A DNA stretch of 63,050 bases, the filler included, from Hyphochytrium catenoides (taxonomy: Eukaryota > Protista > Hyphochytriomycota): NCBI GenBank assembly GCA_900088475.1. It is 7 parts of 7 records of this genome, joined end to end, with 100 filler letters (N's around TTAATTAATTAA, not from the genome) between each part and the next. Parts side by side here need not be neighbours in the genome. Positions count along the whole stretch, not along the records: positions 23,375 to 40,835 come from FLMG01001856.1; 6 more parts are not named here. One strand, written 5' to 3'. Shown here piece after piece: positions 1-63,050 of the stretch. A program made the position numbers and the translations under genes. Within the stretch, counting starts at the first letter, position 1. Every line of letters begins with the position of its first letter. The notes beneath the pieces were generated by a model. It was not told the origin of the DNA. It worked only from the letters and a program-made list of their open reading frames with translations, and did not search any database.

Positions 1-31
1 CACACACAAGCCTGCGGAGCGCAGCCAAATA

Positions 32-1840
32 GTGATGGCACATATCCTGCCACACTTTCAGCCGGACAGGGATAACTACCCAGTCAACTTCATACTATAT
101 ATCCAGTCCTTTAAGGACATGGTGCACCGGACACATGGCCACCTTACAGAGGCCAACAAAAAGAATGAGCTTCTTAGCCGAATTCAGCCACACATCGATC
201 ATGATAGACTGATGATGAATGAAAGAATCGAGGAGCTCACCTTTGAGGAATACTGCGTCCGGTTAACAGAGAAGTATGTCAAGAACGTGGGTGCTGGTCA
301 ACACAAATTAGCGCAGCTCCTTTCCAACCATAAACTGAAGACCGCCACCTCGGAAGCCTGGGAAGACTCAGTGAGGAAGGCAATGGACATCGTTCGATCA
401 TACATGCTCCTGTTCCGCATCGGGCAAAAGAACGCTGGCGATATCAATGAGGACGAGAAAAAGTCAAATGAGCGGAGCCAGTGGAGGACACTCCATGAAC
501 AACTGCACGCGACCATGCCCAAAGAAGTCCTCAACCAAATCCCAGCACATACTTTAACTCGGGCAACCAACGATGGAGAGTTCACGATATACATCGAGAG
601 AATTCTCGAGATTCATGTGACCACTGTCGGTGAGCCACTGCCTAAACGCAAGCAGGACCACCAACAGCCAATGGCACCAACCCCGCCACCATCGAAGCGA
701 ACAAAACCAAATTCGTTCTCAAACCAACAAGCCCCCCCGCAATTCAATGCGTTGACCTATAACGAGGCAACGCAAGAACAACGAAAGATGTTCTGGCACA
801 AATACCAGGACACAAAAAGCAAGTGTCCTTACAACAATGGCCATATCCAACATAGCTTTGAGGTCTGTAGATACAACCCTCACTGTCTAAGATCCACCTA
901 TAGCCTAGAAGAGATAAAAGCCCAGGCCAAACAAACCCGGGAACTAAAGCAGACCAAAAAGGCTGCAGGGCAAAAACCCAAACATAACAATAAAGGAGCC
1001 CTTCAAAACTATGAAGTGACCCACGACAACACCCATATAACAATGGGATGTCAAACAAAGAAAGAAGCTGTAATAGCTTGCCTCAATATGCCACCAATAG
1101 ACGAACCAGATGAAGATGATAAAACCAATTCATCAACATCAATGTTGGCAACACTTCATGGAGAGGCCAGCCTAAGTGCGAGTAATGGTAACGCTCCACC
1201 GGGGTTGAAAGCTTCCCTCTATGAAGGGTCAACAGGTGATAAAGACTCACAAAAAAGAGCAACCACCATAAACCCGACCACCAAAAACAATACGCGTACA
1301 ATAACAAACATAAAGTCGATGCCCAAAGAGCCTACGCAAGAGGCGGGACGCCGTCACAACCGCAAAGACTCTGAGGACATTGCACCCACCTTTGAGAATG
1401 TGCACAATAACAAAGAAAAGCAAAAGACAATAATGGCACCAAACCCCAAATGCCGATGTCAAAGATTTGCTACCCAAACACCAATAAACTCTGGACTCAT
1501 CAATGGGAAGCTCCAGGTAAAGGTTCATATCGATATCGGGGCCAGAGTATCATCAGTGTCTTTCGACTTCTTAAAGCGTCACCCCACATTATACAAACGC
1601 ATCCATCACAGAGCAAAATACTTCGCCAATGTGATAGGAGACACAAACATACCGTCACTGGGAACAATCAAACTCTCTGTGACCTTGGGAGGAATAACCT
1701 TCCAAGGAAGGTATGAAGTCATGACTATGCCCTACTGGGAAGTCAATTTGGGGACAGACAAATATGATTTCGAGCTGGCATTGTTTGAGAAAGGGTACGA
1801 GAGAGGGAATATGAACCATTGCCCGGCAGGCGATAATTAA
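32..1840 (+). CDS. gag: Gag-aspartic protease ORF (5' partial; frame open from position 2)
   Basis: Knuckle-like CPYNNGHIQHSFEVC; retropepsin motif VHIDIGARVSSVS and a later NLGTD segment. Confidence 0.8.
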   Translation: MMAHILPHFQPDRDNYPVNFILYIQSFKDMVHRTHGHLTEANKKNELLSRIQPHIDHDRLMMNERIEELTFEEYCVRLTEKYVKNVGAGQHKLAQLLSNHKLKTATSEAWEDSVRKAMDIVRSYMLLFRIGQKNAGDINEDEKKSNERSQWRTLHEQLHATMPKEVLNQIPAHTLTRATNDGEFTIYIERILEIHVTTVGEPLPKRKQDHQQPMAPTPPPSKRTKPNSFSNQQAPPQFNALTYNEATQEQRKMFWHKYQDTKSKCPYNNGHIQHSFEVCRYNPHCLRSTYSLEEIKAQAKQTRELKQTKKAAGQKPKHNNKGALQNYEVTHDNTHITMGCQTKKEAVIACLNMPPIDEPDEDDKTNSSTSMLATLHGEASLSASNGNAPPGLKASLYEGSTGDKDSQKRATTINPTTKNNTRTITNIKSMPKEPTQEAGRRHNRKDSEDIAPTFENVHNNKEKQKTIMAPNPKCRCQRFATQTPINSGLINGKLQVKVHIDIGARVSSVSFDFLKRHPTLYKRIHHRAKYFANVIGDTNIPSLGTIKLSVTLGGITFQGRYEVMTMPYWEVNLGTDKYDFELALFEKGYERGNMNHCPAGDN

Positions 1841-1937
1841 CTGTGAATGAGCCCAGCGACCAAACAAACAAACAACCCTCCATAAAACAGTAGAGGGAAG
1901 TGAGACCAAACAAATAACAAATAGGCCTAAATATATC

Positions 1938-3221
1938 GTGCCTACAGCCAAACAGCTGCCAAAATGTCTCACCGTTGATGACTACAAACTACTGACAAAA
2001 GAACCGTCAGCCATTAAAACAAGAAAATCATCAACAAAAATAATTTGCACAATCCATGATAGAACAAACTATCACACAAACTCTCAAAGCAAAACACAAA
2101 GGCATGAACAAATTGAGGAAGAAAGAATACAAATAATGAAGTCGTACCTTGATGAAGAACTCAACAAGGACGACAAACACCTCAGTCAACCATATACTGA
2201 CGAACAAAAGTCCTCACTGACCAACTTAATGCTGTCGCTAAAAGACTGCTTTATTATTATACATGAGTCAGATAAACCAGGACGCTATACAGGAGGGCCG
2301 CCGGTAAACTATCAGCCTCAGCGACCTCTCCCAGAAACAAACCATTACTCCCGCATGTCCCCTGGGCTGCGGAAAATAACAATCGACTGCCTAAAGCAGT
2401 TAACAGAACTAGGACATGTCAAGCCATACAGGGAAGGGAAAAACTTTCACCGATTTATGGTTAAACCAAAACCTAATCGGAACCCCCCTGAAGGCAGACC
2501 ACTTAGTGATCTATCATTGAAAAACAAGTCGTGGGACCCATATAACTACCCACTGCAAAGGATAGACGAAGAACTAGACAAACTTTATGGTTCTAAGTGG
2601 TTCACAAAATTAGACATGACCCATGGCTACGCACAATTACCACTAGCAGAAGCCATGCACCCATACTTCACCTTCTCCGTAACAGGAGTAGGAGTATTTA
2701 CATACACCGTTATACCTCAAGGATGGTCTCCAGCAGGAGCTATTTTTGAAGAAATAGTCGAGTATACTCTCGGTGATACAAGGTTCAGGTGCTGCATCGT
2801 ATACCTCGATGATAATATTGTACACAGCCCTACCTTTGATCAGCACCTCCTAGACATAGAAGAGGTCATAACTAAATATGCTAATGCCGGTTTCCGCTTT
2901 AGCTTTATAACAAAAACCAAGCTCGCCAAAAATGCATGCGAATGCTTGGGCCACTATACAGATGGCAACATAACTAGACCTCTAATAACAAAAACAGAGG
3001 CTATAAATAACAGGCCACCGCCTGAATCAAGAGATGAACTCCGCTCTTGGATCCAGCTGTGCAATTACTACCGCAAATATATAAACCAATTTGCAGTCAT
3101 AGCACATCCATTATATCAACTGCTAAAGAAAGATAGCAAGTTTGATTTCAGAAAAGACTGGAAGCATGAATCAAAAGAGCTCCAGGCCTTTAACAAATTG
3201 AAGGCAATGCAGAGCCAATAA
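1938..3221 (+). pseudogene. pol: Reverse transcriptase domain of pol
   Basis: YPLQRIDEEL, FTKLDMTHGYAQL, IPQG, IVYLDDNIVHS, CLGH, NYYRKYI motifs; frameshift into RNase H at about 3210. Confidence 0.93.
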
Positions 3222-3919
3222 TGCTTCATCACCCAGACCCCAATAGAGAATACATCCTACACGTGGATGGCAGCCAAAACGGCTATGGGGCTATCCTTTG
3301 TCAAGAAGACGAAGACCATAACAAAAGGATAATTGCTTACTGGTCCAAGGTCCACAAAAGCAAAGTCCGCAGTCACTACTTTGAGATAAAAGCTCTAGTA
3401 GAGGCAATCAAACGCTTCAAATACTACTTACTGGGGACACCTGTCTTCCATGTAGTAGGAGATCACAAACCATTAACAGCCTTAATGAGTAAAGAAGCTG
3501 AAGGAGTAAAAGAAGAGTGGAAACACTACCTCCAAAGCTATAACTTTACCTATAACTATAGGCGCGGTACGGAGATCCCGTCCGACTACCTTAGTAGACC
3601 TTCTCAGTCACAAATTAAACCTGACTCTGAAGAACAACTACCAAAACTAAAGACAAATAATGGCCGACCATTGCTTGCATATAAAGACAGCATTAGGTTA
3701 GCGCCACAGGTCATAGCTTCCATAATGACAGATATACCCCCAGAAACAACAGAAGTATATGCTATCGAAAACCTCACCGATAGCCTAGCTGTTGAACAAG
3801 CTACTGATCCTGCTATCACTAGCATCATAAACAAACTGCGACAACCAATACCGGAAGTGCAAGAAGAAAGCTCTGCCCACAAAAAAAAAGGACAGACAAA
3901 AGCACAACCGAGATTATGA
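3221..3919 (+). pseudogene. pol: RNase H domain of pol
   Basis: YILHVDGSQNGYGAILCQ, IAYWS, EIKAL, GDHKPL and SDYLSR Ty3-type RNase H motifs. Confidence 0.9.
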
Positions 3920-3999
3920 AATAAGAAATAATAGCGAGCTCTGGCGCAAACCACCAGCCACAGCTAACAAAAGCATCGCTCCACACCTAAGAACAAAAG

Positions 4000-5237
4000 A
4001 AACGGTGCCCGTGATACCAAACAAATGGGTACCAAAGTTCATAGAAAGAGCGCATGTAGACTTACTAAGTCACAGAAGCGCAAAATACACAGCTGCCTTC
4101 CTCCGCCAACAAATCTACTGGCTGAACTCATTCATGCTAAAACTGTAAAGCACTGGATAAAGAAGTGCAAAATCTGTGAACTACACCCCTTCACAAACAA
4201 AATGATCACTGAACAATATTCAATGATCCCCTTAAGAAGGAATCACATACACATTATGGACCATATAGACAAGCTCCCTAAAACAAAAAGGGGAAATACT
4301 TGCGCTATTATCCTGCACGATCCCTTCGATGACCTTACAAAATTATTACCTGCCAAAAACAAATCGGCACCAGAGACAGCGTACCTAATATGGGAACACT
4401 GGCTCACAGATCCAATCGGCGGTTTCCCTGAAATCCTGCAGCACGACGCACATAATACGTTCCTATCTGACGTAATAAAATGTCTACGTGAGATGTATGG
4501 AATAAAGGCGCGTGTCAGCTCAGTAGGGAGCCACGGAAAAACAAGCAAAGTGGAAAGGACAATAAGAACTTTCAACAATATGATGTCAAAAGTGATCAGT
4601 GAAAACCAAACTGATTGGGATTTAAAATGTAGTGCAGTATGGAAAGCCCATGCGATGTGTATATCATCAAGCACTGGTTACTCTCCCATATACATGAGAA
4701 CACTCATGCATCCCCGCCTCCCAGAGGTAATGCCATATTCAGAGCGAACACCAACAAAAATGTACACCAAACCAAAACGATATGTTGATGAAATGACAAA
4801 AATCTTCAACGACATCATCAAAAACTCCTTAACCTACAGGCAACACTTAGCAGATCAAAAACAAAGACTGCTATTAAAACCTCGTTTGCCTCACGTACAT
4901 GAATATGAAGCACTGCAAATTGGGCAAAAAGTAAATCGCCTAAACGTATCTTCAGTTCAACCAAAAACAAACAGCCCCACAAGAGCACAAAAAGGCATTG
5001 ACAAAACTGCTGCCATAGTCGATGATGACAATACAAACAACAAATTGTCTCAACACGAAGAAGATAATGACATAACAGAATCAAAGCCAAAACAAAAGCT
5101 CGCCACCTATTGGGAAGGAGGATACAACATTAAGTGGATGCCTTAACATACAAATTAGGCTACACGAGAACAAAACAGGCAAAACCCGCCGAAAAACTGT
5201 CATTGTGCACAGGAAAAATATTAGATTGGCACAATAA
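4000..5237 (+). pseudogene. pol: Integrase domain of pol (frameshifted)
   Basis: HHCC finger split over two frames (AHVDLLSH / CKIC); D-D-E in IMDH, QHDA and KVER; GPY/F-like tail KLATYWEGGY. Confidence 0.88.
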
Positions 5238-5538
5238 CAAAGATCAACAACAAACATTATTGATCAAATCACAATAATCACCTCCTCAATAACATTCCCA
5301 ATGGCAACATCACACAAAGTTGCCACAAATACCACTGAACTGTTTTCCTTCACCTCTCTCAGAGCTCAAGCACAGCCCTGCAAAGAGAAGGGAGGTTTTT
5401 TCCTCTTCAGTGATGAAACTATCATTAAATAACTCCTCAGAAAGCACTACTCACACCTCACTCCCAACAATAGGTACTATAAAACAGTAGTACTTATGCA
5501 TTATCGCTCTTCAGGATCATTGCATTCACCATTGAGCT

Positions 5539-5549
5539 GAAGGGGGAGA
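5539..5549 (+). promoter_or_regulatory. Polypurine tract (plus-strand primer)
   Basis: GAAGGGGGAGA directly abutting TGTAAGGG downstream of the integrase. Confidence 0.8.
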
Positions 5550-5697
5550 TGTAAGGGATGAGGGGTTGAGTAGCCAGCCATCCCCCAGGACCTAGTCAGT
5601 GGGCTGGCCCAGGATGCGCTGGCGCGATCTCTGAAAGTCAATAAACAGTCTGGTTTTTCCATCCCATCGCCCTCTCGACCGCTGGAAGAACTTTACA
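5550..5697 (+). repeat. 3' LTR (148 bp)
   Basis: Starts TGTAAGG right after the PPT and ends CTTTACA (imperfect terminal inverted repeat); AATAAA at 5640-5645. The 5' LTR is not in the window to confirm. Confidence 0.7.
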
Positions 5698-6303
5698 CTG
5701 AAGGTCAGATGAAGCTGCCCGCAGATTCTTCAGAGGAATGCCGATGAATCTCTTCTTGAGCAATCTCTCGCTTGAGCTCTAGGAGCGTCCGGTCTGAAGG
5801 TCGTCCCATGAGGATGAGAGCTTGACAGAGCTTACGTGTCCCTCACTTGCTCTGTTGTTAGGATACTCTGCTGAGATATGGGGTAGAATGTCAGCTGAGT
5901 CCCAGGGAAGCTCGGACTGAAAGCACATCAACATCACCACAGGTTGCCTCGCCGCAAATTTGAGTGCCAGGCGCCTGTTCTACTGATAGAACATCGGCTA
6001 TGGTATGGGGATGTTCCAGCTGTCCTTGTCCAAGCAAAAACATGATAAGACTTGGCATGGGACATCACGGCAAGATCTCTGGTTCTGATACGATCCCTGT
6101 TCACCTGGCTCTTGAGCCGATACATGGCTCTGTATTTAGTCCACGATAGGATGCTACTCTAAGGAAGCCTGCAGCCGTAGTAAGCCTCGTTATCACCCAG
6201 ACATTTGGTTCTCCTCGTATCCAGCCCTAGACGCTCACTGCTAGAAGACCAAGGGGTCTGAGGAATAACCAAGATAAAGACTGCAGACATTTAGGCCCGG
6301 CTT

Positions 6304-6349
6304 TGTGTACCTTGCCTTACTGAAGCTGTGTACCTTGCCTTACTGAAGC
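6304..6349. repeat. 23-bp perfect tandem duplication
   Basis: TGTGTACCTTGCCTTACTGAAGC present twice in tandem. Confidence 0.9.
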
Positions 6350-6860
6350 TAAAGGTCCACTCTGGCTGCCTGCCCTGGCTGCGATTCGCCCTTGGGATCA
6401 CATCCCGATCTAGACACCAACAGCCTTTCATAGCTTTAAGGAGCCTGCAGTAGTGCTTATTTCTGTCCGTGAAAGGATGACGCTGCAACGATCTGACGCT
6501 TCTTTGTCGTTGCAGTATGGTGGTGGTGAGGGCAACTGTATCCAATATATGCACTGTGGAGCTGCCTTGTGCAGGGGGAAAGATAGCCATCGTGGGCGCC
6601 GCAGGCTGTTACCGCTCACAAGGAGAAGATAACGAGCTGAGCGAGAGATTAGGCTTATGAGTGTAAGGCTCATCCAGCTTATAGGAGAGGCGGCAGTGTG
6701 CTTGTTTTGGATTTGAGGTACAAAGCTTCATGGGCGAACTCTATATTTCAAGGTTAAGCGCTAGCCAAACATACAAGGTAAATAAATATAAAGCGGAGAT
6801 CAAGACCGTCTCTCGTTCATCTCAGTTCTCTCTCTCTCTCTTTCTATTCTCATGGCCTTT

Positions 6861-9835
6861 CTATAGAGCAAAGTAAGTCATTCCATTCTCATCAGCGTAG
6901 GCTCTGTTCCCTTCAAAGCCATCGCTTGACATGCTTCCTGCATCGCCTATGTCTTCATAAGGGACAGAGCCAACAAGAGAACTATCATTCTTCGCATAAG
7001 GAAGGGCGTTTGCAGCACCAGAGCCATCACTTGCTCTTCCTCCAGATCCTCCTCCGCGGGCAATAACAGCAGCGGCAGGCGTGGGGGTTGGAGAGTCAAT
7101 TGCACTTTCTTCGTCTGCTGCTTGCATGACGACGGAGGAAGAAGAGGACGACTGGTTCAGAGCGTCTTCAATTCTGAATAGAGCTTGACAGACCTCAGCC
7201 ATTGTGGGCCGAGTGTCTGGATCTGCACTCCAGCAAGCTTGGATGAGCTCAGTCATCCCAGCCGGAGCCGCAAAGCCGTCCAATCTGGGTCTCTCTCCAG
7301 CCAGAACCATACTCTCTACTTGCTTCTCCGACGCTTCTTCAGCAAAAGGAGCCTTAAGAGAGAGAACCTCATAGAGTACGCAGCCAAAGCTGTAAACATC
7401 AACCTTTGAAGAGAAATATCCGCTAGCAGCAATCATTTCTGGAGCTTTCCACCGAGGAGTGCCCGTTCCTAGCGGGATACACGCGGCATTGATGGGCAGA
7501 AGAATGCTCTTGCTCATAGATTTATAGCTCATCGGGCCGTTGGCGCTCGACCGAGACCACGATTGGCTGCTTCCTCTGGCACTGCCACTGCCACTGCTCC
7601 TGCTCGACCGCGTGATGCTGGCGGTGCTGCCGTTGCTAACTCTAGGAAAACTGCTACCCCGTGTGCCGCTGCCTGACCCTGCGGCGCTCTGAGCAGAGTT
7701 TCTATAGCTTAGAGCGCCAAGGGTAGACCGGCTCCGCCTCGACAGCTCACTGTTGGCCCCTGTGCCAGTAGATCTACCATCTGCCTCCTCATCTCCTTCC
7801 TCAATGGCGGGCGGCATGCGGTAGACGATGGACATAGAGTATCTTGATCGCCTCCTGTCTAGTCGAGGCCTACCGTCTGGCCCCTCTGCTCCCTCCTCTC
7901 CTAAAGATTGTCTCGTAGAGTCTCTTTCTCCCTCCTCGGTACTCGATCCTCGCCCGTGCAACTGTCTCGATGCATCTGTCTCTTCTCCTCCCACTACCTT
8001 GACAGCCTCTAAGTCCATGGCAGTGGTCATACGGTTTGTGGTAGGACTGAGAGCGTCTGCGAGAGCTTCTGTTCCTCCTCTGTGGGGAAGGACCACGCAG
8101 AGATTATTCTTCACCTCTAAGAGCCGCGTGGTGCCGAAGTCAGCTATCTTTCCTCTATACTGGTCATCTACAAGGATATTGCTGCTCTTAATGTCTCTAT
8201 GAATGTACTGTGGGCTCGTACTATGTAGAAAGAGAAGCCCTTCTGCTGCGTCTATCAACACGCTGAGCCTATCCAGCCAGCTCCAGCTGACAAACTGAGA
8301 GCTGTGCATCACGTCATGCAGGGAGCCCTGCACGCAGTACTCAGAAATGATCGTCAGCTCTCCAGCGAAGATCCCAGCGCCTAAGAACTGGACAATGTTC
8401 GGATGACGAAGGCTCATTAGCGCTTCTGCCTCCTTGGCCATAGCCTTTGCGTATGTCTCTCTATCGCTGTGGGACTTGCGAGGGAGGACATGTATCCGCT
8501 TGATCGCTACATCTGCACCTCTCCAGAGGCCATGATAGACTATGCCCATCCTTCCAGAACCTAAGACCTCAAAGAAGTCGATGTGCTGGAGCTCTTTCTC
8601 GAAGGACCACTTGGCCTCTTCCTGCAACAGATTCAGCTGCAAGGACTGTCGGTTCTCTCCTCCCACGGTAGCCTTCTTGCCTAGGCAGACAGTTAAAGAT
8701 GATCCTCTGCCTACCAGGAAGCGGAAGCAAGGCGTTCGATGGCAGAAGCTCTGGAAGGAAGAGAGAGAGAGACAGTAGATCAGCAGACCAAAGAGGCCCC
8801 ACAGACGATTGACAGCCTCAACGATAGAGACCAAGATGGTTAAGAAGCTTCCATCCATTGCCCCACTGAGGACAGCTATGATTCTCAGCATTGTAAAGGG
8901 GAACCAACAGATAAAGGCCACAGTCAGATAGCCGATGACTCTCTGCATCACCATCCAGCTGATTGTCCGTCTTCTCTTTCTTTCCATCGCAAAGAAGACT
9001 CTTAGAGAGATAAGAAAGAGCACGAAGAGAAGTTGCAGGGTGAGGTTATAGATATCTCCTCTTCCTTCTGTCATGCTCATTTCGAGAAAGAGACCAGGGA
9101 GAGAGACAACGAGCACCAGGGCGTGATAGCCCCACTCTAACTGTCTCTCGGCCCTTCTCTTTAGACGAAACTTGATCATGACCACGCTGTGTACACCTAA
9201 GAGAAAGGCATAGAGAATAGCTGCGCGCTGCAACAAGCCGGTAGCCAGTTTAAGCTGATTGTTAATGGCAGCACTTCGACCCAAAAGCTGGAAGCCGGCC
9301 ATGACCTGAAAGAGAGACCAGAAGAAGATCGACGTGGGAAGAAAGAGAAGGAGCTGCCGCGTGGTGGTAGCGGATTGTCGGGAGAAAATCTGGAAAGAGC
9401 GGCAGCAAAGCAAGAGGAAAAGGGATCCAGAGAGACAACCGAGGAGAGAGAGAAAGGGAGAATGATGGCGTGAGTGAAGAGAAGAATAGAGAGTGTCAGG
9501 AAAGATGAGTTAGAAGGAGCCAGAGCTGGGCTTCTTTGTCGGGGAAGAACGAAAGTAAAAAAGAAAGAGTGAGAAGAGGGATACATGCACGGCCTAGGGT
9601 CACGTACCCAGGAAGCGAAGAATCGAGGGAGAGAAAGAGACATGGAGACGGGGAGAAAGAGAGACACATAGAGACAGGAGAAAGAAAGGAGGAGGGAGAG
9701 AGAGAGAGAGAGAGAGAGGGAGAAACATGTCCTAGGCTATAGAATATCTACCTGGTGCAAGAACCATCCAAAGGCACCGATCGCCGATAAAGCGCTGCAG
9801 AGGAGCAGAGCTATTATCTCTGCCCTCGACGGCAT
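6861..9835 (-). CDS. 7TM GPCR-like domain fused to a TKL-group kinase; exons 9835-9752 and 9389-6861, about 870 aa
   Basis: Exon 1 MPSRAEIIALLLCSALSAIGAFGWFLHQ joins via a phase-0 GT-AG intron (9751-9390). Seven hydrophobic segments including GYLTVAFICWFP and WGLFGLLIYC. Kinase motifs GSGRMG, VAIK, HRDIKSSN, DFG, GTPRWKAPE, DVYSFG, CWSADPDTRP. Confidence 0.88.
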
Positions 9836-10448
9836 AGCTCCGACCCGCGCTGTAGGGCTCCAATAAGAGGCCAGACTACTAAGAAAACTCTATCTGAGGC
9901 CGCGTCATTGCGTTTTGAGAGGCTTTGAATTGGTCGATTATCTCTTCCTCTTAGCCCTAACAATACTTAGCCAACGACCTCCAGTCTCCTAATGATTATT
10001 CGTCTGCAGATATCTGCCGATGATGCTTATCGCTTTTGAGACGCAATGATTGAGTCTCACTCTCCCCATCGAGCATTCTCAGGGGAAGAATGTGACGCCG
10101 TCTCTCTCTTTCTCTCTCTCTCTGTCTCTCTCTTTTTCTCTCTCTCTGTGCAGATAGATTGTAGTTCTATGCTCTCCTTGCCCTGACTTTCTTCGGCGTG
10201 TCTCTTCTTTCTCCGTCATTGACGTTGTAGATCTGTCTCTCTGGCCCATGAGGAAGCCACAGTCATCTTTATACTTTCCTCCTTTCTCCCTGCTGTGCTG
10301 CTGAGCAGCGAATGTGGTCATCCTGCTGGTAGGAAGATAGGGAGAAGCCGTGGCCTTACCCTCCTCGGCTGTGGGGATCCATCACAAGCAGCAAAGAGAA
10401 ACAGAGAGAGACACACCGAGTGAGGCAGAGGTAACTAGGTCACAGAGT

Positions 10449-10498
<50 letters not shown>

Positions 10499-10634
10499 AG
10501 AGAAGAAGGAAGATCAGAAGCCCGTCGTCTTCAGCTTGAAGCTGTTCTTGCTCTAACAGAGCCAGGAAGACGGAGTCGGACAGAGAGAGGAGGAACTCAG
10601 AGAGAGAGAGAGATCAAAGAGCTTTTACATAGAA

Positions 10635-10677
<43 letters not shown>

Positions 10678-11260
10678 TTATCATTGTCCCTCTTTCCTTC
10701 TGCCTCGTCACGTCCGCCCGAATCTAAATAATACGGCGCCTCTTTGCCATTACTCGTAGTCATTAAAGGGACATCGCAGTAGTAATGCGACAGGAGTCTA
10801 CACACAAAAGATGCATCAATCCAATAGTAATATGCCCTCATGTAGTTAGCTTTAAACCTCAAGAACAAGGTGATCAGCAGTAGTAATATTACCTGCTGGT
10901 TCTCAGCCAAACTGGATGTGAAGATGGGCCCTCAGGCAACCCCCCAGTTCATTAGAGGAGTGAGAGAGAGAAAGAGAGAGAGAGGGAGAGGGAGAGAGAG
11001 AGAGGAAGAGGGAGAGAGAGGAAGAGAGAGAGAGAGGAAGAGAGAGAGACAGAGAGAGAGAGAGACGGAGAGAGAGGTGAGGGGCATAGGAAGGCACTTG
11101 AGGAGACAGAGTACCGCAGAGCAAGGAGGATCAGAAAGAAAGGGAGGGGATCAGAAAGAAGAGGGAGAGGTGAGACCCGTAATAACGAGCCTACTAGAGA
11201 GAGAGGGAGAGAGAGAGAGAAAGGGTGGGGGGAAGAGAAGGGAGAGGGAAAAGAGAACAA

Positions 11261-11301
<41 letters not shown>

Positions 11302-12046
11302 CAGAGAGAGACAGAGAGAGACTCAGATATTAGCGCATCTCCAAGGTAAGAAGCAGTTGGAACAAGCAGAATAAGGAAAGCAGATGGAGGAGAGAGAGAA
11401 AGAGAGAGAGAACCAAGGGGGACCAAGACCGTCAAAGCCTGGTGTTCTGCATGGTTGACCACTGACAGGAGCAGGCTAAGTAAGGCGAGACCATCATAGA
11501 GCCGGACAGATAGTCAGCTTGAACTTCCTCTACAGCAGTCGCGATGCCCCGCTGGACTTACTGAGTACAAGGAAGAGTTCAAGAAGAGAAGGAGGTGACG
11601 TTTGAAGATGCTGCTGATCTTCTACGTTAGCCTTTACATTGATCGAGGAGAGAAAGAGGAAAGTAGAGGGAAGAGAGAGAGAGAGAGAGAGAGAAGACAC
11701 TTCAGCTACAGCAGGCTAAGAAAATAGCAAAGAGTTAGCCGACAAGCCCACATCAAGCACAATCAGAGAAGGTGTGATTTGAAGAAAAGAGTGCAAGGAA
11801 GAGAGAGACTGAGAAGAGAGAGAGAGAGAGACGAGAGAGAGAGGATGCATGCTATTCACGTTGAATGCTCAGCTGTCTCCGCCTCTAATAAATATGTCGC
11901 TCTATCTTACACTTTTTGGCCTTATTCCCGACCGACCTACACATGAAGCTCTTTCTGCTGCTCCAGCTCCAGCATGACGCCGCTTGGCTCTTGTCCTCCC
12001 TTCCCCACCCAACCTCCCTCTCGCTCTTATGTCCTTCCCTCGAGCT

Positions 12047-12081
<35 letters not shown>

Positions 12082-12450
12082 TCTCTACATACCATGGCAA
12101 GATCCGACGTATGATGTATCACAGTCGCTTGCTTTCTAGCATAGAGTGGACGACCCACACGCTCCGCTTCAAGTTCCCACAGACTGGCACTGAACCTCCC
12201 CATTCCTTCTCCTATCTCTGACCCTTTACAACTCTTGTTTATTCTCTTTCTCTCCCATCCTCATTGCCCCATGTTGACACTGGCTTGCGCTCGCTGTCCC
12301 GTGTGTCATGAGGCTCCATACTCGCAAGTATGGACCCCGATTGTCCGATCCGTGGATAGAGTGATCATCAGCTTGCTACTCAGAGATGGAACCCAGCAAC
12401 CTTGAAGAACCATCTTGCCTGTTGGAGAAAGGAAGAAGAGAAAAAAAGGG

Positions 12451-12494
<44 letters not shown>

Positions 12495-12728
12495 AAGAGT
12501 TTGAGCAGCAGGACAGAGGTTACGGGTAGGGTTACTCTGCATCTGTCCCTTGGAAAAAAAATAAAGGCCACAAGCCAAAGTAATTAGGTAAATGGATCAG
12601 AAAGATATCCAAGACAGAGGAATGAGACACATTGTATCAGGAAGAAGAATGAACGCTGATGCACTCCTTTCACTCTCTCTTCCCTTCCCTTCCCTTCGAT
12701 CTCCTCACTCTCTCGCTCTCTCTCTGCG

Positions 12729-12762
<34 letters not shown>

Positions 12763-12780
12763 TTGTCCCTTTTCGCTCTT
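9400..12780. repeat. Dense (AG)n/(CT)n microsatellite field; similar fields at about 19680-19780, 48770-49070 and 51380-59930
   Basis: Directly visible dinucleotide runs, mostly intronic or intergenic. Confidence 0.95.
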
Positions 12781-15700
12781 CCCCGATTCTTCCAATGTGT
12801 TTTCTACTAGCACGTCAACTTACTATGTCCAGTAGCAACTGACTGCATCGGAGAGTGGACTCCTTTGCTCTTCCCTGATGATATGTACCGGACATCCCAC
12901 AGGTGGAGCAGGCCGTTTGTACTGCCACAGGACCAATGCACGCCTACGTCGGCAGCAGTGGAAGTGTGGAGAGGGCACCATAGACAGAGAAGACAAACGA
13001 AGAAGGGAGAAAGTCATTGACAGAGAAGGGACAAACAGAAGTGTTAGAAGGAATAGGACAGAGTGAGAGAAAGGCAACCGTTAAGCACAGTTGACAACAA
13101 GACTGGGTAGAGCTAACCCCTTAAAACACATGGAGGCTGTCAAAGAGCAGAAGCAGCTAGAAGAGTCAAAGAAAATAGCAATGGAACCAAGATGTTAGAA
13201 GAGTCGAAGGACAGCTATCGTCTGTGAACCCAATTAGGAAGAAAAAGATAGTATGAGAGAATTATGTGGAGAATCACAGACAGAGAGAGAGGACGAGACA
13301 GAAGCAACGCAAGCGAGACGGGATATGGACAGTAGATGAGAGGTGACAGTCAACAGGAAAGAGAACCTATCACGCAGGGGCACATGCCCTTACCTGAAGG
13401 GCTCCATCTCGGTACAATGTATTGGCTGACCGAGCGGTCATNNNNNNNNNNNNNNNNNNNNNNNNNNNNNNNNNNNNNNNNNNNNNNNNNNNAGATAAAT
13501 AGACTGCTCAGCTGTCAGCCCGCTGAACAGGATGAGGTTTGAGTTGAAAGGGTGCTCCAAGACCTCGACCAGCTGCCCATTGAGACAATTGTTAGGTTCG
13601 GGAAATGTCGAGGAGTACCTCTTCATACCAGCTTCCTTTCTCTTTCAATCTGTTTCTCGTTCCTCTCTCTTTCTCCTCTTCCCCCAACTTTGTCTTTGCA
13701 GTTAACCTTCAGTCCACCAACCTCGTCACGTCCTCTCTTGACAATGATGCTCTGGCACTCCTACCTTCTCTATCACTGGCTTCCGCCTGCTGACACACCA
13801 CTCTTCCGTATCTCGAGCAAGAGAGTAGCATATTAAGTTTCTGAACCGTTGGAAAGGCAAAGTCAGTTGTCGTCTCTTCCGTACAGAATATCCGTGCAAC
13901 AAAGCTGCAGCTCCACTTACCCATCTAGCCCACAACTGAAGACCTTGTCCTTGCTGCTGTGTAGAAGGATGCTACGGATCTCAGCGCGATGTAATGAATG
14001 GACGACTCTTGATGGGGGACTAGAGGTGCTGAAGACGTTCTCCCATAGGACCTAGCAGCAAGAGACAGGCACAGAAAATAGTAGTAGAAGTAGAGGGAAG
14101 ACAGAGAAATTGAGCAAGAGGTGAGATAACGATACCTGAGACGAGCGTCACACTTTTTCTCCGTCTCCTCCTTGTACCTACCACTTGATGGTCCACAGTG
14201 CCGCCTAAGACTCTGCTCGGATGCAGGGACCAGTCTATGGATGTAACGCCACTGTAAAAGAAACGTTATAAACTATTCTTGGCAAGAGGCAGAAAGACGA
14301 TTGAGACAGCAACCAGAACATGTCTAAAGAGGAACAGAAATGAAAGTGAAGAGAGGGTGGATAGCAACACCGAAGACCTACTTGCAGCCCAACCATGAAA
14401 GTCAGAAAAAGAGTTAAGATGGCTCTCTGCATGTGCGTGTGGCCTCTTACCGGTTAGCATGCTTGCTACCTAACGTCCATAGCACCTTTCCTGTCACATT
14501 CAACCGATTCCCTGGGTGGGAATAGATTCCCAGCTTTGCACAATCGACAATGGCAATCTTAGGGTCGGAGACTGTCATCCCGTTCTTCAGAGCAACCGCA
14601 AGGTGACTGCCGTCAGGGGAAAAGCGTAGGGCTTCCTGTTTGTAGTGCAGCAAGAAAGGTCAATCAACTTAGAGAGTTAACAGGGACTTGGCGTGAAGCG
14701 CGTCCTCGGCTAGACTGGGCAGATGGGAGAGGTGAATGGATTGAATAGCTAAATTGTGGAGTCTGAGGAACGAAGAGGAGAAGGAGCATGAGGTCATTAC
14801 CGCCACGGGCTTGATAACTTTTAGATGTTTGCTATCTAAGCTTCCAGCTTTAGAAATGGAGCATTCTCGGCTCTTCGAAAGAGTCCAGAACTGCAAAGAA
14901 CCATCGTCCGCGCTAGAGGAGGAGTAGAGGAGGAGAATCCAGTCAGTACCGCCAGAGGCCCCCAATATGGGAGAGAGACACATCACCGCCCCAAGAGATT
15001 GACTAGACAAGAGACCCAGGAGATAGATAAAGGTTAAGCAGAGGGAGTGACAGTGGTAACACTGAGGCGCACCTGGTAGCGAAATGGTCTGAGTTGGAGG
15101 CGTCAAAGCACATGGCGCGCAGCTTCCGACTCGTCCCTGCAAGAGACAGGTTCAGCATAACAGGTTCCTCACAGAGTCAACAGAAGGGACAGCCATTGTA
15201 ACAGACATATGGTCTCAAAGAACATTGGGAGCATTGAGAAGAGGAGATAAGCACGTTACGGTCAACTAGATACTTTGATGACTCAAAGAGCAAGAGAAGC
15301 GTAAAGAGTCACTCGATGACAAGAGGGCTGAGCTCATAGGAAGGATCTTTGCCTCACCATCCGGCACATGTCTATGTCTCCAGGAGACCAGCATTTCCTG
15401 TGTCTTCTTCTTGGATGATGAGGCAGAAGCAGGCCGATCAGTGGCCCTCTTTCCTCTATAGGGACTCTCTTTGCTGATTGTATCTTCTCTTAAGCTTCTG
15501 ACACTATTTATATCTTGCAGAGCATCGATATTTCCCCTTCTTTGATTATAAGAGCGAGAGGAAGAGGACGCGACACGGCTCTTGGTCGGTGTTATCACTC
15601 TTGAGAGAGAACTTTGATCATCTTCAGTAAAAGAGAGAGACAGTTTCCGCTTGTTACTTCTTTGTGGAGAGTCCAGATGGAAGTGCTTTCCTTCGACATA

Positions 15701-16255
15701 GTTTTCGTGCAACCGTATCTTTTCTTCAAAGCCTTTAAGCTCTAGTTTAGCTTGATGGAGCTGGTAGAGCTTCTCTTTGATGCTGGCGTCGAAGGAGGCG
15801 ACGGCGACGGCTTTCTCCTTCTGGATCTCTTCTATATCGTTATGGATTGTCTTCATAAAGCGCTTGATTTCCTCTATTTGCGCGGTCCACTCGTTAACTG
15901 GTGCATCGCTGGGCTTAGGATACAATGCAGCGCCGCCAAGAGGCTGTGAGAGGCGAGGCTGGCTTGTGGGTGGGTTCTGCCGCGGCTGTTTGTGCTGTTG
16001 CTCTGTGGAGGAGCTAGTCAGAGTGTCGTCGTCACTGGATGAGCTCTGTGCACCCTGCTCACCGGCAGGTAAAACGCGCCCGTGGGCCTTAATGGCAATG
16101 TTGGCAGGCACAATGTCATCCAGCGGCCGAATTCTCGGCTTTGCTTGTGAAGAAGGTGTCACTTGTACACCGCTGGTGCTACGTTTAGCTTGAAGAGATG
16201 TTCCAGCCAGCGTAATAGAGAAACCGGTGGGCGGCGGGGGCTCTTCCTTCACCAT
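12306..16255 (-). CDS. Multi-exon WD40-repeat protein with an N-terminal low-complexity/coiled-coil region
   Basis: Spliced peptides RKLRAMCFDASNSDHFATS|ADDGSLQFW, ALRFSPDGSHLAVA, HRAEIRSILLHSSKDKVFSCGLDG, SQYIVPRWSPSG, CGSTNGLLHLWDVR, LMITLSTDRTIGVH*. GT-AG boundaries; one N gap inside; not all exon edges resolved. Confidence 0.8.
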
Positions 16256-17745
16256 CGTCCTTAAATAACTCTATCTACTGCGGGTATTGGGCTACCAAGG
16301 CAAGGGCGATTGTCTCTGAAAGAAAGCTACTGCCAGCACTTCAGCAATCGCGGCTTTGAAGCTGTAGGTTATTCTTGGCGCTGCTGAGGACAATCTCCGG
16401 TTGATTTGCCTCCTAGTCAGGACTAATATCCGTCAGGTCTCGTCACTGTACGTGCATGCTTGCTAAGACATCAAGATGACTCTGCGTTCAAGACCACGTT
16501 AAGCTTCGACAAACGCCCACCGAAGTCTCTGCAGTGCACGCTATCAAACGCCCGGTCCGCTGCTATCTCCACCTTGAACCTTGTGCACCAGCGGCTAAAT
16601 AAAGGAAGAAGATGCTGCCGGATAGACACAGAGCTTCGTGCTGTAACGAAGTCAGTGTCTCTGGTCCACCTAGCGCTTATCGCGTCTAGGGTCCGTCTAA
16701 GGCTTCAGTGGTGTTGTGTCGTCCATCCAACGCTTCAGAGGCTCTTCGGTCTATCTAACCTTTCAATGTACTCTTATCCATCTAACACCTTTGAATTCTT
16801 CTTCCGACTAACGCTTCAGTGTAACCTCAGTCTCCATTCACGCTTCGTCGATGTCTTCAGCCCGTCTGGCCCCTCGGTTTGTCTGGCTCCATCTAACGCT
16901 TCCTTCAGCCTGTCTGGCTCTTCATCCTCTCTGCCTTCATCTAAAGCTTCATCAATGTTTTCAGTCTGTCTAATCCCTTCAGTGTCTTTAGCTTCTTCTA
17001 GAGCTTCATCAACGTCTCTGGCCTGGGGAACGCTCCCAAGGTCCGCCGTCTGTCCTCCTGTTGGCGCTGCGGTCTGATGGCTCACACAGTTGGTTTCTCA
17101 GTTGATGGAACCTGGATATCTCTAACATTGATCCATGGGTAGACCCAACTTAATTCTCTAGTCACGGGGGACTCATATTAACTGTGTACAAAGCAACTCT
17201 CATTTGTCGGCCCACAATTTGCCTTGTACTGAACGTGCCAGGGTTATCTGGGTCAAGGTGTTTTCAAAACCAGGTTTTCCCTTTCCCTTCCATTCCTTTT
17301 GCCGCTCAAAATCTGGGATCTGGGATCCCGTCCTCCGCCGCCAGTCGCGCTCTCTTCAGAGCTCATCACTTGAGACCGTTGACGAGCAGAGCGCAGATCT
17401 TATGGGTCTGCCTGAGGCACAGATCCCATGAGTCTAGGCAAGCGTTGTTACGTCAACCAAAGAAGAAATGCTCTTGAGTTTTTGCCTTGTAAAACATTGG
17501 AGACACGGTAATGACGAGTGTCTTCGATAACGTGTGCGGCGCCGGGATGAGGTAGGAGAGGTTCGCTGCGGATATTTCTGAGGGAGGAGAGGACAAAAAG
17601 CTCCTGGACATGCGCCCTTATGGACTAGTGATTGTGAAGCAGTGGACGTGGATCTCGTCATGAAGCGACCTTGCCCAATTATCATAATATGCAGATCTAT
17701 TNNNNNNNNNNNNNNNNNNNNNNNNNNNNNNNNNNNNNNNNNNNN

Positions 17746-19347
17746 GTCACTGTCTGCTGGAGGCAAAGCTTCCTTCATGAGGGTGGTCAGCTTCGCCTGG
17801 TGAGTGGCTGGTGATATGGTAGTTGTGGCGCTACACACTGTTAGAGATATCTTCTTGGTCCCATCTGGAGTACGAATCATCCTTTCCTCATGCACCTCGA
17901 CTTGACGGTCGGGCGCTGGCGAAGAGCCAACAGTTGTTCTTTGAATCTCCTCTGGAAGCTCAATCTCTAACTGAAGATTCTCATCTCCCTCCTGGACCTG
18001 GGCCAAGACTTCTCCGTCAGTCTGCTCGATGGTCTCAGGGTCACACTGCAAGATAGCAAGGAGTTTTCTGCAATAGTACTCCAGATCGTCATAGCTTCCT
18101 GAGAGTTTGGCCTCCCTGACCGCGTCAGCATACTTTTGATAAAGAGAAGGGTCGAGACTCCTCATATTAGAAATGTACTTCCAAAGCTGCTTCTCAAGCC
18201 GTCGTAGCTTCGTAGGGACACCCTTCCTGAGGTTCTCCAGCTTCTCCAGCACCTGGCTTGCAAAGTACTCCGCGCTGTACTCATCACCTTCTGCCGCCGC
18301 TGCCCTCATCTTGGCTAAGTAGAAACCATACGCCGATCTCATGAAGCCTGCCTTTCGTGGATGTCGCTCCACCTTCTCTAGCAGCATCTTCACTGGTCTT
18401 GACAAGCCTCTCCTGAGCACTTCCAGACGATGAAAGATGAACTTTCCTCTCTCTAGAGCGATGCCCCATTGCCTGTCATGGACACTGCTTCTAAAGTCAT
18501 CGATCATGTACCCGAGGTCTGAGAAACGAAAGATCGGGAACTTCTCATGAGTCTCGACGCCGTAGACCAGTTCACTGACTTCGGCAGGAATGTAATCTAC
18601 AAAGAGATTGAGCTCCAAGATCTCCCAAAGCTTCTCACCGCATTCCATCGCCTCTGGGTATGCGCCTGATCCCATGTGATCCATCATCCAGACATAGAGA
18701 AACCAGTCACCCAGGATACCTTCGTCCACTTTGTCAAAGTTATAATGCGACTCAATGTCCTTTACAAGGTTCTTCAGCTCTTTCGGTGGGCCCTTCTTCA
18801 AGCTCTCCAAGCTGCCGAGGACTAGCTCACAGAGCTTCTCTGCATGCTCCCAAGTACCGTCCACGACCGCTTGCTCTAAAGAACGCAAGCGGTAGCCCAG
18901 ACTAGAATGGGCGAAGGCTTCCAACTGGCTGTGCTTTCGTATCTCCTCCATCTTTTCCATCACCTCCTTCGGGCATCCGGCGACGTGTGCCGGGATTTGC
19001 AGTTGTTGGTCCTTGATCGAGACATCGCTCTCTTCCAAGACTTCAGTGGACTCAATGGGAAGCTCGCTGTGTTCAAGAATCTGAGTTGCCTCCTCTGCCT
19101 CTGGCTCGGGAGCCGGTTCCTCTTGTCGCTGCAGAGAGGAGGCAATCTTTGTTTCTTGTGCAGGTTCATCGTGGAACAGTGAACGGGCTCGGACTAGCTC
19201 CTTCACCTTTGTCCCAACAGGCTTGGTTGGAAGGGAGCGTATAGTCTGGATGTCCTTGACGATGGACTTACGGAACCTCTTGCCTGTGCCAGGCGCATTG
19301 CTGCTGATCTCTTCATACACTCGCTTTCTCACCACCTGGCTCGGCAT
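17746..19347 (-). CDS. Unknown protein with five tandem ~62-aa helical repeats (3' end lost in gap)
   Basis: ATG-initiated ORF of more than 530 codons up to the gap; internal repeats align by eye; basic N-terminal RKRV/KRFRK. Confidence 0.75.
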
Positions 19348-21299
19348 GTCTCTCAGCTTTCTCTCTCTACTGTCAATAGCTTATCTGGATATCTTCAGCG
19401 TCTTCTTGGTCAATGAATGGGGGAAAATATGGAATGAGAGAATATGACAGGTCATCGGCTTTCTGTCGAAGCTTCTGGTCGTCAGAAGTGACTCTATGGA
19501 GATTTGGACAGGGAACAGACAAAGTAGAACCAGGGGCGAAGGAGGGAGAGAGAATAGAGAAAAGGTCAAGTCTTCCTGAAGCTTGCCAGTGACGAAGTAG
19601 GAACAGAGGGAGGAGAGAGACGAAGGTAAGAGGAAGGTAAAAGGAGGAACAAGCTGCGAACAGCAGAGATGGTATGAGGTTTGAGAGAAGAGAGAAGGGA
19701 GAGAGAGAGACAGAGAGAGAGACAAAGATAGAGAGATGGAAGAGAGAGACAAAAAGAGAGAGAGAGAGAGAGAGAGNNNNNNNNNNNNNNNNNNNNNNNN
19801 NNNNNNNNNNNNNCAAGAAGCCCGAACCCTTCGCGCCAAAAAGATCCACAACCAAGGAAGGCGGCTTCACAAAAAATCTTCTTCCATAACTTGTACCAGA
19901 TTCAGAAACGTACTTTGGTCTTTTGAGCCCATACTTATCGAGCTTATTACTCAGAAGCCCGGGAATTGACGATCTCAAAGCGTACATTCGGAAGGTACAT
20001 TCGTCCCTTGATAACTGAGGAGTGAAGGTGTGTCCTGTATCTTGTATCACTAGACGGCGTTTGACGTGCACTGTTCGCTGTTCTTTTCTCTCTTCTGTCT
20101 CTTCGTTTCTCTTTCTTATCTCTCTTCCTTTGTCCCTTTCCTTTTCCTCTGCTCTGTCTCGTCTCTCTCTTTCTTTCTTGGTCTCTCTCCTGAGTTCTGA
20201 GTACAATGATTATGTAGGGGGTTTATCTTCCAAAGCTGGTGAAGATCGCCAGGAACAGAAGGGACGAGGAAGGCAGGTGATGTTTGTCTCCAGTTGATTT
20301 CCTTGACTGCTTTGACATGGTAAGGCCTTAATGGTTGCAGGCCTGTCTGTCTGATCTGGCCTTTTGCAGAAACGTCCGAAGAGTTAGTTGATGGATGGCC
20401 CACGACAGCTATTGACCGACACTCTTGGAACTTTTTCTGGCCAAAGAGTGAACGAAGACACTCACTCTGTTGTAAGAGAAGAGAAAGAGAAGGAAAGACC
20501 ATCATCTGTGGCGGTCATTCTTTTCCACGTCACTATGAGTGGTAGCAGAAGAATGCTTCCTTTAATTGGGTAAGAAAGGTGTCACTTCATCGTAAACTTA
20601 CTTCTATGATATAGATAATGATGATATGGCATCTGCTATCATCTGGGCCCTTCTAACCCTTGGGCTGAGGGGCCCGCCAGGAGGACAGTACTCCCTAACA
20701 GTGAAGCTAAGATAGCTTGGAGTCAATTGGACGTTGGGGTTTGGCGCCTGAAGCAGGTTGCTGCGACGAGCATGATGAGGTGAATAGCTCTGGTTCGCTC
20801 AATATCCTCTTTTCCTCCTCTCTTTCGATACTACGAATAGAACTAGGAAGGGGTTCTTTCGTTACCGTCGTTCTGGCACGGTCACGAGGCGAGCACTGGG
20901 CTCCTAACTAATCAATCGGTTAAGCTGCTGCTGATGCAAGTCGCAATATGATCAGATAGGGTCACTTGTCCGCTCACAGATTGCACAGAACTTTTCCTTC
21001 TGTCCACTAATTACAGAATGATGAATGGCTGGACCGTAACGCAGTTGATCGCAACGGCTAACTGCATTCTTCCTGTCGCGTCTTCGATGACAAAATGCTC
21101 TCAACAAACCTCTTGCGCCGGAGCACCATTGATGAACACATCATCTCGTCTCTTCCTTCGAGTGCTCTTCCCATGGTCCTCTTCAGTCCAGTCAGAGCCT
21201 AGTTCACAGTTGAACTACTATTGCAACGCCCCTACTGCGAAACTTGCCTTCGCACTACCAAGGACCCCAGAGCTCCTGCATAATCTTACTAAGATAGCA

Positions 21300-22560
21300 T
21301 GCCCGCCAGCCTTCCCTTGCCATGTGCTTCAGCAGCAGGCAATCTTTTGCTTTACAGCCAGAGTTACAGAGCTGGAAATGGCGTAGGACAGCGACAAGTA
21401 TTACACCACTCTTCTACATACAGATCCTAGACTGCCCTGTAGAGTTCTCCCTGGGAGAAAATTAGTCCTGGTTCCTGCATCTAGTGTTGTCTCACCACAG
21501 CGAGCGTTGTGTCTATACGAAAAAATGCTTGCGCGCCACTTCACTTCTCCTACTGTCTGGAGCTGCCGTATGAGCTGCTGAGTCCAAGAGCAACGGACAC
21601 GCATCTCTAAACAGATATACGCTTCTAGGACAGCATAGTCCCATACACGAAGAAGGTGGAAGACCTCCACATTATAATGTTCTGGGTCACATCAGCCATG
21701 GGGCCGATTATTATACCTTTGGGTCACCGCAGTGGCGTATTAGACTCTACCGAGTGGCCATTCGCTCATTCTCTGGGAGAACAAGAACTCAAACCTGCTC
21801 ATCTAACATCTAGTAGGAAGTAGTGCTACTTATCCTCTAATAGTCCGCAGGAAACAGCTGAAGAGGAGATGGCAGGGTATCTAATCACCGTTCAGGAAGC
21901 TAGGACGGATCATCGTCCTTCTACTAGCCATTATGAGTTAAATACAGCAGTCGTAATGCTGGTATCGGACAAGACAGAACATAGGCTTCCTCTGGAGCTT
22001 TGGAGAACGCCATAGAACTATTCACATGAAGCTCTAACAAGTACGGACACTGGGACTAAAACAATAAAGGCTGCGCTAAGCAAATAGGCTAACGCAGTAG
22101 ATGGGTAAGAAATTGACTGAAATGACGATCCTAGTCTTCCTAGGAGGGCGAGTGGCAAAAGAAGGATTGGACTCTCCCTGTGTAGATCTACCAAGAGTTT
22201 ATAGACCTGGTGAGCAATCGTCCGTCCACTAGTCACTTCTGCTTCCTTCATTATCAGGGCTAACCAAGATATCTAACCGCGACGGTACAGCTGCACCGAC
22301 TCGAGAAGGAGGAGCTCCATATATCCAAGAACTGATGCTGTTGAAAGGCGCAGATGAGCCTCTGGGCCGTGGTTCATTACTATAGAAAAAGCTACTAGTG
22401 AAGCTTCACCTTGATTTGTACCTTCACTACGAAGGATGATGGGAATCGTATGGCCTGTTGTAAGTAGTAATTGGCACAGCCTTCTGTAGCTAGATCCAAT
22501 CATCGTGCATATCTTTCTCTCTGGCCAATAGGGAAGAGGGTTGGTCTCTCCGATGAGCTT
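21300..22560 (-). mobile_element. Highly decayed CRE/SLACS-like non-LTR retrotransposon (RT to zinc-finger region)
   Basis: IILRSEGTNQGEASLVAFSIVM...VLGYME resembles the RT QG and YxDD motifs; downstream CPLLLDSAAH and RHNA resemble the CCHC/RHN region. Many stops and frameshifts; boundaries approximate. Confidence 0.4.
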
Positions 22561-23274
22561 TCATTGGTTGAGACGGGCAGAGGGTATGACCATTTCGCCT
22601 TTAGTATCTTCTTCCTAGTTAGGCGACTGCATCCAGACAAAAGCTATAAAAAATGTTAGACAAAGTAGAACCAAGGACCAGTCCACAACCTAAGGAATGT
22701 TTCAAAAGGATAGTTTCAAGATATCCCCGACCTGTAATATGAAATATGATAGTTTCCGAAAGAAACTCTGTTTTGTTTGCTTTCACCCCCTTATGAAGTC
22801 CAGCTTGGGATCCAAACGACAAATTTTTGATGACTTGCCAGAGACGATGATGGATCTGTCAGAAGCGGTGGGTGGTGGCAGGTACACCGACTCCTTCATC
22901 ACAGTATTAATATGGGATTCTGATGGGGTGGATGGGCCATAGACTGCGACAAGAACCGACAGGAGGGTAACCGTGACTTTCCCGCTGCTCTCTCTCATGA
23001 CTCATGACCTTTCTATCGGAAGAGACAGAGGGAGAGAGAGAGATTCAAGACGGGTACATCTGACAGGAGATGCGCGAGAAAGAGCCGTACGAGTAACCAT
23101 GTCAAGCGAAGACAAAGGTCAAAGAGTCCAAAGTCCGAGCGCCTTCTATAGACTACGAGTAGAGACTCCTTTCTTCTAGTGCGGCCCTTCCGACCCAATC
23201 TCCACCTTTCATGACTGTGGAGACCTGGCAGGCTATAAGCAAAGGTTCCTAGTTAGATACTGGAAGAAGGAAGA

Positions 23275-23374
23275 NNNNNNNNNNNNNNNNNNNNNNNNNN
23301 NNNNNNNNNNNNNNNNNNTTAATTAATTAANNNNNNNNNNNNNNNNNNNNNNNNNNNNNNNNNNNNNNNNNNNN
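23275..23374. other. Artificial contig linker; same at 40836-40935, 42400-42499, 44922-45021, 47815-47914 and 59967-60066
   Basis: Identical N44-TTAATTAATTAA-N44 spacer (stop codons in all six frames). Confidence 0.97.
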
Positions 23375-23389
23375 GGGAGGGAGGGAGAA

Positions 23390-23421
<32 letters not shown>

Positions 23422-25269
23422 TGACAGAGACAGAGAGTGAAAGACTTACACAGGTACAAGAAGGGAGAGAGAGAAAGGGAGAGAGAAAACGAGAGAGAGA
23501 GAAAGAGTAGGTGCATCTATTTTAGAGAGCAAAGGCAACTCTTCAAAAGAGCTCTCTCAAAGGTCACGCCTCCAGTAATATGCCCTACACGTAGCTATAT
23601 CGATTAGTACTATTGGCGTAGTAATATGTAAGGTCTTGGGCTGGGGGTTACGTTTCAGGTGCAGAGCACCAGCAGGAGGGCTCCAGCATATCCCTATTGA
23701 AAGACATATACACGGGGAGAAAGTGGGAAGGGGGGTTGAGGTGCTTCAAAGAGCTCTCAGAGTGAGGGTTTTCCATCAGTCTTCCTCTCTCTCGGTCTTT
23801 GTCCTGTTGCTTGCTTCCGCCCTTGTTTGACTTTCACCGACCTCTCCCATCGTGTGATGATGCTCTTCTTCATCTGTCTTCCCCAAAGGAAGCGCGGTCG
23901 GTCGGTCAGAAGAAGATCAGCTCGCTGTCCCATCCTTCTCTCCTTCCTTTAGAAACTATTCGTTTTTATACCAAGGGGAAACATCTCCTCTTGCCGCCAC
24001 GTCTTGGTAGTACTGTGTATCAGATGAGGCAGATAGCTAGCTGCACTCGCAGACGAGTTGGAGCTGCCAAGTGCGGTGGTAGGTCCAAGTATTGGATCTG
24101 AAAGGATGCTGCTAGAGTAGAGCAGTGATGAAGACAATGGTTGAAAGAATCTGATTGTGGTAGATTGCTAAAGGATTGCAAACTGGATGATCCCTATAGT
24201 GTGCCTTCTCTGCTTGCGGCAGCTCTGAAGAGTAAGATAGCAGCAAGAAACTAACGGAAGAACAGAAAAAGGCGTGGGAGAATACTTCGGCCACATTGAT
24301 GGATGATGTGACAACTGACCTTGTTGTAGTCCACAAGTACCATGACAATATAGTTGCCGGTGAAGGTCATTCATCGGTAAATCATGTCGATCAACATCAT
24401 CAGAGCTCCTTAAGTGGCCGCAGCATAAATAGCCAACGACGGGCTAGAATTGAGACATGCTCGTGAAGGGAATGCTGCACAAAGGCGAACCTAGGATGGT
24501 CGTTTAAAGTCTTGATGCATAGAGACGTGGGACTTGGACTGCAATGATGCTGAATGAAACGAGAATTGACGCGCCGTTTTCATTCCGCTGCCTACATCAA
24601 AGACATTGCCTTGGCTCTGAACCCTTAGACTTTGCAACTCTTGTTCTTTAGCGTCGCAATAGACTATTATGAAGGGTACAGGAAGCCCTGTCGTCACAAG
24701 GCGTAGACCCCAACCAGTAGAATGGGCCTCTGAGCAATTGTTGCCCGCCACAAAAGAAGCAATAGCTGCACAAAAGTAAAACGCGACCATCAAATATGTT
24801 AGCCTGGGTTTTATAGCTAGATGTTGATGACCTCCACATTGCTGTCATAATCCCTCCTGCTGTTGTCTTGCAGAAAAATCTAGAGCTTTCACTCCCTCGT
24901 CTCAAGTCCCACGTGGTTTCAAAAAGCTTATGACGATTAGCCAAAAGGGTTATCCTTCTTTGACTACTAGAAGATTACGGAAGACTAGGATATTCCAAGA
25001 CGCGAGGTCACAGCAGAAAATGTGTCAAGTAGAGAGGAGAGGAGGCGAGGTTTCAAGAGGGCCGCTTTACCGAGGAAGTCAAAAGCACTCCTGCCATCCA
25101 GAGGCAGGACGGTACCTACCTACAAGTGGTCCTTTAACCTCTCTCGGTTAAGGACCTGCAGTCTTAGACCTATGAATATGAAGAGCAATACTGCAATATG
25201 TTCACGTCAAAGTGGTCAAAACCTATTGTCGTATATCTACTCGACAGTTGGAACAAGTCATACTAGGTC

Positions 25270-26080
25270 GTAACGTATACGCTGATGGGTCTTCTGGAAG
25301 CCTGCGGATCTCTCCTCCTCTCCCTCTTCTTCTCTTTTCAATACACACGTGCGGCAAGACCTTTGAGACAGCGGTAGATAGGCGGTGGGTCGTCTTTCAT
25401 AATATCTTCTTTGTACACTAAATATCAATGATGTGTCTGTCACGGGCTCGCTGCGAACTAGAACCCTTCCTTATGCAGCAGTCCACGCAGGCTATCAAGG
25501 TCGCTTGTCTGAGAAAGCGAAGCTGAAAAAGTATGAGCTTCCTTGTAAGGCTGGAGGGCTACAATTTGTCCCACTACTTGGGAGTCGTTTGGCGGAGTTA
25601 CGCAGGGCGTCATTGATCGTGTAGGACATCTGGTGAAGCTTCAGTGTGACCGCTCTGCTCTTGTTGATGCGTCTCGGCACCTGGCCAATGGTCCCCTTTG
25701 GCCATGGCTTTACTCCTTTCACACGAAATGTCTATGGCGCTTCATGAAGAAAGTGCGCTTCAGATTTTGAAACGTATTCCTCTTGAGCAGCTGAACCCTT
25801 CGCTTGCTTGCCTCGCGGTGGTTGAACTCGATGCTGACGACATTGTGGTTGATGGTTCACCTCCTCCTCCTACTTCTCCCCTTTTCATTACTGAGGAGAT
25901 CAACTATGATTCTTCCTTTACTGATGATGAGAGTGGAAAAGATCGAGCTGGGAACGAGACCAAGGCGTTATAGCTTTCCTCGTCTCTTCTTCTCTTCCTC
26001 TTCCTGTTCTTCCTCTTCTTGTCCTTCTTCTTCTCCTCCTCCTTCTTCTTCCTCTTTTTCTTCTATCAATATAAAAAAAA
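25270..26080 (+). mobile_element. 5'-truncated CRE-like non-LTR retrotransposon remnant (restriction-like endonuclease end plus A tail)
   Basis: DVSVT...AGYQGRLSEKAKLKKY..C...GLQFVPL matches the RLE D...E..K..KY pattern; followed by a CTT-rich 3' region and ATAAAAAAAA at 26071-26080. Confidence 0.65.
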
Positions 26081-28113
26081 TATTATCAACGACAAAGGTT
26101 TTTTTGACTTCGGTCACTTTATAGCTCTTCTACTACTCTCATCTTAGGAGTGGTCGACAGTCCAACAGCGGCAGCATAGAGTTGTCGCCTCTTAATCTTT
26201 GAAGATGGTAAGTAAATTGTAAAGTGCCGCATGCTTCAAAGCCCAGGTAGCTCCCTCATGATCGTTGTGCAGCTCTTGGACAGTGTAGTGGGCGATTGCA
26301 GGTAGATTATACAGAGCGACAACAGTTCTTGCCTTCTGAAACAGTAGAAGTAGCTAGCAAAAAAAATGATGCCTGATGAAGTACTGTTGCTACGGAAGAG
26401 CTCTTGGTGTTGCAGTACTTGTACGACTGTGCGCAATTGCACTGTAACCTACTCATTCCTGATGCTCAAAGGCTGGTAGTTCTATTCGTAGTCGTCTCGT
26501 AGAATGATTACTTCGGGGTCCTCACGAAGAGTAGTGTGCTTTCGCGTAGAGACTAGGATCTGCTGCCTTACTCAGTATAGTGATAGGAAGAAGAGGACGA
26601 GTAGGTAGGCCTCCGAAAGTACCAGCACAAGAATAGCAGCAGTTAGTTAAATAGTACGTAGTAGTGAGACACGGGGAAGAGTACTTATTCTAGAATGACC
26701 AGTAGTGTCCTTTATCACTTCTCAGACGTAGTAGTTAGCGAAGCAATAGCACAAAAGCAGACATTTCTTGGGTCACCAAACGTCAAGCGTTGAGCCTACC
26801 AAACTACTGTCATTTTCGGAGACTACTAGTAGAGCTACTCTTCTCATCATGCACTATTACTTATTATCATAGCCTTTGATAGCTGTAGGGGTGGTGGGGC
26901 CTCCAGATTGAGCCACCGCTCCCTTGGGCATGGGAAGGAGTACGCCGCTCTACTTACCGGTTTTATTACAAGATAGTTCTATGACACACTAATAAGGGAC
27001 GTAGTAGAACTATCAGGAAGAACCTGATTTCTTTCTGTCTGGAAGGAAGTCACGTGAAGGCGCAGCGTCGGCTACCAACAGATAGAAGGTAGTTTTATCA
27101 AGAGATATTTAGGAACACCATCGATTGGGAGAAGGTTGAGAACCCCAATCCTATTGGGAGAAGCTAGGAGGAGGTAGTGGAGTGTTTAGAAGAGTACTCA
27201 GTAGTAGTATTCGTAAGCGGTACGGCCAAACCCTCAAAAGGAAGTAGAATATACATGTAGAGCTACCTCTTTCCGAAGGAAGGCAGTAATAACACAACGT
27301 TAGTCGATACTACTCACTACTCAGTCTATTGCCATCAAGTAGTACAGTTCCGTTTCGTAAAGTATCTCATAGCAAGTGTCGCAGCAAAACTAACCCTTAA
27401 CGTCATTAGACTGTGTTTGACCCCACTTAGCGGACCATCATGAGAGATCAAAAGGTAGAGCAGAAGAATTCGGTAAATCTGTCCTATGTTCCTATGCCAC
27501 CTCGTGTCGCTGCTGTTGATGGACAGCTCGTCGTCCAACAACCAAGAATCGTAAAAGCATCCTTTGTACTTTATATGGGTGAACATGCCGCTGCCATTCT
27601 CGACAGGAGAGAACAAGATGATAGTCTTTGACTGCTGGACGACCTGTCAAATGCCATCAAGAGAAGAGGTTAGGAGAAGGATAGTTAGTTGTCTGCCAAT
27701 CATAGCTTGATAAGCTCTCTGCTGTCGGTGGCCTTGTGTCTTTCGTAGTCGGGAAAAGTTGACTGCTAGAGACCTATCAGATCAATGTACCTTATTTCTC
27801 CGACAGGAAAGGGTCAATAGGGGCCGTCGCTCTGTATGACCAGTCCTAAATGTATTAGAGCTTTTCCTCAACCTGGTCAAAAGAAGCGGAGCACATATCG
27901 GTCAAGATGTGTTGCTTAGATGTGGTGTCCCCAGAAGAAGTCCGCCTCCTCCCATCCAGTTCACAAGAAGAAAACACAAATTGACCGGACGGATTATCGG
28001 AAGTCCCGCTGAGACCGTCGTCGGGATGTGTGCATAGACCACTAACATATTATTGTAGTTCTACTACTGCGCACATCAACCAGAAGGAGTGTAACAGTAC
28101 GAGCACTACAGAG

Positions 28114-29420
28114 ATGCTCTCTTCACCACGCCGATTGTTACCCGCCTGCAGTAACTGTCAGAGATTGTTCAGGGCAGCGAACTCTTGTAAAGCTTCCTCT
28201 TCTTCTCTTCTTCTTCCAGGTGCCTCTCTCTACAGCCACATAATACCCGTCTCTTCGACGAACTGGGTAATCGTCTGGCCAACCTCAAAGAATCTTATCC
28301 TTCGTCACTACCATCAGCAACAAAGGGCATGGAAGGCTGTCGATGAGGGATTTCTCCTAGATGCTATCGCAGCAGCGCAGTCAGACTATACTGTCCAAAA
28401 GATGACTCCGTCATCTTTTTCTCAAGCCAGCGTTCCTTGCAACAGTGTAAGAAGTCACAAGGAGTCAGCAATAGTCGACAACAGCAAAGTAGTGATTGGG
28501 CAACAAGTACCACCAATCCTTGAAAAGTCCATTACAAGGCGTCGCCATCAACCAGGCACCCTCCAGCTTTCTCTCTATGGTCAGCATCCTCCATTATCGC
28601 AAAGGATAAACCGTCGACGCAGGCTCGTCTGGGGATACCAAGCGCCGAGGAGGCTAGCAATGAGTAATATATCCCCTTGTGGTACTCGATATAGTGAGGG
28701 AGAAGACAGAGGTACAGGAGGAGGAATTGCTGATATCTTGCGCAACTTTCCTGTCGGTGTGCACACACCTCTGCCCATCCAGGAAGAGAAAATGAAGCCT
28801 GATGAAGAGGCAGATGCACTATGTGCAGCGGGATCTAGCCTCATGCAACGGGAGGTCGACCATGACAGGATGCGGTGGATCCACCGCTTCGCATTACCTG
28901 GTGTCATTTCAGAGCTCTATGAAGATATGGTTGCCCACCTGTTGACCTGCTCTCAACCCGTGCGTCTTAAGAGCCGAAAGGGCAGAAGCCTCGGATACAG
29001 CCCTCTACAAATAAGGCTTGATGGCGTGAACCGACTTGGTATGATGAGCACTCCCCATCGCCATGCTCCTAAAATGTACCCTAAAATCATTCCTGGGATA
29101 TTATACTATCCTAGGGACAAATACTTCCCGCTTGTGGACTTCTATTTCATGGATCACCAAGGAGATGTAATGGGGATACAGGTCACATTAGAAAAAAACG
29201 CCAAAGGAAAGTGATCAAGAAGTCGACAATCTTGCGCTTTCAAACGAGATCTAACCTAGTGGACCTCAATAAGTTCCGCCTGATACTCGTTCCTTTGCCG
29301 AAATACGCGGATAAAGCGGAACTCTCTTTTGAAGAAGGCGTCGAAGTACCCTATGAAGTCTGGAAGTTGTCATCGCAGGTCGATCAGTTTCTAGAAGTAG
29401 CCAAAAGAACCCTACTGTAG
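28114..29420 (+). CDS. Crinkler/RHS-type REase-fold nuclease (member A), split by a -1 frameshift at 29192-29199
   Basis: ELYEDMV...LYYPRDKYFPLVDFYF...GIQVT in frame 0. The -1 frame continues RQRKVIKKS...RLILVP...YEVWKL, collinear with paralog E. First ATG at 28114. Confidence 0.8.
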
Positions 29421-29913
29421 CTTCTGTCATCTTCTTAGGATAGGCGTCGCCGCAGAAGCGCCGCCAAGGTTGCAATGATAAAGCGTACGATTGTCGTCCA
29501 CTCCTGGCAATGGCTAAACAACGCCGATCTGCACCGAATAGAGCTTGGTAATTCTGATGATGATGTACGCTACACACCCAAGACAAACCCCCATCATTGG
29601 TAACTGCGCACCCCGGCCAGCTGCATTATCTAGCTGATAATAGGGGCGTTCTCCTGATCAACCATTACCCAAGAGGAATATGCCGGCTTAAGCGACCTAG
29701 CTTCAGCTTAGGTCGAGTAGTAGTAGTCTATAACACTGCACTACCGTTTTCTTATCCTCAACTAAGTGAAACCACGACGTAAAGGACTTCTACGACACTG
29801 GATGGACGTTGCTCTTCTTAGATAGCGCTTGCGGTTAGACATAGCGAGCGCTTCTTGGACTCTCTTGACCGCAAACTCTTGCACCTATCAGATGATGGTT
29901 ACTACATTATCGT

Positions 29914-31833
29914 TTATTTTGCAATGGCGTCATATCTGTCTGGGATTTTCCAGATCTCAAGGCTTGGATTCGGGCCTTCGAGATGTTCTTCCAGAACGAA
30001 CTCCACATTATTGACACAAGTCCTTGGACTGGGACAAAGCACAAGCCTCAGTCTGGTAAAGTCCTTGAGCTTTAGAGAAGCCGACAGTCGCTTCACATTC
30101 TCAGTGGTCAGCACATGCCGCCCCGCATCCCTGGTAATCCACACGCCAACAACTTTGGTATCATGTCCTAGCTCGGAGCTACGTTTGAACAGTAAATGCG
30201 GCTTGTAGGATGTCATGTCGTCAAAGCGTTGATAGAGGACGCCTGGCTCCATATCTTCATGATTACAGATGTCGTTGACGCTTACAACTTCATCGCTCTT
30301 TCCCAGCTGAAGCCTGAAGGGCAGCCATTCGGAGTTCCTGCAGTCGCTATTACGATGGGTCCAAGCAACCCCTCCTGAAGATACCAGCAGGTCTGCTACG
30401 ACGCTTTGAAATATAAGTGGAGCTAAGGACGCCAGATATCCCTCTCCATCATCATTCCGCATTAGTGCCTGCCGTCTTGCAGTCAGGTGGGTAACCTCGA
30501 GCATGTTTCTCCCATAGATAAACTCTTCAGCAACGCATCTACTGGCAAAGTCCACCTCAGAATATCCTTGGAACCCAGGCTGCACTTTATATCTGACTAG
30601 GAGGTTGCTTATCTCAGGGTTCTCAATCCCGCATTCCACTAGGAAAGCGTCTTGATCAGTTCTCCAGATAGCCTCTACCAACTCGTCTTGAGCATACGAG
30701 AAATCCAGTGTCCTGCTTGGAAGTACAGGACAGAATCTGCCCCCAAACAGCTCATAGCTGTGGTTGATGCTATCCTTTGTATAATAATGCCTTAGACCTC
30801 GAGTCACATAGCCTTTGCTAAGCATGTAAGCTCCAACAGCTTGAAGGTCCTTCAAGTCCCATTCTGGCAAGTAGAATGTCACAGGTCTTGCTTGCTGCTC
30901 CCTGTATTTCGACGGAGAATTGGTGGCTAGCGTCCTCAAAATAGGTAAATAGGAGAGGTGCAGCTGTGAAGTAGTGGAAGTCATCCCTTTTACCAATTCT
31001 TCTTCTTTTGACAGTGTCTTAGGGTCCACTTCTAATCCTTGTGGCTCGACGTGCTGCAAACCAGCCAAGGCTGAATCTTTCTGTCGCATCACAGTCAGGG
31101 AAGGAGAAGGCGACCGAAGACCACTGCCGGGCAGGGACCCAAAGATGTCGGGCCGAAGAATTCTGGCCAGGTAATAATACTGGAAGAAGCACTTACCAGT
31201 GCCAGGACGACCAACCAATAACGCGGAGCTGGATCCATTTCTCACAATCTGCGACAACAGTGCTGGATAGACGCTTCTAATGAAAAGAACGTTGTGTGCT
31301 ACGCCCCAACACGGCAGTGATCCAGGCTGCGCATCGACGATTAATGCATCCACCGTGTCCGAGACTTTTTCTAGGCGACATGTCTTGCTGGAAATGGCAG
31401 TCACAAGACTAGTAATAGAAGATTCATCAGATCCAGGGAGAATGCGATCTATACAAGTACGTTCGTCATGATGGTTGTCTTCTTGTGGTGATGACGAGAA
31501 AGAGACCGAATTAGCCATAGTTGGAAGGGCTGTCGGCCGGGGTATTTTCAGCAGGCCTTTACCATTTGTCAAAAGGGTTCCACAGCGGAAACCCCAAAGA
31601 GGGCTCAACTCATGTCTCCGTGAATTTCTCTGGGTAACTCTCCGTTGCGTGCAAGAAGACTTCTTTTTTGCTTCATGCGTTGTAAAATTCCATAGCAGCG
31701 GCCAAGATGGGGTCTTTGTCTTTAAGAGAACTTTCCAGCTCTGTTTGCTGCAAGCTAAACCTACTCGAGCTAATTCCAGTAGGTGGCGCGGCGTTGAAGG
31801 GCCCGTCAGCGGAAAGCGTCTTGCCGAATACAT
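29914..31833 (-). CDS. Crinkler/RHS-type P-loop NTPase plus degenerate REase (member B)
   Basis: LFIRSVY, LLVGRPGTGKCFFQYY, FYLPEWDLKDL, FGGRFCPVL; C-terminal RLRLVLCPSP...EIWKIP. Intronless; first ATG at 31833. Confidence 0.85.
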   Translation of the reverse strand: MYSARRFPLTGPSTPRHLLELARVGLACSKQSWKVLLKTKTPSWPLLWNFTTHEAKKKSSCTQRRVTQRNSRRHELSPLWGFRCGTLLTNGKGLLKIPRPTALPTMANSVSFSSSPQEDNHHDERTCIDRILPGSDESSITSLVTAISSKTCRLEKVSDTVDALIVDAQPGSLPCWGVAHNVLFIRSVYPALLSQIVRNGSSSALLVGRPGTGKCFFQYYYLARILRPDIFGSLPGSGLRSPSPSLTVMRQKDSALAGLQHVEPQGLEVDPKTLSKEEELVKGMTSTTSQLHLSYLPILRTLATNSPSKYREQQARPVTFYLPEWDLKDLQAVGAYMLSKGYVTRGLRHYYTKDSINHSYELFGGRFCPVLPSRTLDFSYAQDELVEAIWRTDQDAFLVECGIENPEISNLLVRYKVQPGFQGYSEVDFASRCVAEEFIYGRNMLEVTHLTARRQALMRNDDGEGYLASLAPLIFQSVVADLLVSSGGVAWTHRNSDCRNSEWLPFRLQLGKSDEVVSVNDICNHEDMEPGVLYQRFDDMTSYKPHLLFKRSSELGHDTKVVGVWITRDAGRHVLTTENVKRLSASLKLKDFTRLRLVLCPSPRTCVNNVEFVLEEHLEGPNPSLEIWKIPDRYDAIAK

Positions 31834-34067
31834 GGCTGCCAAGCATTGGAAGAGGTAGGAGCTACCCCCTGTATCTGATCATATCTGTCTGCGCCACTTT
31901 TTCGCTTCCTAGCATTGCCAAGCCACTGCCTGTGTCAAGAGGCTTTATTTCAATCAGAGAAGACCTTAACAACTTGAAGCCTGCTGCTAGCCAGTAGTCC
32001 CGTTTGCAGTGCAAATACGAACCCTAAGGACGGCCGTTCTTTGTTTCCGGAGCCCTTTTGCTAGTCCTTTACCAAGCCCAAAGAGCTCCGCATTGCAAAG
32101 TCCAGTTATTTACTAGTCTTCTCACCGTAAAGTAGTAGCCTAGAAGTGAGGTCTTTTACAGGCTGCAATTTGCCTCAAAACTTACGCGCAGCCTTTAGAG
32201 CTCAAGACTTTGGAATGGTTGCGCCACGGGAACAAGAGAAGAACAGGTGAAAAAGAGGCGGGAAAGCAGTTCCTATCCTCATAACTCTAGTTATTAGCTA
32301 CATTATACTCCTTCTTCCCACTACAGATGCTCTTAAGCTACAGGCCAGTATGAGGCCTCCTTGTTACAAGGCAAAGAATTGAAGTCACAATCCCTATTGT
32401 CGTGAACTTAAGGTTGGCCCCTGGATGGTGCTGCTAACATCCTTGTTCAACAGTAGAAAGTGAATCAGGCAAGATACCAGCGATAATACGGAGCCAACTA
32501 CTTCAACTTCAATGCAGAGGAACGCTAATATGCCCTGTCTTGTTTAGACCATATTCGGTCGATACATAGAGTGGATACATGCAGTCCTCAGAAGAGGACA
32601 CTTCCAGCTAGATTGAAGACATTAATAACAGCAGAGACTGAAGACTTTGACAACAGCAGAAGGGGAGTGCGGTAGGCAGAGGAAGGAGACTAGCGAAGGC
32701 GACCTCTTGAAGTCTTTAAACAAAAATCTGGAACTTCGAGGATCAGTAAAGTATTTGATCATCAGCATCTCATGCAGAGTAGTGGCGTAAGGGCTTGTAC
32801 AAGGACTTGACCGTCCTTCTTTATGGATAAATCAAAGGTCGGTCTATCCCTTCCGGTTACATTGAGCTCTATAGGATAGAAGGAGCTTGGCACTTGCACC
32901 TCGCCAAAGCACAAGGGAGGTGGTCCCCAAGAGCAGGAGCGTCGCCCGATCGTGTTGCCTTATTATTAGGGCCACAACCCGTCAAACAATCTGTACGAGT
33001 AACGATAAGCAGCATGGGTTGATTCGAGCAACAGCAGCGCCAAGCGGGTCACACAATTGAATCAATGCCCACCCTATTATTCCTCTGCTTAGGCCAACGG
33101 ATCACCAGGGTTTTCAGCCCTATCAGCAACCTTTCGCACCCAGAGTTGGAGTTTATGGATAACTTTCAATCGTCCTTGAAAAAAATGTACTCTTCTACTT
33201 GAGACAACAGCCGTCACGGTGAGCAATCACCAATCACACTCTTTTTATTCAAGGTAGCAGGTTGTAGCTTTACAGCTATCCTTCGACGACAGCCATTAGT
33301 TCTATATCCCCATCTCCGCTCCCATTCTACATTCTTCTTCGGCAGTGTACTTCTCGAGGACCATAGTAGTTCTACGCCAAGAAGTAGCGGCTATGGGGCT
33401 ATGGAGACCTTGAGTAGACCACTGCCCCACAGTCTCATTGTTACAACGGCCCCTGTATGGCAAGCAGTTACCCAGCACTCGTCTGGTCATTATCCCGAAG
33501 AACAATGAACAATTCCACACCAGGCCCTCTTGCACTGTAAGTTACAGTTCGCTTAGTAGTAGTAGGTTCTATCTGTATCTTGCCCATCAACTTTCTGCCA
33601 GTATCAGCTGTTTATGTTATGATGGGAACTATTATTCCGAACTAACTACTTTTATTGACCAGATATAAGAATTGAAGAGGAAAGGAGGAAGTACTACAAA
33701 TCTCTACGCTTCCCTACTAGTAATAAACCTACCAACTATTACTACACTTTTTTAAAGCCTACTGTAGTAACTTGTACTAGGTTGATAGTAGAAGACGAGA
33801 GTCTCTTCTGTATAACTGATCTGCAGCCGCCTTGAGATAGTGCTGAGGACATAAGGGAAGGGGCCATGTTTCGTTCTATAGCTTCATTCTCTAGGGGTTG
33901 GAGACAACAACGATCCTTCCACCGCGGGCACGGTGGCAAAATGTAATTTCCTCTCTTTCGCGCAACATCTTCGCTGTTCACTCTACGTCTGTTACCAATT
34001 GATGAGCCCCCAATAGCCTTGGCCGCATCTGAGATATCATCCACATCAGCTAGGTTGTGCTTACACA

Positions 34068-35855
34068 ATGCTGAGATCTCCTCTCAGCGCTCACAACGCT
34101 GCAATTGCGAGACTTATCATGCCTGGAAGAAGAACCCAACCAATCCGATGCAGCAGGACCCAACACTTCGGGCAAGCCATTACTCCAGTTGCAGTCTCTT
34201 ACGCGACGGGTAAGAGAATGAGGGAATTCTCAACCGCCCACATACAGAAGTATGGAGCTCCTCCGCTTAGCTCACGTGATAAGGTCACTCCTAAGCAAAA
34301 AGAGGAGCAAGAGACCCTCTCATACCTTTATCGTGCCATGACAAGCAAAAATTGTCGAGTAGAAAAGGTCTCGGATACTGTTGATGCTTTCATCATAGAT
34401 TCGGAGCCTGGACTTCTGGGGGAGTGGGATCTGGGCTACAATATACTCTTCATCAGAAGCTTTTACCCAGTGCTATTATCTAAGATAAGAGCCCACACAC
34501 CGTCAACGGTTTTACTGATTGGGAGTCCCGGAATTGGCAAGACCTTCTTTCAGTACTACTACGTTGCCAGGATCCTTCGCCCTGACATCTTTGGGTCCTT
34601 ACCTGTGGATGCCAATGGTACTTCGTTGATCTCTAAGGTACTTTTGAAACAGAAAGGATCCTCCGAAGTCGAGGCCCTGAGCCTGCAAAGCCTACAAGCA
34701 GAGAAGGTCGCCGCTGAGAAAAGCCCAGGCTTGACTGGATCTTCGAAGGACAGTGAAACCGTAACATTTATAGAAGTCGATCGTACTGAGGTACATGCGG
34801 CTACCTCCCTGGTGCTACAGTCCATGAGTTCGAGCTTAGCAACGGTCCCGACAGGCACCAACTACAGCGAGCTTCTGGCTTCAAGCAGTGGCGAAGTTGT
34901 TGAGTTTTACCTGCCGGAGTGGGAGCTGAAGGAATTACAGGCTGTGGGAACCTATCTTCTGGACAACAATTACGTCCCTGCTAAACTAAGGCGCTACTAT
35001 ACCCTTGACTGCATTGAACTGATGCATCAATTGTACGGCGGAAAGTTCCGTCATGTCCTGTCAGCAGAAGCCTTGACTTCACCCGAGGGCGACCATAATT
35101 TGTCCCATGCTTTGCTAACGACAGATGGAAACACTTTGTTAGAAGACTGCCGTCTTGACAACCCTAACATCAGCAATCTTTTGTTGCGCTATGACGTCAA
35201 TCCGGATTTTAGGAGCTACAACGGTGTTGATCTGCTGAACGAATTCGTGGTTTACCAGTACATTTATAAGAGAGATATTCTAGGCATGGTTGATCTGTCT
35301 GTCCAACGAGGAGCTCTAATACGAAACGACAAGGGTGGCGGTTACCTAGAATCGATAGCCCCTTTGCTTTTCCACAATGTGGTTGCTGAGCTATTGACTA
35401 GCCCACGTGGGGTTACTTGGGCCCAACGTGCGAGCAGTTGTGAACCATGGGAATGGTTGAAATTCACCCTTCGACTGCGGGAGAATCACACAGGTGATTG
35501 CCTGTTGGACGTTACGGATTATCGGACTATGGAATGCGGGGTACTTTATGAGAGCTTTGATACAGCCTTTCCTAGGCTAAACTTCTTATTCAGAATTAAG
35601 GAAGACGGTGTCAGAGAGACTGTCACTGGCATCTTTATCACTCGGAAGAAGGGAACCCATCTGCTCACCGCAGAGAATATAGTGGACATAATGAAGGCAC
35701 TGAGAATTGAAGACCCAACGATGTTACGTCTTGTTATCTGTCCAAGTCCGACCCTCTGCGAAGAAACAGACCTAGTTCTAGAAGAAGATCTAAAGGATCC
35801 AGCACCTGGCCTTCATGTGTGGAGACTTCCTAACACTTATGATCCTTGTCTCTAG
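34068..35855 (+). CDS. Crinkler/RHS-type P-loop NTPase plus degenerate REase (member C), paralog of B
   Basis: LFIRSFY, LLIGSPGIGKTFFQYY, TFIEVD (putative Walker B), FYLPEWELKEL, YGGKFRHVL; shares ARILRPDIFGSLP with B. Confidence 0.88.
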   Translation: MLRSPLSAHNAAIARLIMPGRRTQPIRCSRTQHFGQAITPVAVSYATGKRMREFSTAHIQKYGAPPLSSRDKVTPKQKEEQETLSYLYRAMTSKNCRVEKVSDTVDAFIIDSEPGLLGEWDLGYNILFIRSFYPVLLSKIRAHTPSTVLLIGSPGIGKTFFQYYYVARILRPDIFGSLPVDANGTSLISKVLLKQKGSSEVEALSLQSLQAEKVAAEKSPGLTGSSKDSETVTFIEVDRTEVHAATSLVLQSMSSSLATVPTGTNYSELLASSSGEVVEFYLPEWELKELQAVGTYLLDNNYVPAKLRRYYTLDCIELMHQLYGGKFRHVLSAEALTSPEGDHNLSHALLTTDGNTLLEDCRLDNPNISNLLLRYDVNPDFRSYNGVDLLNEFVVYQYIYKRDILGMVDLSVQRGALIRNDKGGGYLESIAPLLFHNVVAELLTSPRGVTWAQRASSCEPWEWLKFTLRLRENHTGDCLLDVTDYRTMECGVLYESFDTAFPRLNFLFRIKEDGVRETVTGIFITRKKGTHLLTAENIVDIMKALRIEDPTMLRLVICPSPTLCEETDLVLEEDLKDPAPGLHVWRLPNTYDPCL

Positions 35856-36481
35856 CACTTGTGTCCATACATCTCCTGCTAGGCTCGATGCGAAAGAGGC
35901 GTCAAAGAAGGATAATGATGCAAATGATCCTTCGCCCACACATCAAGAACAAGAAGCAGCGCCAGGCACCGATAGGTTTATGACCTGCAAGGAATCGCCC
36001 GCGAAAATAATGTCCTTATTCGGGCGCAGGTTAGCTAAGCCAGAGGCCTCTATGGAAATATTAATACTGGGCACCCCCACAACTTATATCGCGCTCAATC
36101 AAAGCTCTTCTACCAATGCGTCGTGTTCCCTAGCTCAACTTAAGATATTGATAATTTTTCCTAGTCCCTCCCCTATTTCTTTTGTCGTTCTCTCCTATTA
36201 GTAGTCACCGCGATAGACTCTAAGCAACTGTATGTCTTCTGTTGCTCAGAATCCCATAACTCTACCTTCCCCTACTTGTCTCCAGACAGCGAGACCCAAG
36301 TGCCATGGGTCACCTTCTTCAGAGAGGTGCTCACATGATGCAACTACACGAACCTCTTCTTCGCTAGCAAACAGCTTAGGTGGCTACGTCATCTCTTTCT
36401 ATAGAGACAGAGAATAGATCTTTAGTATTACGGCAGGATATGATTTGATTGTTTCAAGAACAATATTTCTCGCTACGATGT

Positions 36482-37519
36482 TTATGATCCATCCGTCGTA
36501 GCCAAAGATCGTGCGGCGGCTAGAACGGTTTCCACTCTCAGCTCGGGCGGCATCTTCCATACCTCAAACTCTACTTCTCTCACGGTGCGGACAGTCCCTT
36601 GTGGCTCATCATCTAATTGACTTGGAAAATCGTCAGGGTGCACCCTCGGCCGTAGGGGAAGTAGTATTACCTTCAGTTTATTGGGATCGTGAAGGTCTAG
36701 AGCTTCAGCAATATCTGAAGCCGATAAGACGTTGGCTTCCTCAAGCTGGCTAGTTAAAGCAACCTTTATAGCTTTGACTACTCCATCCTCCTCCATAAAA
36801 ATGATATTTTTTATGGGAGCAGGAGTACTTGGCGTACCGAGTGAGTATAGCCTCTGTGGGCGCATGCGCCAATACCTCAAGCTTTCTGCATTTGCCACCC
36901 TTTCCACCAGCCCATCAAACGTGGGAAGCTTCAATGGACTGTATGAGGAGCCTCCTGACGCGGGCCGGGATTGCCATCCTTGACGATCATTTAAGAGTGC
37001 TTGAATCACTAGCTCACCACCGAGGAGGGCCTCGTCTGTCAGATAATAGCGCTTCGCCTTACTACCTTCCAATGCTGGGTTCCGGTCTTTTTCCACGGTG
37101 CCCACAATGGTTACCCCATACTGAGCTGGTGCATGGACTAAGGGCTCACGGCGGTTTCTTGGCTCATGATGTTTAAGTCGCATTATAGTTGATTCTTCCT
37201 TATTGCAATGTTGAGGATTATTAGTGGCCTTGTTTGCCAAAGGTGATGATGGAGAGATGACGGGCATAATGGTAGAGAGAAAGCGTCTTCCGGAACACGG
37301 CGCCAGTTTGAGGCAGCCATTGTCAGCAAACTTTACAGCTTGGCATCTAGCGGGAAAGCAATAGCAAAGAGGGGAGTTTCGGAGCTGCGAAGCTCTTCTG
37401 AGCAGTAAAGATGCAGCCGCTGGTGCAACTTGAAGACTAGGAGAGCCTCGATTTACTGCCGCTTGAATGCTGGGCTCGGTGTATAAGATTACGCGAAGGG
37501 ACGACATGGATGTAGTCAT
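36482..37519 (-). CDS. Divergent REase-only member of the same family (member D), catalytic motif eroded
   Basis: ELVIQAL...GW...YSPLKL...LY...IIFMEEDG..KAIKV...KLKVILLP...FEVWKMP aligns with member E. Confidence 0.72.
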   Translation of the reverse strand: MTTSMSSLRVILYTEPSIQAAVNRGSPSLQVAPAAASLLLRRASQLRNSPLCYCFPARCQAVKFADNGCLKLAPCSGRRFLSTIMPVISPSSPLANKATNNPQHCNKEESTIMRLKHHEPRNRREPLVHAPAQYGVTIVGTVEKDRNPALEGSKAKRYYLTDEALLGGELVIQALLNDRQGWQSRPASGGSSYSPLKLPTFDGLVERVANAESLRYWRMRPQRLYSLGTPSTPAPIKNIIFMEEDGVVKAIKVALTSQLEEANVLSASDIAEALDLHDPNKLKVILLPLRPRVHPDDFPSQLDDEPQGTVRTVREVEFEVWKMPPELRVETVLAAARSLATTDGS

Positions 37520-38931
37520 GTGTGATTAGTTGTGAAGCCTCGTTCGTTATTGAACTCTTTTGAAAATGGCAAGAGTTGCGTTGCTGAGAAAAAGTGTGGT
37601 TACTGCTCTTCTGCGCCTAGTACAGCCTGTTGTAGAACTACTGTTGAGTCGGTCTTCGACGATACTTGGTAGTTCCAGGCACCTAGAGCGTCTCTCAGCT
37701 CTCTCGTTTTGGACTCAGCGAGCAACGTCACCAGTCAGGAGGAAGACCACTACATATGGTGCCTGGCAAAATTTAGCAGTAAAGCAGTCCCTGTAGCTTA
37801 GGTGTAGAACTAATTCCACTACTACTAGCCACTATGTTTCGGTAAAGTTGCTGGTAGTGCTACTAGCTACTACTGCTACCAAGACAAGATATGCGGTCTA
37901 CCACTGTCTTTTCTTGGACCGCTTTGCTATGAGCGTACTCTAGAAGTGTTGTAAGCACGGCTAGCTCTTTCCTATTTTTTTTATAGTAATAAAACAAAAG
38001 AAATTTGAAAGAGGATCAACGATTCCATGCTTGAAAGATCTAGACTCCAGGTCTATTTGAGTTTGACACACGAGAGCCGTTGGCCTTGACAAGTAATACA
38101 CCTGGTATGTACTATAAAGGGACCCCAAGAATAGAGCTATTACAGAACTACGTGTGGCTCAATTCTGTGAGTGGGATGGGGTCAGAGCACGTCACTCTTT
38201 TTTCAATTCCATCTTATGTGCAAGCTAGCTGGCTACTCATGTCTACCTACAGATGCTCTTCAGTGATTCAGCGGAAAAAGTGGGCGCCGGACATTGATGA
38301 CTTCTGACCGGTGATGAACCAAATTGTGGATCTATCGTCCGTCAATCAATCTGCAGTCTCAAGCCATCACTGGAAAGTCGAAGGGGCTAATGGTCAGTCC
38401 TGGTAGAACTACATGTAACCGTTTTAGAAGTGAAATAGGGGATGGGGTGTGGTGGCAGCACTTTATTGTGTGGTCCATTTATTTACTTGTAACCATCTGT
38501 CCAAACCCTACCCATAAAGAGAGCTCACTGCTTTGTTAGAGATTCCAACTAAGGTCAGTGATAAAAGGCACTATCATCAGAAAAAGGGTACCTGGACGAC
38601 AAAGAGGTTCTGTGAATTGAGCTTGATGGCTCTTGACGTTAGTGGAACTAGTCAACAAATAACCATGAGGAAGAATGAAATGGCCTATTCTGCACACTAC
38701 TCTTTGGTATCATCGGGTATTGCACAATAGTGCACTCAAAAATCGCCGATAGTTTATCATTACCGAGGCTGTCGACAAATAGGCGCCACCTTGACCTGTT
38801 GGAAGTGACATACAAATCATTTCTTAAGCTCCACCCTAACGCGCATTCAATCATCATTGACTAGACCCAATTGGAACAACTAACTTAAGGGCGTTCCCAA
38901 GCCTGCGTCCGATCACCAGAACTTTCAAAAT

Positions 38932-40266
38932 ATGAGAACAGTGAAGTACAGATTGAGTATGAATCTGTTCTTTGCTGCCAACGCTACTATGAAGGGCCAA
39001 CGGACATTGTGGTTGAAAGGAGGAATAAGCCCACCGGTTCGGGCTCGAAGATCTATGTCTACTGTAACATCGCGCAGTCTGCATGGCTGCAAAGTCGATC
39101 CGCTGCTGAATCGCTCTTCTCTGGGGTTCATGGACAAAATTGATTGCAAGCTTTTCCCTGGTCACAGACAGATTAGGTCCCTCTCTAGTATGGACCCAGA
39201 CGGCAGCGGCACGAAGAATACCGCCGTGTGCGACCCTACCCCAAGGGCTGCCCTTGTTAGCAAACTCGTCGTACTGGCATCACCGGCACTCATCCCTCAG
39301 CATAGTGCGGACGAACCACACAGTCCTCCTGCTGTTGCGCAGCAGGCCTTTGGCACCTTACTTTCTGGAAGTAGTAGGACAATTGTAGAGCGTACTGGTG
39401 CTGTTGATTCAGCGCTCCCGTTCACGAAGGTCAAGGAGGGTCTTGCGCTTCGCCAAAAGAAGGGACAAATCCGGAGCTTTTCCATCTCGGACGGTGGCCT
39501 AAGTGTCTCTTCTCCTTGGGACCAAGTAAAATTATGCTGTAACGTAAGAAACCACAAGAGGAGGGTTGTCTTGCAGAAAGTAGTAGGCTCGAATAGTGTG
39601 GTGGAAGGGGCCAGTGCGCAGCGGAAGATAAGGGAGGACCGGAGTATCACAGAAACGATAGAGAAGACGAAGAGCACCGGCATGTTAAGGAAAGGGCCCA
39701 AAAGCCATGGAACGCATTGCGTCGGAAAATTGTATGAAGAACTGGTGATTGCCAGGCTCGAAACGGAGAGGCTTCATGGATGGCTTTGTCGACGAGGAGG
39801 AAAAGGCTCGAATTATGTGCCGCTACGGCTCTCCAAGTTCATAGAGGTGAAGAGGGTGGCCACGAGAGGTTTGGACTACAACACCATGGCGCCTTGGACT
39901 CTCTATTATCCGAAAGCGAGCAACTTTCCGTTGGCAGATATTCTCTTCAAGGACCACAGCGGTGTGCTCTACGGCCTACAGGTTACTACCATGGAAAGAC
40001 GGCAAAACAAGCAGATAACAGACTCAAATCTTCAGATTTTCGCTAAAGCGGTAAATTTGCTGCCTGAGGACCGCCGTATGTTCCGTATGATTCTTATTCC
40101 AACACCGGGCCGGGCCGACCGCTCAGAGCTAAAGTTCTGCCCTAAGATTGATGCTGCATCTTTGCCTGAGTATGAAGTGTGGAAAATGCCAGTTGACGTG
40201 GAGGTTGAGATCAGCATACAAGCTTACAGAAGTTATGCAAAAAACCACTTACAGAAGTGGCACTAA
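38932..40266 (+). CDS. Crinkler/RHS-type REase-fold nuclease (member E), catalytic motif intact
   Basis: GKLYEELV...LYYPKASNFPLADILF...GLQVTT...RMILIP...YEVWKMP. Confidence 0.85.
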   Translation: MRTVKYRLSMNLFFAANATMKGQRTLWLKGGISPPVRARRSMSTVTSRSLHGCKVDPLLNRSSLGFMDKIDCKLFPGHRQIRSLSSMDPDGSGTKNTAVCDPTPRAALVSKLVVLASPALIPQHSADEPHSPPAVAQQAFGTLLSGSSRTIVERTGAVDSALPFTKVKEGLALRQKKGQIRSFSISDGGLSVSSPWDQVKLCCNVRNHKRRVVLQKVVGSNSVVEGASAQRKIREDRSITETIEKTKSTGMLRKGPKSHGTHCVGKLYEELVIARLETERLHGWLCRRGGKGSNYVPLRLSKFIEVKRVATRGLDYNTMAPWTLYYPKASNFPLADILFKDHSGVLYGLQVTTMERRQNKQITDSNLQIFAKAVNLLPEDRRMFRMILIPTPGRADRSELKFCPKIDAASLPEYEVWKMPVDVEVEISIQAYRSYAKNHLQKWH

Positions 40267-40964
40267 CTATTCACGAATGACTCTTGTTTACCATCCCAAG
40301 AGCCCAAGAGTGGTGGGTCAGCTCTCATTGTCATTAAGGAGAGGAGACGAGGGAGGAGGTAGTGCCGACAGGGCATTGTCGAGCACTGTTCCTGGAGGAC
40401 AGCTGAGTAGGTTTCCTTGACGTCACCATTCGCTGTCCTAGCTTTCTATGTCCGACAACAAGGAAGGGCACTAATAATAATACGGAGTGCCGGTCAGTAG
40501 TCAGTAGAACTGGAAGGTTCTCTTCTTCCGAACTACTTTGCCACCACTCTGCCACCACCACCACTCCTCTGCCGCCTTTCTCACCAATAGTTCTACTCTT
40601 CTTTGTCCTTCTCGTGTTTCTCCAGTGTCCTCCATTATAAAAATAGATAGAACTAGTGCTACAGTGGTAAAGGGGACTCTCCTGGAACAACTGTTTCGTT
40701 CTACTTGCCAGTTCTACAAGTACAGAACTGGTTGTTCAAGAGTACCGTTTATTAGAAGCCAATCTGAGAAGCAGTACAAGTAAGTGGTACAGGCTGATCT
40801 GGTCAATAATGACCTATTTTCTCCGAAAGACCGGCNNNNNNNNNNNNNNNNNNNNNNNNNNNNNNNNNNNNNNNNNNNNTTAATTAATTAANNNNNNNNN
40901 NNNNNNNNNNNNNNNNNNNNNNNNNNNNNNNNNNNTCCTCTTCGTTTAATCTTCGCACTTGCAG

Positions 40965-42399
40965 GACCGCAAGACCATGGATGTGGGCGCCAATCTTTTC
41001 ATTGGAAATCTTGACGCGGAGGTTGACGAGAAGCTACTGTATGACACTTTCTCAGCCTTTGGAGGCATCGTGCAACCACCTAAGGTAAGGCTTGCGGGCC
41101 TGATCGCTGTCGTCTTTTATACTTCCCATCGAGCACCTTTAACTATACCCATTCAACACTGTCCGCACGACGAGTAGTCCTTTATTGTCCGATGACATGA
41201 CGAAATGGGCTCCTTTCACCACTTCAGGCTCGCTGGACTGAGTGCTCTTCTCCGTTTCCTTCATGCTGACTCGATATCTTGCCCCATCTGAGTATTCCTC
41301 CCTTCTCTCACATCCCTGTCTTCCTGCTATTTTGTTGCGCAGATTATGCGCGATCCGGATACGGGGATGTCCAAGGGTTTTGGCTTTGTAAGCTTCGACA
41401 GCTTTGAGGCGTCGGACTTGGCTATTGAATGTATGAACCAGCAGTTCCTGTGCAATAGGAAGATAGTAGTGCAGGTAGCGAACCTTTCCTTTCATTTCTT
41501 CCTCTCGTATCCGCTCGATCTACTCCATGGCCACTCTCGTCTCGCAGTCTGATACTTCCGTCTCCTCCTTTGCCCTTGTTTGTCATGACTTTTTGGCAGC
41601 TCTCCCTTCCCTTCTCTTTATCCCTCTCCCTTTGTGGTCGTCCAACGATAGGCGTTTCTAATCGCCGCCGATCCCTTGTGCACTTTCTCAGTATGCCTTC
41701 AAAAAAGACACGAAGGGAGAGAGACATGGTTCACAAGCGGAGCGATTACTGGCTGCCAATAATCCTAACAAGCTGAGACCTCACACAATGTTTGCGGCGG
41801 CGCCGGGAGGAATGCCGCCACCTCCAGTTCCACCTCCTCCTCCAGGGGCTATGGGAATGCCTCCTCCACCTCCACACATGGGCATGGGGTAAGCTCCTCT
41901 CTCTGTTTTTGCCTGTTGGCCGTTCTCTCCTTCTTTCGCTCTCTCTCTCTGGCTTCTTGTGGGAATCGCAAGAAATGGAAGTCTAGCACTGTCAACAGTC
42001 GTGGCTGAGATCCTCTAGATTACCTTTCCTTGTCCCTGAATATCAGGTCATGTCTACCAGTTCTTATGGTTATTGAATCTCTGACAGCCTGGTATCGCCC
42101 TCTTTGTTCTCTCTCCCTCTCTCTCCACACAGAATGGCTCCTCCTCCTCCTCCCATGTTCCCTGGACAGGGACCAATGGCACCTCCACCTCCACCACCTC
42201 CTCCCATGTTTCCTGGAGGAGGCGCCCCTCCTCCGCCTCCTCCACCTCCTTCCATGGGAGGAGGGAACTCACTCCTCGGCGCACCAGCCCCTCCTCCTCC
42301 TCCTCCTCGAATGGGAGGAGTGCTAGGAATGCCCCCGCCGCCTCCTGGAGGTCATCCTGGCGGGAGACTCGCTCCTCCTCCTCCTCCTCCTCCTCCTCC
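40965..42399 (+). CDS. SF3B4: Splicing factor 3B subunit 4 (SAP49), partial; exons 40965-41084, 41343-41474, 41692-41888, 42133 to gap
   Basis: RRM2 [64 protein letters not shown], then a poly-Pro tail; in-phase GT-AG introns. Confidence 0.96.
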
Positions 42400-42560
42400 N
42401 NNNNNNNNNNNNNNNNNNNNNNNNNNNNNNNNNNNNNNNNNNNTTAATTAATTAANNNNNNNNNNNNNNNNNNNNNNNNNNNNNNNNNNNNNNNNNNNNA
42501 TCTAATGACATTGTCCAATCATCCCATATTGGCATTGCCACCCAACTCTAAACTTCATCA

Positions 42561-43335
42561 TAGGGTCCCACAAAATAGAGACTACCCTTTCTGGCTTATA
42601 AGCCGAGCAGAACTCATACTATAATTGTCTCCGAATCCCACACATTCATCAATGCTCCTATTCGACTCTCGGCAAGCTGATGCTAATTGAGCTAGTGACC
42701 CAGCTGACCGCAAGCGTATCACAGACTATTTATTGTTGAGCCTCAACGGCGGTGCTTTTGCGTGGAAGTAAAAGAAACAATCTCTCCGATCGTCGTCAAC
42801 GACGGAAGCGGAGTGCGTCTCTCTTTGGTCCGCAAGCCAGGACGCAGAGCACTTCAGCGTATCCTGAGCGAGCTTGGCTTCTTCAACCAGCTGTCCAATC
42901 CTACTAGATAGCCAGGACAACAACAAAGCGAGATTGCTCTCTGCTCCTCTTCACGACCAAGGTCAAAGACTTTAGATGTCAAGCACTGTATTCTGCAAGA
43001 GAAGGTAGCCAACTTGATGATCCTTTCACCAAGGATTCTCGACCTCTCTCTTACCTACAGACACTTGGAACTGCGGGGAGGTGTTGAGTTGTCGACTATC
43101 TCAGTCTTACTTCATAGGCTAAGATGTACCAGACCAACTGTCCAAGTTGTAAACCCAATAAACTCCAATCGGAGTTATGGCTTATCCCTATGGGACTCCC
43201 TACTATTAGGAATAGAACACAGTATTATGCAGGATTGGTATCCACTAGGGTCCCACAAGCTAGAGGCTACCCATTCTGGCTTATAAGCCGAGGAGGAACC
43301 TTTCATAACATTGTCTCCGAATCACATACATTCAT
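42561..43335. repeat. Diverged ~90-bp direct repeat pair (42561-42649 and 43246-43335)
   Basis: Shared blocks TAGGGTCCCACAA, TTCTGGCTTATAAGCCGAG, ATTGTCTCCGAATC and ACATTCAT. Confidence 0.8.
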
Positions 43336-44273
43336 TCTACGCTGAGAACGTTGTCCTCGTCTTTTCGGTCCATCTGCTCCTGCACTTTGATCCATACGTC
43401 CGGCGTAGGCTGACTCTTGTCCTCCAGTAGCGACAGGAGCTCATCAGGAACAAGGGAAAGCAGTTTGTTGATTGTCTCCCAATCATTATTCTTCCGGTTC
43501 TTCTTGCTCGTCTTTGAGAAATTCTTACTGGTGAGCGAGTGTGGGCAAACATAACCTAATGAGTTTCACAGAGCTGAATGGCAATGCTTGAAGCTTTCCT
43601 CACACTGACTACTGCACAATATTCTTCGTTCAATCATCATCTACTTACTGCCAAGGATTTCATTATACACTGTTGGTAGGCACAAAGGAGGAAGCCCTAG
43701 AATGGGCACCCGATATTTGAATGGAAGTCGACTGTAGTGGAAAATTAGAGATAGATAGCGGGCGAGGTGCAGGGATACGTTCAAGCCTTCATCTTCCCTA
43801 CTTTTTTACCTCTTTTTTGCCTATCATTTATTAGTCTGATAACAGATGATACACTTGCCTGCACATCGTACAATTAGACTCTAGTGTAATCATCATGGAG
43901 GAGCTACGCATAAGCTTGGAAAGCATGAGACAATCTTTGACTGTATCGAGCAGATTATCACCACCACTTGGAAGAGCTCCTTTACGTCTTAGAGCACGTG
44001 CTTGTTGATGTCATTGAGAGGGCGAACCGCTATAAACACAAGTAGGACTACTGTGTAGTAGCCCTACATCATTGACCCGATAGTGGTAGGAATGTCCTTC
44101 ACAGCAAGCAGCCAACTTTTATCATTTAAGGCAAGAGAAGGCTATTAAGCTCTATTACGGCTGTATGTACACTGGCAAAAAGGCGAATGTGAAGCGGGGG
44201 TTGTCTTGCAATCACTTTTTAGGTACAGCTCCACCCTTAAATTTTGCCACTGCAACCACGTCGTAATCCTCAA

Positions 44274-44727
44274 TCATAGATAAGAGAAAGCATCTGAGGC
44301 TGTCGCGCGGACATAGGGGTTCGTTGTGCCTTCTGGACAATCGCTGACGGTTGCGCACACTCCGTTGCAGGAGGAGTTTTGCAGTCCCTCTTTGTTCCCG
44401 TACGTGCCTTGGGGGCAAGGCTCCTGTTTGGAGCTTGTAGATCCCTGAGGGCTACATCACAGAGAGAAACGACAGACAACAAGATGTAACAAATCCGCTA
44501 CCTAGAACCGCTGTCTAGGTGGGCACTAATAAAGTAAAGGAGCTAACTTTGGAAGAGGGTATTGGAGTTAAAGAGACGAGTACCGGAAAGAGAGACTACG
44601 ATCACATACACCTACCAGTAATGGCCTTTAGCGCAGAGTCCACTGCAAGTAGAAGTCGATAAGCCACTTGTCCCACCCCACACGCCCGGTGGGCATGGTG
44701 TTTTGACTCCTCCCTGGCAATATGTCC
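44274..44727 (-). CDS. Last two exons (44727-44616, 44451-44274) of a Cys-rich GCC2/GCC3 (ephrin-receptor-like) repeat protein
   Basis: Spliced peptide TYCQGGVKTPCPPGVWGGTSGLSTSTCSGLCAKGHYC|PQGSTSSKQEPCPQGTYGNKEGLQNSSCNGVC...*; exon phases match. Confidence 0.8.
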
Positions 44728-45271
44728 CTGATAGATAGAAAGGTAGTAGGACATGTCCTCCCATTAGTGCACGACGGGATAGGTTTGCCAAATAATAAGC
44801 AGCAGCAATTTTAGGCAAATGAGATATGGAAGGTCGTACTTTATCTAAGGCCAGAAGGCTATAAGCATTTTACTATATGTGATGAGACGAACAGTTGAGG
44901 TACACGCACCACGAGATGACTNNNNNNNNNNNNNNNNNNNNNNNNNNNNNNNNNNNNNNNNNNNNTTAATTAATTAANNNNNNNNNNNNNNNNNNNNNNN
45001 NNNNNNNNNNNNNNNNNNNNNACACACACACAATTTCGCGTTTCAGACCCTTGACCTGAAGGCCAAGGGCATAATGCTAGCGTGACCAATTGTAACCGTG
45101 CAACAATGGTAGAAAATAGCAGGTAATGCAAGTGGGATGATTAACTTGAAGGACAGAGTCGAACGAAGGAACTATCAAATATTATTTATGCTGCCGTCTT
45201 CTTCCTTTTCTCTTTATTGCCTCCAGTTACCAACAATTACGGGTTGTTATTATGGTCTCTCGTCAATGTAG

Positions 45272-45808
45272 TTGGATGTGGGTCAGACTGGAGGAAAATC
45301 CTCATTTTGGCTTGATGTGGAGGAAGCGTATTACACGAGGGATCCTAGCGCAAAAGCCGCTTTCGCGAAGGTGTATTTAGATACTTCTCATGACGAATCC
45401 AAGTTCTGTGGAATTGACCCAGGAAATCTACGAGGCATACAGCGGAGAAGCTGTCCCAAATATTGAAGAAAGAGCTAAGTACTGACTGTATTGACCACCG
45501 CCACAGAAGTCTAATCGTCCACCACAGAATTTGAAGAAGTCGTGGTCGTTGGTGTCAGACTTGCTGAATTTGCCAAGGCACTGACAGTATTGGCCAGTTA
45601 GCTCTTTCCATATTTGGGACAGCTTCTCCGCTGTATGCCTCGTAGAGGACAGCTTTCCTGGGTCAATCCCACAGAACTTGGATTCGTCATGAGAAGTATC
45701 TAAGTACACCTTCGCGAAAGCGGCTTTTGCGCTAGGATCCTCCGTGTAATACGCTTCCTCCACATCAAGCCAAAATGAAGATTTTCCTCCAGTCTGACCC
45801 ACATCCAA
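45272..45808. repeat. Fold-back inverted repeat, arms 45272-45478 and 45598-45808
   Basis: Both arms translate to DVGQTGGKSSFWLDVEEAYY... on opposite strands; near-identical apart from a few substitutions and small indels. Confidence 0.95.
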
Positions 45809-46400
45809 GCAACTCAGTACGAGAAGCTGGAGATCCAATCCCGCCAATGCGATGAGCGAAATTGTCGCTGAAAATGATGTTGATCAGTCTCGGGGCACAG
45901 TTCTTTGTTTTCCTGCTCACATCTTCTGGTGCTGCTGCTGCTCTCTTGGAGCCTCTTCGCTATCTGGTCCTTGATAACCTCCATTGGCTTCACGATTTCG
46001 CTCACTCGAAGGTCGGATAACTTCGCCCGCCCTGAGGTCTGCAATTTTAAGACCTGTATACGGAACGCCCATCGTCTTGAACTCCGTTCTCAGGTCGAGA
46101 TATTTAGTCTGTCCAATAGCTGTCTTGGCAATAGCAATTTTCTCCTTGGCACTTTTAGAAAGGGAGCCATACATCTTTGCAAACTACTTGTCTACTTCGT
46201 AGAACCAAGGTCTTTCTCCTGGCGGTGGTGGTGCTAGTGATGAAGCCTCCTCCTTTGAGCTGCGATTCTCTTCCGCCGCGGCTGGGCCAACAACACCATC
46301 ATCACTACTGCTATTACCAATGGACCTGCCGCCTTCATTTTCCAACATTTCCAAATCACCGAGATCCGCGGACTGCTGCTCCTGATCAGGGGAAGGCATG
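45490..46400 (-). pseudogene. Frameshifted, 3'-truncated gene of an uncharacterised family (possibly Myb/SANT-like, transposon-associated)
   Basis: Consecutive peptide blocks over three frames: WFYEVDK...; CAPRLINIIFSDNF; LDVG..FWLDVEEAY..IDPG..KLSQIWKEL..Y..F..DFFKFCGGRLD. Confidence 0.5.
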
Positions 46401-48790
46401 CCTTGTTACTGGTGGAGAGAAAGTAGACTGGAGGAAGAAGGAGGAAGTGGTGGTTAGTGACGAATAGAGGTCTTGCTGCTTTGAATGAAGACGATGAGCT
46501 CCAGGACTCTGCGGCAGCTTCTGTTTTTGATTCTTCGTGCTGACGAGGAGAGACCAGCGATTGTCTGTTGGTGTTTGTTGTGAGTGCTGCTATAAAACAA
46601 AAAAAAGCGCGGGAAGGGAGGTATCCGTTAGCGGCCTGCTATTGGTTTGGTACCGTTGTGGCGCCGATAAGAAGGTGACTCGACCAGCTGTTTGCTGTCT
46701 GACGGGTATGGGGACCGGCGACCGCACAATCAGTATACCGTACTGGTCTGTAGCTGGTCTCGATAAGAACGCCCCTTAATAAGTGCTATAGGGATCGATA
46801 GCTCGTGCTTCTGAAAGAAGAATCTATTCTTCTACTCGTATCATTATAATGAGAGCATCATGAATCTCCGACTTCTGCAACAACTCTACGAACAAGTGGA
46901 GTAGGAGTGTAGGAGGTAAGGCTTATTAGTGATTATTATTGCAAGCCCTTTATGCAAGCCCTTTATTATAATTGGGAAAAGGCTCCGAGAACAAACGTAC
47001 ATAGTCTCGGTCTCCTATAATTAAAATCGGATATTGTTGTATTCCTTGACTGACAACCCTCCCTCCATTTTCACAAGGTGAGACAAGAACAGGGGGCAAA
47101 CTAAGAATGGGTCTTTTGGCCCTTTCCTCATCTTCCTCACTCCTATAAGAAGGAAACGTGAGCTATACGAATTTAGGGTCGTCGTTAAAAGTGATGTGAA
47201 GCTTTCAGAAAACGAAAGCAATGGACACGGTGCTACATAATACTTATAGTTGAAGCTTTGTGCAAAATGTTTCTTATGGAAACCTTCAGGAAGGCTGCCT
47301 TTCTGAGATGGCGATGTCCTTTGGCACCACTACCACATACTGAGAGGAATATTACCACACCACAAATCCCATATGTTCAAGGTCTGGAGTCGAATGGCGT
47401 ATTACCGAAAAGGGCCATTGAGAAATTTTTGACTTTCCCGGTTGCCCCCGAAAAAGCTCTTTGTGCCTTACATTTTTCCTGATAAGAACTGTGGCGGAGT
47501 GGTAATACCTGATGGGAAATAGATACGGACACTTGTTATATAATCTCCGCCACTTGGCGCTCTAGTCATAGTAATACGTCCGGGTAGTCATCTGATGCGA
47601 GGCTCACCATTAACAGTAAGAATGCGGTGAGACAGAGCAGGCACTAGGTGTGTCCTACTCGAGAGAGTGTATGGGATAAAGGGGTTTAAGAGCTCAATAC
47701 CAATGAGAAACAGAGTGACAGAGATTGAGTTTCAATGATGACAACAGGGCTGTCGTGTCCTTCCTTGTGTCATCTCTAATAACATAGAGACGCACAGAGG
47801 GAGAGAGAGAGAGANNNNNNNNNNNNNNNNNNNNNNNNNNNNNNNNNNNNNNNNNNNNTTAATTAATTAANNNNNNNNNNNNNNNNNNNNNNNNNNNNNN
47901 NNNNNNNNNNNNNNTTCCGCCATTGTCGTCTTCCGCTTGAGAAAGCACTCTGGTGTCTCCGATGGGTGAACGCTATCCCTCTTGTCTCTCTCTCTTTCTC
48001 GATCCCTGGGTGTGCCTCTCTCTCCTCGTCACCTTATCTTTCCTCTTCTGCTGCTGAGACTCAAATGCAAAACAGGCAACAACTTTCTCCGGGGATACTG
48101 ATTATAAGTGAATTTCTTACTAGTTGAGAGCGAATAGTGCAAACTATCTGAGCCAACAGGAGAGAGACAGAAGAAGATGGGAAAGGTTATGATTGACGGT
48201 GAGCAGAAAGGAAGTGGTAGGCCTTGTTCTCTCCGGACCGAGCAGGTTGAGAGGCCGCGTAAGGCCGCAGAACAGACGTCAAGGTACGGAGAGGAAAGAG
48301 AGACGAAAGCAAGGGTCTACGCATAGTGCGGGAGAGGAAGGAAGAAAGGAGAGAATAAGAGAGAGGGAAGGAAGAGTGAAGAAAAGGAGAGGGTAGTAAG
48401 TGAGAAGACCGGCGAGCAAAAGAAAGGAAACGAGGCGAAAGCTAGAGACAGAGTGACACACTCCGGTTAAAGAGCACTCCAAAAAGAGGGACAGACCGCG
48501 AACGTGAAGAAAAGAGTGACGGTTATCTGCCTGGAAGAGAGAAATCGTGAGGGGAGAAGAGCAGTGCTCTCTCTGACTTCCATTGGTTCCTACCTAAATT
48601 ATTAAGGTTGCCTATGCGGAAGAGTCACTGAGGAGAGATAGTCGAAGAATGACGATGCAATACTTGAGGGGAAAGAAAAGGTAATCAACAGAAGAGTTAC
48701 ATGGGGCTGGAGAGCAGCGAGTGGAAAGCGCGAACAAGAGCAAGAGATGTTGGATCCTGCGACCCGGAGAGAGAGAGAGAAAGGGACCGA

Positions 48791-48870
48791 GAGAGCGATT
48801 GAGAGTGAGAGAGAGCGACTGAGAGTGAGAGAGAGCGACTGAGAGTGAGAGAAGGCGACTGAGAGTGAGA
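48791..48870. repeat. 20-bp minisatellite, four copies
   Basis: GAGAGCGACTGAGAGTGAGA units with 0-2 mismatches. Confidence 0.9.
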
Positions 48871-48943
48871 GAGAGACACGGTGGGGGACCGAGAGAGCGA
48901 GGGAGCGAGGGAGAGTGAGTGAGAAAGAGAGAGAGTGAGAGGA

Positions 48944-49020
<77 letters not shown>

Positions 49021-51383
49021 GCGAGAGAGGGAGGAAAGAAGAGGGAGAGAGAGGAGACGAGAGAGGAACATAAGGGTTCTCTTTCCCTTGTGGGAGGGCG
49101 AAGCGGTGTGTTCTCCAAGTTCCCCGTCCGTTATTTACTGCAAAAGAACACCAAGCCGCAGGTGCGTACGACCACGTTGGTAGCTGTGTATCACTTGAGC
49201 GTACACTACCTTCACATGACACGAAATGAGGAATGTTGCACCGAGGATAACGTCTCTTATTTTTGGCTAAGATGCTTGTCTGTTTATCTTCCTCCAGCCC
49301 GCAGCGCCTTTGCTACTGATCATCGTTGTTATCTTAATTATTGACAGCGTCTGTTGTTGGTCTCCTTCTTCTGCTGTCTCTACTATCTTTGCCTTCAGCT
49401 GTTCTTCGTCAATTGGCCATGCAGCCTGCTGCTGCTGCTTGCTGCTGCTGCTTCTTGGTGCATCCTCTATATAATGCATGTGGAAGTAGACTATTCTTCT
49501 TTCTACTTTTCCGTGTGCGTGTTATTACTCCTTGACTGCTGCTGGGGTGCTGCTCCTATCATCAGTAGACTGACTCCGCGGTAGGAGAAGGGGAAACAGA
49601 CAGCAGAAGAGTATGTTCTTGTCTTCCACCTCTAATAACGACATTCCCTAAGTCATGCTTGTCTTCTGTTCCAAAGGTTGTCCCTGTGGCTTATCATAAC
49701 TTAGCAGCAATTGCTGTTCAGACTTTTGCTCTTCGTTCTAGTTTAGAATATTCTACGCGTAGAATACATCTGGCTGAGCGGCTAGTGGGCTACTCAGCCA
49801 CAGGGAAGTAGGACCGCCACGAAGGTTCAAGAGTGGGAAGAAGTTGGAGAATGTGAGGGAGTTATGCGGCAGCATATATGCAAAAACGACCAAAAGATTG
49901 CTTACTATGTTCTCATATAAAGATATAAATAACAAGGGACCGGTGCAGCGTTAAACAGTCCCGATAATCGCCTTCTTTTGAACTCTGAGAGAAGAATGAT
50001 CTCTTGTTGTCGACTGTACTCCTCTGGACGCTTCTGCTGCCTTTGAAGCGAGAAGATAAGAAAGGGAGTCCCTTTCTCCCAACCCACTGCTCTGTCTACC
50101 CTATCTTTGCTTCTTGATCACGGTTTCACTCTCTTTCTATAGTTGACCCCTCTTTATAAGTCCTTGACATCCTCCAGGTCGCCCGCAGCCCCAAAGTGTG
50201 AGCCTTCATTTCGCCTCCTTGCTGCTCGGTCTCTGTCTGCCTCCCTCTGGACCGCGCTCTTCCTTGAGTCTGGAATAACGGTGGCCAGCGTCCTGTCTAT
50301 CGAGTCCGTCACTTTCTCCTTGGCTCTTGTGGCTATCCCTTTTTGACTGTTTGGAGTGGTCTCTTCTTCAATCTGCTGGGACAGATCTTTGCGCCACAGG
50401 TCTGTCATATTTCTCTTTGGTGACGAATCGGACGACGCTAGTAGTAGTATAGGGAAGGGAACACTGTCGGTCAACTTCTCCTCCTTCAAACCTAAGTGAG
50501 TGTCTCTCTTTGTTGCTGGTTGGGAAAGGAAAATTTAAGTCTGAGGGCTGGATGGCAGGTCATCCGCAAACTTCAATAGTGGAGGTATGAAGGGCCCACC
50601 CACGGCAGTCAGGGAACTCAGTTCTCTTCTGAATGTGCACGGAGGAACACCCTTCCTAGTATTGGAAGAATGTTCGAAGCAGCCACAGACAACCAGCCCA
50701 AAAGAAATGACCAGGAGAAGGGCGCACAACAAGCGGGATGATGAAAATTAAGGGAGCTGGCGAAGAGCTGACAGTCAGTCATCAGAGCCACGTTAGAACT
50801 GCGCGATTGAAATTGGGAGGGAGAAAGAGCGAACAGAGCCATCTAGTAACCTTCAGTGCAGTTGCAAGGCTGCCTCCCCCTCCTGACCTGACGACGTGAG
50901 GCCGAGGAGCACTGAAAAGATGAAAGCGAAGCAGGAGAAGAGGAGCAGATCTTTCTTCTCTGTCCTCCGCCCGGTCGATGGAGGATGAAGATCAAAGAAC
51001 AACAGCAGGAGAATTATGTGCGAAGTCCGGAGAAAGGTGACGGTTCCGCTACATAATACCAGGCGGAAACAGCACAAAGGGTGCCTAGGAAAATAAAGAC
51101 TTTGTGCTCGGTCAACCTCTCTTCCTGGACCACCACAACCAACCTCCCCCTATTCCCACTTTGTACACCGGTACTACACCCCTAAGAAATTTAACTTACT
51201 CCGTAATGAAGATCTACCCAACCCTAACAAACGTTACAACCTCTTTAATGGGGCCAAATGTGCATGACGAGGTTTGATTTATCTCTTTCTAGTTATCGCT
51301 GATGTTAAATAGATGATCTGATGTTGCGGGGAGCGAGAGCAGACGAAGACCAATTCCCAACCTTTTTGACCATCTGGTAACAG

Positions 51384-51433
<50 letters not shown>

Positions 51434-51983
51434 CATAGAGAAACCACTGAAAAGTGTCATGAGTCAACTGAGAGAGACAGAGAGAGACAGCCGTCCAAGG
51501 AGATCAGAAGCAAGAGGAAGCGCACTGGTTAAAGACAGACATCACAGAAGTCTGAGCATTGGAAGAAGAAGAGACCGTCTTTTGTCTTTGTGGAGGGACC
51601 CAGAAGGAGAGACATTTGAGAAAGAGAACCCATAAATCACATTGGAACAGAGGAAAGAAGGCTGCTGAAGCTTACAGAGAGAGAAAGGCCTTTGCCGATA
51701 AGGAACGTGACAAGTGTCCAACTCTCTCTCTCTCTCTCTCTCTCCAGCTCATCTCTCTCTCTCATACTCTTTCCCCCCTCCCTCTAGTGATAGTGCAACA
51801 GTAATTGGGAGGAGACACGCCATCTCTTCCTTGGTGCGTCGCTAGAAGAACTTAGGGAAGGCTCTTTCTCTCTTCTTTCTCTCTCTCTTCTCTTCAATGG
51901 AAAGGCCAACCACTTTCCATCGAGAGAGAGAGAGAGGATAATCCTGCGTTTATAACAGACACAAAAGAGAGAGAGAGAGAGAG

Positions 51984-53264
51984 ATGTCAACCCGCAGTGG
52001 AAGGTCAGAGAGCGATGCGAGCAGCTCAGATATGGACGATGACAAGAAGAAGAAGCGCCGGCAAGAGCTCAATGAGCTGGAGAAGATCCGCGTGATGAAG
52101 ATCAATGAGCAGATGGATCACCTGAGAAATATTGTGGAGACAGCTGGCATCGCCACGAAGAGAGACAAGTACTCTATCCTTTCCAATACTCTCGGCTATG
52201 TGGAAGATCTTCAGCGTCAGGTAGCTGGAGACAATGCCTCGCTCTTATCTCTGTGTCACTCGTCCGTCATCTCTCTTAGGGACGCATCGTCAGGAAGGAT
52301 GCTCAGATGACCTTTCTCTCCCCCTCTCTCTCTCTAGCGATCTTCTCCCGCTCTCTTTCTCTCTCTCTTTTGCCCCTCCTGCTTGTGCCAATTAAGGCTA
52401 CTTCTGTCTCTTTGACGTGCCAACCCTTTCCCGTTTATCTCAAGCTGCCTTGTGCATGTGGCTCAGGGCCGGCTCTCTTCTTCTCTCTCTCTTCTTTTTT
52501 TTTTGGCTCTCTCTATCTCTATCTACCTGTAGTCTCTCGCTCTGCTGCGCTCTTCTTCTCTTACAGTATTCCTTTCTCTTTTGCAGGTAGCTGCTTACGA
52601 AGACAAGCTAGCCGAACTAAACTCAGCCAAATCGGCTATGGTCACAGCGCCACCAGCTGCTGTGGCAATCCCAGCGATCGAAGAACCAACAGGCGTGTAC
52701 AGTTCGTCTGCCGTCTTTCTCTCTCCCTCTTCACTCCCGTCTACTCTCCCTCCCACAAGTATGCCTCTCTCCGAAGCCAGTACAAGCGTCGTTACTCCTC
52801 TAAAAAGAGAGGAAGACACGGTCTTCGAGTCTTTCTTCCGCGATGCGGGCGTCCCGATGGTGGTGACAGGGCTAGACTCCCAGTTTTTAGAGTGCAACAG
52901 ACAGTTCTCTCTCCTCTCTGGATACAGCAGCGAAGAGCTGCGGCGGTTCTCTCTCTTCAACATCACGCCTGCAGAAGATATTCCGCATGTGTACGAGATC
53001 TTCGACAAGATGCTAGGCGGAGAGATGAAGAGCATCCAAATCTGGAATCGATGCCGTTTCCGAGGAGGAGAGATCATTGCCAATCTGACCGTGACACTGA
53101 TTCAGAATGCCGCGGGTGAGCCCTTATATTTCCACTTCATCGTGCTCCCGATCACGGATACGTCAGGGGTGAAAGGCCTGCAGAATGCGATGGAGCTGAA
53201 AGGCGGGGGAAAGATGGAGCAGAGCCCTTCCGCGTGTGGCCTGAAGACAAAGACAACAAGCTGA
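51984..53264 (+). CDS. bHLH-PAS transcription factor; exons 51984-52220 and 52587-53264, about 304 aa
   Basis: bHLH RRQELNELEKIRVMKINEQMDHLR...KRDKYSILSNTLGYVEDLQ. PAS FESFFRDAGVPMVVTGLDSQFLECNRQFSLLSGYSSEEL...ITPAED. Phase-0 GT-AG intron. Confidence 0.9.
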
Positions 53265-53274
53265 AGAGAGAGAG

Positions 53275-53305
<31 letters not shown>

Positions 53306-53974
53306 AAGAAGAGATAACGGCTGGAGGCGAGACAAGAAGAGAGAGGATTTATTAGGAAGGGTTGCAAGAGGTAAAAAGGAAGAGCGTAAGCGGAAGAAGG
53401 CCATGACGAAGTTCCTTTCTCTTCTCGTCCTTTCTACTGCTTGTCCACCAGCTGCATTGTCCTCTGCATCTCTTTCTCTGGCAGATAGATGGTCAGAGAG
53501 AGAAAGAGAGAATACCACAGAGAGAGTATCGTGGGGTTTGGCTCATCCGTATAGAGAGATCCCAAGCTACTCCAGCTCACTGGCCACTGCGGCATAGAAA
53601 GAACCAGTCTCTCTCTCTCTCTACCTAGAAGGAGGGAAAGAACCAAGGAGAGAGAGAGAGAGAGAGAGAGAGAAAGAATATGCTCTGCTGAAGGTTCTGA
53701 TGTAAATAGAGTACCATTATGCTTCTTCCTTTCTATCGTACATATCTTGCGCTTGTCTCATGCTGGTCCTTTAGCCTAATAGAGGGACAAAGTGTAGGCG
53801 GGAGGCAGAGAATAGGATATTTCAAGGGATAGAGAGAGGGAGATGAAGGATAAACGAGAGAGAGAAAGGGAGAGAGAAGAGGAGGTATCTTCCTGTAGAC
53901 AAGCGCAAGTAACAGAAGACACCCACTCCATTCAGAAACAAGCAAGAGCCAAAGGAAAGAGAGAAGGGCAAGTC

Positions 53975-54009
<35 letters not shown>

Positions 54010-54089
54010 AGCAGTGCCTGCTGACGCGGCCAAGAGAGAGAAAACGTCGAAGTCGTGTCCTCAAGTCTCTCCTCAAACCGATTCTTCGC

Positions 54090-55595
54090 CTAAATGTCAT
54101 CTCTCCGTCTGAGGACAATAAGACGGGGAAAATGTAGGTCAGGATCGTAGTCTGGATCACCCAAAAATTGCTGGTGCAGTGAGAGAAGAGACGCGTCCGT
54201 CTCTTCCTGCCATACAAAGACAGAGGCGGCAAGAGAGAGAAAGTCTCTCATTGTCCCTCCTCGCTCTGGCTGAACCAAAACAGCGAAGCCTGAGGGAGAG
54301 AGAAGAGAAGAGAGAACATGGAGAAGATCTTGGTGGTACTCCTTGAAGAAAAGACAATCAGCGGCAATGATGACATCAAAGTCTTCCCGATCTTCTTCCT
54401 CTCTCTCCCTATCAGGACGTCCCTTCTCTCTTCTCTCTCTTTTTCCTGATCCTAGGGTCAACAGCATATCTTCTCGAGAAAGAGACCGAGACCAGACAAG
54501 TCTCTCTCCCTTGAGAAGAGAGAGAGGTATCGCTCTTCTCTTCTCATTCTCCTCAATGCAAAGCCTAAGGTTTTTCACTGCTGCCTTGTTCCCGTCTGTC
54601 ACTACGACGGAGAGAGGAGAGAGAGAAGCGGCAACGACGTGTGCCGCTATTCCGCACATTCCTCCTCCTAATTCGAGGATTCTCTTCCCTTGCAGTCTCT
54701 CTCTCTCTTGCACTCTTTTCTCTCTCTCTAAGAGAAAGAAAGAAAGAACTTCTTCGGCTGCCCAGGTCCTAATGTTCCCAGTATTATCCACGCCATCATT
54801 GTAAGCGTGAGAGAAGAGCTCTTGGAGAGAGAGAAGAACTGGACGACGTTGACGGAACTCTAATGTGGCTGGAGAGAGAGAGAGAGACCCTTCTTTCTCT
54901 CTCTCTTTCTCGGAAGGATGTCTCTCTTCGCCTCGGTCAGCTCTTGCTTTGCTATCGCCAGAGAGAGAGAGCTCTATCCTGTCATAATATTCTCCGCCCT
55001 GCGAGGAAGAGTCGAATCTTGGGAGCTCTATAGAAGGAAATCCAGGAAGAGAGAGAGAGAGAGAGTCGAGGGGAGAGAGAGAAGGAAACAAAGAGAGAGA
55101 GAGAATGAGCTCTATCTGCGGAAGGCCGTTACTTGGTGACAAGGAGGTCCGGACCTGCTGTAGAGAGAAGTGTCCTCTCTCTTCAAGCTCCGAAGCGAAA
55201 AGAAGACATTTCTCTAGGGCACGACCTCCTCTGCCTCTAAGAACAACTTCCAAGAGAGAGACCGTTGTGGAGGAAGAGACAGAAGAAGGAGAGAAAGAGA
55301 GAGAGACTACCTTCTCTCGAAGAAGATGATAAAGTCTGCCATAGAGCTGCGGAAGAGAGTTTTTTCTGGAGACAAAGAGATAAACTCTGTCTCTCCAGGG
55401 ACCTACCGTCCTCTTCGGAAGAAGGTAGAAGCCTTTATGTCTGGCACAGGAAATATCTTGACCTCTCTCTTCTCCCGCAGTCTCTCTCTCCTCTCTTTCT
55501 CTCCTTCTTCCCGAAGCAGTCGCCCGAAGAAGCGCTGATCGCAGGAGACGCCACTTTGAAGGCTGATCACGCTTCTCAGCGCTCGTTGAGGACAT
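54090..55595 (-). CDS. CAMKMT: Calmodulin-lysine N-methyltransferase
   Basis: KWRLLRSAL, DNTGNIRTWAAEEVL, ILELGGGM, VTDGN, FDVIIAADCLFF and YDPDLHFPRLI motifs. Confidence 0.88.
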   Translation of the reverse strand: MSSTSAEKRDQPSKWRLLRSALLRATASGRRREREERETAGEERGQDISCARHKGFYLLPKRTVGPWRDRVYLFVSRKNSLPQLYGRLYHLLREKVVSLSFSPSSVSSSTTVSLLEVVLRGRGGRALEKCLLFASELEERGHFSLQQVRTSLSPSNGLPQIELILSLSLFPSLSPLDSLSLSLPGFPSIELPRFDSSSQGGEYYDRIELSLSGDSKARADRGEERHPSEKEREKEGSLSLSPATLEFRQRRPVLLSLQELFSHAYNDGVDNTGNIRTWAAEEVLSFFLLEREKRVQERERLQGKRILELGGGMCGIAAHVVAASLSPLSVVVTDGNKAAVKNLRLCIEENEKRRAIPLSLLKGERLVWSRSLSREDMLLTLGSGKRERREKGRPDREREEEDREDFDVIIAADCLFFKEYHQDLLHVLSSLLSPSGFAVLVQPERGGTMRDFLSLAASVFVWQEETDASLLSLHQQFLGDPDYDPDLHFPRLIVLRRRDDI

Positions 55596-55627
55596 ACTAC
55601 TGAGGAGCTATTGGATATGGCTCAAGA

Positions 55628-55691
<64 letters not shown>

Positions 55692-56076
55692 GAGAGATAG
55701 CAAGAGCAAGAAGAGAGAGAGGAAAGAGAAACAGCTGGTGACAGAGAGAGAGAGAGGCTAAGACACCTTCCAAGAAGGCTGCTCTTAGAAGAGAAAGAGT
55801 CTTATGGTCTTATGGGAGAGAGACAGTCCTCTTAGATGATGTGGGAGAGAAAGAGAGTGAAAGTTATGAAGCTCACTGGGAGAGTCTGCCAGCAGGGTGA
55901 ACGGGCGAGAGCGAGAGCGAGAGAGAGCGAAAGAAAATGAGAGAGAGAGAGAGAGAGGGAGAAACCAAGGGAGACAGAGGAGAGACCCAAACCCTTGGTG
56001 GAACTGCCATCATATCTTTGCCGTTAGCCTCTCCTGCAGGCGTTACGGATCAGAATCTAGTCCGACTGATCTTGCG

Positions 56077-56132
<56 letters not shown>

Positions 56133-56493
56133 GTGTCTCTCTCTGTCTGTCTTTCTGTCTCTATCTATCTATCTCCCCTCTCTTCTCTCCCTCTCTCTAC
56201 ATATCTATCTACCGCGCACTCTCTCTCTCTCTCTCTCTCTACCACGCATGCTCTCTGTCTAGCTCTCTTCCCCGGTCTCTCCCTCGTGATAATGTCTCTT
56301 CTCGTCTGTTTCCCTCTCTCAATTATTCAGAGCGCTTGTGATTATAAATATGGCCATAGAGGAGTAGATCATATCATCCCTGAGAGACGTCTCACAGCCC
56401 AAAAAATTCTCTTTCTCTCTCTCTCTCTCTCTCTCGCTCGCTCTCTCTCTCTTACCCTGTGTCTCTCTTGAACTATGTCACACTGGCCACGTG

Positions 56494-58747
56494 TCAGCTT
56501 CGTGAGACAAGCGCCACGTCTCTCAGCAAACTACTCGGGACTTCTCTCTCTTCACTATCGGTCTTCACAAGCTCCATCTCTTCTTTCTCTCTCTCTGTGT
56601 CCGGCTCTCTCCGCATACTATCTTCTTCCTGTCCTGTCTTCACCGGGAGAGAAGAAGAGAGACCGGAAGAGAGAGCTTTGAAGCTCTCGTGAAGAGAGAG
56701 AAAGTTCCCAATCTTCTCTCCTATCTCTTTCGAAAAGTCCCACATTTCTCTCTGGAGCTTGACCTCATCTACTTTCCCTCTCTCTTCGTCCTCTGTCAGG
56801 AACTGAGAGAAGTTTGAATGAGGGACACTCACCATCCTCACCCGTATTCTCTCTCTCTCTCTCTCTTCCTCTCTACCTACGTCTCCCTCTTTCTCCTTCT
56901 CTTCCTTTCCCCCCTGGATGGACCAGGTCTCTCTCTCTGTCTCTCTCTCTCTCTTTTCTCCTATTGCTCTAAGGCGCTTCACGACCTTTTCTATATCTTT
57001 CCCTGTCACTCTCTCTCCATCAATCTCAGCCACTGCATCGCCTGTCTTTATGCCCCAGGAGGCGGCGTATCCTCCAGGATCCACTCTGTCCACTCGAATA
57101 GTAGAAGAGAGAGAGTGAAGAGTCATCCCGATGCTTTCACATTCTCTCTCTTTTAGCGTCTCTCCATCCAACTCTACCTCGTAGACAAGCGGGTTCTCTT
57201 CTCCTTCTCCCTCCTCTCTCTCTCCTGCCAGTCCATTGATATCTTGCAGGGATCGTCGCCGATTGTGCAGAGAGTAAAAAGAAGGAGAGAGCTGTTCTTC
57301 TCTCTCTCCCTCGTCGTCATCTATCTCTTCCCTCCTGTCCGTCGGACTCTCCACGAGAGAGAGAGAACTCTGTTTGCTGAGATCTGCATCTGAGGAAGAG
57401 CTGGTTGATGATTGACAGTCGTCTTCCCGCAAGAGAGGGCGGCTGCTTCCTTCTCTCTCTTCTTTCTCTCTCTTTGGAGTCCGAATGAGAGTGGATTGTC
57501 GCTCTTTATGTCTTCTCTCTTCGCTCTCTCGTGTAACTCCGAGCACTTCTTCTCTCGTCTCTTCTTCATGAAGTCTCTCTCTTGACCTTCCAGGAGAAGA
57601 AAGCGTGTTTCGGAAGAAAGCTCTGGATCTTAAGAGACTTCTACTCTCTGCAGGAGGAAGACGGCACGGTGAGGGTTAGCAAAGCATGTGGTGTATGAAA
57701 GAGAGAAAGGGCTAGGGAAAGAGGGAAAAGGAAAGAGAGGAGAAGAGAGAAGAGGAAAGAAGAGAGAGACACCAAGAGAGGAGATGGTGAAGGAGAGAAC
57801 GTGGAAGCATGAGAGGCAAGACGACAAAGAGCCGGGGCGCCACTTTGGCAATCTAAGGGCAAGAAGGGAGGGCAACTAATTGAAAGTAGAGTGAAGACGA
57901 GAGACCCAGAGGCAGTGACAGGGAATAAAGAGACAGAGAGAGAGGCAGCGAGAGAGACAGACAAAGAGAGACAGACAAAGAGAGAGAGAGGCAGAGGCAA
58001 TAGAGAGAAGAGAGAACAGGGGAGAGGGAGAGGCAATAGAGAGGGACACACAGACAATAAAGACACATAGAGAAGGAGAAAAGAGAGAGAGAGAGTGCGA
58101 GAAAGAGAGTGCAAGAGAGGAGACGCAGACACTGACAGTGAGACAGAGGAGAAACCGAGAGACAGATAAGAAAGGAGAGACCAACAAGAAGGGAGAGAAG
58201 CCCCGTTAAGAGAAGGAAAGAAAGCCTAGAAACCTCCCTAAAACTGACCAAAGATATTCCTCGGGCTAGCGAAGTTCCCTCCTGGACTCCCGAACTTGGC
58301 CAACGCGCTAAGCCATAGATTATGTTCCTCATTGGATTCCGCGCAGAGGAAGAGCTGCTGAAAGTCTGAGGTTTGAAGCAGAATGCCAAAGGGCTTCCCT
58401 TCCCAGGAGGAGGCAGAGATGACCTCTTGATGGGGGAAGAGGTTGAAAGGCCCAGTGCGCCAAGAGAGAGGGANNNNNNNNNNNNNNNNNNNNNNNNNNN
58501 NNNNNNNNNNNNNNNGAGAGAGAGAGAGAAGAGACACGGTCAAAGAGAGAATAAAGGGTCTGGAGAAACATTCCCACGTTTGATTACCTAGCCGATCCTC
58601 CTTTCGAGAGCCCTCTCTCGAGGATTCAACGCTGTCGTACAATTCAAGGATTGAGCCTGAGATAACCTAAGAAGAAGAATGTGAGCCATTGGGAATGTGA
58701 GCGGAGAAAGGGGTAAACCTCGCACTTCGAGAGGTACATAGAGAGAG

Positions 58748-58793
<46 letters not shown>

Positions 58794-59563
58794 AGAGAGG
58801 GAAAAAAGAAAGAGAGAGAGAGAGAGAGAGGAAAGCAAGAAAGAGAGAGAGCGGGAGAGAGCACAGAGACATAACAACAGAGAAAGAGACAGAGGGCTAG
58901 AGAGACAGAGAGAAAGGAGGACACAGGGCGGCGTGAAAGGCATAGCATAAGCACAGAGAGAGGGGCACAAAGAAGGGAGAGAGAGACAGACAGAGAGAGA
59001 GAGAGATAAGAAAAAAAGCAAAATGATCGAAACCAACGAAAGTCCTTGGAGGAGGACAACGATAAGGAAAGAGAGAGCCGCATACCGCATAGCAGCGCGT
59101 CCAGGTAGGGAACGGCCTCCGCTTTCTCATCAGATATCCTTCCATCCTCTTTGTGCCAGGGAGAAAAGAGGAGAGAGACTCTGACCCTTCCCAGTCTTGC
59201 TCTTCTCCCTCTCTCCCTCTCCTGGCCTCTTGCAAAATGGGGTTGAGAAAGTGTAGATACACTGTGAAATGACCGTGATAAGCCTCCACGAACTCCACAG
59301 TGCGATTGAGGAGAGGATTGAACCTAAGGAGGGAGAGACTGCAGTGTTAGATCAGCAGGGACGAGAGAGGAAAGGGAAGTCAAAGATAGAAGAAACGGAG
59401 AGGAAGAAGGAGAGAGAGCTCCGCTTGGCTTAGGGCACTCCGATGATGATGATAATAGATCATGAAGTTGGAAGAAGACTTGGTGACTTATAAGAGGAAC
59501 TTAAGAAAAGAGAAAGGAAGAAGAAGCAGTCCGAAAAAGAAAGAGAGAGAGAAAAGAGAGAAA

Positions 59564-59594
<31 letters not shown>

Positions 59595-59884
59595 GAGCTT
59601 CCTAAACAGCCTTCCGTTGAACGAAGGACCTCTGCCGCGAGGGGTTCCCTGTAAACATTTTACGTTCCCCCTAAAGCAACGGACCGAATGAACAAAAGAG
59701 ATAAAAGACGCTGCGTCGTTCTCTCTTTCCTCCTCCTCACCTCTCCAGCCTCGCATCATACAGCGTAGTTATCTCATCGCAGACTCTCGTGGTAGCAGAA
59801 TTATATTCCTCATTCGCTCCCTAGAAAACCCGAGCAGAGGTAATCAGCCCATGAACTTCAGGTCCAAATCTCTCTCCTTCTCTC

Positions 59885-59926
<42 letters not shown>

Positions 59927-59966
59927 CTTTACCTTCAGTTTGTTCATATTCCGTGTCATCTTCTCC
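56494..59966 (-). CDS. Multi-exon BAR-PH-PDZ domain protein (5' end in gap)
   Basis: Exons 59966-59933, 59820-59741, 59323-59086, 58666-58588, about 58460-58250 and about 57628-56494. These give a BAR-like helix (EKMTRNMNKLKGANEEY...TLYDARLERFNP), PH (MEGYLMRK...WTRCYAVISGSILELY...LCAESNEEHNLWLSAL) and PDZ (GMTL...VDPGGYAASWGIKTGDAVAEIDG). Confidence 0.75.
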
Positions 59967-60066
59967 NNNNNNNNNNNNNNNNNNNNNNNNNNNNNNNNNN
60001 NNNNNNNNNNTTAATTAATTAANNNNNNNNNNNNNNNNNNNNNNNNNNNNNNNNNNNNNNNNNNNN

Positions 60067-61650
60067 TGGTCCGGGTAACCCTTCCACTTCAGCAGGTATT
60101 GACGACGCCCTGTGAACAAACGTGTATCTAGTATTGCTTCTACCTCGGACTCCTCATGTCCATTGACTATGTCTGGCGGAGGCCTATCGTGTTTTGCCTG
60201 TGACTCCATAGGAGAAAGATGTTCCTTCAACTGCGAAACATGAAAGACAGGGTTGTGACTGTTTGTACGTAACCGGTAGATTAGGCGGTATGCGGTAGCC
60301 GAGATCACTCGTTCTATCGGAAAGGGCCCGGCCCGACAAACGCCTGGCCCAATTTGCGCTTCGGACGCGCCCGTTCGTAATGAGAAATCAGAGCGGAGGT
60401 TTTGACCAGGACCATATCGCCAACCTTAAAGCTGACATCTTGGCGATGAATAATGCTTGTTGGCCTGTAGTGCTTGAGCTTGTCGTGCCCATCGAAGAAT
60501 GTCCCGGGCTCTTTGTAGTCCTGTCTCAAGGACTTCTACGAAATCCTCCACTGCTAGCACAATTGTAGGTGCTAAGAGGTCCAGCGGCACCCGAGGCTGC
60601 TGCCCGGTATCGAGTTCGAAGGGAGAGAAACCCATAGAACTTTGGGTTGCATATTGATGGCGAACTCCGCCGCTGTTAGAAGCTCATCCCAATTGTCCAT
60701 GTTGAAGTTCGCATAGGCCCGAAGCGTTTCTTCCAACGTGCGATTCACCCGTTCTGTCTGACCATCGGTTTGAGGGTGTTGAGCCGAAGACAACGCCAAC
60801 TTAGTGCCCAAGAGTTGGAACAGACTGGTCCAAAACCGACTGGTGAACCGCGGATCACGATCTGATACGATAGACTCCGGGAGCCCGTGATGTCTAAAGA
60901 CATGATCGAAGAATAAGCGAGCTGTTTCCTCCGCATTGACCGTTGAATGGGTGGCCACAAGAATGACTCACTTGGACAACCGGTCTACAATAACCAATAG
61001 TGCATCGTGACCCCGCGTCGTCTGGGGCAGATCCATGATGAAATCCATTGAGACTGATCCCCGACTGGGCGAAGGGATGGCTAATGGCTGGAGTATCCTG
61101 TGAGTCGACTGTGTGGACGGCTTGGACCGCTGCCATCATGTAGGGAACCGAGCTACATAATTCTTGATAAACTTGTCCATCTGGGGGCCAGTAAAAGAAC
61201 TTCTGCGCCTGCTGATAGGTCTTCAGAAAGCCGAAGTGCCCCGCCGTAGGCACGTCGTGTAACTCTTCAAGAAGTTTTGCCCTAATCTTTGCATCGGTAG
61301 GTACACACACCCGTGACACGTGAGGGCACCAGCAAACCGGAAGGGGTCAGGACTTACTGTGACTGACGGTAGTGACGGGGAAGGGGCTGGTGTTGCTGCA
61401 GACAATGGACGATAACGCTAAATGTTGGATCCTCAGCATACGCAGCGATCAAACTCTTGCGGAGGGCGAGATCTAATGCTGGAAGAGAGAGGGAGAGAGT
61501 AGAGACCGCGACGGCCGGAGCCGCAACATCCGGGCGGCGAGGAAGTGCATCTGCGGTGAGGTTCTTTTCACCCGGCTGATAGACGATATCAAGGTCATAA
61601 TCAGCAAGAAAGTCTAACCACCGAAGGAGTCGTCGTGGGAGCTTGGCCTC
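60067..61650 (-). mobile_element. Decayed Ty3/Gypsy chromovirus fragment (RNase H end, integrase, chromodomain)
   Basis: RWLDFLADYDLDIVYQPG, LHDVPTAGHFG, HGLPESIVSDRDPRF, HPQTDGQTERVN, GPF, EVEAILD...YLLKWKGYP; several frameshifts. Confidence 0.92.
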
Positions 61651-63050
61651 CCTTTCTTTTTCCAGGAAGTGTCTGTTAACCGATTTCTAAGTGGCAGCTT
61701 TCCTTCCCCTGTTAGCCTGAGCGCAACGTTTCACTAATTCCAGCGCTTCTCTATCACCTCATTGCTTCTCTTTGTTCTATAGGCTTTCTCTTCCATAGCA
61801 CTCTTTCTCTCTCATGTCTCGTGTATACGTTTCTATAACTAATTAATATTCTTCAGTCCCTATTATTGCTAACTGTTGTCTCGCTCTTTGTCTCTTCGTT
61901 CAATCCTCATTGTTGACAGTCATCATGTACTTCTGATCATTAGTGATATTCTGATGATGATTTAGGTGAGGTGCCGGGCAAAACTCTGTGCAACGGGGTT
62001 ACAGAGAGCAAAAAAAGAGACTCAGGAATGGGATGAAACGCTGCTACTACGTGTAGGAGCACTTCGCAAGCAGAAGAGCAGAGGGGCATGGGAGGACACT
62101 TGGAACACAAGGCCACAAGCTTCTTTGCTAACGCCTTTGGCAGAAACCCACCTCAAACCTGTTGTCTCTTCCTTCTTCATGCTTGACTCCATTCTCGTCA
62201 GGGGGAACAAATAAATAGACGGAATGGAGCTATGCTGCTTGGCATAAGGATAAGAACAGCACAAGTGAATGGACTAAACTGTAGACGAGGGGGGAGCTCT
62301 AAAGACCAACAGGTGCTGCGAAATTTGTACCGGTTAGCATGCGATGAAGCGCAGTAAGGAGCACAGATATTTATGTTGGTAGATCAACGAACAACCAGTA
62401 TTTTATCAGCCGATAGATCCGAAAAAATATCTGCTCCTCCTCCCGTGCCACCAATTGGCCAGCGTTGTCTCTGATGCCTTCATGATTTAACAACTAGACT
62501 ACTAATCGATCCGTACAATACAAAATGCTCCGTCAGTAGCTTCGTGTGTTTGGGATAGAGCCACCACATCATATGACTGAATTTGTAGCCTCCTCAGAGG
62601 CTGCTGAGAAGTTAAGGGAGATTGAAAATAACCAGAGTAGATTGACCTCATTAGGTAGTAAGGTGAGGGACAGAAGAAATGAGGATCAGAGCCAGTTCTG
62701 GCAGAGAAAGGAGCCCCCGAGATTTGCTGTAAGCTGATATCAGTGAGGCGGAAAAAAGAAGTCTGTTCTGTCGATGACGTTGTCGGGCCAAGGGAGGGCA
62801 GATCGAGACCCTAACAAGAGAGAAGTCAGAATCTCTTCCCTTTTAACAAAGACAAAGTCCAGGAGAGTGTTTTGTTTTCTCCTCAACAAGAGAAGATATC
62901 GTCATCTCCTCCTTCTCGGGAGGATGAGGCACCTCTTGCTCTTCCGACCATCTCACCGAAGAGACAGAGTACTGCCTCTCTCTCTCTTATTACTTCTATC
63001 CATATCTCTATATTCACGCTCCTTGGTCTGTTCCTTGATGTCTTAATTTC

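What the first reader, a model, noticed from the sequence alone, without database searches (positions are those of the whole stretch)
28114..40266. Five-gene Crinkler/RHS-type nuclease/NTPase cluster with mitochondrial-presequence-like N-termini instead of an effector header
Seen: five intronless paralogs within one contig share a C-terminal domain ending RL(I/V)LxPxP...EVWK(M/L/I)P, and two also carry a P-loop NTPase. None has a hydrophobic signal peptide or the LFLAK/HVLV header. All start with unrelated Arg/Ser/Ala-rich, acid-poor leaders, several with R-3-like cleavage motifs (C: KRMREF|ST; D: GRRFL|ST; E: RRSM|ST, IRSL|SS; A: MLSSPRRLL...LRHY|H). Established: NTPase plus PD-(D/E)xK REase is the core of Crinkler and trypanosome RHS proteins, usually described as delivered effectors or nuclear proteins. 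Inference: this is a lineage-specific family redirected to the cell's own mitochondrion. Possible roles are mtDNA elimination or uniparental inheritance, defence against organellar mobile DNA, organellar RNA processing analogous to REase-fold RAP proteins, or a selfish toxin-antidote locus.
Basis: partly seen in the sequence, partly recalled or inferred. Interest (0 to 1): 0.85.

Follow-up and report, generated by a model that had tools for sequence, protein, structure and literature searches.

The report
Diverged RHS-type NTPase gene cluster
Five neighbouring genes in an unidentified eukaryote are fast-diverging copies of a little-known protist family related to trypanosome RHS and Crinkler proteins; many family members start with a mitochondrial-import-like leader, so the family may act inside the organelle, but this is predicted, not shown.

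Summary
The five paralogues are real. A profile of the long form (B, C) matches the C-terminal domain of E (4e-27), A (1.5e-16) and D (3.6e-8). B and C also carry a P-loop NTPase. Gene A is broken by one frame change.

An exhaustive search found about 230 cluster representatives, almost all from unnamed eukaryotic metagenome or transcriptome contigs. Of 37 members, 11 hit Pfam RHSP (PF07999). The model of C matches AAA+/STAND folds. No Crinkler header or signal peptide is present.

The restriction-endonuclease (REase) call for the C-terminal domain could not be confirmed. No PDB, Pfam or PADLOC sequence hit was found. Only the order of helices and strands and a conserved E/D/K/Q set fit.

Only E keeps that set (4/4). 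A keeps 3/4 and B, C and D keep none. B and C have also lost many conserved NTPase residues.

The mitochondrial idea is partly supported. The leaders have the same composition as translated intergenic DNA. However, A, C and E lack acidic residues for 52–76 residues (combined p=5e-4). Presequence-like N-termini also recur in homologues (47% against 7–20% in controls).

Verdict: a new variant of a known kind, moderate interest, localisation and activity untested.

The parts
28114..29420 (+). Gene A: short form (long unrelated N-terminal region plus the shared C-terminal domain). Broken by one frame change, with no internal stops in either piece. Given here as one part, first ATG to the last stop.
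   Evidence: (profile E=1.5e-16 on the in-frame part). It keeps 3 of the 4 conserved polar positions. The first acidic residue is at position 77.
29914..31833 (-). Gene B: long form, from the first ATG (the open frame reaches 31842). It has a leader of about 105-130 aa, an RHS-type P-loop NTPase, a helical region and the C-terminal domain.
   Evidence: E=1.6e-129. Walker A is GRPGTGKC, the Walker-B Glu column is Thr and the conserved Arg column is Cys. It keeps 63% of 56 conserved NTPase-half columns, against a homologue median of 89%.
31189..31212 (-). Walker A (P-loop) of B. It is atypical, with Cys in place of the Ser/Thr.
   Evidence: It lies inside the 92-nt B/C inverted repeat, which is 77% complementary.
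29917..30441 (-). C-terminal domain of B. It keeps 0 of the 4 conserved polar positions (Q, L, R, W).
34068..35855 (+). Gene C: long form, 595 aa.
   Evidence: E=6e-139. AlphaFold model: pLDDT 79.7, pTM 0.78.
34068..34286 (+). Leader of C (aa 1-73). It is predicted disordered apart from a short helix at aa 8-17. There are no acidic residues before aa 53, and 6 Arg in the first 30 aa.
34287..35342 (+). C: small N-terminal alpha/beta subdomain, P-loop NTPase (Walker A at 34521-34544) and a helical, possibly winged-helix-like, region (aa 74-425).
35343..35852 (+). C-terminal alpha/beta domain of C (aa 426-595). It keeps 0 of the 4 conserved polar positions (H, N, R, F).
36482..37519 (-). Gene D: short form, 345 aa. 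The N-terminal ~136-170 aa have no detectable homology. The C-terminal domain lies at about 36485-37111 and its conserved polar positions are lost (N, M, K; the first position is ambiguous).
   Evidence: (E=3.6e-8).
38932..40266 (+). Gene E: short form, 444 aa. The N-terminal ~237-258 aa have no detectable homology. The C-terminal domain lies at about 39643-40263. It is the only copy with all four conserved polar positions (E, D, K, Q) and keeps 11 of 12 conserved columns.
   Evidence: (E=4.4e-27).
31843..34067 (.). Divergent intergenic region between B and C. It has no family fragment, no header-like ORF and no Rfam hit.
37520..38931 (.). Divergent intergenic region between D and E. It has no family fragment and no header-like ORF.

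Best explanation
This is a tandem cluster, shaped by gene gain and loss, of a eukaryotic (mostly protist) gene family. The full-length family form has these parts in order: a short N-terminal presequence-like leader, a small alpha/beta subdomain, a P-loop NTPase of the RHS/Crinkler (CR) type with an AAA+/STAND-like fold, a helical region, and a ~170-aa C-terminal alpha/beta domain. That last domain carries a conserved Glu / Asp(Glu) / Lys / Gln set and ends in the EVWK-x-P-x-x-Y tail.

Inferred mechanism. The NTPase and helical module binds nucleic acid and switches or oligomerises with nucleotide. The C-terminal domain is the effector part and is most likely a divergent restriction-endonuclease-like nuclease. 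Because many family members from unrelated eukaryotes start with a basic, acid-free leader that often ends in an R-x-(hydrophobic)-(S/T/A) motif, the family most likely works inside an organelle, probably the mitochondrion, on organellar nucleic acids.

In this window the family has been duplicated and is diverging fast. There are two long copies (B, C) whose conserved NTPase and C-terminal polar residues are largely replaced. They are probably catalytically impaired and may serve as scaffolds or regulators. There are three short copies in which the NTPase is replaced by 140-260 aa of unrelated, compositionally random sequence. Of these, E alone keeps the conserved polar set, D has lost it, and A is disrupted.

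Shown: paralogy, the family, the NTPase type and fold, residue losses, leader statistics, and tandem arrays elsewhere. Inferred: nuclease activity, organellar location, and any division of labour between copies.
For: Paralogy.

Family size and eukaryotic context: 230 representatives at E<=1e-3. Named members come from Arcella intermedia and Batrachochytrium salamandrivorans. Neighbouring genes include TCP1 chaperonin, eIF3a and ammonium transporters.

NTPase type: PF07999 in 11/37 members and nSTAND3 in 8/37. Foldseek matches ORC/Cdc6, RFC, Apaf-1 and NLR at E 5e-5 to 1e-3, probability 0.84-1.0. The model has pLDDT 79.7.

C-terminal domain: conserved E (83%), D/E (98%), K (80%) and Q (82%) in 100 homologues. 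These map to a helix, the start of a strand, the same strand and the next strand, in the element order helix, three strands, helix, strand.

Leaders. Among 66 N-complete homologues, 26% have no D/E and at least 4 R/K in the first 25 aa. The figure is 1.6% for internal windows and 7.4% for a random-translation model. With D/E<=1, the figures are 47% against 7% and 20%. The R-x-[FYLIM]-[STA] motif in residues 9-70 occurs in 45% against 9% and 25%. Binomial p values are 5e-6, 8e-7 and 3e-4. Three Arcella-type transcript-derived complete ORFs (P0012, P0017, P0189) all have such N-termini. For the window, A, C and E have acid-free stretches of 52-76 residues, combined p 5e-4.

Divergence: B and C keep 63-64% of conserved NTPase-half columns against a median of 89%.

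Other evidence: tandem arrays of two to three copies occur in another eukaryote's contigs. ORFs of 345-642 aa have stayed open despite 42% and 30% identity between copies.
Against: No targeting predictor could be run, and no transcript or protein evidence exists for the start codons.

The window leaders are much longer (75-264 aa before the first conserved domain) than typical presequences. Their overall composition equals translated intergenic DNA. D's N-terminus is not presequence-like and B's is only weakly so.

Homologue N-termini come from automatic gene calls that may extend into 5' UTRs. About half of the N-complete homologues do not meet the simple criteria, and a few have hydrophobic N-termini instead.

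The C-terminal domain gave no hit to any PDB sequence, Pfam or PADLOC family. The conserved set is not a canonical PD-(D/E)xK motif: Gln-x-Thr stands where (D/E)-x-K is expected, and the Lys sits on the preceding strand. The fold could not be searched on its own.

Known relatives (CRN, RHS) are reported as nuclear (PMC5289972).
Confidence: 0.55

Rival explanations
1. These are intracellular nuclear or cytosolic CR-type conflict or immunity proteins with no organellar role. On this view the N-terminal regions are fast-evolving, unconstrained disordered extensions. Their basic, acid-poor look is simply what near-random sequence of this base composition encodes.
For: Leader composition is indistinguishable from six-frame intergenic translation. 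The leaders of B and C share no similarity although the domains are 42% identical. Leader lengths of 75-264 aa are atypical for presequences. A contains an RRRR cluster that could be a nuclear signal. CRN proteins are reported as nuclear (PMC5289972). Tandem expansion and rapid divergence are typical of conflict genes.
Against: The acid-free N-terminal stretches in A, C and E exceed the random-translation expectation (p 5e-4). Presequence-like N-termini, with R-x-hydrophobic-S/T/A motifs just ahead of the conserved core, recur in homologues from independent eukaryotes well above both control rates.
Confidence: 0.28
2. This is a decaying array. The cluster consists of pseudogenes or pseudogenes-in-the-making left over from a past expansion and has no present function.
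For: A is frame-shifted. B, C and D have lost the family's conserved polar residues. The N-terminal regions have random-like composition. No exact product is on record in public gene calls.
Against: Four ORFs of 345-642 aa remain open although the copies have diverged to 30-42% identity. The chance of a stop-free run of about 260 codons at this composition is below 1e-6 (own calculation from base frequencies). Hydrophobic core columns are kept, and C folds with high confidence. In-frame codon likelihood is best in frame 0 for all leaders, though this test is biased by the absence of stops. E keeps 11 of 12 conserved columns.
Confidence: 0.1
3. These are delivered (secreted or translocated) Crinkler-like effectors whose header or signal peptide lies on an unrecognised upstream exon.
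For: The NTPase, helical and C-terminal module resembles the commonest CRN C-terminus as summarised in PMC5289972. A weak homologue exists in Batrachochytrium salamandrivorans.
Against: There is no LFLAK or HVLV motif and no hydrophobic N-terminus. No header-like ORF lies in the upstream intergenic regions. There is no Crinkler-header Pfam hit in the window proteins or in the 47 homologues scanned. Homologues sit singly among housekeeping genes of free-living-type eukaryotic contigs.
Confidence: 0.04

Closest known systems
Trypanosome retrotransposon hot spot (RHS) proteins (Pfam PF07999 RHSP P-loop domain; NCBIfam TIGR01631)
   Same: The P-loop NTPase is of the same type. 11 of 37 family members hit PF07999 collinearly (best 2.6e-6), and three more carry it as a precomputed domain. 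Both are multicopy and tandemly expanded.
   Different: The window proteins B and C do not reach any threshold. There is no association with retroelement insertions in this window. The N-termini are different, and RHS proteins are described as nuclear. The C-terminal domain here has no detectable counterpart in the RHS models.
Crinkler (CRN/CR) effectors with the NTPase + HTH + REase C-terminal module (Zhang et al. 2016, as summarised in PMC5289972)
   Same: The order of modules is the same: a P-loop NTPase, a helical region, then a C-terminal alpha/beta domain with conserved acidic residues. Both occur in free-living eukaryotes, as multigene families with rapid diversification.
   Different: There is no Ubl/LxLFLAK header and no HVLVxxP junction. 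A basic, acid-free leader stands in their place. The REase nature of the C-terminal domain is unverified here. Three of the five copies lack the NTPase altogether.
STAND / AAA+ ATPases (ORC1/Cdc6, RFC, Apaf-1, NLRs)
   Same: There are fold-level matches to the NTPase and helical part, Walker A is present, and weak nSTAND3 and AAA_16 hits occur.
   Different: TM-scores are low (0.15-0.38). There are no repeat sensor domains. The C-terminal effector domain is unrelated to theirs.
Nuclear-encoded organellar REase-fold proteins (for example RAP-domain proteins), from my own knowledge
   Same: The concept is the same: a degenerate PD-(D/E)xK-like domain sent into an organelle by an N-terminal transit sequence, often with the catalytic residues lost.
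   Different: No sequence relationship was found. The domain architecture is different. This is only an analogy.

Membership tests
Crinkler (CRN) effectors | N-terminal header (Ubl fold) with an LxLFLAK motif | tested here: not met
   No LFLAK-like motif in any of the five proteins. No Crinkler-header Pfam hit in the window proteins or homologues.
Crinkler (CRN) effectors | HVLVxxP recombination motif at the junction of header and C-terminus | tested here: not met
   No HV[LV]V motif.
Crinkler (CRN) effectors | CR-type C-terminal module (NTPase + HTH + REase) | tested here: inconclusive
   The NTPase is of RHS type at remote-homology level. A helical region at aa 339-423 follows it in the model. 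The REase is unverified.
Trypanosome RHS (PF07999 / TIGR01631) | Score above the curated threshold of the family model | tested here: not met
   B and C give no PF07999 hit at E<=1. TIGR01631 scores 9.9 bits against a cut-off of 89.75. Homologues score up to E=2.6e-6, and three have a precomputed PF07999 domain. The relation is therefore at superfamily level only.
P-loop NTPase (AAA+/STAND-like) | Walker A GxxxxGK[ST] | tested here: met
   C has GSPGIGKT. B has the variant GRPGTGKC. A, D and E have none.
P-loop NTPase (AAA+/STAND-like) | Walker B acidic residue and the family's conserved Arg/Lys positions | tested here: inconclusive
   C keeps the Glu column. B has Thr there. Both lack several conserved basic columns: R265, K271 and R319 in both, plus R328 in B.
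P-loop NTPase (AAA+/STAND-like) | Fold | tested here: met
   Foldseek matches to ORC1/Cdc6, RFC, ClpB/Hsp104, Apaf-1 and NLRs at E 5e-5 to 2e-3 with probability up to 1.0. TM-scores are low.
PD-(D/E)xK restriction-endonuclease fold | Core alpha-beta-beta-beta-alpha-beta fold | not testable with these tools
   The order of secondary-structure elements in the model is compatible. Whole-model searches are dominated by the NTPase.
PD-(D/E)xK restriction-endonuclease fold | Catalytic motif: Glu in helix 1, Asp at the start of strand 2, (D/E)xK in strand 3 | tested here: inconclusive
   The family conserves E (83%), D/E (98%) and Q-x-T (82% and 67%), with the Lys (80%) on the preceding strand. This is a non-canonical arrangement. 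In the window only E has all four positions. B, C and D have none.
PD-(D/E)xK restriction-endonuclease fold | Sequence-profile match to a known member | tested here: not met
   No hit in PDB sequences at E<=10. No REase family in Pfam or PADLOC.
Mitochondrial presequence | N-terminal 20-60 aa that are basic and free of acidic residues | tested here: met
   Met for A, C and E: the first D/E is at residues 77, 53 and 56, and there are 5-6 K/R in the first 30 aa. B is weak and D does not meet it.
Mitochondrial presequence | Amphipathic helix | tested here: inconclusive
   The maximum helical hydrophobic moment over 11-mers is 0.66-0.68 for A, B and C, and 0.40-0.47 for D and E, with no calibrated threshold. 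The model shows a low-confidence helix at aa 8-17 of C.
Mitochondrial presequence | R-2/R-3-type processing motif | tested here: inconclusive
   The R-x-[FYLIM]-[STA] motif occurs in C (aa 52), D (aa 79) and E (aa 40 and 82), and not in A or B. In a random-translation model it occurs in 25% of sequences.
Mitochondrial presequence | Call by a trained predictor, or experimental localisation | not testable with these tools
   TargetP, MitoFates and DeepLoc are not available here. There are no expression or proteome data.

The most novel reading that the evidence does not exclude
A widespread, so far undescribed family of protist nuclear genes sends a Crinkler/RHS-type NTPase-nuclease module into mitochondria in place of the delivery header used by pathogen effectors. 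The family forms fast-evolving tandem arrays. In this genome it has split into NTPase-bearing copies that have lost the conserved polar residues and NTPase-less copies, one of which keeps them. This would point to an organelle-directed system for nucleic-acid surveillance or genome conflict, built from interacting paralogues.
Probability: 0.3. Interest if true: 0.75.

Novelty: new variant of a known kind. Interest (0 to 1): 0.5.

Why it matters
CR (Crinkler/RHS) modules are known as pathogen effectors or nuclear trypanosome proteins. What they do in free-living eukaryotes is an open question. If a whole clade of them is imported into mitochondria, a conflict-type NTPase-nuclease system would be acting on organellar genomes. 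That bears on mtDNA inheritance, mitochondrial plasmids and mobile introns, and organellar RNA processing. The question becomes testable with existing data: targeting predictors, organelle proteomes and transcriptomes of Arcella and other protists.

The window also gives a clear example of paralogue decay and domain loss within such a family. If the localisation fails, what remains is an ordinary fast-evolving multigene family of unknown function.

Tried and rejected
- Word-indexed protein searches with C and with alignment A3 were blank. Only the exhaustive HMMER search and a search from homologue P0006 worked.
- Exact-product look-ups for C, E and D found nothing on record, so the source organism stays unidentified.
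- The first AlphaFold run, with a two-sequence alignment, was useless (pLDDT 28.9).
- Pfam and NCBIfam on the window proteins gave nothing above threshold.
- PDB sequence searches with C, A3 and the C-terminal profile A4 gave only chance-level or no hits.
- Pfam and PADLOC on C-terminal domains gave nothing.
- Rfam gave nothing.
- The family profile was tested against the N-terminal regions of A, D and E with hhalign, to see whether they are degraded NTPases. There was no similarity: E 0.1-0.56, probability below 1%.
- Viral connection: no relatives in IMG/VR, and BFVD matches are generic AAA+ only. A virus or virus-like element reading is rejected.
- There are no transposon-like repeats in the piece. 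The only long repeat is the P-loop coding segment shared by B and C.
- The bacterial promoter and terminator scan is irrelevant for a eukaryote.
- Literature: no paper on mitochondrial CR/RHS-type proteins was found. Zhang et al. 2016 is not held, so its REase subfamily definitions could not be checked. What I say about them comes from the review PMC5289972 or from memory.
- The accession GCA_015179865.1, which carries one weak homologue, traces to a sponge-holobiont metagenome and says nothing about taxonomy.

Full report
**Scope.** I worked only on the piece 23375-40835. It is eukaryote-like DNA of 43-52% G+C. It has no Rfam hits and two simple-sequence tracts. The 4.6 kb upstream of the cluster has no long ORFs and no family hits. 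I do not take it for human sequence.

**Observation.**
- A: 28030/28114-29214, plus strand.
- B: 29914-31842, minus strand, 642 aa.
- C: 34068-35855, plus strand, 595 aa.
- D: 36482-37519, minus strand, 345 aa.
- E: 38932-40266, plus strand, 444 aa.

B and C are 42% identical over 526 aa. D and E are 30% identical over 209 aa. A profile built from B, C and 35 homologues (A3) matches the C-terminal domain of E, A and D at 4.4e-27, 1.5e-16 and 3.6e-8. All five therefore share that domain beyond chance.

Only B and C have a Walker A motif.

Gene A is not intact. Its frame ends inside the shared domain and the rest of the domain continues in another frame. This is one frame change, with no internal stops in either piece, and outer bounds of 28114-29420. 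I left it as it stands and searched its pieces apart.

The genes are arranged as convergent pairs, A/B and C/D. B/C and D/E are divergent, and E is last. This fits an inverted duplication of a short-plus-long pair, but I could not test that.

**Family.** The window proteins hit nothing curated, and their exact products are on no public record.

The exhaustive HMMER search found 230 cluster representatives at E<=1e-3, of which 24 are at E<=1e-30. The best scores only 202 bits, so no close relative of this organism is in the library.

Nearly all hits are unnamed products from metagenome or transcriptome contigs. The named ones are from the amoebozoan Arcella intermedia and, weakly, the chytrid Batrachochytrium salamandrivorans.

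The contigs are eukaryotic, with neighbours such as TCP1 chaperonin, eIF3a, ammonium transporters and a copia-type RT. In one assembly (ERZ25071330) the family stands in tandem arrays of two, two and three copies. The family was not found in viral collections.

**NTPase half.** Of 37 members, 11 hit Pfam PF07999 (the RHS P-loop domain; best 2.6e-6) and 8 hit nSTAND3. Three further homologues carry PF07999 as a precomputed domain.

With the 37-sequence alignment, AlphaFold gives a confident model of C: pLDDT 79.7, pTM 0.78. Residues 1-73 are disordered. Foldseek matches ORC1/Cdc6, RFC, Clp/Hsp104, Apaf-1 and NLR ATPases at E 5e-5 to 2e-3 with low TM-scores.

The 'Crinkler/RHS-type NTPase' label is therefore supported at superfamily level. 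A helical region follows the NTPase in the model. This fits the NTPase + HTH + REase layout that the review PMC5289972 reports as the commonest CRN C-terminus.

**C-terminal domain.** I could not confirm a restriction-endonuclease fold. A profile of the domain (A4) hits no PDB sequence at E<=10 and no nuclease family in Pfam or PADLOC.

Three things do fit.
- The element order in the model is helix, three strands, helix, strand.
- A Glu on the first helix is conserved in 83% of 100 homologues.
- An Asp/Glu (98%) sits at the start of a strand and is registered opposite a Gln (82%) on the next strand.

Two things do not fit the canonical motif. The Gln is followed by Thr where Lys is expected, and the conserved Lys (80%) sits four residues after the Asp on the same strand. 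I rate 'divergent REase-like nuclease' as the likeliest reading, but unproven.

**State of the window copies.** E keeps all four conserved polar positions and 11 of 12 conserved columns. A keeps three of the four. B, C and D keep none.

In the NTPase half, B and C keep 63-64% of 56 conserved columns. The homologue median is 89% and the 5th percentile is 70%. For the polar columns they keep 43-57%, against a median of 90%. B has Cys in the Walker A Ser/Thr position, Thr in the Walker-B Glu column and Cys in a conserved Arg column. C keeps Walker A and the Glu but lacks several conserved basic residues.

The N-terminal 140-260 aa of A, D and E show no trace of the NTPase.

Even so, four frames of 345-642 codons have stayed open across divergence to 30-42% identity. 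This argues against simple decay.

**Leaders.** No signal-peptide-like hydrophobic segment and no CRN header motif is present. No header-like ORF lies upstream.

The leaders have D+E 6.1%, R+K 14.3% and S 11.4%. The six-frame translation of the piece's own intergenic DNA has 7.1%, 12.9% and 11.2%. The conserved cores have 12.4% D+E.

Two signals remain.
- A, C and E have no acidic residue in their first 76, 52 and 55 residues. Against the random-translation model, p is 0.004, 0.02 and 0.02. B and D are unremarkable. The Fisher combined p is 5e-4.
- The trait recurs in the family. Of 66 homologues with complete N-termini, 47% have at most one acidic and at least four basic residues in the first 25 aa. 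The figure is 7% for internal windows and 20% for the random model. An R-x-hydrophobic-S/T/A motif lies in residues 9-70 in 45%, against 9% and 25%. The transcript-derived complete ORFs of Arcella type (P0012, P0017, P0189) all show it.

Caveats:
- Automatic gene calls may over-extend N-termini.
- About half of the homologues do not meet the criteria, and a few have hydrophobic N-termini.
- The window leaders are much longer than typical presequences.
- No trained predictor was available.
- A plastid transit peptide, or no targeting at all, cannot be excluded.

**Explanation and rivals.** Best reading (0.55): a fast-diverging tandem cluster of a protist-wide RHS/CR-type NTPase family whose members are probably organelle-targeted. 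E is the only copy resembling the conserved C-terminal form. B and C are probably catalytically impaired, D is degenerate and A is broken.

Rivals:
- The same family, but nuclear or cytosolic, with random-like disordered N-termini (0.28).
- A decaying pseudogene array (0.10).
- Delivered effectors with a missing header exon (0.04).

**Novelty.** I found no paper describing CR/RHS-type proteins with mitochondrial leaders. Zhang et al. 2016 itself is not held, so I cannot exclude that it mentions such forms. I file this as a new variant of a known kind.

- One search printed tblastn segment bounds for gene A before I knew it was broken. Those bounds bracket its frame change. Gene A is listed as one part.

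Noticed in passing
window 31130-31221 and 34512-34603: A 92-nt inverted repeat, 77% complementary, is the only long DNA-level repeat in the piece. It is the P-loop coding segment of B and C. It is far better conserved than the rest of the two genes (42% at protein level), which suggests strong constraint or local gene conversion.
   Followed up: partly
window 23377-23507 and 25976-26064: A (GA)n-rich microsatellite lies at the edge of the piece, and a (TCT)n / 15-nt tract lies further in. The 4.6 kb between 23520 and 28000 has no ORF over 106 aa, no family fragment and no Pfam hit.
   Followed up: partly
L006 5277-16448; L004 9899-15196; L003 6223-11563: In contigs of one ENA assembly (ERZ25071330) the same family forms tandem arrays. 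There are three 578-aa copies at about 4.7-kb spacing, and two arrays of two copies. In L003 the array lies next to a 1672-aa RVT_2 (copia-type) ORF.
   Followed up: partly
homologues P0181, P0190, P0193, P0195, P0029 (N-termini): A minority of homologues begin with a strongly hydrophobic segment instead of a basic leader. In some it is followed by an RR-F-F-S-like motif. This could be a signal anchor or a bipartite targeting signal in organisms with complex plastids, or a mis-called start.
   Followed up: no
window 28114-40266 (gene order): The genes form convergent short/long pairs (A/B and D/C). This is consistent with an inverted duplication of a two-gene unit, with E as an extra short copy. 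No short (NTPase-less) forms were seen next to long forms in the other loci examined.
   Followed up: partly
window 32610-32660: A 25-nt unit is repeated twice in tandem (84% match) in the B-C intergenic region. Its significance is unknown.
   Followed up: no
window 35815-36201 (+): An ATG-started 128-aa ORF overlaps the 3' end of gene C and runs into the C-D intergenic region. It has no Pfam hit and is probably spurious.
   Followed up: partly
L004 18831-21785: Three tandem 344-aa ORFs with no Pfam hit lie downstream of the family pair in that contig. They are not detected by the family profile.
   Followed up: no
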